Positions 1 through 64,000 of a stretch of DNA of 64,000 nucleotides are shown here, piece by piece. The notes beneath the pieces were generated by a model. It saw only the letters and a list, made by a program, of their open reading frames with translations. It was not told where the DNA came from and did no database searches. Numbering within the stretch: position 1 is the stretch's first letter; every line of letters starts with the position of its first letter. The stretch spans positions 15,624,001 through 15,688,000 of the forward strand of contig CM120645.1 of NCBI GenBank assembly GCA_051362555.1, given 5' to 3'. Made by a program: the position numbers and the translations under genes. Origin of the DNA: Lingula anatina (Eukaryota > Animalia > Brachiopoda).

Positions 1-445
1 CTATGGATCCTATGATGAAGGTACAGGTACAGACCAAACAATCTGGAACAAAATAATAATATCAACAAATTTAAATTGGCATTCCAGATACAATACTTCA
101 AAGGAATTTTGTAAATCAGTGAAGGTTGTCATTGTTTGTAAAAGATGGATTTAATTGGAAATTTACCATAACGGGGTCCAAGAGAGAATGCTCCATCTTT
201 CTTGAAGGAAGATGGGTCAAATTAAAAGATCTCATTAAATCCAGCTAGTAGTTTCCTCTGTCCCTCAACCATCAAATATATATATATTTTCCTTTAATGT
301 TCTCTGGTTACTAAATATTTCACATCTGGTCTAAACGCCTGCAGCCAGCTATAATCTATAATTCTCATAGAAGCCAACTGTGACACAAACACTCAACACA
401 ATCTTTTCTCAACCAGTCTCACCTAACACAATTTCTCCCACCTAC

Positions 446-3400
446 CTCTCTTGTTCCTCTTTGGTGGTATAGGGAGCGTCTAGCTCAGGACTGGTGTACT
501 GTGCAGTGCTCTTGGACTTGTACATGAAGTGCCTGAGATCTGCTATCCCCACCTGTGATATACTGTACGACGTCCTGGCAAGAGCCTCCGTTATAGCAGT
601 CAGGCAATTGTATCTGTTTAACCTCTGGAGAGCAAAGTTTGTAACAAGTTGATTACTTAAATATTCTGGTCATTGAATAGAATGTGATAATAAACACAGA
701 AGGTAAGGTATTGACTTTACTAACTGCATAGTGCATGATTACACTCTATGTTGTAACGTAGTCACTGTCAAAGACTATCAGTCCAGGTAAGCAATAAAAT
801 TTTATCCTGAAATAAATTGTAAAAAATGGTCTGCTTTTACTGTTGTTCAGAATAACCATCTTGAGTCTAGTTACTGCTGACTCTGAAAGCTAACTGTGGA
901 TTTGTGACTTAGTGTTAAAAACTGACTAGAATGTTGCCTGTCCTCTGATCGAGGAAGACTAAAATATTTTCAAAATTTACACCTACATAGTGCTAGTATT
1001 TACACTATGATGGAATAAAGAATTCTTTTCTAAAATCTTAAATTTCTGAAATCCTGGCTTTGCCCGTCCTTGAAAAAGAAAAGGTAAAAAGCCTGTTTCT
1101 AGAATTTGATTTTCTGTGACGTTACCCGCACTTTTCTTGACCTTTGTCATTCCAACAATACTTACATCCACTATTTTCTGCCTGCACTCAGATAGGGTAA
1201 AGAACATGTCCCTGTCTACAGTGAGGAGGAGCAGACATGTCTGACATCCAGGGTCCAGATAGGAGACATAGGCATGAAGAAACCCACTGAAATGGGAAAG
1301 CATATTCTTAACATAGTACATTGTACATGGGCACCTTTCACAGTATGCTGATTATATTCAACAATATCATAAAACAATGCTTTCAAGATATTTTCTAGAA
1401 TCTATTTATTTTTGTTGTACTAGTTCTAATCACAACTGCTAAAATACAAAAAGTTAACATCTGTTGTTAGATTTCAGAAAACAATTTGAAGTCTTGCATA
1501 TGATAGACTTTACAGGTATAAGAAAAGAATACTACATCAAACTTGACAGATCATAGGTCTTTTTACAAACATTAAGCTAGTAATATAAATTCTGGAAAAT
1601 TTCAATTTAATAACACTAAAATGTTCATTTGATTTATATCCAAAATATTTCTCACCTTGCATCAAATTTTGGCAGACATATTGGTGTCCACGACTCAGCA
1701 GCTTTGAAACTCTCCGAGGCATTGACTAAATTGATGATGAGGTGAAGATCTGACGGATGCAGAAAATATTTCTTCATCCTCACCAGAGTGATGAGCTGGT
1801 TATTTGCCAGTAGAATGGCAAATACCAAATCCTGGAGAGAAAACATGCTATAGTGAGTAGTGAAACACCTACACCAATTGTAATTGAAACAGAACAACAA
1901 TGCTCCATATTCTGAAATATTACACCTACTTTACATCAATATCTTTGTGAAGAGACAATTATCATAATTAATATCATAAAGTTATAATTGGGGTGGGTGG
2001 AGAGGTGGCCACGGGGGTTAAAAGCTTGATTACTTATTTTCTTATTTTTCAAATTCAAAACCTTTTTAATAACGTTATTTCAAAAATAGAAAACCAAGAT
2101 GGAGTAATAGCAGTAGGAAATTCATCTGCATGTGATTGTAATATTTTACAACCAATGTTAATGGCAAATATTCTTACAGAATTATCCTAATGCAGGCCCG
2201 TAGCCAGGGGGGGTTCGGGGGGTTCAAAAGAACCACCCCTTTTGCTGGGAAAAGGTCCACTCTGGGTAAAATTTGATCTAGGTACATATAGTTTTATGGG
2301 AAAAGGTCCACTTTTTCAGAAAAAGAACCCTCCTTTTGAATTTGCTGGCTTCGGGCCTGTAATGAGTTAATATTCTCCTCATATGCCCACTCACCTTAAC
2401 ATTAGCATTCTGTACAATACTCTGAGCTATATTCTCTCTTGTAGAGCTGGGTAACGGTAGACATCTCACAGCTCCCAGCAGAAAACTCGGCTCATGGTCC
2501 ATCAAGTGCAATAAATTATCTATAAACTTCTCCGACCCCGTTAAAAGCCTCCTTAGATCATAGTTCCGTCTCTGTTTGAATATCTTGTTCAATTGTGTAT
2601 ATGTCAACACACTAATGATCTGATTGTATACATAAGTTAATTGGAATAAAAGTTGATGGTATGAGTCTTCAGTCTTTGCTACTGCCACTAAGTTCAGGTT
2701 TTCCCTGTTAAGGAAAACAAACTTATGATTCCCTGCAATAAGGCAGCGTAAACTGTCATTACCATCCTGCAGGAAGGACACTAAAGCCTGCATCACACCC
2801 ATGATGGTGACTAACTTGTCTTCTTTCCCATACCTAGAACAGATAAATAAAAACATATGTATATGTAAATAAATATCAACTTGTGACTCTACACACAACT
2901 GTTTTATTATACCTGGACAGGAATTGATATTTGGCTGATAACCAGTACCTAGCTTTTCCTCTTCTTTTTTCTTTTTTTTTTTTTTTTTTTCAATTGCAGA
3001 TGCTATACAACTTTTTTTCTTGTCTTCTGCTTTTACTAGTATAACAAAGTCATGAAAAAACAAGCAGTAAGTCAGAAATATTTAGATGGCTTTGCTAAGT
3101 GACTAGCTAAGTGTGTGACCTGGGCACCTGTTAAAGATCATGACAAACAATAACCAAAATTACTCTACTCTACCAGTACCTTGAGTAAATAGGTTTCCCT
3201 GCCTCACTAAGAACAAATATATGTTTTCTTTGACTCCTCCAGGCCTCTGTTTGCACATTCTCCTCGGAGTCACTCTCTATCACAGTTAAACCTGATGCGG
3301 ATGGACCACTAGATACTGCTGCAGTTTGCCCTCCTTCCTTCTCTTCTTCCTTGCTGGCTGTTGTCTCATCAGAAGACGTAAGGGACAAATCTTCATCGTC

Positions 3401-4587
3401 TGTCACTTGTAACTCATTGAGTTTGTCTTTAAGTTCTCCATCTTTTTCTCTTTCCTAAATGACAGTAGAATCCAAAATCATTAATTTATTAAGTAACCCC
3501 AGTTATATATATTTCTTATATGTAAATTATTACCAAAAACATTGTCCTACTGTACTTATCACCCTCCTAAAATGATAGTATTGATATAATAATTTGATAA
3601 ACCATTATTGTTCTGTTGTTTCTCATCACTTTATGATTCAAGTTTCTCTCTTACCTCCCTGAATTGATATATCTATCCAATCAATATGATTAATAATGTC
3701 TGTTATGATCACAGACTGGTCAAAAGCAGCCATGTGCTGGTCAACATCAGACTATACTGACTTCACAACCAGTCAATATCGGGCAGGAATCAGGAGATAT
3801 AATCTTTTTTTTATTTTTTTCAAAAAGACTCAATGGCTGGGATTTGAACCCACAACCCCTCATTTATAACCTGGTACTTTAGATATTACTAAAGCATTGC
3901 TTTTAAAGCCCCATAAAAAATGTGCGATGCATGTACATATCAAACTAACTGTATTAGGCAGACTTTATGGGACTATTTAGGTTATTTTACCAGATTGATA
4001 AGCAATCAAGGTGACAGCCGAACGTGAGATATTGAGTCCGATGGGAAAGTGTAACGTGACAGAGATTTCCCCATGATAGAGTCCGCTTCCCATTCATTTG
4101 TACAGGTAAGCCTCGTCCTAGATTTTGACAAACTAAAGTCAGGCTAACTCTAACTATTGCAACTAAATGGGAGGGCGGACTTTTCTGTTACGGTCGGTTA
4201 CACGGACCCTCAGTTTCGTTACACCGGGCAAACTTCCGACTCAATATCTGACAATGCAAATTGATATGTACACTGATAGATCTAAAAAATATTCTGTTGG
4301 TTAACAAATACAGCTGGTCGATAAAATCTTTAGGAATCATAAAAAAAGATAAAAGATGCTACCTGTTTTTCACCTGCCAACTCGGGTTTGGAGCGGTTCG
4401 TTATTTCACTAATTGTCCCACTCGAGTGTCTTGGGCGGCGAATTTCGTGTAAACTCCCCTGCCATCCTTGGGTAAGATCCGCGTAAGAGTCAGTGGGAGC
4501 AAGGATCACAGTGCCTCCCGCTCCTGGTTCAGGAACATCGGAGTCATAGGACGGAGTCTGCGACCGATCACTTCCCCCTCCGTCCAT
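446..4587 (-). CDS. MON1: Vacuolar fusion protein MON1 homolog (Rab7 GEF subunit), 5' six coding exons; gene continues beyond the left edge of the window
   Basis: Exons 4587-4363, 3454-3180, 2833-2395, 1831-1656, 1286-1166, 624-446 have GT-AG junctions in compatible phase. Translation shows MON1 motifs [82 protein letters not shown]. Exon 1 boundary is the least certain. Confidence 0.95.
2193..2359. mobile_element. 167-bp MITE with CAGGCCCGTAGCCAG TIRs and 5-bp TSD (TAATG), in a MON1 intron
   Basis: Terminal inverted repeats; TAATG at 2188-2192 and 2360-2364; near-identical copy at 5977-6143. Confidence 0.9.
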
Positions 4588-5792
4588 GTTGGTTAAGCAC
4601 GGATCGATAGGGGGCGTGATGAGCAAGACGAGCCTTTATCATAAAGAAAAAAGGAGAAAGACGCGTAGTTATTTTGGTCTTTATTTATTCATTTAACTTA
4701 TGTTAAAAGAGTTGATGTAAGGTATGTAAGAAAAAGGCCGTGGCATTTTTTTCATACATGTTGGCATCAAATTCTTGGGATAAAACGTCATGTTTTCATT
4801 TTAGGCCTACTGAGTACACTGATGTTAACTTAAAACGCTTTATTTAATGTTAATGGACAAATGAGAGCAAACCTGTCTCAATTGTTTTCACGTACGCGGA
4901 ATTTATCAGGTTTTTCGGAGTCTTTTATGTGATTTTACGTAAATGTATATCGGCAAGTTTCAGTTGCTTAGCACATGGAAATATTTCGTACATTTCCATG
5001 ATTAGCATAGGCCTACTGTAGGCCTACATATGTAGCCACCATCACCTTGATTGGTTAGTAGGGGACACACACGCACACACACACACACACACACACAGAG
5101 GGGTATACAGGCTTGTATATATGACCTTTTAGCCGTCTATTGTTACACAACGCTTGTAAAAGTTAACTGCTTCGTTTGCGTAATTTATTGCAGTTTTCGC
5201 ATCTGCAGTCGAATTGTTCAAGAGGACGAGTTCTATTTAGGCAATTATGTAAGGATATGCTATAAGGAGGGGTACTGTATATAAAAATTTAATAAAGAAT
5301 AAGCTTATAAAGTAGGCCCTATCACTATTTTTTTGTAACTGCAGTGTCATATTTCTTTATCATTTACATGTAACATTGTATTCGCTGTCGCCATGACAGT
5401 TGCGCAAAAATGTTAAATGATATGCTTTGACATGCTGTGCTCTGTGTTTTTCATATGTTATGTATATCCAACTACCGCTTCTGTCCATTGTTTATAAGGC
5501 ACTAAAAGTTTCTTCTCTCACTTCCTCTCAACTTTTTTTTCTCTTTTGTATCTTCGTTAATTTCCTTGTATTTGGAACAGCGAACGTTTCTTGCGCTGAA
5601 TCTGCTCTGAAATATTAAACAGATTTAAATGTATTTGTGACTTTATTTGTGGGATAAACATGCAAAATATATATTTATGCAGCAAAACCTTACCCTTATC
5701 ATTTCACTTATGTTATGTCTGGGTTTAACCAGTCTTTATTTCAAATAATTTAACTGAAGCTAGTATAAAAAATTAATGAATAGGTAAATGTA

Positions 5793-5798
5793 TTTATT
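5793..5798 (-). terminator. Candidate polyadenylation signal AATAAA of the cysteine-rich peptide gene
   Basis: TTTATT on the + strand, about 110 bp past the predicted stop at 5908. Confidence 0.45.
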
Positions 5799-5907
5799 AA
5801 TAAACAAACAAGTTTACTAAGAGAATGGAGCTAAGAGTAATTACATGGATTGGTGTTTTGCCAGGTCGAGCAGCTCCGTATGTGTCCATGTAATTTTCAG
5901 AGAACAT

Positions 5908-6467
5908 TTAAAGGGGTGAAGCGTGTTCCCAGTGCCACCCAGCTGTGTCACCCTTCGAGTGAGAGTTTTAACTTATCAGGCCCGTAGCCAGGGGGGTTCG
6001 GGGGGTTCGAAAGAACTGCCCCTTTTGCTGGGAAAAGGTCCACTCTGGGTAAAATTTGATCTAGGTACATTAAGTTTTTATGGGAAAAGGTCCACTTTTT
6101 CAGAAAAAGAACCCCCCTTTTGAAATTGCTGGCTACGGGCCTGCTTATATTATTCAGAATCGTACCACACTTACCTTCACTTTCATCTCCGCCACCAGCG
6201 GTACAACCGCAGGGATCTGAAGTACAGCGACAGGTGTTCCCCCTGCATGTCTGTGTATTAGAACAGCAGTGACATATGGCCGCCTTATTCTCTGAAGAGT
6301 AATTACAACAAAACGGGTCAATCATCTGTATTAACTTATTTCAAAGACTATAAACAAAAACGCACAAACGTAACAAAGTGGCAAAGGATAAATTATCCGA
6401 AGTGCTTACCTTCAATGAAAACAGAGAGCACCAAAAATGTTATGCAAAGATAAATTAAAGTTTTCAT
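5908..6467 (-). CDS. Small secreted cysteine-rich peptide (69 aa, 8 Cys in mature region), 3 coding exons
   Basis: Exons 6467-6410, 6291-6175, 5942-5908 (phase-1 GTAAG...CAG introns) give MKTLIYLCITFLVLSVFIEENKA-AICHCCSNTQTCRGNTCRCTSDPCGCTAGGGDESEAGWHWEHASPL*. Signal-peptide-like N-terminus, TATAAAA about 50 bp upstream, AATAAA about 110 bp downstream. Exon 3 is less certain than exons 1-2. Confidence 0.75.
5977..6143. mobile_element. 167-bp MITE, same family as 2193-2359, 5-bp TSD CTTAT, in intron 2 of the peptide gene
   Basis: TIRs CAGGCCCGTAGCCAG...CTGGCTACGGGCCTG; CTTAT on both flanks. Confidence 0.9.
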
Positions 6468-6516
6468 CGTGACAAAATTAAAAGTACGAATAAAGTGATG
6501 TGCATAGTTTGGACAT

Positions 6517-6523
6517 TTTATAG
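6517..6523 (-). promoter_or_regulatory. Candidate TATA box of the cysteine-rich peptide gene
   Basis: GGCTATAAAATG on the minus strand, 50 bp upstream of the ATG at 6467. Confidence 0.55.
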
Positions 6524-6551
6524 CCAACGTCTAAGAGAGCGACAGACAGTA

Positions 6552-7384
6552 CACTGTCGGTCAAAATTATTGTCACACATTAGGAAAGTTATTTATTTTG
6601 TTACAAACGCCTTTTTTAATGCACTGCTGTATCAGTGAAACAGAAAGCGCCTTATATACATGTATGAACAGAACGGTTCCCAGCGACCCCTATCTCTTTG
6701 GGTACATTTTTCGATATATATGTGTTCTCCAGTAATATGGTACATGTACGTCCTCAGTCTTCTGTTAGAGGTACGTTTAAGGTATCCGTCGCGGATTTTG
6801 TCTCGGCTACAGATAGAAGAGGTCGGTTAGATTGCTGCTTGGGGCTTCTTTTTGTCAAACAGGCGGAGCTTCTCTGGGGATGCCCCCCCCCCTCCCCCCG
6901 ATATTTAGCTAGAAGTTTCCATCGGACAGGCACTTCACTGCCGGTGGCAGCTCTCATCGTGAGTGTTCTAATCACATTTCGTTTTGAAAACCTATGCTGA
7001 CAACGTCTGGCTAATTCGTTTTTTATCAATGCATGTCCACACATATACACGCATATGTTGGTTCCGGACACCAAAGTCAGTCAAAAATGGTATAGCTTTG
7101 CACAGCTATGCTTTGGTGAGGGTCATCTCATCCACTTCAACAAACTGCTTTATATCAAAACAAAAACGTTTTATTGATAAACTATCAACACCTTTTTGCA
7201 CATTTAATTTGTACCCCTAGCACACTTTCATTTATTTATTTTCTATTTATTGGGGGGGGGGGGGGGGGGCTTAACTTTGATATGTGCTCATATTTTACTC
7301 GTGTAATATTGAACGCCCTTTGAGAATTGTGTGGTACAGTAGAAAGGGTTCACAAGAGTGTGACAAACATTTTGACCAACAGTG
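6552..7384. mobile_element. Non-autonomous Tc1/mariner-type element (about 830 bp), TA-flanked
   Basis: About 27-bp TIRs CACTGTCGGTCAAAATTATTGTCACAC / GTGTGACAAACATTTTGACCAACAGTG with TA on both sides. Related end fragments near 9227-9340 and 10584. Confidence 0.8.
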
Positions 7385-10300
7385 TATATCACTACATACA
7401 CATCAAGTATTTTTAAAAACATACCTCATTAAACGTCGCTGTTGGTGATCTGTTGGCATTTCCATTTTCAGTCGTTATTTTAGTAGGTTGAAAACATTTT
7501 TGCCATAGGTTAACATACTTCCAATAATAATTGAAACAAGAGCAGCCAATGGTGAAACATAACACCAAGCCATGATACGTTGGTACGTGCACCTTGGCAC
7601 GTGGTCCCTATACTAGTGCATGCACATGCTTCTACTGTTCACATATGTTTCAAGCCATCTTATGCCAAAATATATCGTGGGGGAATGTGCGTGCGTGTGT
7701 GTATGTGGATGCGTTTTCGACGGATGTGTCGTTTGATCTGTCTTCGTTTGCAACGTGCGTGTGTGCGTGTGATGGTATAGAATAAACTTTTAATACATAA
7801 TTACATAAACGCACAACAACATGGGCTTTCACCTAACGTAATTGCAATTCCAATGTGCATGTGTCAGATGAAAAAAATCATTGTAAATTAATGAACGTTA
7901 TGGACGCACATACAATTTACATGTGTAGGAGAGGTAGGGTCAACTGACTCTAAAGTACATGGCTGCCAGTGGGCAATTTTTTTAAAAAAAGTAGATTCGT
8001 TATTTTTACTTACAAAGAAGCGTAAATTCATTGGATACATTTGCAGTACCAGTAGATACATTTACAAAGCTTAGGAACTCGTACCCGATTCAAAATTAAT
8101 AAAAAAAGACATGAAATCTAACAGAAAAAATTAATTGACCATATGGTTGAATTCGTAAAATAGAAAATGTTTAGTTTATTTTATTTAAACTATCGCCTTT
8201 GCTTATTATCATAAATTATTATCATAAAACTCGAAACTTCTTGACCACATGTTTTTGTTTTCCACTTTAGTAGATTTGCCTAGTTGATCGTAGTGATTTG
8301 ATGTTACTAACTACTGTAGTTTCATAATGTTGTTCTGATGATGAGGACAGGTGCTAGTCAAATGTTTAAAAATTAATTCATTTATTACATTTTGTAAACC
8401 ATCTTTTAATTGAGATAAGGTAGTCACTGTACGTGAACTTGTGAACGTGGGAAACTGCTGTTCCTGAGGTTTACAAAGGAAAAGTGTTCCTTAATTTTGA
8501 TTATAATATAATAATAATATATTTATTTTAAGTCTAAATTCCATATAGATATGTTCAGTAGACTTTACATTTAAGTGCATTACATACAAAACAAATAGTT
8601 AGGCACCTGTTCATTACAATCTGTGTTAGCGATCTCGCCGCCCTGGGGAAGCTTTTTACATTTATAAGTAAATCGAATCTAGAGTTCAAAAGCGCAGGCT
8701 ACGTTAGCTTTACTAGTGACTACAACGGATACTTCTGGCTGCACTAAGGGGCACGTTGGGTTTGATGCTGGTACATATAGCCTACCTTCAAACATTCCAT
8801 CTGCTGCTGTTGAAATATACAGTACATTGCTTTGGGGATGAAGCTCTACTGTAATATCAAATTCGTTATTTTTTAATTTACTGAACAGATAAGGTGAAAA
8901 GCAAAATAAAGAAGTAGGCGTATAAACAACATTTTTTGATTTTCTGTGTAAGGTACCGTGCGGACACCGAGAGAACATAAAAATAAGGCACCTCTGCGCA
9001 AGCCGTGTAAGCATGACCGAAAGTTTATGAGCCGTGGTACCTGAATAATCATATACAACACTCGTCACTAAAGTACATGCATACCTGGCGTCCACTCTCG
9101 CTTCGCACTGGTAGCCAGCGTTTCCTGTGACTGGAAGCATGTTAACTTCTGACATAAGTGTTTTTCAAACTTCTAAAATAACTTAATGTCAGTTGATCAA
9201 CTGCAACTTTGAAGCATGCTACGAACAATGCTGGTCAAAATGTTTGTCACTCTCCCGAGAATTCTTTTTTACACATACATATATAGCAGTATTTAATGGT
9301 CGCCTTATATCGCATGGGTTAAATATGAGCACCTAAAACTGACAGCAGCTCAAAATTAAATGTAGAAAAATAGTGGGAAATATATGTTATTAGCTAGAAT
9401 GTATAAACATGTATAGGCCTATTCTTGGTATAAAACAGTTTGTTGGGGTTAGTGAGAATGCACTTCCACCAAACCATAGATGAATCTATACCAATTGTGA
9501 CTTCATGACACTGGTTTGAGGAACCAAATATGATGTATGTGTGTACGTGCGCTGGAATGAAAATCAGCGATTGCCAGACGTGCTTTGAACTGCACGTGAT
9601 CAGGACATTCAAGATGAAAGCCGGTAGTGACCAGATCGGTGGAAACTTCTTGGAGAAAAAGGTATCCCAGGACAGATCTGCTGGAAGCTGTTTGACAAAA
9701 AGTGTCTCCAAGACAGCTAAAAGTAGCAATCTCGCCGGGTGCTAAGGCACAAAAATTTGGATCTTGTGTCTATAAACTCAATATTTTCTCTCAGAAGATG
9801 CTGCTAAACGATCATTTTCTCAGAATTATAACGTCCTTCGTAAAATTGATTTGACTATCCTTAATTTTAAACATTTTGAATTAAAATCTAACTTGACCTT
9901 TAAGCTGTTAGGCAAATATACCACAAGATGAAGACGCTCAGTGCATTTCATTATAATTTCCGTAAACTTGCCTGACTCTTTATCAATTGTGTTAGAGAAG
10001 CGTCGCATTTCAGAATAACAAGACATTGACTAGGTTTGGTCGATCACACACACACAAATACACACACACACACACACACACACACACGCCAAGAGAGTGC
10101 ATACATGTCACTGAGCAATATAACACCACTTATGCAACAATATGTACAAGTTAAAAAAACAGATATGTAATACTTTATTTTGGTCAGTATAAATTATCAC
10201 TGTGTATGCCGTGGACTTTATTTTAAAAAATGTGTTGCACTGCGTTATAAAAAAAAATCCAACTTCCTTTGGTTTTTTTGACAAATAATTTCTATGGGAC

Positions 10301-10420
10301 TTTTACAGCTCCAGTCGAGTATATTCGAATATATTTAAAATATAATCATTTAGGTCATTCCAATCCATAAACAATATTGTTAAACAGCGACATGGCATTA
10401 AACTGTTCGACGGAATCTGG

Positions 10421-10521
10421 CCATGCAAACACGTCACGTCACGTGGCTAGCACGTTGCTACCACATTATAACATCATAGCAACGTGCTTGCCACGTGATT
10501 CGAACATGACGTGTTTGCTGG
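10421..10521. repeat. About 100-bp inverted-repeat (hairpin) insertion inside a locally duplicated segment
   Basis: Arms GCAAACACGTCA..CACGTGGCTAGCACGTTGCTA / TAGCAACGTGCTTGCCACGTG..TGACGTGTTTGC. The flanks (about 10300-10580) match 11871-12040, which lacks the hairpin. Confidence 0.7.
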
Positions 10522-13470
10522 GGGAGGGGGGGGGTAACAACTTCAAGATGGCAGTGCCCCAAGATTACTGGCTATATACAACATTGGTCAAAAATGTTGT
10601 CCCACCCCCAATTCCATGTGCTTTTATTCACAAATGATCACCACACAGGTGTAAATTGTTATTAACAGTGCTGTTTTAAACAATTCCATTCCCCCTCTTT
10701 TATATTTCGACGGGCACAACATAGCGTTAAGATGAAAGCGATGATGAATTGTGATGCAAAACTTTTGCCTGTGCGTTCTTAGAAGAGAAAATATTGCCCT
10801 TAATTCACGCACATGTTGTAGATGTATCTAGGATTATCAGTATGCCTCAGTTCAAAACAAAGAATAAAATATGTTGTTTGTAGCGCAAAAATTCTGATCA
10901 CCATGGTAAAATCACCAATGTCAAATTACGCGCAATTACCCTTAAGAAAATTTGACCACGAGGTTTAAACTATAAAGTCGTCTGCATAATTTTACTGTAC
11001 CAATTTTTATCAAAAAGTGTCACCTAACAGGTTAACTGTCCTTGACCTCGGTTATGTGCACCCCTGATGATCGAAACGACAATCAGGCGCTTCTTTACAA
11101 AACGTTAAGTTAAATTTCTTTATGCAAGTCCTTAAAATGCCAATGATGTTTTTTTTTTTAATATTTAAAAATTAGTGATTTTAATAGTTTTCTGCTACTG
11201 CGTGTGGATACTACATGTATATAATTTCTTTGACATCTGTACTCCCGGGGTGTTTCGATTTTTTTCCTTATCCCCTGACATGGAAAGGACGTTAAACGAA
11301 GACTGTCAGAAAATATCTTTGGATCCGCCCCTGCGTTTCATATGGCTGTACCTATAAGGGCAAATTCGCTGATGCATCAGCGTGTGTCTTGTATTATGTA
11401 TCTTTGCTACATGCCAGACGTAACCTCCTGACATTCAGCTATCGCCATTATAATCATTATCTTTTTTACTTTGTGTTGTACGAATGGTCACAGGCTTCGC
11501 TTCTAAAGTGTGCGGTGAGGCGTCATGAAATAATCTAACACTGCAGCTTTTTTCATTATTCCCTGCTGCGGTCTATTATGCTGGTATATAATTTTCTGAT
11601 ATTTGTGTGTGTTGATTTCTTTCCCAATCCTGAACCTGAGGAAAAGGTTTGCATGAAAACGCTTGTAAAGACACATCTGTTCATGTGACACTTTGTATCA
11701 CATTACATTCATTTACGGCCTGCCAGAGGTAATCTTACGTCCAGCATTACCACCATTATACTGGGTAGACTTACATGTAGTATATTATTATTGTGTATGC
11801 CACAGGCTACAGTTAATTTATTTTCTTCTTTCAACTTCAATTGGCCTTTCAACAAATTATAGCAATGAAACTTGTACAGCTCCAGTTAGATGTATCTATT
11901 TTAAGTATTATTATTTAGGTCATTCCAATCCAAAAACAATTTTGTAAAACTGCATTCTGTTCAACTGTTCAACGGAGAATGGGTGACTTGATAACAACTT
12001 GAAATAGACAGTGCCCCAGGGTAACTGTCTATTTATACACAGTCAACCCTCTTGTAACCATTCCATGGTCCTCAGCAGTTCGTTTCCAATACTACATGTA
12101 CCGGCCTTTTGCTGTGCACGGTGATAACTCTTGGCTTAGTCGAGAATCTAGGATAATGCATTTCACTTCCTTGAAAATCACCCATGTGTGTGTGTGTGTC
12201 TGTGTGTGTGTGTTTGTGTGTGTGCGTGCGAACGTGCGTGCGCGCGTGTGTGTGTGTGTGTGTGGATAGATAGATAGATACATTTAAATAGATAGATTAT
12301 AATGGAGAGTCGTGGGAAAATGACACATAATAGATATTACCAGTAACTTAGAGCGCACTATAACCAAATAAGGGAATGTTGACAGATAGGCAAGAATATT
12401 AGGTTATTAAAAAACCAGAGATGCATCGTGGTATTGGGGCTTAACATGAGAAGTTTAAAAGGAAAGTCTTATGAGTGTATAATCAGAATATACGAATTAA
12501 TCTTTTTGACAACAAAAGGGTGTATCTCTCCTTGCTCTCTCAAAGTGGTTTAAAGACCCATCGCATGTCTTCCACATGGTCTTTTTGGAGAGCGGCTGTT
12601 GCCATAGTTAAAATTGTCATATTAGAATATAGGTGACTGACTACGGTTTATGCTCTGTGTCACTAAAATTCCTTTCGTTTCTTTTATAGAAACTGACGTT
12701 GGTTATTGTTAAGTGACTTCATCTGATGGGTTGTATTTGTGAACGTCGGTCTGCTGATAGGAAATATAAAGTAGATTTTGTCTTCGTCGGAGGACTAGCG
12801 AGGTTTTTAAATTTTGAGGTTTTTGCTTACCTCTTTGTTTCATTTTTTTTTTCTTTAATGACCTCATCCTCTACCACTTTATCATAGTCACGACGACGAC
12901 GAGTTGGAGCTTTCAAATGTATGTTTATTCACAGACATACTTTTCATATAACAGTAAATACAAAAGTATTTATATCCAATTTCTCCTTACTGAGGCGCAC
13001 GTTTGCTTGTTTTCTTTACATCACATTTTGTGTGACCACAAGATTCTTTCTTTTCTGATTTGTCATTTCACTATCCAATATGTTCTTATAAATCAATCTC
13101 TGTGAGCCTTGTTTTCAATTTAATGTCTAAAATATTATTCCCATTTCATCATACTTCCTAAAATATTTCTAAGCAGTTGGTACTTAAAGTTGAATAGTGT
13201 TTCAGTTTTTGGGATTTTGATCACACGATCTCAAGTTTTTTCTTCTAGTATTTTTGGAAAGATCAATGAATTACAATGCAAACGGGCGAAAGTTCAAATA
13301 TAGTAGACGTTTTAATATTGATCAGAACTATTGCAAAATATATCGGATATATCAGGAAGTCATGAAAAGTCAGAATTCGCTTAAATGGACTATAAATTGC
13401 CGTTATAATTTTTTTAGATTTTCTTATGAAATACCCTGACAAAATGCAGCCAAATTAGTTTTCTTTATGC

Positions 13471-16000
13471 TTACTGAAATATAACTAGAAAGAGCAAACA
13501 TAAGAAAGCAATAATTACAGAGGAAAGCAATGACAGAGGAACAGAATTCAAAATTGATGGTAGTCGTAGATTAGACCTCACGAACGCCTGTCCCCAACAA
13601 AACAACGTCTTACTCCAAGACCGTGCAAATGTTTTCTCGATTATGTTGCCGTTGATATCGTCGTCAGACAGCCTGCCCAGAGCTTTGTTTCGGGCAAATA
13701 AAACTTCGTCACAGCGCTCTTTCATGTTACTCTTAAAGTTGGACACCAAATCTTTTGTTAAAAATCTTGATGAAGTCATTGGACTTTCAGCTAGGTAGTC
13801 CGGTACCTTTCGCGCATGTCCCAAAATGAAGGCGTAATATACCGTAATCAAATCAGCCTTTGCTTGGGCCAGCTGCTTTGTCGGAAAGAGATTTCCTGTA
13901 GTGCTTTCTTCTAACTTCTTTAATAAGACCCTGGAGGTTTCTGGGATATTTTGCCGCGTCCTCTTTCCAAAACGGCTCAATTCGCTGGAACCTTCCATGT
14001 CGCAAAACACATTTAGTGCCTGGAAAATGAGAATTTCCGCAGCAGACGACCCAATGGCTGAGTCTAAACCCCACGCAATCATTCCCTGTATGTGCGGAGC
14101 AAAGACCTCCCTTGAAACGAAACTGTCGTGCATTATTTCATTGGCCTGCTTCAGGAGTGCCGAGAGGTGTCGCTTTGCAAGATACACCTTTTCTACCATG
14201 TGCTGTTCGACGTTATTCCGTTCGTCTGCGGTAGTGAACGTCTGAAGAAAGTCCATGTACTCTCCGACAGGAGTGAGGATGTGAGGAGCTTCACACTCGG
14301 CTTTTGCAATCATAAGCTTGAAGTTTGTTTCCTGATACGCTGTTTCGGGGTCGAAATTCCAGTTGAACTTCATCCCCACAGGCAATCCACTTTCGTCATA
14401 AATAGCGTTGCATACTATTAGTGAAAAATGGTTGCCACGATATGGGAGGCCAAAATAATCATTCACCTGTAAACAAAGAAAAGGAAAAAAGAACAAAACT
14501 ACATCTAACACTCAAGATGTGCTAATAAATTAATATCCCTTATCACTTGTGTTGTTTCTGTCGGGAAGGGGGAAAGTAATACTGATATATATATATATAT
14601 ATTTGGAAAACTACCCTTTTACAACGGGGACAGCACAATGCATCTTTATATACTACGGTATTTGCAAGTAAGGAATAAAAAGCCTCTGTAAAGTTATATT
14701 AATTTTAACGCCTTATGATCCAGATTTTTTTTCGAATTGGCTCGGAATGGAGACCCAACATGTTCGTCCTTCACTTAAACTTTAGGCCCCAAATATCCCT
14801 AGTGTAAGAGATACTTTTCCAACCTTACTTTCTCTTTGAACAATGCGTAGTTTTACAAGGAGGATTTATTTTTAATATTTTCTAGCCATTTTGTTTTATT
14901 ATCTCTACATTTCAACTGTTGAAAGAGGCTGAACCAAGACGAGTGATCATTGACCTATCGCTGATCACTGTATGTCCCATGCTAAACTCATGTTTTTTTT
15001 TAAAAATAACCTCACAATAGTTAGATGCCTGAACGACACCCGTCCATTGTAATCTAGGTAACTTATTAAAGATAATTTTGGGCTACCTCCCCGGGTCCAT
15101 ATCTTATAGACAATGAAAGTAACGGATCATTTGAATATCAATAGTGCATCTCTTAACCCCCATGCCAAGGTAGCCTCTCACCTCTTGGCTGGCAGTCAGT
15201 TGAGATGCACCCAGGATTGCCGTAATCTTAGACTTTTTTCATTAGATGCCTTTTTTTACCTTTTTAAAAGGGTCCCAGAGCCATTCAGGGAACTCAAGAG
15301 TGCTTCTTTCCCGTTCCAGACTCGTGGTCGGTACAGTGCCCCAACGATAGGCGTGTACCAGATAGCTCAGACAACACAGGTAGCCCGCCAGCATCGGGAT
15401 ACACTCCGTGTCAATCAGAGACCTCGTGACCTCGTCAACTTTCAATAAATCGACCTGAATGAATGAATAACTGGATATACATTTATGATGGAATATAGCA
15501 ACAAGGCAGCAAAGCTGTCAAATGTACAGACGAAAACCAGGAAATAAAAACGCAGGAAATAGGATACTGTCAATTCTGATGAACTAATGTATTATGCTTA
15601 CTGTAACTGCATAGCCAACATCAAATTCTTATTCTGCATAACATTGGATTAGGATGAAAGTAAAATGTGTATCAAGCATTAGACTAAGTTCCCATACCTA
15701 GATCAATCTAACAGGATCAATCCAACTCCAAGGGGTTTCTCACTAAATTGCTTTCAGTTTGAGAGTCTTAGGATTCTGGCATGCCAGTTTCAGTAGGCGT
15801 GACAGACAACTAAGCCACTTACATTGATTGCAATTTAGCAAGAATTCCCATGGAGATAGATCGATCCACAGTTAGCGTGATAGGGTCTGGAAATAGTTCC
15901 TAAGGTGTCAGGCTGATAAGAGTTAAACTTTGGAAATGCCAGAATGAGGTACAGTGAAAATTACACACAAAAAAAAAATTGCTTAAAATCATTACAAAAA

Positions 16001-16069
<69 letters not shown>

Positions 16070-19000
16070 TTATTATTAATTTTTTTTTTGGCTGTATGTC
16101 AATCCTAAGAATCATTCTTGTAACTTAACGAAATACAGAAAATGTTACAAAGTAAGAGTACAGGGCTCCTGGCAGATGGGAGTGATAAGTCACAACTTGA
16201 AAATGCCAGTATAGCACTCTATAAACCTGCATTGCCTCCAAAACAGAAAACAATCACACTGGTTTTCAAACACAAGCTGCACTTCTGTCTTATGAAACTC
16301 GTAAGTAACATGGTTTTCCCTTAATCGCTATCCTGGCAGCAGTGTCCAAAATAGGGTTTTTTTCAACTTTCATGCAATTAAACATAATACACAATATTAT
16401 AACAGGTTTACCGTCATTTTATCAACAAACAATATTGTTCAGAAGCAGAAAATGTCAAAACAACACTTTTACATATCTTATTAGTTCCATAATGAGACTG
16501 TTAACATGCCTAAGAATTAAATCTGAAGAAATAAAAATTATATACAAAAATACAGAAAATGCACAGCACTTCTGGTGGATGGGAGTAAAAAATCACATCT
16601 TGAAGATGCTAGTGTTTGAAAAATAATTTTAAAAATTTTTTAAATAAAATGTAAAAAATTCCAATAAAGCTGCTATTCAAACTTTTAATCTAGCTGTATT
16701 AACTTGATATTAATAACCCCACCAAGTTTGAGAAAAATAAAGCACTGTTATTCATCTATAGCATGTTGGCATAACACATTCTTTTTGTTGTAAATTTATT
16801 TGCAATGTTTAACACCATTTATCTGCACAATTATCACCAAATCCTAATTTTGTGACACAGTTAAGAGAGCTAAATCTATGGGACTTTACAGGGAAATCTC
16901 AAGGAGTGTTTTATGTAATCTCATTTAATGGCCAATTGAAAATTAATGAGTAGGCAAGTGACTTTATAGACCTTAATTTAATTAGTGATCACCCAAGGGA
17001 CAATTTTACAGACTGCCATCCATACAGTACCATTATATAGCACAAAGGTGTTGCATACATGCTGAAAAAAGTGAAAAAACAGCATTACTTCCCTAAAAAT
17101 GACCCGATCATGCTGATTTTCAAACTTGACCTGCGTATTATGCATATTCATCAGTTCTGTAAGTTTGAAACCAAAAGGTAAAATGGTTTTCCACTTATTG
17201 TGTTATCGGTGCTGCATATATGCTGAAAAAAGTGAAAAAAAAGCATAACTACCCTAAAAATGACCCGATCATGCTGATTTTCGAACTTGACCTGCGTAAT
17301 ATGAATATTCATTAGTTCTGCAAGTTTCAAGCCAAAAGGTAAAATGATTTTTCACTTATCATGTTATCAGTGTTGCATATATGGTGAAAAAAGTGAAAAA
17401 CAGCATAACTTCCCTAAAAATGACCCGATCATGCTGATTTTTGAACTTGACCTGCGTATTATGAATATTCATCAGTTTTGTAAGTTTCAAGGGAAAAGGT
17501 AAAATGGTTTTCCACTTATCGTGTTATCGGTGCTGCATATATGCTGAAACAAGACAGCACTGTTCTGCAATGGGTTTACTTCCATTTTTAAAACACTTTT
17601 TTAACATAAAACAAAATAAACAGTTTTCTACCATTTGTATATGATCAACTAAGAAAATTGATGAGATGGGAAAAATATCAATAGAACAGTGTTAAATGTC
17701 CAATTTCCTCCATTCTGAGATAATGAATATAGTAGATGATAAAATCTGACAAACTGCAATGATATTTGTTTATTTCCATTTTTGACACTTTATAACATAA
17801 TACACAATAACAAGTTTACCATCATTTTTACATAATCAACTAACAATGTTATTAAGATGCAGGAAATGTCAAACAAACACTTTAACGTATCTTATTAGTT
17901 CAATAATGAGACTGTTTTCATGCCTAACAATTATATCTGAGAAAATGTGAAAAAACAGCATAACTTCTAAAATAATGGCCTGATTATGCTGATTTTCGAA
18001 CTCAACCTGCGTTTTAGTTTGACTACTCCTGTGAGTATAATGACAATTGGCCTATCTGTTTTTCTTATATTGTGTTATTAGCGTTGCATATATGTTGAAA
18101 GAAGTGAAAAAACAGCATAGCTTCCCTAAAAAAGGCCTGCGATGATCATGCTGATTTTCGAACTTCACCTGCGTATTATGAATATTCATCAGTTCTGTAA
18201 GTTTCAAGCCAAAAGGTAAAATGGTTCTCCATTTATGGTGTTATCGGTGCTGCATATATGCTGAAAAAAGAGAAAAAATAGCCTAAATTCACTAAAAATG
18301 ACCCAATCACGCTGATTTTCGAACTTGACCTGCGTATTATGAATATTCATCAGTTACGAAGTTTCAAGCCAAAAGGTAAAATGGTTTTCCACTTATCGTG
18401 TTATCGGTGCTGCATATATGCTGAAAAAGTGAAAAAACAGCATAAATTCCCTATAAGTGACCCGATCATGCTGATTTTCGAACTTGACCTGCGTATTATA
18501 AATATTCATCAGTTCTGTAAGTTTCAAGCCAAAAGGTAAAATGGTTTTCCACTTATCGTGTTATCGGTGCTGCATATATGCTGAAAAAAGTGAAAAAACA
18601 GCATAAATTCCCTATAAGTGACCCGATCATGCTGATTTTCGAACTTGACCTGCGTTTTACGAATATTCATCAGGTCTGTAAGTTTCAAGCCAAAAGAAAA
18701 ACAGTTTTCCACTTATCGTGTTATCGGTAAAAGTGCACGGCGACGACGGCGACGGCGACGGCGACGAATGACGCAGATGACGGCTATATGTACAGACATA
18801 TCTGTGTCTGTACATAAAAAGAAAGAAAGCAAGCATGAAAGAAAGAAACATATAAAGAACGATGAGAGAAATTGGAAATCCAACTTTCAGTTATCTTCAG
18901 TTAAGGGAGACTAAATAGAAAATATATTGCCGCGTGTGTGTTTGGCACCCTGAGCTTCAGAGCTAACTTGACACTAACCTTTTCACTGTAGCCTATCTCC

Positions 19001-20276
19001 ATCGTGTCAAGTAACCTCTGACCAGATTCGAGTGCCTCCGCCGCCCGCCAATCAAATTTAAAGCCCGCACTCAATGACTCATTGAACGATCTAGCCAATG
19101 AACGCGAACGAGTCAAAGCGCGCTTTGTTCAAATCCGGACCAATCAAAGATAAGGCTGAATATCAGGGACTTGCCGTAACCTGTGGGCAGCACGCAAAAT
19201 ACATCATCCCTCAGTAGATAATAATGCAGGGCATCATACTGCTCTGGTTTCAATTCCGATATACTCCATGCTTTCTTTGTGTACGGTTATGCACTCGGAA
19301 CCACTCGGAACTACTCGGATGTCTCCGCACTCGACAATAACTATGTTGTTAGTATGGAGCTTGCGGAATCAGCCGAGGATTGCCGATTGACGATCAACCA
19401 ATCAGCGTTTTCACCAAACTTTGGTGAAAAATTTTGAAACATGGATTCGATTGGCTTATATAAAATAGGTCAAACTATTTTCGTCAGAGGTTACTTGACA
19501 CGATGGAGATAGGCTACAGTGAAAAGGTTAGTGTCAAGTTAGCTCTGAAGCTCAGGGTGGTGTTTGGGTATTTCTTTAAAAAACGCTTAGTACTTTGGAG
19601 TACTTTTAAAACGAAATTATGGTATCATCACCGTATTTTAAACAACAAGAAACTTATTACAGAGAAAGATAGAGAGAATCAAAACCTGAAATTTAAATTT
19701 AAACAAATTATACTGACCATACTTTGGGCATCTGGCATCCGTTTCCTGAATTTTTCTGGGCTGTTAACTGTTAAGCGTGTGTGATATGAGGGTGTGCAAG
19801 AAATTGAGATTGGAAAAAAGAAGGGGGTTATCAAGTAAAAAAATAGACGAATAACAGTGTAGATAAAATAGATGAGATAATGGTGTAGTTACATTTGTCC
19901 TTTCCTTCTGAAAATTCAGACCGATAGAAATATATAGCTTGAAAGCCCAAAAATGTCTGCGACGTGTTTGTTTGTATGTTTGCGTGTGTGAGAGAAAAAT
20001 AAGAGAGTGAGCAAAAAAAAGAGAGATTCTGGAAACTGAGTTTCATATTTAAAAAATTATACTGACTCTGTTAAATTCCTCTGTCATCCATTCCCTGAAC
20101 TTCTCTGAACTGTTGAGTGTGTGTAACCTCTCTGGCATTTCAAGGCAGACATCTTGATAGACTTGGAAACATGACGGCCAGTCGTAGAATTCTGGTCGAG
20201 GAGGGTAAACTCCACCAAATTTACCCAAAAAAGTTGGCAGGTACGCCGAGTAAGCACATGTTTGCTGTGTCGCCAT
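13471..20276 (-). CDS. Divergent indoleamine 2,3-dioxygenase (IDO/PrnB)-superfamily heme protein, 466 aa, C-terminal hydrophobic segment
   Basis: Exons 20276-20067, 15454-15260, 14466-13471, all phase 0 GT-AG, form one open frame. Motifs LSYLVHAYRWG (cf. IDO1 LGCITMAYVWG), GSSAAEILIFQALNVF (cf. GGSAGQSSVFQCFDVL), RQNIPETSRVLLKKLE (cf. RRYMPPAHRNFLCSLE), LGHARKVPDYL (cf. SYHLQIVTKYI, proximal His codon 13816-13818). Confidence 0.8.
15500..18817 (-). mobile_element. Helentron-associated non-autonomous element (HINE/DINE-1-like) with internal 161-bp tandem repeats, in intron 1 of the IDO-like gene
   Basis: On the minus strand: T-run, subterminal ATGTACAGAC inside a hairpin, (GTCGCC)n microsatellite, tandem 161-bp units, matching GTCTGTACAT, short stem-loop CAGC-TTT-GCTG and TTGTT end. 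Same ends at 56797-59650. Confidence 0.75.
15683..15904. mobile_element. MITE-like dispersed repeat (GTTCCCATACCTAGATC...GATCCACAGTTAG..GATAGGG..TGGGAA) nested in the HINE
   Basis: Homologous copies at about 40108-40376 and a right-end fragment at about 43188-43234; imperfect terminal inverted repeats. Confidence 0.6.
18946..19559. mobile_element. 614-bp MITE with 77-bp perfect TIRs (CACCCTGAGC...) and 8-bp TSD GTGTTTGG
   Basis: 18946-19022 is the exact reverse complement of 19483-19559; GTGTTTGG at 18938-18945 and 19560-19567. Superfamily not determined. Confidence 0.92.
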
Positions 20277-20640
20277 TGCTTTTTTTTTCTAAAATATAAA
20301 GCCATCGAATTTATTATGGCAGGTTTCCATCTTGAAGAGCATCTTACGACATTTACGACATTTAAGACGTGATTTATGAAAGCATCAGAGCAACCCTTAG
20401 AACTTTTTAGAACTTATTAGAACTCTCACTCGACTGTTGAGCTGTTTGAAACTCCCAAGCTCAGAAAAGGAACATGCAGGCAACTGTCCTCACCATACCT
20501 TATTCACTGTGCCTCTATCTGTAAGCACCGCAGCCACAAAACCAAGATACTTTTGTGTAACTTTACTGCAATCGTCACGAGCGAGAAACTTGTGGGCGTT
20601 TCCCTTTCCTTGTGCTCTGCCAAGCAGATACGCATATACA

Positions 20641-20990
20641 AAGGCGAGACACCTTCGTAAGGACGAGACGTCCTTGCACATCAGTGTATTTGTACTCTGC
20701 AAAAGCAGACGCCCACTCACAAAGGCGAGACACCTTTGATGAGAAGGTCCGCAACAGGATTTGGATCTTGTAAAAACCATTCCGTTGACCACAGCATTGA
20801 CCACCCCCTCTCCCACCCCTATTACCAGGACTCTGCAACTGACTAAGGTCACTGACCGAAAAGCGCTTTCTGCACCAGTGCACCCCTCCAGGTACCGGGC
20901 TGTACTTCCCTCGGGCATTTTTTTTTTTAGGTCAAACTCATACAGAGGTGAGACGCCTCTTATGACGCCATACTGAGGTGAGACGTCTCA
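20641..20990. promoter_or_regulatory. Cluster of five 15-17-bp palindromic motifs with a central AGA, upstream of the IDO-like start codon
   Basis: Copies at 20641, 20659, 20721, 20944, 20974. Function is inferred only from position. Confidence 0.35.
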
Positions 20991-21049
20991 TACCACGCAA
21001 GCCACAGTATCCAATGTTCCTTGTCTTGCATGTCTTACTCTGTATATGG

Positions 21050-21400
21050 GGTGCGTCCTGTGGACAAGAGGCAGAACACTGGGAATTTACTTCTTACTAG
21101 CTGTTCTCCTCCACGAATTCTGACAACGCTTCACCTGCTTTTATCTGAGAACAGCATCATTGCCCAGTTATTGGCTGGTGTCCATTCCAGAGTTCCAGCA
21201 TACCATCTGAATCGACGCAGACGGTTCCTGGCAGTGATCACTGGGCTCCTAACAGAAAATCTGCCAAAATAATGACGACTGTGCGGACGTCTTCTGGCGG
21301 TAAACATGCTGTGCCCTGTTCTTGTGATGTGTTGCAGTCAAGTTCCAAAATGTCATGAAACCTTGTCTACGAGGCAGGCATATAAATTTTCTCTCTTGTA
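21050..21400 (-). pseudogene. Decayed Tc1-family transposase fragment
   Basis: Minus-strand translation SPVITARNRLRRFRWYAGTLEWTPANNWAMMLFSDKSR resembles the Tc1 P..T....RL.W......W..VLFSDESR segment; stops and frameshifts present. Boundaries approximate. Confidence 0.65.
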
Positions 21401-22499
21401 TGGGAGTGGTTTCCTTCGGTCGGCCTTACCCAGGTAGTTTTGCTCATGTACCTGTTTGGTTATGATGCTGTCTATCCCTCTGATTGGTTCTCATGGAAGT
21501 ACTGAGCCTTCTGGCAATTCGGCGGCTTAAAATTCACTCCCATGTCAACCACGTGGTAAAAATATATACCTCTTCGGCGCCGCATATAAAAAAAAATGGT
21601 GTCGGAGTATTTCAATGAATATGCAACGTAGGTGTATATTTTACTACTCACATCCCCAATTTACACGATGATAGGTTCCCTAGTTTTTATGTAATAGGAA
21701 AATTAAAACTAATACGGGTACCTTTGTAGCAATGTACATAATTGAATTGCAGCAGGAGTGACACTTTTTTGGTAGAGAGCACAGCGGCTGTGCCAGTAAA
21801 TTAAATGCAGCCTGGCCTTTTGAGTTCAAGACTCAAGTATTGCAATAGCAAAAAACTTAATGTTATCAGGTGCACAAGGTTGGTCACGCACTCTAGTTTC
21901 CCATGATCTTTTTATGTATGTCAAACGATTGCTTACAAAATGTCACTAATGACTTTTACATTATATTTGAGTAAATAAAAATTTATATTAATTGTTTGTC
22001 ATACCCTCGTTGTTTTCAATTTCTTCCTTGAAATAAATTCATATTTAATGAAGTTGTTTTCCGTTACTGTTGTCTCTCTATGTAAAGCCATTGATGTTTA
22101 TATATTTTTCAAACCAAAACACAAAAATACATTAAACGGGTATATATCACTGTGTACGTAAGGCTACATGTCTACTGTTACTGAGAATGTATCTTATTCA
22201 CCTGGGCTCTGCTAAAAATTGGACTTTAATAAAGAATGCCACGCTTACTAATGGATTCTTGACAACGTATTCAACAGCTAGTTTCTCTGATCACTCCTCT
22301 GATTGCTACAATATAAAGATCAACTATGTCCTTAAATTACATGTACTTTGGTCTGCAGCCAAATGATGCAGCAATAAAATATCAACACTTTTAGTTCAGA
22401 TTCTGTTATTTGTGTGTTTTATATCATAAACGATTCCTTCACGGGTCCGTGTGTGCTATAATTCTTCAGCAACCAGACTGCAATAAGGATCGTGGCACG

Positions 22500-22675
22500 A
22501 AAACATCCGCATTTTTCCGTGAAATTAATTCATTTCGTTGTTGGCACGCTATACTGGAAACGTCGCCATGGACGTATGCCAAAGATGGAATGTTAAGTAC
22601 ATGTACCGCAGTATACATCTACTCCCATGAGGAACACCACCTCGTTGTGGTCGCGAAGCAGGATTGGTTGATCAC
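22500..22675 (-). pseudogene. Degenerate duplicate of the terminal exon and proximal 3'UTR of the ACY1-like gene
   Basis: GCTTCGCGACCACAACGAG-GTGGTGTTCCTCATGGGAGTAGATGTATACTGCGGTA aligns with exon 23763-23599, with a deletion and an insertion; similarity extends into the 3'UTR. Confidence 0.8.
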
Positions 22676-23114
22676 TTTCTCAATTCCCCAGCAAATAGGC
22701 CTATAGGTGGCATTAGTGAACAGCATGCCCTTTATCGTACACTTGCTACTGATTTGAATAATTATATGCAAGACTTAATAAGAAAATGTGAGTGGAATTT
22801 TGCAGTTGATTTCCAGAATCTGTATTTAAAAGAGCTTATACATTCAAAGGACATGTTGAAAAACCCAGTTAAACCACAAGAAGTGAGCAATATAACGGTG
22901 TTTGTTGTGATTGTTTCTTTTGCACATCTGGTGATTAAACATTTTGTTTCTGCAATGATACAACTGTACAATAGGTAAATGTTGATACCTGTAACAAAAT
23001 CCTTGCATTTTACTAGGTATGACCAGCATTTTGAGCAACAATGTACATATCCGCTTACAGACCATAAAATGTATGTTGCAGTGGAATTTAGGCACTTAGG
23101 CGTTGAAGCAGTGG

Positions 23115-23301
23115 CAATTTCCTGGCGTGGCAGCGGGAGACATTGTTCGTGTGTTAGGTTTGAGGGCCTGATATACGGCAGCCGGGCTGTAACCTCCCCA
23201 GGAAGCCGGGTCGAGCGTATATTGACTAGGTGCCCATTATATATTCTTTATATATATTCATGTTCAACTTAAACCCAGTGGGTTGTAGTTTTGCAATAAA
23301 C

Positions 23302-23348
<47 letters not shown>
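23115..23348 (+). mobile_element. Probable 3' end of a 5'-truncated non-LTR retroelement
   Basis: GC-richer segment ending in AATAAAC directly followed by an (ATT)n tail; no clear TSD. Confidence 0.4.
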
Positions 23349-23598
23349 TGCAGGGCACTATCTCCGCTACTTATTACAATGATTAAAATGATTATACTGC
23401 ATAACTTTTCACCGCTAGCTTTCCGCTACTGCAGACTGCTGCGATATACATTTTTACTTCGGTATCTAGTCAAATATTTAACTAATGTAGCAGCAATACC
23501 GTATCGACAATTTTGTTGAAATGGTGATAAACATATGTTATAACCACTAGTCTACAAAAATATGGTAATTTTCAAGTGAAATTGTTTCGTTGTCGGGC

Positions 23599-26500
23599 TT
23601 AGGGGCTAGAAACCTCGCCAGGGACGCTTGCCAAAGATGAAATGATACCGCAGTACACGTCTACTCCCGTAAGGAATACCCTCTCGTTCAGAAACTCGTT
23701 GTGGTCGTGAAGCGTGATTCGAGTGTTGATCATTGGCGAGAAGCCTAGTGCGGGAAGCCCAAGCTACAAAAAATGTGAGAATAACCATTAAGAAGTGCAT
23801 ACACAGATATACAAGACCTTACTTCTGTTCAAGGCACATAATGAGTGTTGGGCCTTAATATGACATATTTTCCTGGGATTTTCAACGCTAAATCACCAAG
23901 GAAATCATACCCATATCAAAACCGTTCACAGAATTACAACTAATTATCCTGAACATTATGGTGTAATAAGTCAGCAAAACTGATTTTTATAAATTGATTT
24001 TAGTTTCATTTGCTTCAATTGGGATTCATTTCATTTATTTGCTCAAATTTTTCCAGCTGTAGTGTCATATTTAATTTTGGAAAACAAAAGCTAAACCCCA
24101 GTGAAGTAAATTTTAAATTTTCACAAAAAAACTGTTTAACTGGCAGTAAGAATTACCAAACAGACTGCATTGCCTACTGAAGCTGTATTTTAGTCCCATG
24201 TTTCTTTCCTGTAAGTTTGAGAACAGTAAGTGACATGGTTTTTCTTAAATGGTCATCATGGGGGCAGTGCCCAAAATAGTTTTTTTTTTTCAAATTTTGA
24301 TGCAATATTACATAATGTTTAACAGCATAATGATGAGTATTATGGATATTCAGAAAATGTTACTAGCAAAGGTCTTCAGGCCCATGGAACTTCAAAGTCA
24401 CAACTTGAAAATGCCAAAATGTAAACAAGACAGCACTGTTCTGAATTTTTTTTTTCCATTTTTAACAATTTTTAACATAAAACAAAATTAACAGTTTACT
24501 GCCGTTTTTATATGATCAACTAAAAAAATTGATGAGATGGGAAAAATATCAATAGAGCAGTGTTAAATGTCCAATTTCTTCCATTCTGAGATTCTGAACA
24601 TAGTGAATGTCAATGATTGAATCTGACAAACTGCAATGATATGAGTTTATTTCCATTTTTTGAAACTTTATTACACAATACAAGATAACAAGTTTACCAT
24701 CATTTTTACATATGTTGTAAAGATGCAGGAAATGCCAAACAAACACTTTTACTTATCTTACTAATTAAATAATGAAACATGCATGTTAACATGCCTAAGA
24801 ATTAAATCTGAGGAAATGTGAAAAAACAGCATTTCTTCAAAATAATGGCCCAATTAAGCTGATTTTTAAACTCAACCTGCGTTTTAGCAGGAATGACCAC
24901 TCCTGTGAGTTTACTGACAATTGGCCTATCTGTTTTTCTTATTTTGTGTTTACAGTGTTGCATATATGCTGAAAAGTGAAAAAAAAAAGCATAACTAAAA
25001 TAGTGGCCCGATCATGCCTATTTTCTAACTTGACCTGCGTTATAGTAAGATTGATTACTCCTATGAGTTTCATGACAACAGGCCTAACGGTTTTCCTTGA
25101 AATGTGTTTACAGTGTTGCATATATGCTGAAAAGTGAAAAAACAGCATAAGTTCTACAATAATGGCCCGATCATGCTGATTTTCGGACTTGACCTGCGTT
25201 TTATGGATATTCATCAGCTCTGTAAATATACAGCCAAAAAGTAAAACTGCCTTCCACTTATCGCGTTTACAATGAAAGTGCACGGCGACAGTGACAGTGA
25301 CGGCAACGCCAGCCACGACAGACGCAGGTGATGGCAATATGTACAGACACATCTGTACATATTTACTGTACTGTTTGAGAACAGTAAGTGACATGGTTTT
25401 TCTTAAATGGTCATCATGGGAGCAGTGCCCAAAATAAGTTTTTTTTCAAATTTTGATGCAATATTACATAATGTTAAACAGCTTAATGACCATCAATTTT
25501 TAATCATAAAATATTAGTATCATGGATATTCAGAAAATGTGACTAGCAAAGGTCTTCAGGCCCATGGAACTTCAAAGTCACAACTTGAAAATGCCAAAAT
25601 GTAAACAAGACAGCACTGTTCTGAAATGTTTTTTTTCCATTTTTAACAATTTTTTTAACATAAACAAAATTAACAGGTTACTGCCATTTTTATACGATCA
25701 ACTAAGAAAATTGATGAGATGGGAAAAATATCAATACAACAGTGTTAAATGTCCAATTTCCTCCATCCTGAGATTCTGAACATAGTGAATGATTGCATCT
25801 GACAAACTGCAATGATATGAGTTTATTTCCATTTTTGACACTTTATTACACAATACACGATAACAAGTTTACCATCATTTTTACATAATCAACTAACAAT
25901 TTTGTAAAGATTCAGGAAATGTCAAACAAACACTTTTATGTATCTTATTAGTAAAATAATAAGACTGTTAACATGCCTAAGAATTGAATCTGAGGAAATG
26001 TGAAAAAACAGCATAACTTCTAAAGTAATGGCCCGATCATGCCGATTTTCGAACTTGACCTGCGTTTTAGTAAGATTGATTACTCCTGTGAGTTTCATGA
26101 CAACAGGCCTAACGGTGTTCCTTAAAATGTGTTAACAGGGTTGCATATATGCTGAAAAGTGAAAAAACAGCATAAGTTCTACAATAATGGCCCGATCATG
26201 CTGATTTTCGAACTTGACCTGCGTTTTATGAATATTCATCAGCTCTGTAAATATAAAGCCAAAAAGTAAAACTGTCCTCCACTTATCGTGTTTACAAGGA
26301 AAGTGCACGGCATCGGCGACGGCATCGGCATCGGCATCGGCATCGGCATCGGCATCGGCGACGGCATCGGCGACGACAGACGCAGGTGATGGCAATATGT
26401 ACAGACACATCTGTGTCTGTACATAAAAAGGGTTTTGCTTCATCACAACTGACATTGACACTTCCTTTCACTTCTTCCGAATGCTCTATATTCGCCACCT

Positions 26501-26602
26501 TAGAGATGCATTCACCTAGACGTTAACTTACCTGTCTCATAATTCTGCCATCACTGAAAGCTGGATATACCTCTCTTTTCCACGGTATTCCCCTAAAATG
26601 GA

Positions 26603-26640
<38 letters not shown>

Positions 26641-29600
26641 TGAACCTAAGTGCTCTATCAACGAATGAGATATTAATTGCATTTCAAATTAAAACAGTAC
26701 AGTAGCTATTTTCAACCTTGTAACCAATCAAATATCCAACGATGGACTTTTCTACATGTAAGAAAGTCGGCTAATTTATCTGCTACTGACCGAGGCACAA
26801 GATACAAAGCAAAACATGTGGTATACTTACATTTCATTGCATGCGCTCTGGAAAGCGACCCACCATGGATTGGAGTCGTCAGCTGGGGTCACGCCTTGGA
26901 ATGTGTTTTTCTTGAAGTCAAACCAAACACATGTATATACATGTGTATTAACTAAGAACGGTTATCATCAATCTATATAGAATCCAACCAATATAAAGGC
27001 TTTACTTTTGTCGTGCTAACGGCTTTCCTTTAAAATCTTGTTACACAAACTTCAGATTATCATTGACGCTCATAAAAACCATTAGGCATTTATATAATGA
27101 TACAGTCGGACTATGGCTCTTGGTCTAATACTGTCTAAATAGTTTTCTTCGGCAAACAAGTGAAACAAAATTCTAATCGGTGCTGGGCAAGCAGATATGA
27201 AAACTTTCTTTAAGAATAGTAACATGCCGCAAAACCATTACATTTACCAGTAAACGATATGCATTTAGTCGCTTATGCTATTAAAACAAAATTTCTAACT
27301 GCAATTTACCTGCAAGAATTCCACTTTAATACCATCGCCTGCGCTTTTGGCCCACTGATGTATCTTGTTTTCTAGCTCCAGCATATCTTGAGTAACAGTG
27401 ACGCGAACGTCAAACACTAAAAAAAACAGGAGAGTTCACACTTTGAATAGGCCCAACTCATGTAATATAGCAGTGCACATAAGGCAAACCGCTTTTCATC
27501 GGACCTAGTGACCTCTATAGAGAGATAAAACGTTCATTGTGAAAAGCCCCAATAGTTTAAAACGCACTTTGATTATTTGGTACATTTTCAACAAGTATAC
27601 GTTGCTATATAGAAAGCATTCTTTTTCTTGGGATGTATTTACAGCTAGGTTCTGTTAAAATAATTTGTGGCTACCAGGGTGTCAATAAATTCCCAGTCAA
27701 ATTCCATCAAAGCAGTAGTCATGGTGCTTATAAACATTTATTTAGAAGCAAGTAAAGGATATGCATGACGCTACTAAAGGTTTGACTACATGGATTTAAA
27801 AACGAAAGTGCGCGTGCTTACCCGACGACATTTCTGCCGGAACCATATTAGGTTGTACGCCTCCCTATAACAAATGCAATCTGAGCTTGTAATTTGAAAC
27901 AAGAGAAGTTATCGATTTTCAGTTATTATAGTAACAGATCCAAACTTTTTTCCTATTTAGTGGTTGTAATTGGACCTTCTCCATGGCCCTTGCCTTTTTT
28001 GACTTCCAAAACATATTTTAATAACAACAACTATAGCAGTCAACGTAATATTTATCTTCAATTATTGCTCTGCAATCAGTCACGTGTATTACGTTTATAT
28101 ATGGATCAAAATACTACTATTCGGTGTCGGGGCAGGTTATCTTAAAACATTGCTGATAATCTTATCAAGTGAGCATTTCATGAGTGTGGTGTTATCGAAA
28201 GTATATAAATAGACCTTTGAACACTATTCATAACAAGAGCTTATTAAACTGTAGGCGCTGGCCCGCGCCACGTAAAGGTAAGACGACTTTCTCTACATAC
28301 GTTTTGAGAAAAATTAATAACTATTAATATAGTAATATATTTATATTTCAAAGTATACATCCTCGATTGATATTGGTTACGTTGATCGTACAGTTCGTAC
28401 AATTAAGTCTAATGTTTGTATTTAGTATCAAGATGGAGAGACCTTATGTTTTTAAAACGGTCTAAAGGCACAACTTACAGACGGGACGGATTATTCACCC
28501 GAGGCTCTTAAAGTTGGTTCAGACATTCTGTGATAGGAGTAGCCAATAGTAAACTTTATCAGAAATGGTCTTCAACCGCGAGGTAAATAGTGTCTGAGTT
28601 AAATTGTGAAATATCCTTTCACATTCCATCGGGATTTTCCTGCATGGTCCTTCCAACCGATTCACATGCAGACTAATAAACCGTCATGCCCCGTGCCTGG
28701 ACGCACGACCCGTAATTTACCTATGTAAATGTCCTCGAATAATGTCGAATCATGTTTGACAAGGATATCCTCCCATATAATTATATTTAAAAAACAGCAA
28801 AAAAAAAAAAAAAAACACTTTCGTTTAAGAAATTCCGGATTTACGTTACAGATTACGAAAGACATGGGCACAATAGAAAAGTTAATTAAAAGAGAAATGC
28901 TTGCCAAGTTTTATGGTTTTCGCGGTTTGTACATGTATGAACCTACCCCAATCATTGTGCAATTCACTGATGTGACGTCCCCAAGAACCATGGTACTGTC
29001 ATTCTTCAAGCTGTAACGTGTATATACACATTAATTCTTCTGTTATAACAGCATCGACTATATACGAGTAATCTTAATTAAAGTTAATAAACTTTTTAGA
29101 CAGTGTATATTTAACCCAAAGTCGTATTAAGTGAAGTGCTTAGACTGCACATGAAGGTAATTTGTAACGAAACTGGTCTTACGTAGCTTCCTGTTCAGCC
29201 CTGAATTCTAAGAAGGCGTCAGTGATTTTTCTCTGAAAGGAAAGTTTAGGATGATGAGTCTTATTGCATATTTGATATATAATTTTTATCCCTAAGGCCA
29301 TAACATTTAATACAGGCAACAATTTGCTACATTGTTATTATTGTTAAAACGATTAGGATAGAGGGGTTATATAATAAAAGCGGCCTTGTTTGGCCAAATA
29401 ACGAACAATCAATATTCCTTGTTGCCTTCTTTCTTGCTATGAATGAGACTATAAAAGTTTGTGGTACACTGAGATGGAGGAGACATAAAGGAAATTTATT
29501 GAATTAAGGGTGCGTCTTGGTGAAGGCCGGTCACGAGCCTACATCAGCTCTCTTCTTAAGCAGTTAATGCATGTACATGTGCCCCTTGATCTGATTGGAA

Positions 29601-32600
29601 TGGATAAAAACTAAAGCAAGCCTCGAGTACATGCATAACGCTTTAAATGCAACCGGGTATTTTTTTCCCATTATATATGCTTTGGTTAAGTTTGCTATAA
29701 ATTTACTAGACGCATACCTTACTTTGTCATCAGACAGGGCCGTAGCGTTCAGTTTCAGTAAGTTATACGCAAGTTTCTGGTTTATGCAAGGCTGTTAGAC
29801 TGTATACTGTCTATTAGCATGTAACTGTATAGGTAGCAGCGAAAGCCACTATCGTTTTAACTAAAATCATATTGATCACAAGTAATTTAGGCCATAGCGG
29901 AAGCGTGCTAGATTTAATAATGTTTCTATTTTTTCGGTAAAAATCGAAATACTTAAAAGCCTTCAAATTAAATTTTAAAAGTAAAAGGCGACGTGATTCT
30001 CGTTACATGTAAGAGCACGAGCATCACAACTAGCTACATTGACGTGTGTGCGCATACAAGTGCCTGCACGAGCCATAGAAGTTATAATGTAACTAGCCTT
30101 TCAATTTAGTTTTTTATTTTTATCTTTTTAAATAATTTTTGTTTATCTCTTATATGATAGGGTTGCAGATCGAGCAGTTGTATCCGAACAACATGCAAGT
30201 GCTTCAAGTTAAAAATCGAGTAAATAATTCACAAAATCTATTATTTGTTTATTACTTCCGCCCGGAAGATTGTTTTTTTTTTTTTTTTTTTTTTTGCTTT
30301 TGTTGGTGTGTTAATTAACAGCTTAACGCAAAAACTTAAGAACGAATGTTGATTAAATTCCCAGGATATTTCAAAATGGAATTAGAAACTGTCAGATATG
30401 CTGGTGGTGCTCCATCAATAAATCAATAAAAATGATAAGAGTCAATTTATACCTGGGCAAGGGGGTACGAGGAAGGGGTGTGCTAACACTTGTCCAGGAT
30501 GTCCACCCGGGCTAGTGAATGGAACGGTGCGCCTTAATGCCCCTTAATAGTGTTATAATCATAATTATACACTGATGCTCATAAGTTAAGCAACACTTTC
30601 TTATTTCTCGAATTTCTCAGCAACCAAAAAATTTATTGAGGCAAAATTTGTACAGTAGCTAGATATTTCTCTTGTTTTTACTTTGACTTACTGGACCGTG
30701 ACATTAGAGTACTATTTACTGTTGGACACGATAGAATATGCAATGGGGGTGCCACTTGCGAAAACCACAGTTTGGCCATGCCATGAGGAGCTTCCAGTTT
30801 GGCTAGTTTCATGGGCACAATTTGTTATTTTGGACTAACCAATGGTTAGAAGAGGACTCAACGAGGTAATCAGATGGCAAATAATGGGAAGGCATCGTGC
30901 TGGGGTGCCAAAGAGACAGATTGCAAGGCAACAAAAAAGCAGCACCAAGTCAAGTGTTCAAGCTGGTAGCAAAATGGTGCCAAACTCATCATGTATTGGA
31001 CAAGCCTCTTTCTGGTAGACCAATATTAACCGACGCAAGAGATGAAGATATCTGGTTCGATTATGCCACCAGGACCAGTTCATATCAGCAAAACAATGAA
31101 AAATTGCCACCGTAAGTCATTCAAGGGAGGTGCCCTGGTCAACAATACAGAGAAGAAATACCATTGGGGTGCATACAATCACACATTTAAGCAAATCCAT
31201 AAAGAAAAATCATTTTGGTGCAGGACAATGCGCCCATCCAGAAAGCATGGTCCGTGCAAGACGCGCTGCAACAGCGCGGTATCCCACATTTGGATTGGCC
31301 TGCATATTTATCAATTCTCAATGTAATAGAACATGCTTAGGATATGATTGACAGGGCAGTAAATGAGAGGTATAACGTCCAGTTAGAAACATTAGAGAGG
31401 TCCAGCAGGCAGTAAATGAAGAATGGAACCGGCTCTCAAAGCAAGATTGGCAGAATTTGATGGCAAGTTGCAGGAGACAATGTGAAGCTGTTATTCAAAA
31501 CCAGGGAAAGCACACTCGATATTTATTGCATAATAGACGATTAATCATCTATTATCTACAGTCTTCTTTTATTAAAACTAATTCTTAAATGATCGAACTT
31601 TATTTTTTCATAATAAGCTGTTTTAATCAGCACATACTTTTTGCTGTGTGAGCATACTTTTTTGACACATGGTTTGGCATATTTTAGTACCGTTTGGTTA
31701 ATAAAGTTATTTTGATTATTACAATAAGCTGTGTGGTGTATTTCTTTAACCGAAATATTCAACTTGAATAAGTTATTTATAAAATATGAAAGAAATATGC
31801 ATAATCCCACCAACAAATGAAATAATGATCAGGATAGAAGAAACTTCTGAAAAAATCAGGGTGTTGCTTAACTTATGAGCATCAGTGTATGTATTATAGG
31901 TGAACGTCTGTGCATCATGGCATATACCCTGCAGATAACTGCTGTTTTCGTTAAGTGAAATTGATAAGTAGCTGATAAAGCATTTGTCCTTGAACTCTTC
32001 ATACTTTGTAGATATGAAATTCAATCATCCAGAATACCGACCAAGGACATGGATATACGTCTATTTATATTTGTTTTAAAACCAGGTTCCAAGAAATTAA
32101 AGCTAAGCCAAAGTTTTAAACAGTTATGTTCTTATGTGTATATATTCTTTTGCGTAACACACCTAATCACAACTTAATTGTCTCATACTGACTTACCCTT
32201 AAAATTTTAGAGCAATAGACCATTAAATGGGGATTAATTTAGAAATAATCAGATAAACCGTATGAAAGACGTGGTTTTTTCTTAAGGTCATTTTAAAGCT
32301 GTGTCGTAATCTATCCATAAAGCATTAGTAGACAAAGTAGACAAAGATTAAGTGTAATATTTACTGCTAAAAACACTGATACACAGAACCTAAATCCTAG
32401 ATTGTACAGATCAAAATACATTGACTTGACAAAACATTGTTTTTGGTTGTTCTTAAGCCAATTCAGTGTACCAACAACTGCGTAAACGTATTTCTCTCCA
32501 CAATATATCAACGGAACCCTAAGAAGGGAAGTTTACAATGTTCATACCTTGAACACACTCAAATGCAATTTCATTACCGCCCATCATGATACACTCATTG

Positions 32601-35600
32601 TCAAGATAATTCCTGTTTTATAGTATTCGTCCGTGGGTTTTTGTTCGGAGAGTGGGAATGCCCCATAACTATACAAATGGAAGTATAAATGTGTACTACG
32701 TAGTTCAAAAACCAAACATCTAATTACTTAAGTTATTCAAGTAATTGTACTGATTTAACCAACGGTGAGCCAATTAAGACACCTACCAGTTTTTCAATGG
32801 CAGTATTTTGGACTAAATTTGCACCAAGACCAGCATTTCCAGTGCATGTCACTTTAATCCCTAAAACATAAATATGAAAAACTGTAAGTCTCTGGACTGT
32901 TATTTGATATACATGGCAATTCCCCATATGAAGTGATACTTTTCACTGAAGAAATGACAATAAGAAGTGTCGTTATGAGAACCAGTATAATTAAATGACG
33001 TAATGAAAAAATTGAGCAATGCATTTCTTATGATAAATTCAATGATTGTTACGTATTAGTTATCAATATAGTTTGCCTCCAATATTCTCTACCTCAAAGA
33101 AATTTCACTGTTGCACTATCTTTACTGAGGAACACTGGAGCATTTTGGTTTTAATTTCAGTAAACGCCAAAGCGTTGAAAGCAGCATATCTCCCTAAAGT
33201 TGGCAACACCTAAGTCTTTGAAGATGGCCGCCTTTGATATGCTCCACTTCAGCATTGTGTGCCTCATGAATCTGATCGTGCTCATAACTGCACTGAACCT
33301 GGGGTGGTGGTTCAACAAGGAGAGGTTTGACGTAACGCAGTCACAAATCCCAACTATCGTCATCATGGCCATAGGTTCGATGTGTATATTAGCTGTAACC
33401 TGTGTAAGCACATGGAAAGACGATACGGAGAGCCAGCGTCGCCACGGGCATGACTCATTGGGTAGAATGCTGAACCACTATCTTCCTCTTCTTGGTGTTG
33501 TGATATTTGGACTCGGCAGTTGCCTATATTCTGGTTTAGATGTCGTGGAGCAATATATTTGTCTACGCGCCTACCAGGCGTTCAATACTGATGGCGTCTT
33601 TGATAGCCTAGTCACTCAGCGTTATGTTCTAACTGCCTTCCACGGAGCGCACTGTATTTTCGTTCTCATACAAATTGCGTTTTTGGTGTTGACGTTTAAA
33701 GTGGACAATTATGCAAGGAACAACGCAACTTGCAAGGTTCTTATATGGTTTGGAATTGTCTTTACAATACCTGGCAACATTGGAGTCTTGTTTTATACTT
33801 TTATATCGGGATCTGTACAGCATGGCTTCGTACCGCCACATGTGCCAGATAACAAAACTTTGGGCAATGCCACAAGACTCTGTTTACAGGAACAGAGCCC
33901 TCTGGAGGATACAGTCCATGAAATATTACGTCCTGTTTGCCACCCAATGATAATCCAATATTGTCTAATCGTGACGAGACTGTTACTTCAGGAGTTAAGA
34001 AAATTGACCCAAAGGAACGTGCCGCCAATGGATACAAGTATGGAATCTCAATCAGATTCGGAATCTTTTGGACAAGAGACAAACGTTGTACCTGATGTCG
34101 ATTTGAACAATGTTAACCAAATAAATGGGGAAACACAACTAAAGCATCTCACAGACAACATTCCTCTGCCATCTTCTCAGCCAGGATCTGGAATGTCCGA
34201 GCAAAGACAAGACCTAGATGAAAACGTTCTTGGTGGAAATACAACTGGCACTCCTTCGATGGATATCGAAACTCACCTTAGTCGCAGAGCAGGCTTTATA
34301 GTGAGGCCTGTATCTCAACCAGAGCCGGGCGTGTCTGACATGAGGAACGGCGTAAGTGACCCCCTCATTAATGACGACCCACAAACAAATCAAGCAGTTG
34401 CTTCAGGACGCGGATCCAAACTTTACAATTTGTTATTCAACCGCGTTATAGCAATATTCCTCGTTCTGGTACAAATAGTTGCCTACATATCTGTCATCGT
34501 TCTAAAGACAACCCAGGTTTCTGAAACACAGAAAATCAACTACGACATTATTCTTATCTCATGTTTACTGGCTTTCTCGGTATACGCTCTTTGTGCTACG
34601 TGCGTCGGTTGCTACTCCGCTATTTTCAAACGACAGATAGATGCCGATAACTGTGTCTGTGAATTTTCATTTGCTGATGTTTTCCTTTTGGTTATGTCGT
34701 CTACTGGAAGCTTGATATTCAACTTCTCTGTTCTTATATGTGACGTTACAATATTCGAACAACCTACGTCTCATGAAGTTTTTGTTCACACCGTTATTTC
34801 ATTCATATACCGCATTTTGATGGCCGGCCAAATATCAGCTCAGGCATACTTCATCAACTCTGGACAAAGATTTGGTGTGTATTGTGGGACAGACCTTTCC
34901 ATTATGACAACCACTTTGAACTACCTAATTGTAGCAAACATAGGCTGGTGGGGGATAAATGCCTTTATAGGACCCTGGTATTTTAAAAAAGTGGAATTTC
35001 TAAATAGCTGCTTCGGTTCAACCATATGGCCAACTATGTTGAGGTTCCTGACGCCTTTGCTCGCGTTTTTACGGTTTCAGTCGTTCACTATGCTGTTAAG
35101 GTATCGCTACGAGGGGATCGTAATGGCGGGTGAGCAATAGCGGTCACGTGCAGATTGAAAAAGCTGTAATGCACATATTTGTGCATTTGTGTAATGTATA
35201 TAGTATAACTTTGTGTAATGTATATGGTATAACTTAGGGTGACTACTAATACTGCGTATTCCACATTCCTTGGTTTTGATACCAGCATTTGATCAGTTCG
35301 CTCTCTCTATCTGTGCGTGTGTGTGTGTATGTGTGTAAGTGCGGGTGTGTGTGGTTGAGTATGCGTGTGTGTGAATACATGCCTGACCTTTAAGAAAATT
35401 TCTGCTTTTCCGAAAATTGCTACTTTCCCAAATACTGATTTATGGATTGCATTGCCAATGTAAGTTTGTTAAAAGATAAAGCATATTCTTTGTACAAATT
35501 CATAATTATAATAATAATAAAGATAATTGATAATAATAATAATATCTTACACCATGGAGACCTCTCTGCATTGTAGACTCTGTATACGCCATCTTCACTT

Positions 35601-38600
35601 GCTAAGCCTATAAATGTAGAAGGCCTTCTGTTAACAATCTACAAATTATCATCAAAGAATTAGGATGCTATTTTAAATAACAAGTTTTATTTCTTGTTTT
35701 CATATTTCAGCAAACATACGCTTTTCATAATATGCTTTCACATTCCGAGCCCGCGTATTATGAATTATGAGTATTTTGATGCAATTGACATATATAACGG
35801 TTCTTTCTCTACAGTATCTTATACTTATACGCAGCATTTGCTTAATAAACACACGAGGTGCTTATACCCATAGATTATATCTGTACTACGTGATAAAATT
35901 AGTAATGGGGGGTTTAACACTGTCTAGCATGAAACTCACCTTCGTCCATTGCAAATGCTATGTTAAGATTTCTGAAGTCTTCGTGCTTAACGAACAACTT
36001 CATACCCTCCTCACTACCCACTTGTTCATCTGTAATACGAAATATATCTAAAACGTCAGTATGGCCTTATAATATGTCTATTATCTCATTATTTCGGTAC
36101 TAATAAAATCTACAATAATTGAGTTTTTTCCACAGTGTCAATATGCACATAAACTCTATCTGCGTATCACTTCCGTGTACAGAAAGGTTGTATACGTAAA
36201 CAGTTATGTATGGACACCAGTGACTTTAAGGCGATCATTTCTGAATAAATTTTTTGTTTCGAAATTGTTTTGTCTTAAGGAGTTTCCCTTTACCTGGCAC
36301 AAAAGTAACATGCACTGTTCTTACTGGGACTACTCCGTTTTGTCTTAGCTTTCTTATGGCCTCCAGATACCTGAAATTTGAACATTCTTATTAGTTGAAC
36401 GTGCCCTAGGCCGCATTCAGAACAGTGGACTAACTAGTCCCAGGGTCAAATATGGCCGTCCCACTTGAATATTTGCCCACGGGGAATCTATTCAGTGTCT
36501 GTTAGCGGAATAGACGGCAAGCTTTTTAGTGGGTGGCCATATTTGACCCGCGGACTACTTAGTCCACTGTTCTGTAAGCGGCCCTACACATAAGTTGGTC
36601 TGAAACAGTGCTTGTGAAACGTCACTGGCACAAGTATGCTTATGTAAAGCAGTCCTGGTTTCTGTGCAAATGCAAAAATATGTTTATACACTTATATGAT
36701 AGCGGTGTTGCTATCTGTTTACATAACATGCAGTGCTAGTGATATTTAATCTATACTATGAAATTTTTAGCGCAACATTCTTACTGCTACACACACACAC
36801 ACACATATATAACCGTCTAGCAATGAGGGGAACTTCCTAAGAGTCGTCGTGATTTTTTCTTAATATTTCTTAACAGAAAAGTGATAAGAATCGTGCGTTT
36901 GACTTACTGTATTCCAACACATTTCATATCCTGAAATACAAAGATAACATCAGAATGCCACATGAAAAATTTAAACATTTCAATTGAACAATGCTTTGGC
37001 CTTGTGCATGTAATAAAACTAAAAATTCAGGCAGCCGACCCGCACACTAGGCTTTTCAAATTACAACAGCAAGTATACATGTGTATTTAATTAAGTAGTT
37101 TTACTACTCAGCACAATGGCCAAAGAAGTAAACAGAAAAATACACCAGGCATATTTTATTGTCATCTAAGTAGTCCTACGCAATGAAATGTATATTCCCT
37201 AGCTACTGGGCATCAGCACCCATGGCACTCATTTTATCAAAAACATCGCCCAGCCGCCGCTCCGTGACCCGTCACATGCAACTTAACACCGGTGCCCGGT
37301 TTTAAAAACTTCTTTATACATGTATATTTAAACTCACAAGGACGCTGCTTCACATGGTAAGATCGAACGCTTAACAAAAATTTAATAAGTAGCATGCATG
37401 TAATCCTTACCTGTGCTCCTCTACCATAGATATTGCCATCTGCGTCCTTTTCTCCACCAAAAGGATCGAAAGTCCAATATTCCTGCAAAAGAAACAAATA
37501 AGGTGTGTTTTTTCATTTCCCCTTGTATTTTTTTTTCGGAATTTACAAAAATATGTCGTCCACTCTCTTGAGTTAAGAGGGAATGCAAATAAAAAAAATC
37601 TGATAAACCGTATGGCTAGTCTACATGTATGTGAATTCCAATTCCTTAATTTTGACCGCTTTTATCTTAATTCAATAGTTAAGATATCCAGTTTGTTTCA
37701 GAGACGTTGGGGGGGGGGGGCAGTGCGTGTTGATACATTCTATCTGTATATCCATGATGAAAAAATATTCATAACAGTAAAAGTCTGAGGTTAGAGACGT
37801 ATTTTTCATTTATTCGACACCAACCATATTTAGACTGGATTTAACTAGAACCACATCGGAGCGGCAATGAAATGTAAGTAGATAAGTATCTTATAGTTAT
37901 TTCGCGTTCCACGTTTTCCAAGACATACACGTTCCATTTTAATTGTCCTAACCTTGGCGCGTTCTGAAGTTGAAATAGTCGGTACAAAATAATAGAAAGT
38001 ACATGCATGTTCTTTGGCAATAAAGGCAGGTGTGGTATAAAACCTTTATAACTTTACATTAAATGATCTTCTTCCTGTCTATCATACACCAGTAGTGGTT
38101 TCTTTAGACGTATATGGACAGATACAGATACAGAAATGATACCTACCGCAAAGGCTGGGGAGACGTCAGAGTGGGAATTCAGGAGGACGGTACCCAGTTT
38201 TGGATTGGCTCCCTCCCAAGTCATAGTAATAACAGGCTTCCCCTGGGCAACCTGTAAGACAAAGAGAAGGTAGATGCACAAAGACGCATGCATCTATTTA
38301 ATCAATATAATATTTGGGTTCATGAATATTACACACGGATTGCTCAACCGGAGTCTATGTAATTGCCTACCTAAGCCATACCAGAGGTAGCATCACGCAT
38401 TTGGCGCAACTTCAAGGGTGCCAATCGGGCCAATGAGAGGTTCTTTTTTTTACTTTCAAGCGTATGAAATGTTAATTTTTGGTTTATCAGAAGAAATTGA
38501 TCGATATTTTTGAGCTGCTGTTACAATTTTATTTGAAAATTGATGAACACTAAAAAGAAGCATGCTGAGTGTGTGGTTATACATATAATAACTATTCTAT

Positions 38601-39507
38601 ATTTTTAAAATATCGTCTCGAGCCCTAGATAAGTGGTCCTGCATTAGCGATAGGCCCTATAAAATTAAACTTAAAGCCGGTCTGACAGGAATGGTAGTCC
38701 TTTGAATGTATGTCCGGGGTCCGATGTGACTAATACAGGTTAGTAGTCGGAGTATTGGGGTTATTATGAGGGACGAATGTCATCGGACTGTCATTCCTGT
38801 AGCACCGGACGGCGACCTAATACTATCCGGGGTTAAGCCCCCGTTACACTGGATGGCGTCCTTTCTGCGTCCCGTAGCACGGCCCCGTTTGAGAGTATTA
38901 AAAACATAATTTTGCAACCAAAGTGATGCTTGGGCCTCCTTTCTACGACCACAGCGATGCCAGTTTCATGGTCGCACAAAGGACGCAGAAAGGACGCTGG
39001 CCTTTTTAAAGGGGTTTTAGTGACCTTGGTTAAGTATAGGCCCCCACCTGATTAAACCAATGACCTAGACAGGAATGTATAGTCAAGCACTACATGTGGG
39101 CTGAGACAGACGGCTGTGACGGAACGTGTTAATGGGCCACAGTATAGTTCAAGGGCAAAGAAAAGTTACATCTACCTCTGTTATTCGGCATGGCAGACCC
39201 AACTCTTCGGCATAAGCGACGAGGAACCTCACAGCTGATTCTGACAAAAATAAGCAATTTAAAGCATTGAGAAATGTTCAAGAGGGTGAATACCGTGCAT
39301 GTTGGCCTACGTTGAGGTGGCCTTAATCCCCCTTTTCTGTCTTTTGCATTGAAGCCTTAATAAGCATTCAATTATGTTTTTTTATGTAACTAATAAAAAC
39401 AATAACCGATTCTATGAGCATCGCCTACCATAATCAGGGTTTGGTTGGACAGTTTTTATCCTCAGGTATTCCCTAAACTTGGTAACCGCCAGCTCCTCCT
39501 TCGCCAT
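23599..39507 (-). CDS. ACY1: Aminoacylase-1-like M20A metallopeptidase, 403 aa, 16 coding exons, with substituted active-site residues
   Basis: Exons 39507-39429, 39240-39176, 38251-38147, 37482-37411, 36930-36908, 36370-36294, 36029-35940, 35607-35551, 32860-32787, 29232-29183, 29010-28947, 27864-27822, 27416-27310, 26910-26831, 26592-26532, 23763-23599 splice in frame (1212 nt). Motifs [79 protein letters not shown]. May be a paralog rather than the true ortholog. Confidence 0.93.
24090..26430 (-). mobile_element. Two head-to-tail copies of the HINE family in ACY1-like intron 15
   Basis: About 24216-25360 and 25372-26430 are direct repeats of each other. Both end in the microsatellite plus ATGTACAGACACATCTGT(GTCTGT)ACAT hairpin and carry the 161-bp unit. 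Confidence 0.75.
30252..30493 (+). mobile_element. Short degenerate HINE-like repeat
   Basis: TTATTACTTCCGCCCGGAAG start, T-rich/microsatellite tract, CCTGGGCAAGGGG..stem-loop..CTTGT end; layout resembles 57358-57588. Confidence 0.4.
30570..31887 (+). mobile_element. Internally deleted, decayed Tc1 transposon in ACY1-like intron 9
   Basis: 27-bp perfect TIRs CACTGATGCTCATAAGTTAAGCAACAC with TA TSD. Transposase remnants [59 protein letters not shown]. Confidence 0.9.
33224..35140 (+). CDS. Otopetrin (OTOP proton channel)-like multipass membrane protein, 638 aa, intronless CDS, nested antisense in ACY1-like intron 8
   Basis: Long ORF with many hydrophobic segments in two halves separated by a long polar loop. 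Otopetrin-like motifs [20 protein letters not shown] (canonical P..IEYS), [41 protein letters not shown] (canonical YG...W......PL.IFYRFHS). First ATG at 33224; candidate acceptor at 33160 suggests an upstream non-coding exon. Confidence 0.85.
   Translation: MAAFDMLHFSIVCLMNLIVLITALNLGWWFNKERFDVTQSQIPTIVIMAIGSMCILAVTCVSTWKDDTESQRRHGHDSLGRMLNHYLPLLGVVIFGLGSCLYSGLDVVEQYICLRAYQAFNTDGVFDSLVTQRYVLTAFHGAHCIFVLIQIAFLVLTFKVDNYARNNATCKVLIWFGIVFTIPGNIGVLFYTFISGSVQHGFVPPHVPDNKTLGNATRLCLQEQSPLEDTVHEILRPVCHPMIIQYCLIVTRLLLQELRKLTQRNVPPMDTSMESQSDSESFGQETNVVPDVDLNNVNQINGETQLKHLTDNIPLPSSQPGSGMSEQRQDLDENVLGGNTTGTPSMDIETHLSRRAGFIVRPVSQPEPGVSDMRNGVSDPLINDDPQTNQAVASGRGSKLYNLLFNRVIAIFLVLVQIVAYISVIVLKTTQVSETQKINYDIILISCLLAFSVYALCATCVGCYSAIFKRQIDADNCVCEFSFADVFLLVMSSTGSLIFNFSVLICDVTIFEQPTSHEVFVHTVISFIYRILMAGQISAQAYFINSGQRFGVYCGTDLSIMTTTLNYLIVANIGWWGINAFIGPWYFKKVEFLNSCFGSTIWPTMLRFLTPLLAFLRFQSFTMLLRYRYEGIVMAGEQ
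36407..36586. mobile_element. About 180-bp hairpin MITE (PIF/Harbinger-like termini) in ACY1-like intron 5
   Basis: Long imperfect inverted arms GGCCGCATTCAGAACAGTGGACTAA.TAGTCC..GGGTCAAATATGGCC / GGCCATATTTGACCC..GGACTA.TTAGTCCACTGTTCTGTAAGCGGCC. Confidence 0.75.
38835..39019. mobile_element. MITE (CCC.TTACACTGG..GGCGTCCTTTCTGCGTCC TIR), PIF/Harbinger-like
   Basis: Inverted ends; second copy at about 43591-43807. Confidence 0.7.
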
Positions 39508-39509
39508 CA

Positions 39510-39890
39510 CGCTTATACTGGTACCGTACGACTACAGGGGTAACAGATGGAATGAGTAGCACAGTTTGCTAACCTATACTTTTATCAGAGACGAGCTTTT
39601 CACCCAAACCCAATATACCTGTACGAGTACTCTCTACCAGGCCCGCGGAAAATACGTTTACTCTTCTCTATCGCGACCCTGGGATTTTTGGCCAGATGCA
39701 GTTAAATCCGCACGCGTGCAGACGGCATTGTACCCGCTCTGCAGAGCTGAACTTCGCCCCGATGGGATAAACGCTTGTTACGTAACCTAACTAGGCTCCG
39801 CTGTCTGCTGAAACAAGTCATGGTTAGCAACCGTTCCGCGTGGGGGCTAAATCTGCCATGTTGTTTAGTTTACATTGCAGACGTGAGTAA
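39510..39890. promoter_or_regulatory. Candidate CpG-rich bidirectional promoter between ACY1-like (minus) and a putative non-coding first exon of KLHL12 (plus)
   Basis: CpG-enriched stretch directly upstream of the ACY1-like ATG; plus-strand donor GCAGAC|GTGAGT at 39883. Link to KLHL12 is inferred. Confidence 0.35.
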
Positions 39891-40107
39891 AGTCCTCCGC
39901 AAATAAGGTGTTTTTCTATTACTCCAAGAGCCTCTATTATGTGGTTTGAATGTAAGGGAGATACTTCAATGGTGATGATTTTACATGTTCCGTAGCACGG
40001 CCCCGTTACATGAACGGTTGCTAGGGACTGATGCCCCCAAGTTCCGTTTCAGCTATTTATTGCGCACGCGCATGTAGGTGTCACGTGGGCTATCTGACTG
40101 TAAGAGT

Positions 40108-40376
40108 AGGACTGGGTTCCCATACCTAGATCGATCTAACAGGATCGAGCCATCTCCAAGGGGTTTCGCTAAATTGCTTTCAGCTCTTGAAAGCGGCTTA
40201 GATGTCTGGCACGCCTACTGAAGCTGCTAAACGATAATCACTTATCCCCTAGCAGCTTGAGTAGGCGTGACAGACATTAAAGCTGCTTAATTAAGTTGAT
40301 AGCAATTTGAAAGAGAACCCCCTCTAAGATAGATCGATCCACAGTTAGTACGATAGGGCCTGGGAATGGTCCCTAA
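40108..40376. mobile_element. MITE-like repeat, same family as 15683-15904
   Basis: Shared GTTCCCATACCTAGATCGATCTAACAGGATC start and GATCGATCCACAGTTAGTACGATAGGG..TGGGAA end. Confidence 0.65.
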
Positions 40377-41322
40377 GACGTTTTAAGGATATTGTCACAC
40401 TGCCTAAAACTCCTGATATATTTACTGCCTTACATATAAAATTCTTTAGAGTAAAAAATAAATCCTCAGTGTTCGATCATGCAGCAACTAAATTATTTAA
40501 AACTTACACGTATATTATCTTACAGGTGACGTCATAATTGCAATTTTGGGGTAAAAACTAAGAGTTCTCTTTTACCTGAGCACCCACGATCACCGTTTCA
40601 ACGTTGATTTAATGACAACATTTAGTAGGCCCTTCTCCAAAACCCTACCAGCGATCTTTCTTTAAAGTCTTAGTTCAGATTTAATCGCCGATAAAGCAAA
40701 ATAATGCCTTTGTTTAATGAAAATCTGTAATAAGGGGCTCATATAACTCTGTAACAAAAACATTTAAACCAAATTAACTGACGGCACGGAATCTAGTTCT
40801 AAACCGTACCAAATGCCACCGCTCGCCCCCTAAAATACCAACATTTTTCGGGGCCCTTCAGATATGTACCTAAAGAATACAGCTAGAGAATCAGATTATC
40901 GTTACTAATAATTATAACTTGGTGAATCTCACATAGGCCCTACTGGTAGGCTTATATCGTTAATGGCTTGTGCTTTTCTTTTTCGTATTCGACAAGCTGG
41001 TTAAAAAAAAAGATAAGTACGGCTAAAAATGCGCAGTTTGACCCAAAAGATGCAGACAGTGTGCAGATTAGATTATGTTATATCAAAGAGATACGGAATG
41101 ATTTACAGTTACAGGATTATCTATGTGGCTTGTCTTTGCCCGCGCCACCTACAGGTATGAAATAAAACTGAAGACATTTTGTTGTAAACACTTGAAAACC
41201 CAGCTGGAGCAGTGAAAGCGGTCAAAGCTGTGTCTTCTGTACTAGTATCTAAAAACAGGTTAAGATGAAGATGTGAAGTTTAAAAGAAAGAAGCCGGTAA
41301 GAACCTAATTTTTGTGCTTCTT

Positions 41323-41382
<60 letters not shown>

Positions 41383-42029
41383 GCATACTTGTCTATGTGT
41401 ACCAACCGAGGACATCAGCACAACACCATACAACCGAGGACATCTTATTCCTTGGTTAAATCAAAATAAAAACATTCAATTAAGGGTAAAATCTATTCGA
41501 GTATGAATGTTATAAATTAATTTTTTATAAAAACTAATTTTTTGCTGACAAGAATTTTACATTCTAACCGAGGACACACACGGACACACACACGGACAGA
41601 CACTACACATTACAACCGAGGACATGCATGCATCTACATGTAATAATGATTGTACTTTTAATGCAAAGCAAATTTTATATAGCGTTACTTTGCAGCAATT
41701 CACATTTTTATGAAATTCTTTCATATTTAAGGTAAATTCCAAAATAACACCAGAGGTGATGATTAAATGAACAGTTGTACAATATTTAATGCTGGGCTTT
41801 GCCACTTTTTTAGAATTGAAGATTATGAGATAAAACATCAATTAATTTAGGAAAAGAAAGGATACTGATGAAATAAAATAAAAGACCAAAGAAATTCGTT
41901 TTCAAACATTTTATTTTCATAATGCTTATTTTCTATTTAGCACTCTTTTATTATCATGAATTTTATATTTTGATAACACAAAGTGTCGTCCATTGGATAC
42001 AGACTTGCACAGTACACAATTTTACAATT

Positions 42030-43150
42030 GAGGACATCATGCCAGCAGCACCCAAAATTGTGCTTTCTTCCAATTTGATGCAATATTATATAATGCTTAA
42101 CAGCATAATGATCATCAATTTTTTTATAATAAAATATTGGTATCATGCATATTCAGAAAATGTGACTAGCAAAGGTTTTCAGGTTCATGGAACTCCAAAG
42201 TCATACTTTGAAAATGCTAAATGTATACAAGAGAGCACTGTACTGAAATGGGTTTCTTTCCATTTTTAACTTTTTTACATAAAATAATACAGTTTACTGC
42301 CATTTCACATGATCAACTAAGAAAATTGTTGAGATGGCAAAAATATCAATATAACAAGTTTAAATGTCCAATTTCCTCCATTCCGAACATTGTGAATGAT
42401 TGAATCTGACAAACTACAATGATACGAGTTCATTTCCATTTTGGCACTTTTTTTACACAATACAAGATAACAGGTTTACCACCATTTTTATATAATCAAC
42501 TAGCAATATTGTCAAGACGCAGAAATTGTCAAACAACCCATTTTACATATCTAGTAAATTCAATAATGAGACTGTTTACATGCCTGACAATCAAATCTGA
42601 GGAAAACCACTTATATACAAATAAAAGCTGAAGTCCCTCAAAACTCAACCAATCAATCTTATTTTTAAATTTGATTTGTACATTAATAACATTGATCACT
42701 CCTGTGAGTTTAATGACAACAGGCCTATCGGTTCTCCCTGAAATGTGCTTACAGTGTTACTTATATGCTGAAAATGGCAGAAAAAAAACAGCATAACTTT
42801 TGACAAAAAATGGCCCGGATATGCCGATTTTTGATCTTGACAACCCTTTTACTAATAATCATCAGTTCTGTGAGTTTCATGACAATAGACCTATTGCTTC
42901 TCCTTGAACTGTGTTTACAGTGTTGCATGTATGCTGAAAAAAGCAAAAACAACAGCAAATTTTCTGAAAAAAAAAGCAGCCCATTATGAAGATTTTCAAA
43001 CTTGACCTGCGTTTAACTAATAGTCATCAGTTCTGTGAGTTTCATGAAAATAGACCTATCGGTTCTCTTTAAAATGTTGCATCGCATATAATATTATGCT
43101 AAGAAAAGGGAAAAACAGCAACTTTGTAAAATTGGCCAGATCACACTGAT
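42030..43150 (-). mobile_element. Older, degenerate fragment of the HINE family
   Basis: Homologous to 25410-26200 and 58215-59000, including diverged 161-bp units; termini missing. Confidence 0.7.
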
Positions 43151-43590
43151 TACGTTGATTGCAATTTATATAGCATTCCTTCTGGGAGAGATCGATCCAT
43201 AGTTAGTACGATAGGATCTGGGAACGGTCCCTTAATCGTTTTTGCCGTGTGCACATCCGAACTGTAGGCCTATATATCAGGACGCGTAATTGTCGGGGCG
43301 TCTTTTTTTTCTTTTTTTTATTTCACAAAGCGGTTCTTGCAAATGCGGTGTTTATGAATATGTGTGCTCTGTGTTAGCGACATGGACCGACAGGGGCCCA
43401 TTCAAAATATAATTTCACTTCAGTTGTTAGATTTAGTATTTATTCTAGCAGCCAGGTGTATAACAAACAGGTCAGATCTACAGGTGAAAAGAAGTGACTG
43501 TAGTTCGCAGAGCCATTATGTAATAATAAATGTTTCATAATGTCATAGCCTTCTTCAAACTGTCAGGGGTAGATTAATTCATAGTTAGCT

Positions 43591-43807
43591 AAGGGGCCCT
43601 TTACACTGGACGGCGTCCTTTCTGCGTCCTGTAGTACGGATCCATTTGAGAGTACAAAATTATAATACTTAACTTTCTGACAACTAGCCAATCACCAAAT
43701 ATTCATTTTTTTCAACCAAAGCAATGCTTGTACCTCCTTTCTACGACCACAGTGATGCCAGTTTCTTGGTCGCACAAAGGACGCCGCCCCAGTGTAAAGG
43801 GGGTTTA
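43591..43807. mobile_element. MITE, same family as 38835-39019
   Basis: CCCTTTACACTGG.CGGCGTCCTT / AAGGACGCCGCCCCAGTGTAAAGGG inverted ends. Confidence 0.75.
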
Positions 43808-43835
43808 CGGACGATCCATTTACCCTTTTCATTTA

Positions 43836-44835
43836 CTCTGAAGTATCGAATAAAAGAACTGATGGAATAAAAGTACTGGGTGGAAAAAATCTCAAAATTT
43901 AACAAAAGTACTGATGGAATAAAAGTACTGGGTGGAAAAAAATCTCGAAATTTAATAAAAGTACTGGGTGGAAAAAACCTTTGCACCACTCCCCCCCCCC
44001 CCCCCCAAAAAAAAAAAAATGAAATAAATAAATAAAAGTAAAGAAGAAATAGAGAAAGAAAAAAGCTAGCTATTGATCATTGTAAAAAAAAAAAAAATTC
44101 ACCAGGTAAAATTCACTCAGTATTATAATTTATCTTAATATATATATATATATATTTGCCATGAGTTAAATTTCATAATCGTCAGGGGCCGAAGACCCAG
44201 ATATGTCGCACCTAAGCCGCCTCCGAGAGCCATACGGAGACGTTATTCATAGTAAATTTATTCTCAGATATAAGGTTCGTTTTGCATACCTGTAAACTCC
44301 TAAGGGTTTATCTTACATAGAAATGTGATTTAACATCGTTTAAATCATAAATCGGCATGAAATAATTGACGTTTGAAAACAGGCACAACTTCTTTGCTGT
44401 ACTTGAAATGACCTCCTTAGCTATAAATATGATCCTATCACCTTGCGACATTGCATCATTCGATCGATGTACATGAGTAGTTGTCACTGTTGAAGGGAAA
44501 GCACGTCTATTTATAGGAACTGAAATCAGGTGACGCATGTACTGTTGTGTTCAGAGAGCGACTTCCGCTTGACCTACTTTCCAGTGCTGTTGGTAGAACA
44601 GTCGGTAATGAGTTGAGATCTCAATTTTCTTCTCATTATACTTCAATTTAAGAAAATAAAAAGCGTGACTTGTACTTGTGTAATTTCCCACCGGTACAAT
44701 ATGTATTTAATAAACATACCGGGTGGAAGATTTTTGAAAAATTAATAAGCGTACTGGGTGAAAATGGAGCGTACCGGCGGGAAGAAATTTGGAAAATTAA
44801 TTAACGTACCGGTACGTTTATTTGATACTTCAGAG
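43836..44835. mobile_element. 1-kb non-autonomous Tc1/mariner/pogo-type element, TA-flanked
   Basis: TIRs CTCTGAAGTATCGAATAAA / TTTATTTGATACTTCAGAG with TA on both sides; subterminal AATAAAAGTACTGGGTGGAA repeats. Confidence 0.8.
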
Positions 44836-45834
44836 TAATTCTTGCACCTTCAAAAGATTGTCGGTCCTAAGATCTACCGAGTGAGCCACAAATTCAGACA
44901 GTTCTTCTTTATTTAAACCACTCCAAGTCAGTTGTACTAATAAAGAAGCGTGCCGTAATATGTACAGTGCGATGATAGTTATGTAGTTACGTAACGGCTT
45001 AGGAGAGCTTAATTTGATAAAAAAAGACCTTTAGTTAAAAAATATGAACTTACTGAATATATAGACATCTGAGATATAACATAAGTTTCAGTTTAGTCTG
45101 CCCTTTACAGCACAACCGAGGACGCGGAATTTGGTCCGCCCTTAACAGCACAACCGAGGACGTGTGTGTATAGCCCGATTTCAGACAAAAAGTTGGACAG
45201 TATTTCTGATACACTCGTGGCGGGAATTTGGCCCGCGCTATACAGCATAACCGAGGACTGGCTCAGAATAGCGTCAAATTTCACCACCTAACTTGAAATG
45301 GGCCCCTGTATGCATTCCACTGCTTATGTCAACCGAGGACGTCCTCGGTTGGAGGTGTGTCCTCGGTTAGTGGGTTTCGGGCGGGTGTGTGTCCTCGGTT
45401 AGAATGCGTGCACAAGAGCATTCGAACGCGCTCACACATCTAGTATATTACTAACAGCCTAGTCCTAGTGATAACGCCAGCTATAGTGCTATCTGTATCA
45501 TGCTCTAGATCTTTAACTGTACATACAAAGACAAGTAGACAGGTCATGGTTTTCCATCCAAAAGCTGGCTGTTAGACGCTATAGCCTTGTTTTTGTGTGA
45601 TAAATTAGCTGGTAGAAAAAAATGCTGCTGAAAGTTTCAGGTGAGCATCATTTCTGTGCAGTGTGATTTGGTTTATTTGTCTCCCAATGATATATTAATA
45701 ATGTATATCTTGCTGTTACTTGTATAATGAAATGCATTTATTTACATAATTTTCTGTTAACCTTCAGAGGCTGGGAATCTGCTGATATGTGAAACAGTAT
45801 AGCATACAGATGTTATAAACACAACAAAAAGAAG

Positions 45835-48800
45835 ATGCCTCCACTCCTGCCAAGAGAGCGCCAGATTTGTACTGACAGCCATGCTAAGGTATAGTTGGGT
45901 CAAAACACGGTAATGGGTCAAAAATCTTTAAAATTGTCTGTAAAATGTCCCGTCAGAGACATTTCAAATACCATGTTTGACCCATTACTAGTAGGCCCAG
46001 TAGGGGCTCATGTAGAATGGTGATGTACAATGTTAACAGATTGATACACAGGGGCGGATTTAGGCTGTCTTCTGGGTCTTCTGGAAGACGGTCAGATTTT
46101 AAAGTTTACATTGACGGGTGTCTAATTTTTTCTGTCGGAAGATGGTCAAAAAAGGAGGATGAATCAACAAAGATAATTTGGAAGACTGTCAGAAAAATTT
46201 CTCTGGATCTGCCCCTGATACATTATATGTTATGGCCATAGTTTGAAAAGTTTTAAATCAGTGTGGTTTATTAGTATTTGTATTAAACCTCTGATTATAC
46301 AGGCGATATTAACCACCATGAACATGCTGAGAAAGGCCTCTTCATTATGTGATGTGATGTTGAAGGTGGAAGAAGAATACTTTCCAGCACACAGAATCGT
46401 ACTGGCAGCCTGCAGTGACTACTTCTATGCCATGTTCACCAGTGAGGTAGGTGAAAATGTATTGAACAGTTTTAATACCCTGACTAGAATTAACCTTCAC
46501 TTAGTGGAACATTGAGTCCAAGTTTTAGCATATTTTTATTTTGCTTCATCTTTGGAATCCTGAGTAAAAGGTTGGGAAAATTGTCTGAAAGTTGTACATG
46601 ACTTAATAGTCCTTTCGTTAAGTTGAATTATTTTCAGTCGTTCAGGGATACTTATGCTACATAAAACCCTAAAAATAAGATGCATGTTGTTATAGTATTT
46701 GTTGTGTAATAACTGTCAGATGTTGTGTTGTTGCAGTATTTGTTGTATTATAACATCTTTCAGATGTCTGAAAAAGACAAGAACACAATTGAGCTAGGTG
46801 GAATTTCGGCCACTGTCATGGATGTCCTGTTAGATTTTGTCTACACGGAAACAGTCAATGTCACTGTGGAAAATGTCCAGGATCTTTTACCTGCTGCTTG
46901 TCTGTTACAACTCACTGGTGAGTATATATGTATCAAAAACATAATACTCAGTGGAAAATATCAGAATATCTTGTGTGTTGTTTGTCTTTTACAGCTACTG
47001 GTGATTATAAGGGCAGTACATGTAGTGTTTTATTTAACATTGGGAAATCTTGTGCATCACTTGCCTGGTGATTTCTATTACAACTTGCTGGTGAGTTCAT
47101 GTATCAGTAACTTTTTTATTTTCCATAAATGTGGATGCCCAGGACATGTTTGCTGCTAATTATCTACTCTACAACTGGTAATTTTAGTTGAGTGAATGTT
47201 TTGTGTTCATGTATTAAAGTCTTGTTAGCATTTATTTGAGCATGCATTTTGTGAAGGGTTTCCTTAATTGTTCATTTTGATAATGCGTAACTAGTAATAA
47301 GCACAAACAAGGAAAGGAAACAAAAAAATCAAACTGAATAATTTTTTTTACACTTTAACAGATAAAAATGAAGTACTTGCACTTTTATCTTATGGTATTT
47401 TCCAGGAGTAAAACAGGCATGTTCCGACTTCCTAGAAAAGCAACTGGACCCTTCCAACTGCCTTGGTATAAGGACGTTTGCTGAGAACCATTCTTGTAAG
47501 AATCTCCAGGAAGCAGCAGAGAGTTTCCTGTTTAAGCATTTTGAAGATGTCATAGGGCAGGAAGAGTTTCTGGGACTTGAGGTGGAGGATGTAGAAAAAC
47601 TCATTGGTAGTGATGAAATTCAGGTAGGATTGAGGAATAAGCAAAAGGAATACTCTAGTCTACTTAAAATGTGACTTTTTTTATCACTTAATGGATGACT
47701 AAGTGCATTGTGATTATCTACACCAATATTTGCCAGTGCATGTGAAATAAATGATAACAAATGTTTTGAGTCATGTCATTTGAATGACAATAATGGATAA
47801 GAATTAACTAAGTCAAATATAACCTTTGTTGTAAATGCAGGATATACATATATATTTATGATCATAGGAATTATATTTTGCAAAAATTTTAACTTGCAAC
47901 CATAAGTACAATTTCGATTTGAATATGTTTTATCAGATAGTCGGCTAGTGCTGCATGACATTCTCTAACTGTTACAAATATTAACTAATATTATAATGAT
48001 CTTATTAAAATCTTTATTTGTCAGTACTGTACTTAGCTAAACTGGGCCTGTCTGAATTTATATGTTGTTTTCTAAATTTTCATGTAAAGACATTGTGTCC
48101 TCACAATATTACAGCAAAACCTTGCATGGCCAGTTTTCTGATGCACCATTTTTCAAAAATCAGTTAGACTAGATACTTTCCATCAGCCTTCAGCATACTC
48201 TGTATATTTTTATTTTTTTATTCATTTATTGATATTCTGTTATCAATGTAAAGGTGAGCTCAGAAGAGCCAGTGTTTGAAGCAGTGCTGAACTGGGTGAA
48301 GCTGGATTTGGAGAAAAGAACAGAAGATCTTCCAAAATTACTCCAGTTGGTGAGACTACCATTACTCAGTGTGAGATACATCACAGATGTAGTGGACAAC
48401 CAGGTAATATAACAGAATCTGTTGTCATTATTCTAATAACGATCATTTATTTATTTATTTATAGCAAGAAGCTGATTTTTATTTCAAGTTATTGATAATG
48501 TTGAAGTTAAAGTAAATAAAAAACTTGCGCTGGTTCAATTTTTTAAAAAAATTTTTATATAGTTTTACATTACATTCAAACCACGTGTGACCAACAAACA
48601 TGTCACAACTTCACCCCGCATGGAGTCCACACTCCCTCCAACATGGAAAACTACTCACTTCACTCCTTTTTTACCACTAGAGGGACCCACTGCATAGTCA
48701 CCTCTAACACAATTTAACACAATTGGTCACAACCATACAATATTTGACAGATAAATTGGCAGTTTTTTTCAATGTTGCTGAAAACTTTTCATTTTCTAAG

Positions 48801-51800
48801 GGAGGTCTGATGATGATACACATTTCTGATGAATCTTTTTTCAGAACCTTATCAAAGACAGAACCCCTTAACCGCCCTGACTGCAGCTCTGATAATGATA
48901 TACATTTTAACAGTTGTCATACCTTTTTTCAGACCCTGATTAAAGTCAAAACCCCTAACCTCCCGACTGCATCCCTGATAATGATATATTCATTTGAACA
49001 AGAGTCATACCAGTTTTCAGACCCTTAACAAAGTCAATAGTCCTATAATAATACCCGTTTCTAGAGCCTGATCAAAGCCAAAACCTCTAAACCTCTGTGA
49101 TTACCGGCCTGATAATGTAATACAATTTATCAATTGTCATATCATAATACTTGTTTCCAGAGTCTTATCAAAGCCAGCCATGCCTGCAGAGACCTGGTGG
49201 ATGAAGCTAAAACTTTTCACCTCCGACCAGACCTCAGGAGTCAGCTGCATGGGGCACGTACAAAACCCAGAACAGGTAGACAGGAAACATGTACAACTGG
49301 GTGACATGGAAAATAATACTAATAATAAAGTTAAATAAATTTCTAAAGCATGAAATGATTTGTACAAGAAATGGTGCATTTTCAGACATAGTGGACATAT
49401 TAATATAATATAAAGATTTATATTTTCAAGTCACACAACAAAAATACACTAATACTGTAACTCAGTGATATTTTCAAAGAACTTTACATTAAAGGACAAA
49501 GTTGGGTGAAGACAGGGATACCAATTCTTAAAATAAAAATATGTGTGAAATATTGGGCCTGGTTGAAAAAAAGTTGGTGTTCTCTTGCTAGTCAAGTGAA
49601 GCTGCAGACATTTCCATAAAATTTGAAGTCTCATAAAAGTAAAGAATACTGATAACCACTAATTATTGCGCTGGTTCATATCACCTCGATGTTTTAAAGT
49701 CTAAAAATTCTATGGGAGACTGTTTCATAATTTCAGGCTCCGTAGAGGTACTAGTGGTGGTTGGAGGCTTTGGTGCCATGCAAAACCCAGTAGATTCTGC
49801 TGAGATGTTTGATCCCAAGAGTAATGAATGGGAGTCACTGCCTGTAAGTTGTGACAAGTAAATGTTTTATCCTGTTAAAGAGGTGGTTCCAAAGAATGCT
49901 AGTGTACCACAAAAGCCAGGGATTCTGTCACAGCTAAACTTATGAAAAGAAATCTGCATTTTCGTCAGTTTTGTTTAAATTATATTAATATTTTAACTTT
50001 TCTTGGACAAAAGTAGATATACTCAACAGGGTACCCATTGCCTTCATATTTTCCATCTTAATTGGTTGGAAATTACTCCAAAGAATATGTGAAGAAGTAT
50101 GGCATAAGGATCATGCTTGTAACCATTAACTGAACTAATTGATATTCATGCATATGGATGCCATACTAGTTTGTAACACAGTGGTTGGTAAGTATTAGAA
50201 AATTGTTGAGAACTTGACAGATTTGTAAGTTGATTTTTTTCACAATAGAATCCCTTATAGAGTTCTTTTATCCAAATTTGAATGTTATAATTTAAGTGTC
50301 TTACAAAGAGGAGACGATATGTCACTGCTGCTGCAGTTGGACCTAGACTTTACGTGATTGGTGGATATGATGGCCAATCACGGCTCAGTTTAGTGGAGTG
50401 CTTGGACATCAGTCAAGACAAGCCTGCCTGGCATGCTGTGGCCCCCATGCACCATCGTAGAGGACTGGCTGGAGGATGTGTATATCAAGGTACTAAATAG
50501 TTTGTATTCAATAAAGTAGAATTTAGAAGTTGTCCTTGTATTTTCTTTAACGGACAATAAGTTTATTTGATTCAACAGTGTAGTGTAAAGAACAGATGTT
50601 GTTTTTTTTTTTGTTTTTTTTGTTTTTTTTTTTTTTTTGTTTTTTTGTCAAGCATGGCACATAAAGTTTACTATCAGTATCTTTTACAGTCCTGAATATT
50701 TTGCACTTTTTAATATGTTGATACATACTTTTTTTAATCATTCTGTTTTTGTTTAAAATGTGATATGGTATAATTTCCATTTTGCATGACGTTTTTGTAA
50801 TGGCAGGGAATGAGTATTTGAACCCACATCATTATACAAACTTTGTCTTTTGCATAATATTTTTTCGTATGTAGGGTTTGATGTCACAAATGGATTCAGT
50901 CGTCTAGATCGAGTGCCAAAACTTTAACATAAACCTGTACTAATATCATTTAGCATTGAGATAACTGACCCAATTATCACAATTTCCAGCCAACAGAAGT
51001 TGTTGTCAATGTATATCTTTGTTGATACTTGCAGACATGATATTTGTGTGTGGAGGCTTTGACGGCACCAACAGACACACCAGTCTTGAGCGCTATGACC
51101 CCCGTATTGACCAATGGACACTGCTGGGCAGTATGTTACTAGGGCGTGAGGGGGCAGGACTTGTAGTGGCCAGTGACCATATATACTGCCTTGGTGGCTA
51201 TGATGGTGTGAATCTCTTGAATTCTGTGGAAAAGTACGACCCTCGGACTAATCAGTGGGCGAGTGTGGCTCCTCTTGCTACTAGCAGATCAGGTACAGTA
51301 CAGGTTGTGTTAAGATTGTTTTTTGATTAATTTTTTGTACCGTTTGGTATTTGAAATAATGTCCTTTGGAATGTAAATCACTGCTTAATTCATTTAAGAC
51401 TGAGACACACTTATTATATTATCTTAAACTAATATTTATTGACCTCTCAGTTGTGTCATAATAACAAAATACCACACTGGTCTCTTAACATAACTGAATA
51501 TTTCAGGCGCAGGGGTGGCTGTACTAAATGACACGATATTTGTTTGCGGTGGTTACGATGGGAACACGCATTTGTCTTCAGTAGAGACGTACAACGTGCG
51601 TACGTGCCAGTGGTCGTCCATCAGCAGTATGACGTCTCCCAGGTGCTATGTTGGAGCATGTGTGTTACGAGGAAAGTTATATGTTGTTGCAGGGTTAGTA
51701 TGATAATGTTTTTGCTATTTTGATTTAGTGATTTGATGTCTGAATAATGTTTTAATTTTGGTGTTTTGTTTGCCCTAATGTGTATGAATTTAAGTGATGT

Positions 51801-52410
51801 ATGGTAAAGACTCAGTTTTAACAATGGACTTAAATTATCAATTTTTAAATAGATCATTTTTAGTATTATATTATAAAAAATATATTTCTGTATAGTGTTT
51901 GTTATTTTACTACACCTTTTAACTTTGTTTCTACCCCACAATAGGCATGTTCTAATTTTATGAATTTATGACTAAAGAAAAAACAGTATCTGAAGAATTA
52001 ACAATTTCTTCGTTGAAAAGATTGAGTCATTGCCATACATCATCATATTGAAGATTTCCTTCACCAAACTAGCACATGGCTTAAAATGCAGTACCGGTAT
52101 GTTGATCTTGAACAGTGGGCACTCACAGAGCCAGATTTTATCTAAACAAATGGCTGCATTTTTACATTTGGTTCAGTTAAGTCTGTCTCAAGCCTTAAAA
52201 TCATGTTAATATCTATTTATTCACTTCAAGAAGCAACAAAGCTGTGTCCAATATGTGTACCTAACATCTCTCTCTATCAGATATGATGGCCACACTCTAC
52301 TCAAGAACATGGAGTACTATGACCCTATTGCTGACCAGTGGATAGTCACGGAGTCCACCATGGAGGTCAAGAGGTGCGACTCAGGGGTGGCTGTGGTCAA
52401 GGGGATATGA
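45835..52410 (+). CDS. KLHL12: Kelch-like protein 12 (BTB-BACK-Kelch, Cul3 adaptor), 11 coding exons
   Basis: Exons 45835-45888, 46303-46446, 46764-46917, 47406-47623, 48254-48403, 49161-49275, 49737-49843, 50297-50489, 51035-51292, 51507-51693, 52281-52410. Near-identity to KLHL12 segments [76 protein letters not shown]. Confidence 0.95.
46049..46217. mobile_element. 169-bp MITE CAGGGGCGGAT...ATCTGCCCCTG with 5-bp TSD ATACA, in a KLHL12 intron
   Basis: TIRs plus ATACA on both flanks. Inverted copy at 56958-57126 (TSD AATAA) and partial copy ending at 11333. Confidence 0.88.
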
Positions 52411-52579
52411 GAGAACAAAGAACAACTGGTCACTTGATAAAGTGACCACAATTAGGTTAAATGTCTCATAATCATCGTCACCACCTCCCCAGGAAGGAGA
52501 GATCGCTAACACAGATTGTAATGATCAGGTGTCTAACTATTTGTTTTGTATGTAATGCACATAATTGTAAAGTCTACTG

Positions 52580-52583
<4 letters not shown>

Positions 52584-52649
<66 letters not shown>
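52584..52649. repeat. (TA)n microsatellite; others at about 16010-16064, 53106-53170, 57636-57693; (CA)n at about 5065-5097, 10045-10087, 12185-12263
   Basis: Directly visible simple repeats. Confidence 0.95.
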
Positions 52650-52652
<3 letters not shown>

Positions 52653-53101
52653 CAGTCTAAAAATATATATAGTAGTTATATATATATATATATATCATAG
52701 TTAATTACCCCCTTACAGCTTTTAGTAGGCGGGACAGACGCTTAACCCGGCCAAGCTGACAGTGATCTAGTGAGACTCCCCACAGGGATAGATCGATCTA
52801 AAAATCTATGGAAATGGGGTGTAAGTCGTATCCCACTAGTTTCAGCAATAGAGCAATTGGGGATATTATTAAATATTTTTCCATTATCAAATTGAATATT
52901 ATTCATCTTTGGACTTGTTATTCTTGATTTAAAGTAGTAGTTTTCTGAGGCTTACAAGGTACTAGTAAGAGCTACCAGTATGTTGAAAAACTTAAGTCAC
53001 AGATTAACCAGACAAGTAATTGGTATTGTGTGGTCAAAGAAGCATATAATTTTAGGTAAAACTCTAAAGGCATTGGTCCCAAATTTTGAATTTTCATTAT
53101 C

Positions 53102-53171
<70 letters not shown>

Positions 53172-55281
53172 CAAGATAAAGTAAATACATAAATATCTGA
53201 TGAAGCTTAATGTCTAATCTAAATGAATTAAAGGTTTTTCAGACTTTTCAGGCTGAAAAAAGTCCCATCATTAATCTTCCACCGTTTTCATATTGTTTTC
53301 TCCTATGCAAGTTGGCTAGGATCCACCTACCAGTAGCTGTCAGGTGTAACCATATTATAGAGACTCATATTTACAGAAAGAAGTGCACAGTGATTGAATA
53401 AGCATTATTTTCACCAGCATTGCAGCATTTTGTTTAACTGTTGTATATGTCCCCATGCCCCATAATAAGATAATCACAGGTCCTTTAAAAAAGCTCAATC
53501 TCATTCAAACTCACAGCAGCATTTCCAGTTATACTTGGAGTTAGGGACAGTAATATCATTGACAACACAATAATGTCAATATGCTCAGTGTTAAGGATTG
53601 TTGAGTGCCCTGCATGTTGACTGTTCATACTGTGGTGAGAGGCAAGAATGTTGATTTATTGTGTTAATTTAGGGATACTCTAGGTTCATTTAGGGATAGT
53701 TTTGGTTCCCAAACATCATGTTGCATTCAAACAATCTAAGTCTTAGAGTTTCATAAGAAACAGTTTTGTGTCTGCCCATGGGGCAGCTAACCTAACATTT
53801 GTTATGTTTTAGAATAGCTTTGTATTTCATCAGATTAATAATAAAGTGATGAAGAGTCACCATTTGTTTTCTTTTTGTCAAGATGGGCTGTTTTATCATT
53901 TCATTTTAACTTTAATATTACCACTTGATATATATATGTATATTTTTACTTTTTGTTGGGTACAAGAGCTCCATACTAACTCTCAATTGTCAGAGAGTCA
54001 GAGTATTTAAGATGAAATTGCCTGAATATTTTGTACCTCAAAATAAATTCCAAAATGCAGTTTCATCACACCTGAACATGGACATTGCCATAAAAAAGCT
54101 GGTCTTTTTAAATGCTTGGCTTTTGATAGCTTTTTATATGTAACAGTTTGATTACAGTTCTGTAATAAAAAGCAGTGTCTAGCCCACGAGAAGTAAAGAG
54201 AGAGAGTCTTTAATTTTCATCAAATACAGATTTCATAAGTTTACTATATAAAACATTAAATTAAACATTAAATTAATAAAAATAACTAAATAATTAGGGT
54301 TAAGTAAAATAATATATAACTTAATAGTAAATAAAAGATTTTTAAAAAAACAATTTTACCTGTAATAAAAAGCAATGTCTTGCCCACGAGAAGTAAAGAG
54401 AGAAAGTGAAGAAAACAAAGGAAATTAGCGGGTCAAGACTTTAAACAATGAAAAGCAAGAACGTATAAAGACAGAAAAACAAGGAATAGTAAAGAAAGCA
54501 GGGAAGACTGAAAATAAGGTATGGAAACATAAAAACGGAATAGACTGAAAAAATGATAATTAACAAAATGAGCATTCAGGTACTACTGCTACATATAGTT
54601 GGCAAGTCTTTTTCCAAAGTAGTAAGCATTTTAATTTTGGCTCTTCTGGTCATGGGATATGTGTCTGACAAGGCTATTGGTCTCTACACCTCTTGGTCTC
54701 TCGGTAGTTATACATGCGTATTTGGCTTTTTTTCTCTTTTACTAAACAGAATACTAGTTTGAATTTCAGACCTGTTCAGAAGCATTTTAGAGAAAGATTA
54801 TTCTTTGATAACTGTAAAGGGAGCATCTCGTGCTTAGGGTGGTTGGTACAGTTTCTTAGGGTAGAAACAAATGCATTTTTCTAAGTAACATGACAGGTTT
54901 GAATCTCAGACATTGGGACGTAACACATTACCTGTTTATTTAAATTATATTGAAAGGATAAAAAGAAAATATAAAAATGAAATAAAAACTGAAGATGTAT
55001 TTGATCAATTATTTTTCGTTCATTTTTGTGTACAATCAACATAATGCTGTTGAAATAAAAATGATATGATTATTCCAAAAACATTCTAATTATTATTAAA
55101 ATTGTTCAACAGTCATATATTATTTTATAGGAAAGTTGAAATTTCAAAGTTTTATAAAAATACCAACCAATGTATTCTAAACTGGCTTACAATTAAGGGT
55201 AATTCAAAAGTTTTAAAAGTTGGAGATTCTTTTCTGAGTTTCAACAAGGTTGAACAAAAGCACAACTAACCTGGCCGATAC

Positions 55282-55490
55282 CAGGGGCGAATCCAGGATT
55301 TTTCAAAGGGGGGAGTCCGCAGATGCACCTTGGGATGCGGGGTCCAGTGAAGAGCCCCAAAAATTTAGATATTTAAGAGGGCGAATGTTGCCATTTGATA
55401 AGGTTTAGAACTTTGTTCCAGCTAGTCAAAATTCTAATTTCAAAAATCAAAAGGGGTTAACCCCCTTGATCCCCCCAAAACTCGCTGATG
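55282..55490. mobile_element. Degenerate CAGGGGCGGATCCAGGAT-type MITE; related copies at about 60371-60589 and 61237-61490
   Basis: Shared start and internal TATTTAAGAGGGCGAA..GTGCCATTTG...CAGCTAGTCAAAATTCTAATTTCAA. Confidence 0.7.
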
Positions 55491-56796
55491 GCCAATACAA
55501 TAAAGCCATATCTTGTTGAGAAACTTAAGCTGTTAAGAAAACTAAATCAGATTTCATCAAATGTATTTTTGACCCAAAATGACATTTATTAAGTTTATGA
55601 ATCCAAATATGATAACCAAGATGACAAAAATAACATTAAAAACTGAAAAGGGTAAATAAAGCCAGTCAAAATAAAACCAGTTTTATGATTTAAGGACCTA
55701 GTTTAGGCATATAAACCTACTGGTAGTTTGAGAAGTAAAGCGACCAGTGAGAGAGGGCCATGAAACTTAATATGCCATTCCGTGCTAAAACATAACCATT
55801 CGAATACAATACTGCTCTTTCCCGTTGCCAATGCTCACAATCCATCGTCTATCACTTAAAATAAAACGTTTTAATGTATAAAATATAACATGTATAAAAC
55901 CATAGACTTCAGTCGAGCAATCATCTGTGTGTAATATTCATGAACCCAAATATTATGTTACAGTATAATCAAAATAGAAATATCAAGACTTCTTCTAGAA
56001 CAGTCACATTGGAAGCCCTCTCCCCCGCCCCCCGCACCCGATACGTCCAAATTGTACAAACAAGCCACCTTCCAAACTCAGCGTGTGTATGAGTGTGAAA
56101 GCTATTTGAAAGTAGGTTAAAAGTTTACGGATATAGGGGAGATAGGTTTGTCCTTTTGCCTTTTTTTTTTTTTTTAATTTTATTCTGCCAATTTTGAGAA
56201 GAAATATCAGTATCTTTCATTGTACTTAGTAAAAATAAATTATAATACGTCGATTTTTCCCTTTATTACATAATTCGTCAGATGTTATTCAGTACAAAAT
56301 TTCCCTAGAAAACCTTTACCCCCTATTGTGAATGCAATGTGTCGTCTGCAGAGCATCAGTGCCTGCCACCACGCTGGATACTCCGCGCTTCCCGGGAGCT
56401 GAACAGTTTTAAAACGTGGTCCGAATTGTTTTAGGGAGAGTCAGATGAAATAAAGAGGGACCTTGGCGTTTATAAAGTTCTGCATGGTGAACCTGGAAAT
56501 GTGGGCTAATATTACTCTTTTCCATAAAAAGTTTGCAATAAACCCTGCCTTTCAGTGACCCCATGCAACCAAAATGTTTTGCTTGCATCTTGGTACATGT
56601 CCCACTTCTGTCTCCCCCTAAAATGGTCCATACTAAAAAATCAATAATCGTATGACAATTTTATACAGGCAATTGACCTACTTTCACACACAAGCTTCTA
56701 TCATCGGGTATTATGGCTTTAGAGTTAAACGTTATACACGTCTGTGATATAAACAACGTGCCCCTATATAACGACCTGCGAACAATATTATATAAA

Positions 56797-57633
56797 ACAA
56801 GGCAGCAAAGCTGTCAAATGTACAGACAAAAAACAGAAAATAATGATGTAAAATAGGTCATTTTGTCAATTTTGATGCAATAATAAATAATGCTTATAAT
56901 AGCACTGTTAGTCAACACTTAATTTTAATCATGCACAACAGGTAACATGGTCAATAACAGGAGCGGACCCAGAGATATTTTCTGACAGTATTCCAAAGTA
57001 TCTTTGTTGATCCATCCTCCATTTTGATGGTCTTCCAACAGAAAAAAAATAAATATCAGTCAATATAAACTTAAAAACCCGACCGTCTTCCAGAAGACCC
57101 AGAAGATGGTCTCAATCCATCCCTTCAATAAGATTACACTTTCAGGACCATGAGAGTTCAAATTCACATGATGAAAGTCCCAATATTTGAAAAATGATGA
57201 CAGTGCATAAAATAATATTACATAATGTTTAAAGACATAAAAACCAATACAACTGCTTATGTGGAAATACAGAAAATGTGCAGAGCCTCAGGCAGATGGG
57301 AGTTAAAAGTCACAAATGCCAGTGTTTGAGAAAAAATTAAACAGGAAAACATAACAAAACTAGAAAAGCACTCTGAGAGCGCAGACCTCTGCCAAGGCAG
57401 CAATTTTTTATACTTATTGATTATTGATAGATTATTGACCCGAACCACCACCAAAAACTAATCATTGTCCTCCTTGACCCACTCCTGACAGTTCCTGAAA
57501 ATTTCATTAAAATCGTTCCATAACTTTTTGAGTTATGTTGATGGCAGACAAACAGGGGTGAAAACATAACCTCCTTGGCAGAGGTAAATATAATTCCAAT
57601 GAAGCTGCTATTCAAACTTTTAATCTTTGAGTT

Positions 57634-57695
<62 letters not shown>

Positions 57696-59650
57696 CTTAT
57701 TTGCAATATAAAACAAAATTTACCTGCATAATTATCACTGCTTCCTTATTATTAATCTAGCAGAGAGCTTAACCTTTGGGAGTTTACAGGGAAATATCAA
57801 CAAGTGTGCTTTATGGCCTATTAATTAGGCAAATGACTTTATAACTTTATAACTTAGCCTACAGATACCCAAGGGAAATTTACAGACTGACCCTCTCAAA
57901 GGTCTTCAGGCCCATAAGTCACACCTTAAGAAAAGCACAAAACAATAATGCACAAAATAGGAGACTATCAATTCTGATACAATAATACATTATGTTTAAC
58001 TGCACAGTCAACATCAAATTTTAATTATGCACAACAGGTAACACCGACGAAAGTAAAAGCATAAGTGAAAGATAAAAATTTTCACAAAAAAACTCTATAA
58101 CTTCCAGAAAATTAACTAATCAGACAGATTTTCCAACTGAAGCTGTATTTCAGTCCTATGTTTCTTTCCTTTAAGTGTAAAAAGAGCAAGTGACATGGTT
58201 TTCCTTTCACAGTCACTATGGAGGCAGTGCCCAAAATAGGGTTTTGTTCAATTTTGATGCAATATTACACAATGCTTAACAGCATAATAACCATCAGTTT
58301 TTTAATGATAAAATAAAACTATCATGGATATTCACAAAATGTGTCTAGCCCATAGAATTCAGACACACTTTGAAAATCCCAAAATCTAAACAAGAGAAAC
58401 TGAATTAAAAAGAGTTTATTTCCATTTTCAATACCTTTTTTTACATAAAAAAAATAATCGATTTACTGTTATTTTTATATGATCAATAAAAATGTGTTGT
58501 CAAAGGAAAAATATCAATAGAACAAATTTAAATGTCCAACTTGCTCCATTCTGAGATTCTTAACTTAGTGAATGATTGAATCTGACGAACTGCAATGATA
58601 TGAGTTCCTTTCCATTTTTGATACTTTATTACACAATGCACAATAAAAGGTGTACTGTCATTTTTATATAATCAACTAACAATATTTTTAGGAAGCAGAA
58701 AATGTCAAAACAACACTTTTACATATCTAATTTCTTCCATAATGAGACTGTTAACATGCCTAAGAATTAAATCTGAAGAAAAACCACTTATATACAAAAA
58801 GGCTAATAACTTCATCAAAACTTAACTGATCAAAATTATTTTCAAAATTGATCTGTATATTAGTCAGACTGATCACTCCTGTAAGTTTCAAGACTGATTG
58901 GTTTTCCTTAAAATGCGTTATCGGTGTTGCATATATGCTGAATAATGGAAAAAACAGCATAACTTTAAATTTGCAAAAATAGTCCAATCAAGCCAATTTT
59001 CGAACTTGACCTGCGTATTATGAATATTCATCAGTTCTGTAACTTTCAAGCCAAAAGGTAAAATGGTTTTCCACTTATCGTGTTATCGGTGCTGCATATA
59101 TGCTGAAAAAAGTGAAAAAACAGCATAAATTCCCTAAAAGTGACCCCATCATGCTGATTTTCGAACCTGACCTGCGTATTATGAATATTCATCAGTTCTG
59201 TAAGTTTCAAGCCAAAAGGTAAAATGGTTTTCCACTTATCGTGTTATCGGTGCTGCATATATGCTGAATAAAGTGAAAAAACAGCATAAATTCCCTAAAA
59301 GTGACCCGATCATGCTGATTTTCGAACTTGACCTGCGTATTATGAATATTCATCAGTTCTGTAAGTTTCAAGCCAAAAGGTAAAATGGTTTTCCACTTAT
59401 CGTGTTATCAGTGCTGCATATATGCTGAAAAAAGTGAAAAAACAGCATAAATTCCCTAAAAGTGACCCGATCATGCTGATTTTCGAACTTGACCTGCATA
59501 TTATGAATATTCATCAGTTCTGTAAGTTTCAAGCCAAAAGGTAAAACGGTTTTTCACTTATCGTGTTATCGGTGAAAGTGCACGACGGCGACGGCGACAG
59601 ACGCAGGTGACGGCTATATGTACAGACACATCTGTGTCTGTACATAAAAA
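56797..59650 (-). mobile_element. Full-length HINE copy with about four near-identical 161-bp units and two nested elements
   Basis: Same two ends as 15500-18817; unit starts at 59089, 59250, 59411 (161-bp period). Nested 5-bp-TSD MITE 56958-57126 and small HINE 57358-57588. Confidence 0.8.
57358..57588 (-). mobile_element. Small HINE-type element of a second family
   Basis: AACTAG..GCACTCTGAGAGCGC stem-loop, subterminal ACCTCTGCCAAGG and its inverted partner CCTTGGCAGAGGT next to a CAGACAAACA tract. Confidence 0.65.
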
Positions 59651-60640
59651 GGTATTTGCAAAACACTATACACACTTTAGCCTTTAAAACAACCGATGAA
59701 AAATTTACTATCATTATGAAATCTCAAGAAGAAGAAACCCCTACCGCACTAGCTCAGTTTCTCTCCTCCGCTTTTGCTAGGAGTGATCTAGAGGACTGCT
59801 CCACTCATCGGCAATTAGTAATTGAGTAGTAGTAATAGAAACTCGAGTTAATTTTTTAGAAAGTAAATAGTCTTACTTATTGTGATTGTTTAATAGCCTT
59901 TCACTGAAATAATATTTGTATTGTCATTTTTATCCACCCAGGTGGATGCATATGTTACAGTGAAATTAACTATAAACTATAAAAGTTATTTTTAATTACA
60001 CACTTTACAAACAGTGCGTGGTTCAAGTGTCTCGATTTGTGAGCATAACGGAACATTACATTTTGAAAACAATGAAAAAATAAGAGGCAAGCCAAAATCA
60101 GAGAAAATCCATTTTTCTCTTATATGCAAATTAAGCCCACCATTAGTAAGTAATATGTGGCTGGCTTGAAGTGATGTTCATATCAGAGATTTGTAAAGGT
60201 GATGATCTTGATGGCCTTCATGATCTTTATGGTGATATAAAAAATCTTATCTAAGTTTTCCGTTGTCATCTGGTGAGAAAGAAACTTTCTGTACCAACAC
60301 AATCATTTCACAAGTGAAGAATAGATAGCAAACGCGCTTCAGAGATGTCCTGCAGACGACACGACTTTTGCAGGGGCGGATCCAGGATTATTTGAAGGCG
60401 GGTGGGGATGGGGGGGTAACGGATGCGAAGAGAGTATTTCGTATTTAAGAGAGCGAACGGTGTCATTTGGTACGGTTTAGAAATACCGTTTGATCCAGTT
60501 AGTCAAAGTTCTAATTTCAAGAGGGGCCATTTTTTTCAGAAATCGAAAGGGAGTGGAGTCAGCCCCCCCCCCCCCCAAATCCGCCACTCTAATAGTCTAG
60601 TGAGATTTTTGAAAAAAGGCTCTGCATAAGAGGCAAGGGG

Positions 60641-63600
60641 CATTTTGGGGTAAAAGTTGGGAACTAGGCTTATTAGCATAATTTTGGGATGCTGATTCCG
60701 ATTAACCCGGTTCCCAAGCGAAATTTTGCGTTTTTAACGGTCTAATTTGCAAAAAAACAAAATGGCCGCCAGATTTCCTATTTTCTGCAATATCTCTGGA
60801 ACAAGACAGGCAAATATGACAACTGAAGTGTCTTTACCTATATTTTCAGGGTCGAGGAACATTATTAAGATGTTTCTGTTAAAATCAGATTTACGCAATT
60901 TTCCTAAATATGCAAATTAGGATCGCCATTACTGAAAAACCGTTTTACTTCTGTATCTCTGTAACTAGGTAAGCAAACATGACAAATAAAGTGTCTACAC
61001 CTATGTTCTCAGGGTCAGGGAATGTGACAAATCAGATGTCTTGTCTGATGGGTAGCACTGACTTTGTGAATCGTGTCCGAGTAGCACCTTTTATTGTTTC
61101 TTCCCTGTATCTGTCAAACACTAGTCAATCTGCTGATAGTTAGAACCTGCCTACAGAACTGCTCTTACGTACGTGTCAGCCAAACTACGAAAGGCCACTG
61201 CATTGTCAGGCTTTCCCAGTGAAATTGCCAGTGCTTGCCACGGATCCAGGATTATTTGAAGGGGGGAGTCCGCGGATGCAAAGCCTCCCCCCCCCCCCAC
61301 TTGGCAACGGGTTAGGGGCCTGTTGAAGGGCCATGAACAATTTTGGTATTTAAGAGGGCGAACGGTGCCATTTGGTTTGGTTTACAACTATGATTCAGCT
61401 AGTCAAAATTATAATTTCAAGTGGGGGACAAGAATTCGAAGGGGGGGGGGGTCAGGGCCCCCTTGAGCCCCCCTCTAAATCCGCCACTTGGTTAGGAGTC
61501 ATTCAGTTTAATTTCATCAGGGCAGAATACGTCTTCTGTTAACCTTTCTGTTACAGATTTGGTCTCAACGAAATCGTTTAGAAGCTTGAGAAACTGCTCA
61601 GACTTGCTATTAACACAGAAATGTTTTCTGTATCGTCAATCATTTAATTGGATTCAATAGAATATCAGAAGATTAAAGTTAAAATTCAAGAAATTTTGTA
61701 AATTAAAATGAAACGATACCAACGGGTAACCAGTAATAGGCTAATGGAAAAATCGCTGAAATGGATGAGGTGAGATGTCATCGTGTACTTAAAGTATACA
61801 CATACATATTGACATTTAATATGGAATATTTTAGTTCAAAAGCAAAGTGTTGATAATAATTTTTTTTTTTAGAAAAATTGATCAAATACGACAATTGTGA
61901 TCAGGTATATGTGTAGCCAGGTGTGTTGGTTATTGTTCATTAGGCTGCTTTCTCTGAAGCGCGGTTATATTACGTAATATGTGGCAGTTTCTCTGAGCAG
62001 TCCTCTTTGGCTGGTTACAGAATGCTTATAAAAGGGCAGCAGTGCTGCAGAATAAGTCTCTATATTTCGGCAATGTCCAGTCAAATAGTTTGATATTTTG
62101 CAGACTGTTAGCTTATCTTACGGTATGTGAACTAACGGCAGCAACTTGCCACACTATTGTTGCATTATGCCAGAATGGACTGAAGCAGACTGCTATTGCC
62201 AAACAACTGCATGTGTCCCAGGGTGCAGTTTCTAACGTCTTACAAAAACACGCCCAGACTGGTACATTAACACAGAGACCACGGCCAGGACGTCCTAAAG
62301 TCACCACCAGAAGGGTAGACCGCACATATGCTTCTGCGGTTATGTCGCAACAACCGGACAAAGACAACTCTTGCTGTAAAAAATGAGTGGCAAATTACCA
62401 TTCAAAAGTATGTTTCTAGAACTCTAGTGAATGCAAGGCTACTTTTAGTTGGCTACCTCTATTAACAGAGCAACACCAACATCTGCGTCTGGGGTGGGCT
62501 AGACACCATTTGCGGTTCCAGGCACAGCACTGGGTTCATGTTGATTTTTACAGATGAGGCAGGGTTTGAGTTCCACCACCGTGATGGCTAAATCAGTCAG
62601 TAGGCTTCCAGACGAGTTACTGCACGAGGATTGTGTCACACTAGTGACTTGTGGCCGTGGCAGTATCTGTGTATGGGCCGGTTTCCACACTGGAGCCAAA
62701 ACACTATTGGTGGCAATTGATGGAAACCTCAACCAGATAAAATAAAAGGACATTTTAGAGAATACTTGCTTGCAATTTGCAAGAAGGTGCTTCCAGGACA
62801 ACTTCATCCTGCAAGATGACAATGCCCGACCACATGTACACCGTGCCCATGCAATGGCTGCTTTTCTGCAAAACCAAGAGGTAAACCAGTTGCCTTGGCT
62901 GACGGAATTCCCCTGACATGAATTCTATAGAAAACCTGTGGGCATAAATCGCTAGCAGAATCAACAGCTAACCCGTCCAGCCTACAAATCGGCACAAGCT
63001 TAGGCAAGCTCTGACTAATGCGTGTAACACAATACTGGATCAAACTCTCAGAAACCTCTCTGCATGGATCCCTGGCCGAGTGAGGGCTCTGGTTGCAGCT
63101 AGAAGAGGCTGCATGCGTTCTTATCAGTTCCCATTTTTCACATTTGTCTTGATGATTCTGTTGTGTAAGAGAAAATCCTTACCAACTGATATTCTTGATA
63201 ATATCGAGTTCATAAGTATTTAATACTTTGTTGTTATCAGCTATAAAATTATCCGTGCGCTGTTTATAACGCTGATTTGAATACGCGTTTTTAAATTAAA
63301 TTTTTGATGATGTATTCACATGGATTGATTTATTAAAGCCATATCGAACATGATAACAAGTGTTTTTTCATCCATTACTTATATATGGGAAAAAATCAAA
63401 GAAAATATGTTTGAAAAAAATCCATTTAAATGTCAAGTCCGTACATTGCATCACATGAATTACTTGATTCAGCAAATCCCTCCATTGCATAAATAAGGAA
63501 ATCTTTTTTAAATCTAGGTAAAAGGGGCAGTTGTGTGATCCAATATGTTTACATCCCAATGGCAGCGCAGTGTTTAATTGCAAAATTCAATTCAGATTCG

Positions 63601-64000
63601 AATAATTGCTACAGTGTGACAGTGTAGCACTCATTGCTGATTTGATTATAGTGAAAATGTCTTAACCACTTTCCCTAACGCTGAAAACATAGGTGTGGGC
63701 ACTTCATATGTCATGTCTGCTTGCCTAGTTAACATATGAGCAGTTCTGAAGACAGGTTCTAACTATCAGCAGATTGACTTGTGTTTGACGGATACAGGGA
63801 AGAAACAATAAAGGTGATACTCGGGCACGATTCACAAAGTTAGTGCTACCCATCAGACAAGACATCTGATTTATCACATTCCCTGACCCTGAGAACATAG
63901 GTGTAGACACTTCTTTTGTCATATTTGCTTGCCTAGTTACAGAGATACAGAAGTAAAACGGTTTTTCAGTAATGGCGATCCTAATTTGCATATTTAGGAA
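60641..64000. mobile_element. Putative long-TIR DNA element; inverted arms 60901-61170 and 63732-64000, right arm runs off the window
   Basis: About 270 bp of high-identity inverted repeat is visible. The left boundary near 60641 is estimated from a terminus-like sequence. Confidence 0.6.
62120..63125 (+). pseudogene. Tc1-family DD34E transposase pseudogene
   Basis: HTH QTAIAKQLHVSQGAVSNVL, RPRPGRPKVTT, WVHVDFTDEAGF, GRGSICVWAGF, FILQDDNARPH, PDMNSIENLWA; several frameshifts and stops. Confidence 0.9.

Follow-up and report, generated by a model that had tools for sequence, protein, structure and literature searches.

Enzymes of the IDO fold are known as soluble tryptophan dioxygenases, a few bacterial ones excepted. 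In IDO1, Arg231 and the GTGG loop are described as contacting the carboxylate and amine of tryptophan (PMC5700043), while Asp274 and Arg343 are reported to hold the heme propionate; the Asp274Ala change impairs activity, which also depends on Arg231, Phe226 and Phe227 (PMC6072487). Reduction of IDO1 by cytochrome b5 and P450 reductase has been described (PMC4032907), as has monooxygenase activity (PMC12921851). Monooxygenases also exist elsewhere in the heme-dependent aromatic oxygenase superfamily, where MarE provides a precedent; MarE retains the substrate arginine, and its R118A mutant is reported to keep substrate binding, around 12-fold weaker (PMC11904535). PrnB is described as holding the tryptophan carboxylate through backbone and serine contacts, with no arginine contact reported (PMC11791213), and therefore loss of the arginine does not in itself exclude tryptophan as a substrate. 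Finally, an IDO-like myoglobin of abalone, compared here by description only, is an invertebrate protein of the same fold that has reportedly lost tryptophan activity; since it shares 34% identity with human IDO1, it is taken as a separate offshoot of ordinary IDO (PMC4191572).

Gene model and fold

The gene under study lies in a 64-kb stretch of DNA from Lingula anatina (the window), where it occupies the minus strand and is intact, three exons encoding 466 amino acids. A tblastn search with P0006, a RefSeq paralog 78% identical to it, finds one copy in the window. Enumeration of GT-AG boundaries gave five open gene models, of which the 466-residue model was chosen; both its introns are phase 0, the exon 2 acceptor has the best polypyrimidine tract, and it is colinear with P0006 without gaps across residues 1-430. 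This matches the two-intron frame proposed in a sequence-only reading of the window. Exon 1 (20067..20276, residues 1-70), located by tblastn with P0006, opens with an ATG at 20276 and carries the W/Y-P-P motif of the family. It is followed by a predicted first intron of 4612 nt (15455..20066), at a site common to relatives, by exon 2 (15260..15454, residues 71-135), which includes the HAYRW motif (15341-15355), by intron 2 (14467..15259, 793 nt) and by exon 3 (13471..14466, residues 136-466 and the stop), which supplies the tail and the greater part of the heme pocket. Paralog RNA reads cover exon 2 and cross the intron 2 junction, 91, 121 and 123 of them in three RNA runs skipping 793 nt (CT..AC). 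Intron 1 also contains tandem repeats of ~160 bp and a 77-bp inverted repeat pair. A DNA sequencing run carries the stretch holding the gene at ~99% identity, and at least seven sequencing runs, among those listed, contain half or more of its words; no RNA run is among those that the index lists as containing them.

Direct sequence searches of Pfam, NCBIfam and the PDB with the gene or its paralogs gave no IDO match, and neither the three exon pieces nor four full-length paralogs passed the cut-off of PF01231 or matched PF08933 (PrnB), which was also not listed up to E 10 in the family profile search. The structure used for comparison is that of P0006, modelled without heme with high confidence (pLDDT 91.3), an earlier model built from five sequences having been poor (pLDDT 45.7). 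A structure search with the P0006 model returned IDO2 (Z 36.4) and IDO1 (Z 35.7; rmsd 2.4, 338 aligned), with lower scores for PrnB (Z 25.3), TDO (Z 12.5) and MarE (Z 10.2), and the model has the helical core that these families share. PrnB and Shewanella SO4414 resemble the model in superfamily and domain layout (Z 24-25), but the match is clearly weaker than that to IDO and the gene has no pyrrolnitrin-type context; MarE and TDO share the His-ligated helical core (Z 10-12.5), but over only ~200 residues. The earlier reading had assigned the protein to the IDO/PrnB superfamily, an assignment that absence of an IDO-fold match was to overturn; the superfamily stands, and can be narrowed to the IDO type (Z 36) rather than the PrnB type (Z 25). 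Judged by modelled fold and proximal histidine, the protein is a member of the IDO/TDO heme-dependent aromatic oxygenase superfamily. A match to AMA1 (E 0.004) was dismissed because the fold is that of an all-helical IDO.

Heme site and substrate pocket

Residues of IDO1 were mapped onto the gene by HMMER alignment of the family profile A4 to IDO1 (E 1.9e-33), with which both the structural match and the earlier alignment by eye agree. The proximal heme ligand His352 corresponds to IDO1 His346 (13816..13827 covers it and Ile349, which replaces Arg343 three residues before it), and is kept in 81 of 85 non-Lingula rows. The counterpart of the distal DE loop GGSAGQ is GSSAAE (residues 274-279, 14035..14052), which has the G-x-S-A/G form of canonical IDO. 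The rest of the near-invariant core is also kept, including Gly274, Trp267 and Glu192 (93/95, 91/95 and 87/99 non-Lingula rows, respectively), and the protein further shares with human IDO1 and IDO2 their two-domain fold and the residues Glu171, Trp237, Asn133 and Pro104.

The substrate contacts are changed throughout. At the place of Arg231, within HIQGMIAW, stands Gln262 (14086..14088) or, the register being uncertain by one residue, Ile261; since residues 255-267 include neither arginine nor lysine, the loss of Arg231 holds whatever the register. The GTGG loop is represented by MTSS (365-368, 13768..13779), in which the threonine is kept, and in pocket A Phe164 and Ser167 are represented by Lys185 and Ile188 (14308..14319), so that the equivalents of Arg231, Phe227, GTGG, Ser167 and Tyr126 are all altered. 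Identity to IDO1 is 13-16%, with no direct Pfam or phmmer match, as against 37% for a snail IDO. Asp274 is replaced by Asn287 (14011..14013), which with Ile349 removes the heme-propionate pair. The residue changes read by eye at Arg231, GTGG and Arg343, and the retention of the proximal histidine, were thus borne out, and the missing equivalents of Arg231, GTGG and Asp274-Arg343 support the proposal that this is probably neither an ordinary animal IDO nor a canonical tryptophan dioxygenase.

Joint loss of Asp274 and Arg343 was found in 7 of 84 rows, five of them from Lingula, and appears to be nearly specific to the Lingula branch, where heme binding could as a consequence be weak. The loss is shared with P0010 at ~33% identity and would therefore be old and tolerated; it offers a natural test of how IDO retains its heme.

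Predicted membrane tail and the Gln-type subfamily

A transmembrane tail is predicted at residues 446-464 (13480..13536), ending two residues before the C-terminus, from hydropathy and from a low-confidence helix in the paralog model. Its mean Kyte-Doolittle value is 2.95, against 1.48 for the best window outside the tail and an N-terminal maximum of 0.56; by hydropathy, therefore, there is a single C-terminal hydrophobic helix with no other membrane or signal segment, consistent with the probable tail anchor noted earlier. This helix and the presence of only two introns distinguish the gene from human IDO1 and IDO2. The layout is like that of heme oxygenase-1, an all-helical protein with a His-ligated heme and a C-terminal ER tail that takes electrons from P450 reductase, but that family is unrelated and absent among the best 50 structural matches listed. 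Several Lingula paralogs have a weaker tail or none: of the eight paralog proteins scanned, only three pass the threshold. C-terminal anchors occur in 12/62 and N-terminal anchors in 9/50 eukaryote-like rows, as against 0/18 and 0/20 bacterial-like rows; anchors have probably been gained repeatedly, at either end, by eukaryote-like members.

The gene belongs to a subfamily, here called Gln-type, with 149 matches in bacterial-like and eukaryote-like branches; these terms, with "fungal-like" and "probably animal", are labels taken from trees, exon patterns and sequence style. Glutamine is found at position 262 in 79 of 96 rows, arginine or lysine at 261 or 262 in two of 96, and GTGG in one of 107 family rows. 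The atypical features that had drawn attention to the gene are therefore present but not unique to it: judged across the aligned rows, the missing Arg231, the missing GTGG and HAYRW are traits of the whole subfamily. Of the 72 relatives compared with PF01231, 33 pass its cut-off. The branch is broad and in part escapes Pfam; it keeps the O2-activating frame and has a conserved glutamine in exchange for the substrate arginine. Uncharacterised proteins from seven Lingula anatina loci share 64-78% identity with the gene, and a word-based protein search for named relatives returned only Lingula and no named animal outside it. No match to P0114 turned up in the genome contigs scanned, nor to P0012 in the viral contigs, and two of the 105 Bacillus-family genomes contain a full-length match. 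In Bacillus, whose loci represent one lineage, a Gln-type gene adjoins an O-methyltransferase (PF00891, 9e-42) and has no kynureninase neighbour, whereas Arg-type IDOs adjoin kynureninase in three of the four loci read. Methyltransferase domains were matched in four of 72 family members, one over the cut-off and three below; the methyltransferase link comes from branches distant to Lingula. An IDO-fold protein of a giant virus carries a Trp-tRNA ligase annotation, which ties some relatives to tryptophan. A literature search, thin for subscription journals and for papers on invertebrate or microbial IDOs, found no study of the Gln-type branch, which is widespread and apparently unstudied.

Candidate activities and descent

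The best explanation, which is put forward tentatively, is that the gene encodes a tail-anchored heme oxygenase of the ER whose predicted substrate is an aromatic or indole compound but not free L-tryptophan: the arginine that grips tryptophan is gone and an anchor is predicted, so that another small aromatic molecule would likely be oxidised at the membrane. The tail would be inserted post-translationally into the ER, and the catalytic domain would stay on the cytosolic side, with heme b ligated by His352 and electrons supplied by ER cytochrome b5 or P450 reductase. O2, bound to the ferrous heme, would lie against the GSSAAE loop, and a substrate with a masked carboxylate or none (an indoleamine, an amide or a lipophilic indole) would be placed by the conserved Gln262. 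The reaction would more probably insert a single oxygen, of the hydroxylation or oxindole type, than cleave the ring to give formylkynurenine. It is conceivable, if doubtful, that the Gln-type branch as a whole, spanning bacteria, fungi, protists and many invertebrates, represents a class of heme monooxygenases that has gone unrecognised. Anchored in membranes, its members would produce or modify small indole-type molecules at the ER alongside the cytochromes P450, and in Lingula the heme-propionate site would have been further rebuilt. If active, such enzymes would bring new heme chemistry and perhaps an unknown indole metabolism of invertebrates.

Alternatively, the protein may still oxidise tryptophan, as a slow dioxygenase or in the manner of PrnB or MarE on tryptophan or halo-tryptophan, with Gln262, Lys185 and the backbone standing in for Arg231. 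IDO1 and IDO2 are the nearest folds, the DE loop and the threonine of the GTGG-like loop are retained, Lys185 is common to P0010, and both PrnB and the MarE mutant bind substrate without the arginine (PMC11791213; PMC11904535). Nevertheless this is unlikely, given that every substrate contact listed above is altered, among them residues important to IDO1 (PMC6072487), and that no kynureninase adjoins the single Gln-type gene whose surroundings were read.

It is rather improbable that the Lingula branch, or the gene's own copy, has become a pseudoenzyme poor in heme, or a duplicate in decay, with a small ligand to bind or no function at all. The joint loss of Asp274 and Arg343 would fit such a protein, as would the end branch of this copy, the longest among the Lingula rows (0.13-0.14 vs 0.06-0.10), and its scarce RNA: spliced transcripts of the paralogs are present (~1300 reads in every 12 million examined), but only 12 of 4006 aligned reads in three RNA runs reach at least 95% identity to the gene's copy, which may be restricted to some tissue or stage. 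In one allele set, three of four coding differences are non-synonymous. However, the frame is open, His352 and all near-invariant core residues are intact, P0010 shares the joint loss, and 20 of 40 differences to expressed paralogs are synonymous vs 22% expected at random (40 of 264 rows).

Slightly less probable again is a non-catalytic membrane heme protein, by analogy with the abalone myoglobin, that would serve a burrowing animal as an O2 store or sensor or as an NO or redox buffer. Retention of the histidine with loss of the substrate contacts, the good expression of the paralogs and the lost tryptophan activity of IDO-like myoglobins (PMC4191572) are consistent with this; but a distal histidine is absent (Ile188), the Gln-type site is conserved well outside animals, including in fusions with enzyme domains, a membrane-anchored O2 store would be odd, and the abalone protein arose separately.

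As to descent, trees were quick searches on 90/108, 73 and 39 rows, with four prokaryotic Arg-type IDOs as outgroup and without animal IDOs. The Lingula rows belong to a eukaryote-like clade with 100 SH-aLRT support, separate from bacterial-like and fungal-like rows, and grouping with bacterial rows was rejected (p-AU 0.0006; the two AU tests amount to one result, with an equal likelihood drop, and the groups were defined after the first tree was seen). The positions of both introns are found again in many divergent relatives (tblastn of P0006 and relatives). The family has expanded in Lingula and was probably inherited vertically among eukaryotes; an ancient transfer is conceivable. A recent horizontal transfer from a bacterial or fungal donor, which had been suggested by HAYRW and the low intron count and which the lack of named non-Lingula animal relatives and the existence of bacterial-like and fungal-like branches might favour, is unsupported and largely refuted, and thus very improbable, because the intron sites recur and the trees put the gene within the eukaryote-like rows and at a distance from the bacterial-like ones; GC3 is 0.50 in the gene and 0.45 in a neighbouring ORF.

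Gene structure and membership of the IDO superfamily

A search for GT-AG boundaries in the window gave five open models for the focal gene. The 466-residue model lies on the minus strand in three exons (20276-20067, 15454-15260 and 14466-13471), and both of its introns are in phase 0. The intact frame with two introns described in the sequence-only reading is borne out by this search, by a gapless alignment over 430 residues (78% identical) to the RefSeq Lingula paralog P0006, and by tblastn, which recovered the identical three blocks and no second copy within the window. DNA contigs of sequencing run X1 match the stretch 12982-15221 at ~99% identity. Since longin (PF19036) and BTB domains are found among the other open reading frames, in exons of a MON1/FUZ/HPS1 longin gene (2278-3081, minus) and of a kelch-like BTB gene (46713-47159, plus), the setting is that of an ordinary eukaryotic chromosome.

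Pfam and PDB sequence searches returned no IDO match for the focal gene or its paralogs. A language-model search returned IDO clusters at 0.95, and searching 1.84 billion representatives with a profile yielded 149 family hits; PF01231 matched 44 of the 72 scanned, 33 of them above its cut-off. An AlphaFold2 model of P0006 from 108 aligned family proteins (rows) had a pLDDT of 91.3, with residues after ~400 below 70. It aligned structurally with IDO2 (Z 36.4) and IDO1 (Z 35.7, rmsd 2.4, 338 residues) and more weakly with PrnB (25.3), TDO (12.5) and MarE (10.2), and Foldseek was concordant. Together with the match of the family profile to IDO1 (1.9e-33), this model upholds the proposed IDO fold. 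The focal gene is a real IDO-superfamily gene, not a canonical IDO, and belongs to a broad branch with Gln in place of IDO1 Arg231 (Gln-type); no study of this branch was found in the literature searched, a scope excluding most subscription journals.

Active site, predicted membrane anchor and expression

Active-site assignments were read from the profile-IDO1 alignment and column counts. The proximal histidine is indeed retained, as His352; GSSAAE corresponds to the distal loop, and Glu192, Trp267 and Asn155 are kept. The HMMER alignment places Ile261 opposite Arg231, the motif series R-P-Y/F (Arg-type IDOs, which retain the arginine) versus Q-P-F (bacterial-like members) favours Gln262, and a third aligner gives another shift; whichever register is taken, no Arg or Lys is close to the site. 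The absence of this arginine and of GTGG, already noticed by eye, extends across the family: Gln occupies the column in 79/96 rows, Arg or Lys occurs at 261-262 in 2/96, and GTGG is present in 1/107 proteins. In IDO1 these elements contact the Trp carboxylate and amine (PMC5700043; PMC6072487). The most likely reading, held tentatively, is an ER-anchored heme oxygenase acting on a non-Trp aromatic; a Trp enzyme is an unlikely rival.

In IDO1 an Asp274-Arg343 pair holds a heme propionate (PMC6072487). Both equivalents are present in 71/84 rows and both absent in seven, namely five Lingula rows, their sister P0010 (~33% identity) and P0055. The arginine three residues before the proximal histidine is missing as claimed, and is lost together with the aspartate. 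This paired loss is the Lingula branch's own innovation and, for an enzyme, its chief weak point. That the gene is a pseudoenzyme or a copy in decay is less probable still than a Trp enzyme; 20 of the 40 listed differences (of 264) from the expressed paralogs are synonymous, where chance alone predicts 22%. An O2 or heme binder is marginally the least probable of these rivals.

The predicted tail anchor is supported by hydropathy: residues 446-464 have a Kyte-Doolittle mean of 2.95, ending two residues before the C-terminus, and the scan found no second such segment in the protein. Outside Lingula, a C-terminal anchor is seen in 12/62 eukaryote-like versus 0/18 bacterial-like rows, and an N-terminal one in 9/50 versus 0/20; these group labels are our own assignments. 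Only 3/8 Lingula paralog proteins pass the same tail threshold, and so the tail is labile.

All four proteins returned with exon 3 (of 2163 candidates) were uncharacterised Lingula anatina proteins, 63-75% identical; their clusters hold seven LOC ids, some of them perhaps haplotype pairs, and no returned paralog equals the focal protein (64-78% identity), which makes the latter an unannotated copy or the product of a different assembly or a closely related species. Three RNA runs gave no clean reads on the focal exons at 93% likeness. At 84%, three runs from one study (6-25% of each read) gave 1278, 1375 and 1353 reads, nearly all on the expected strand and restricted to exons, with 91, 121 and 123 skipping the 793-nt intron 2. 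Just 4, 6 and 2 reads were at least 95% alike to the focal copy; therefore the paralogs are expressed and spliced, and transcripts of the focal copy are rare or missing from these samples.

Origin of the gene

Of the 43 family hits no longer than 215 residues, 19 lose homology at residues 68-72 and 10 at residues 134-138, which are the two intron sites of the focal gene. Val comes next after 20/22 exon-1-like pieces (in 13 precisely at the site, in seven a residue later) versus 8/23 uninterrupted proteins, and after 11/11 exon-2-like pieces versus 12/87 uninterrupted rows; Val is the residue that read-through of a GT donor gives. Three longer hits start at the exon-3 acceptor, and some exon-like hits sit on contigs of 0.6-2.3 Mb. 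These pieces likely come from other animals. In trees, Lingula and P0010 group together (98-99) and join exon-3-like rows (85-88), the whole being nested in a eukaryote-like clade (100) separate from fungal-like and bacterial-like rows; grouping of Lingula with bacterial rows was rejected (p-AU 0.0006). Given the shared intron sites, this clade and the test, the suggested horizontal acquisition is unlikely as a recent event; an ancient transfer may have occurred.

Hints from relatives and other features of the window

Arg-type genes adjoin kynureninase in 3/4 loci read. In one Bacillus lineage a Gln-type gene is immediately followed by an O-methyltransferase gene (L001:6001-8249 and L003:979-3311), a two-gene unit that offers the simplest system for finding the chemistry of the family. 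A cyclic-nucleotide-binding domain is fused to bacterial-like Gln-type IDO domains in 7/72 scanned hits (P0082, P0088, P0091, P0120, P0134, P0141 and P0149), three with a weak methyltransferase match; methyltransferase matches occur in 4/72, one above cut-off. On a simple reading of these hints from distant branches, the chemistry could be hydroxylation followed by methylation. Cytochrome b5 and P450 reductase supply IDO1 with electrons (PMC4032907), and a monooxygenase side path is described for it (PMC12921851). A 768-residue Harvfovirus protein annotated as tryptophan-tRNA ligase (BFVD A0A3G5A0E3) matches the IDO fold (E 4.7e-9), which suggests an IDO-TrpRS fusion.

Elsewhere in the window, an intronless 653-residue multi-pass membrane frame (33179-35140, plus) had no Pfam match at E 0.01; it may resemble an otopetrin proton channel. 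Intron 1 of the focal gene contains two 77-bp inverted repeats, perfectly matched and 460 nt apart (18946-19559), which probably make up a miniature inverted-repeat transposon. Tandem repeats of ~160 bp form a dispersed family at 17047-17553, 18085-18728, 24813-26296, 42695-43067 and 58917-59574, and 15500-15900 is a repeat of high copy number, covered to great depth by DNA contigs and found in all three RNA runs examined.
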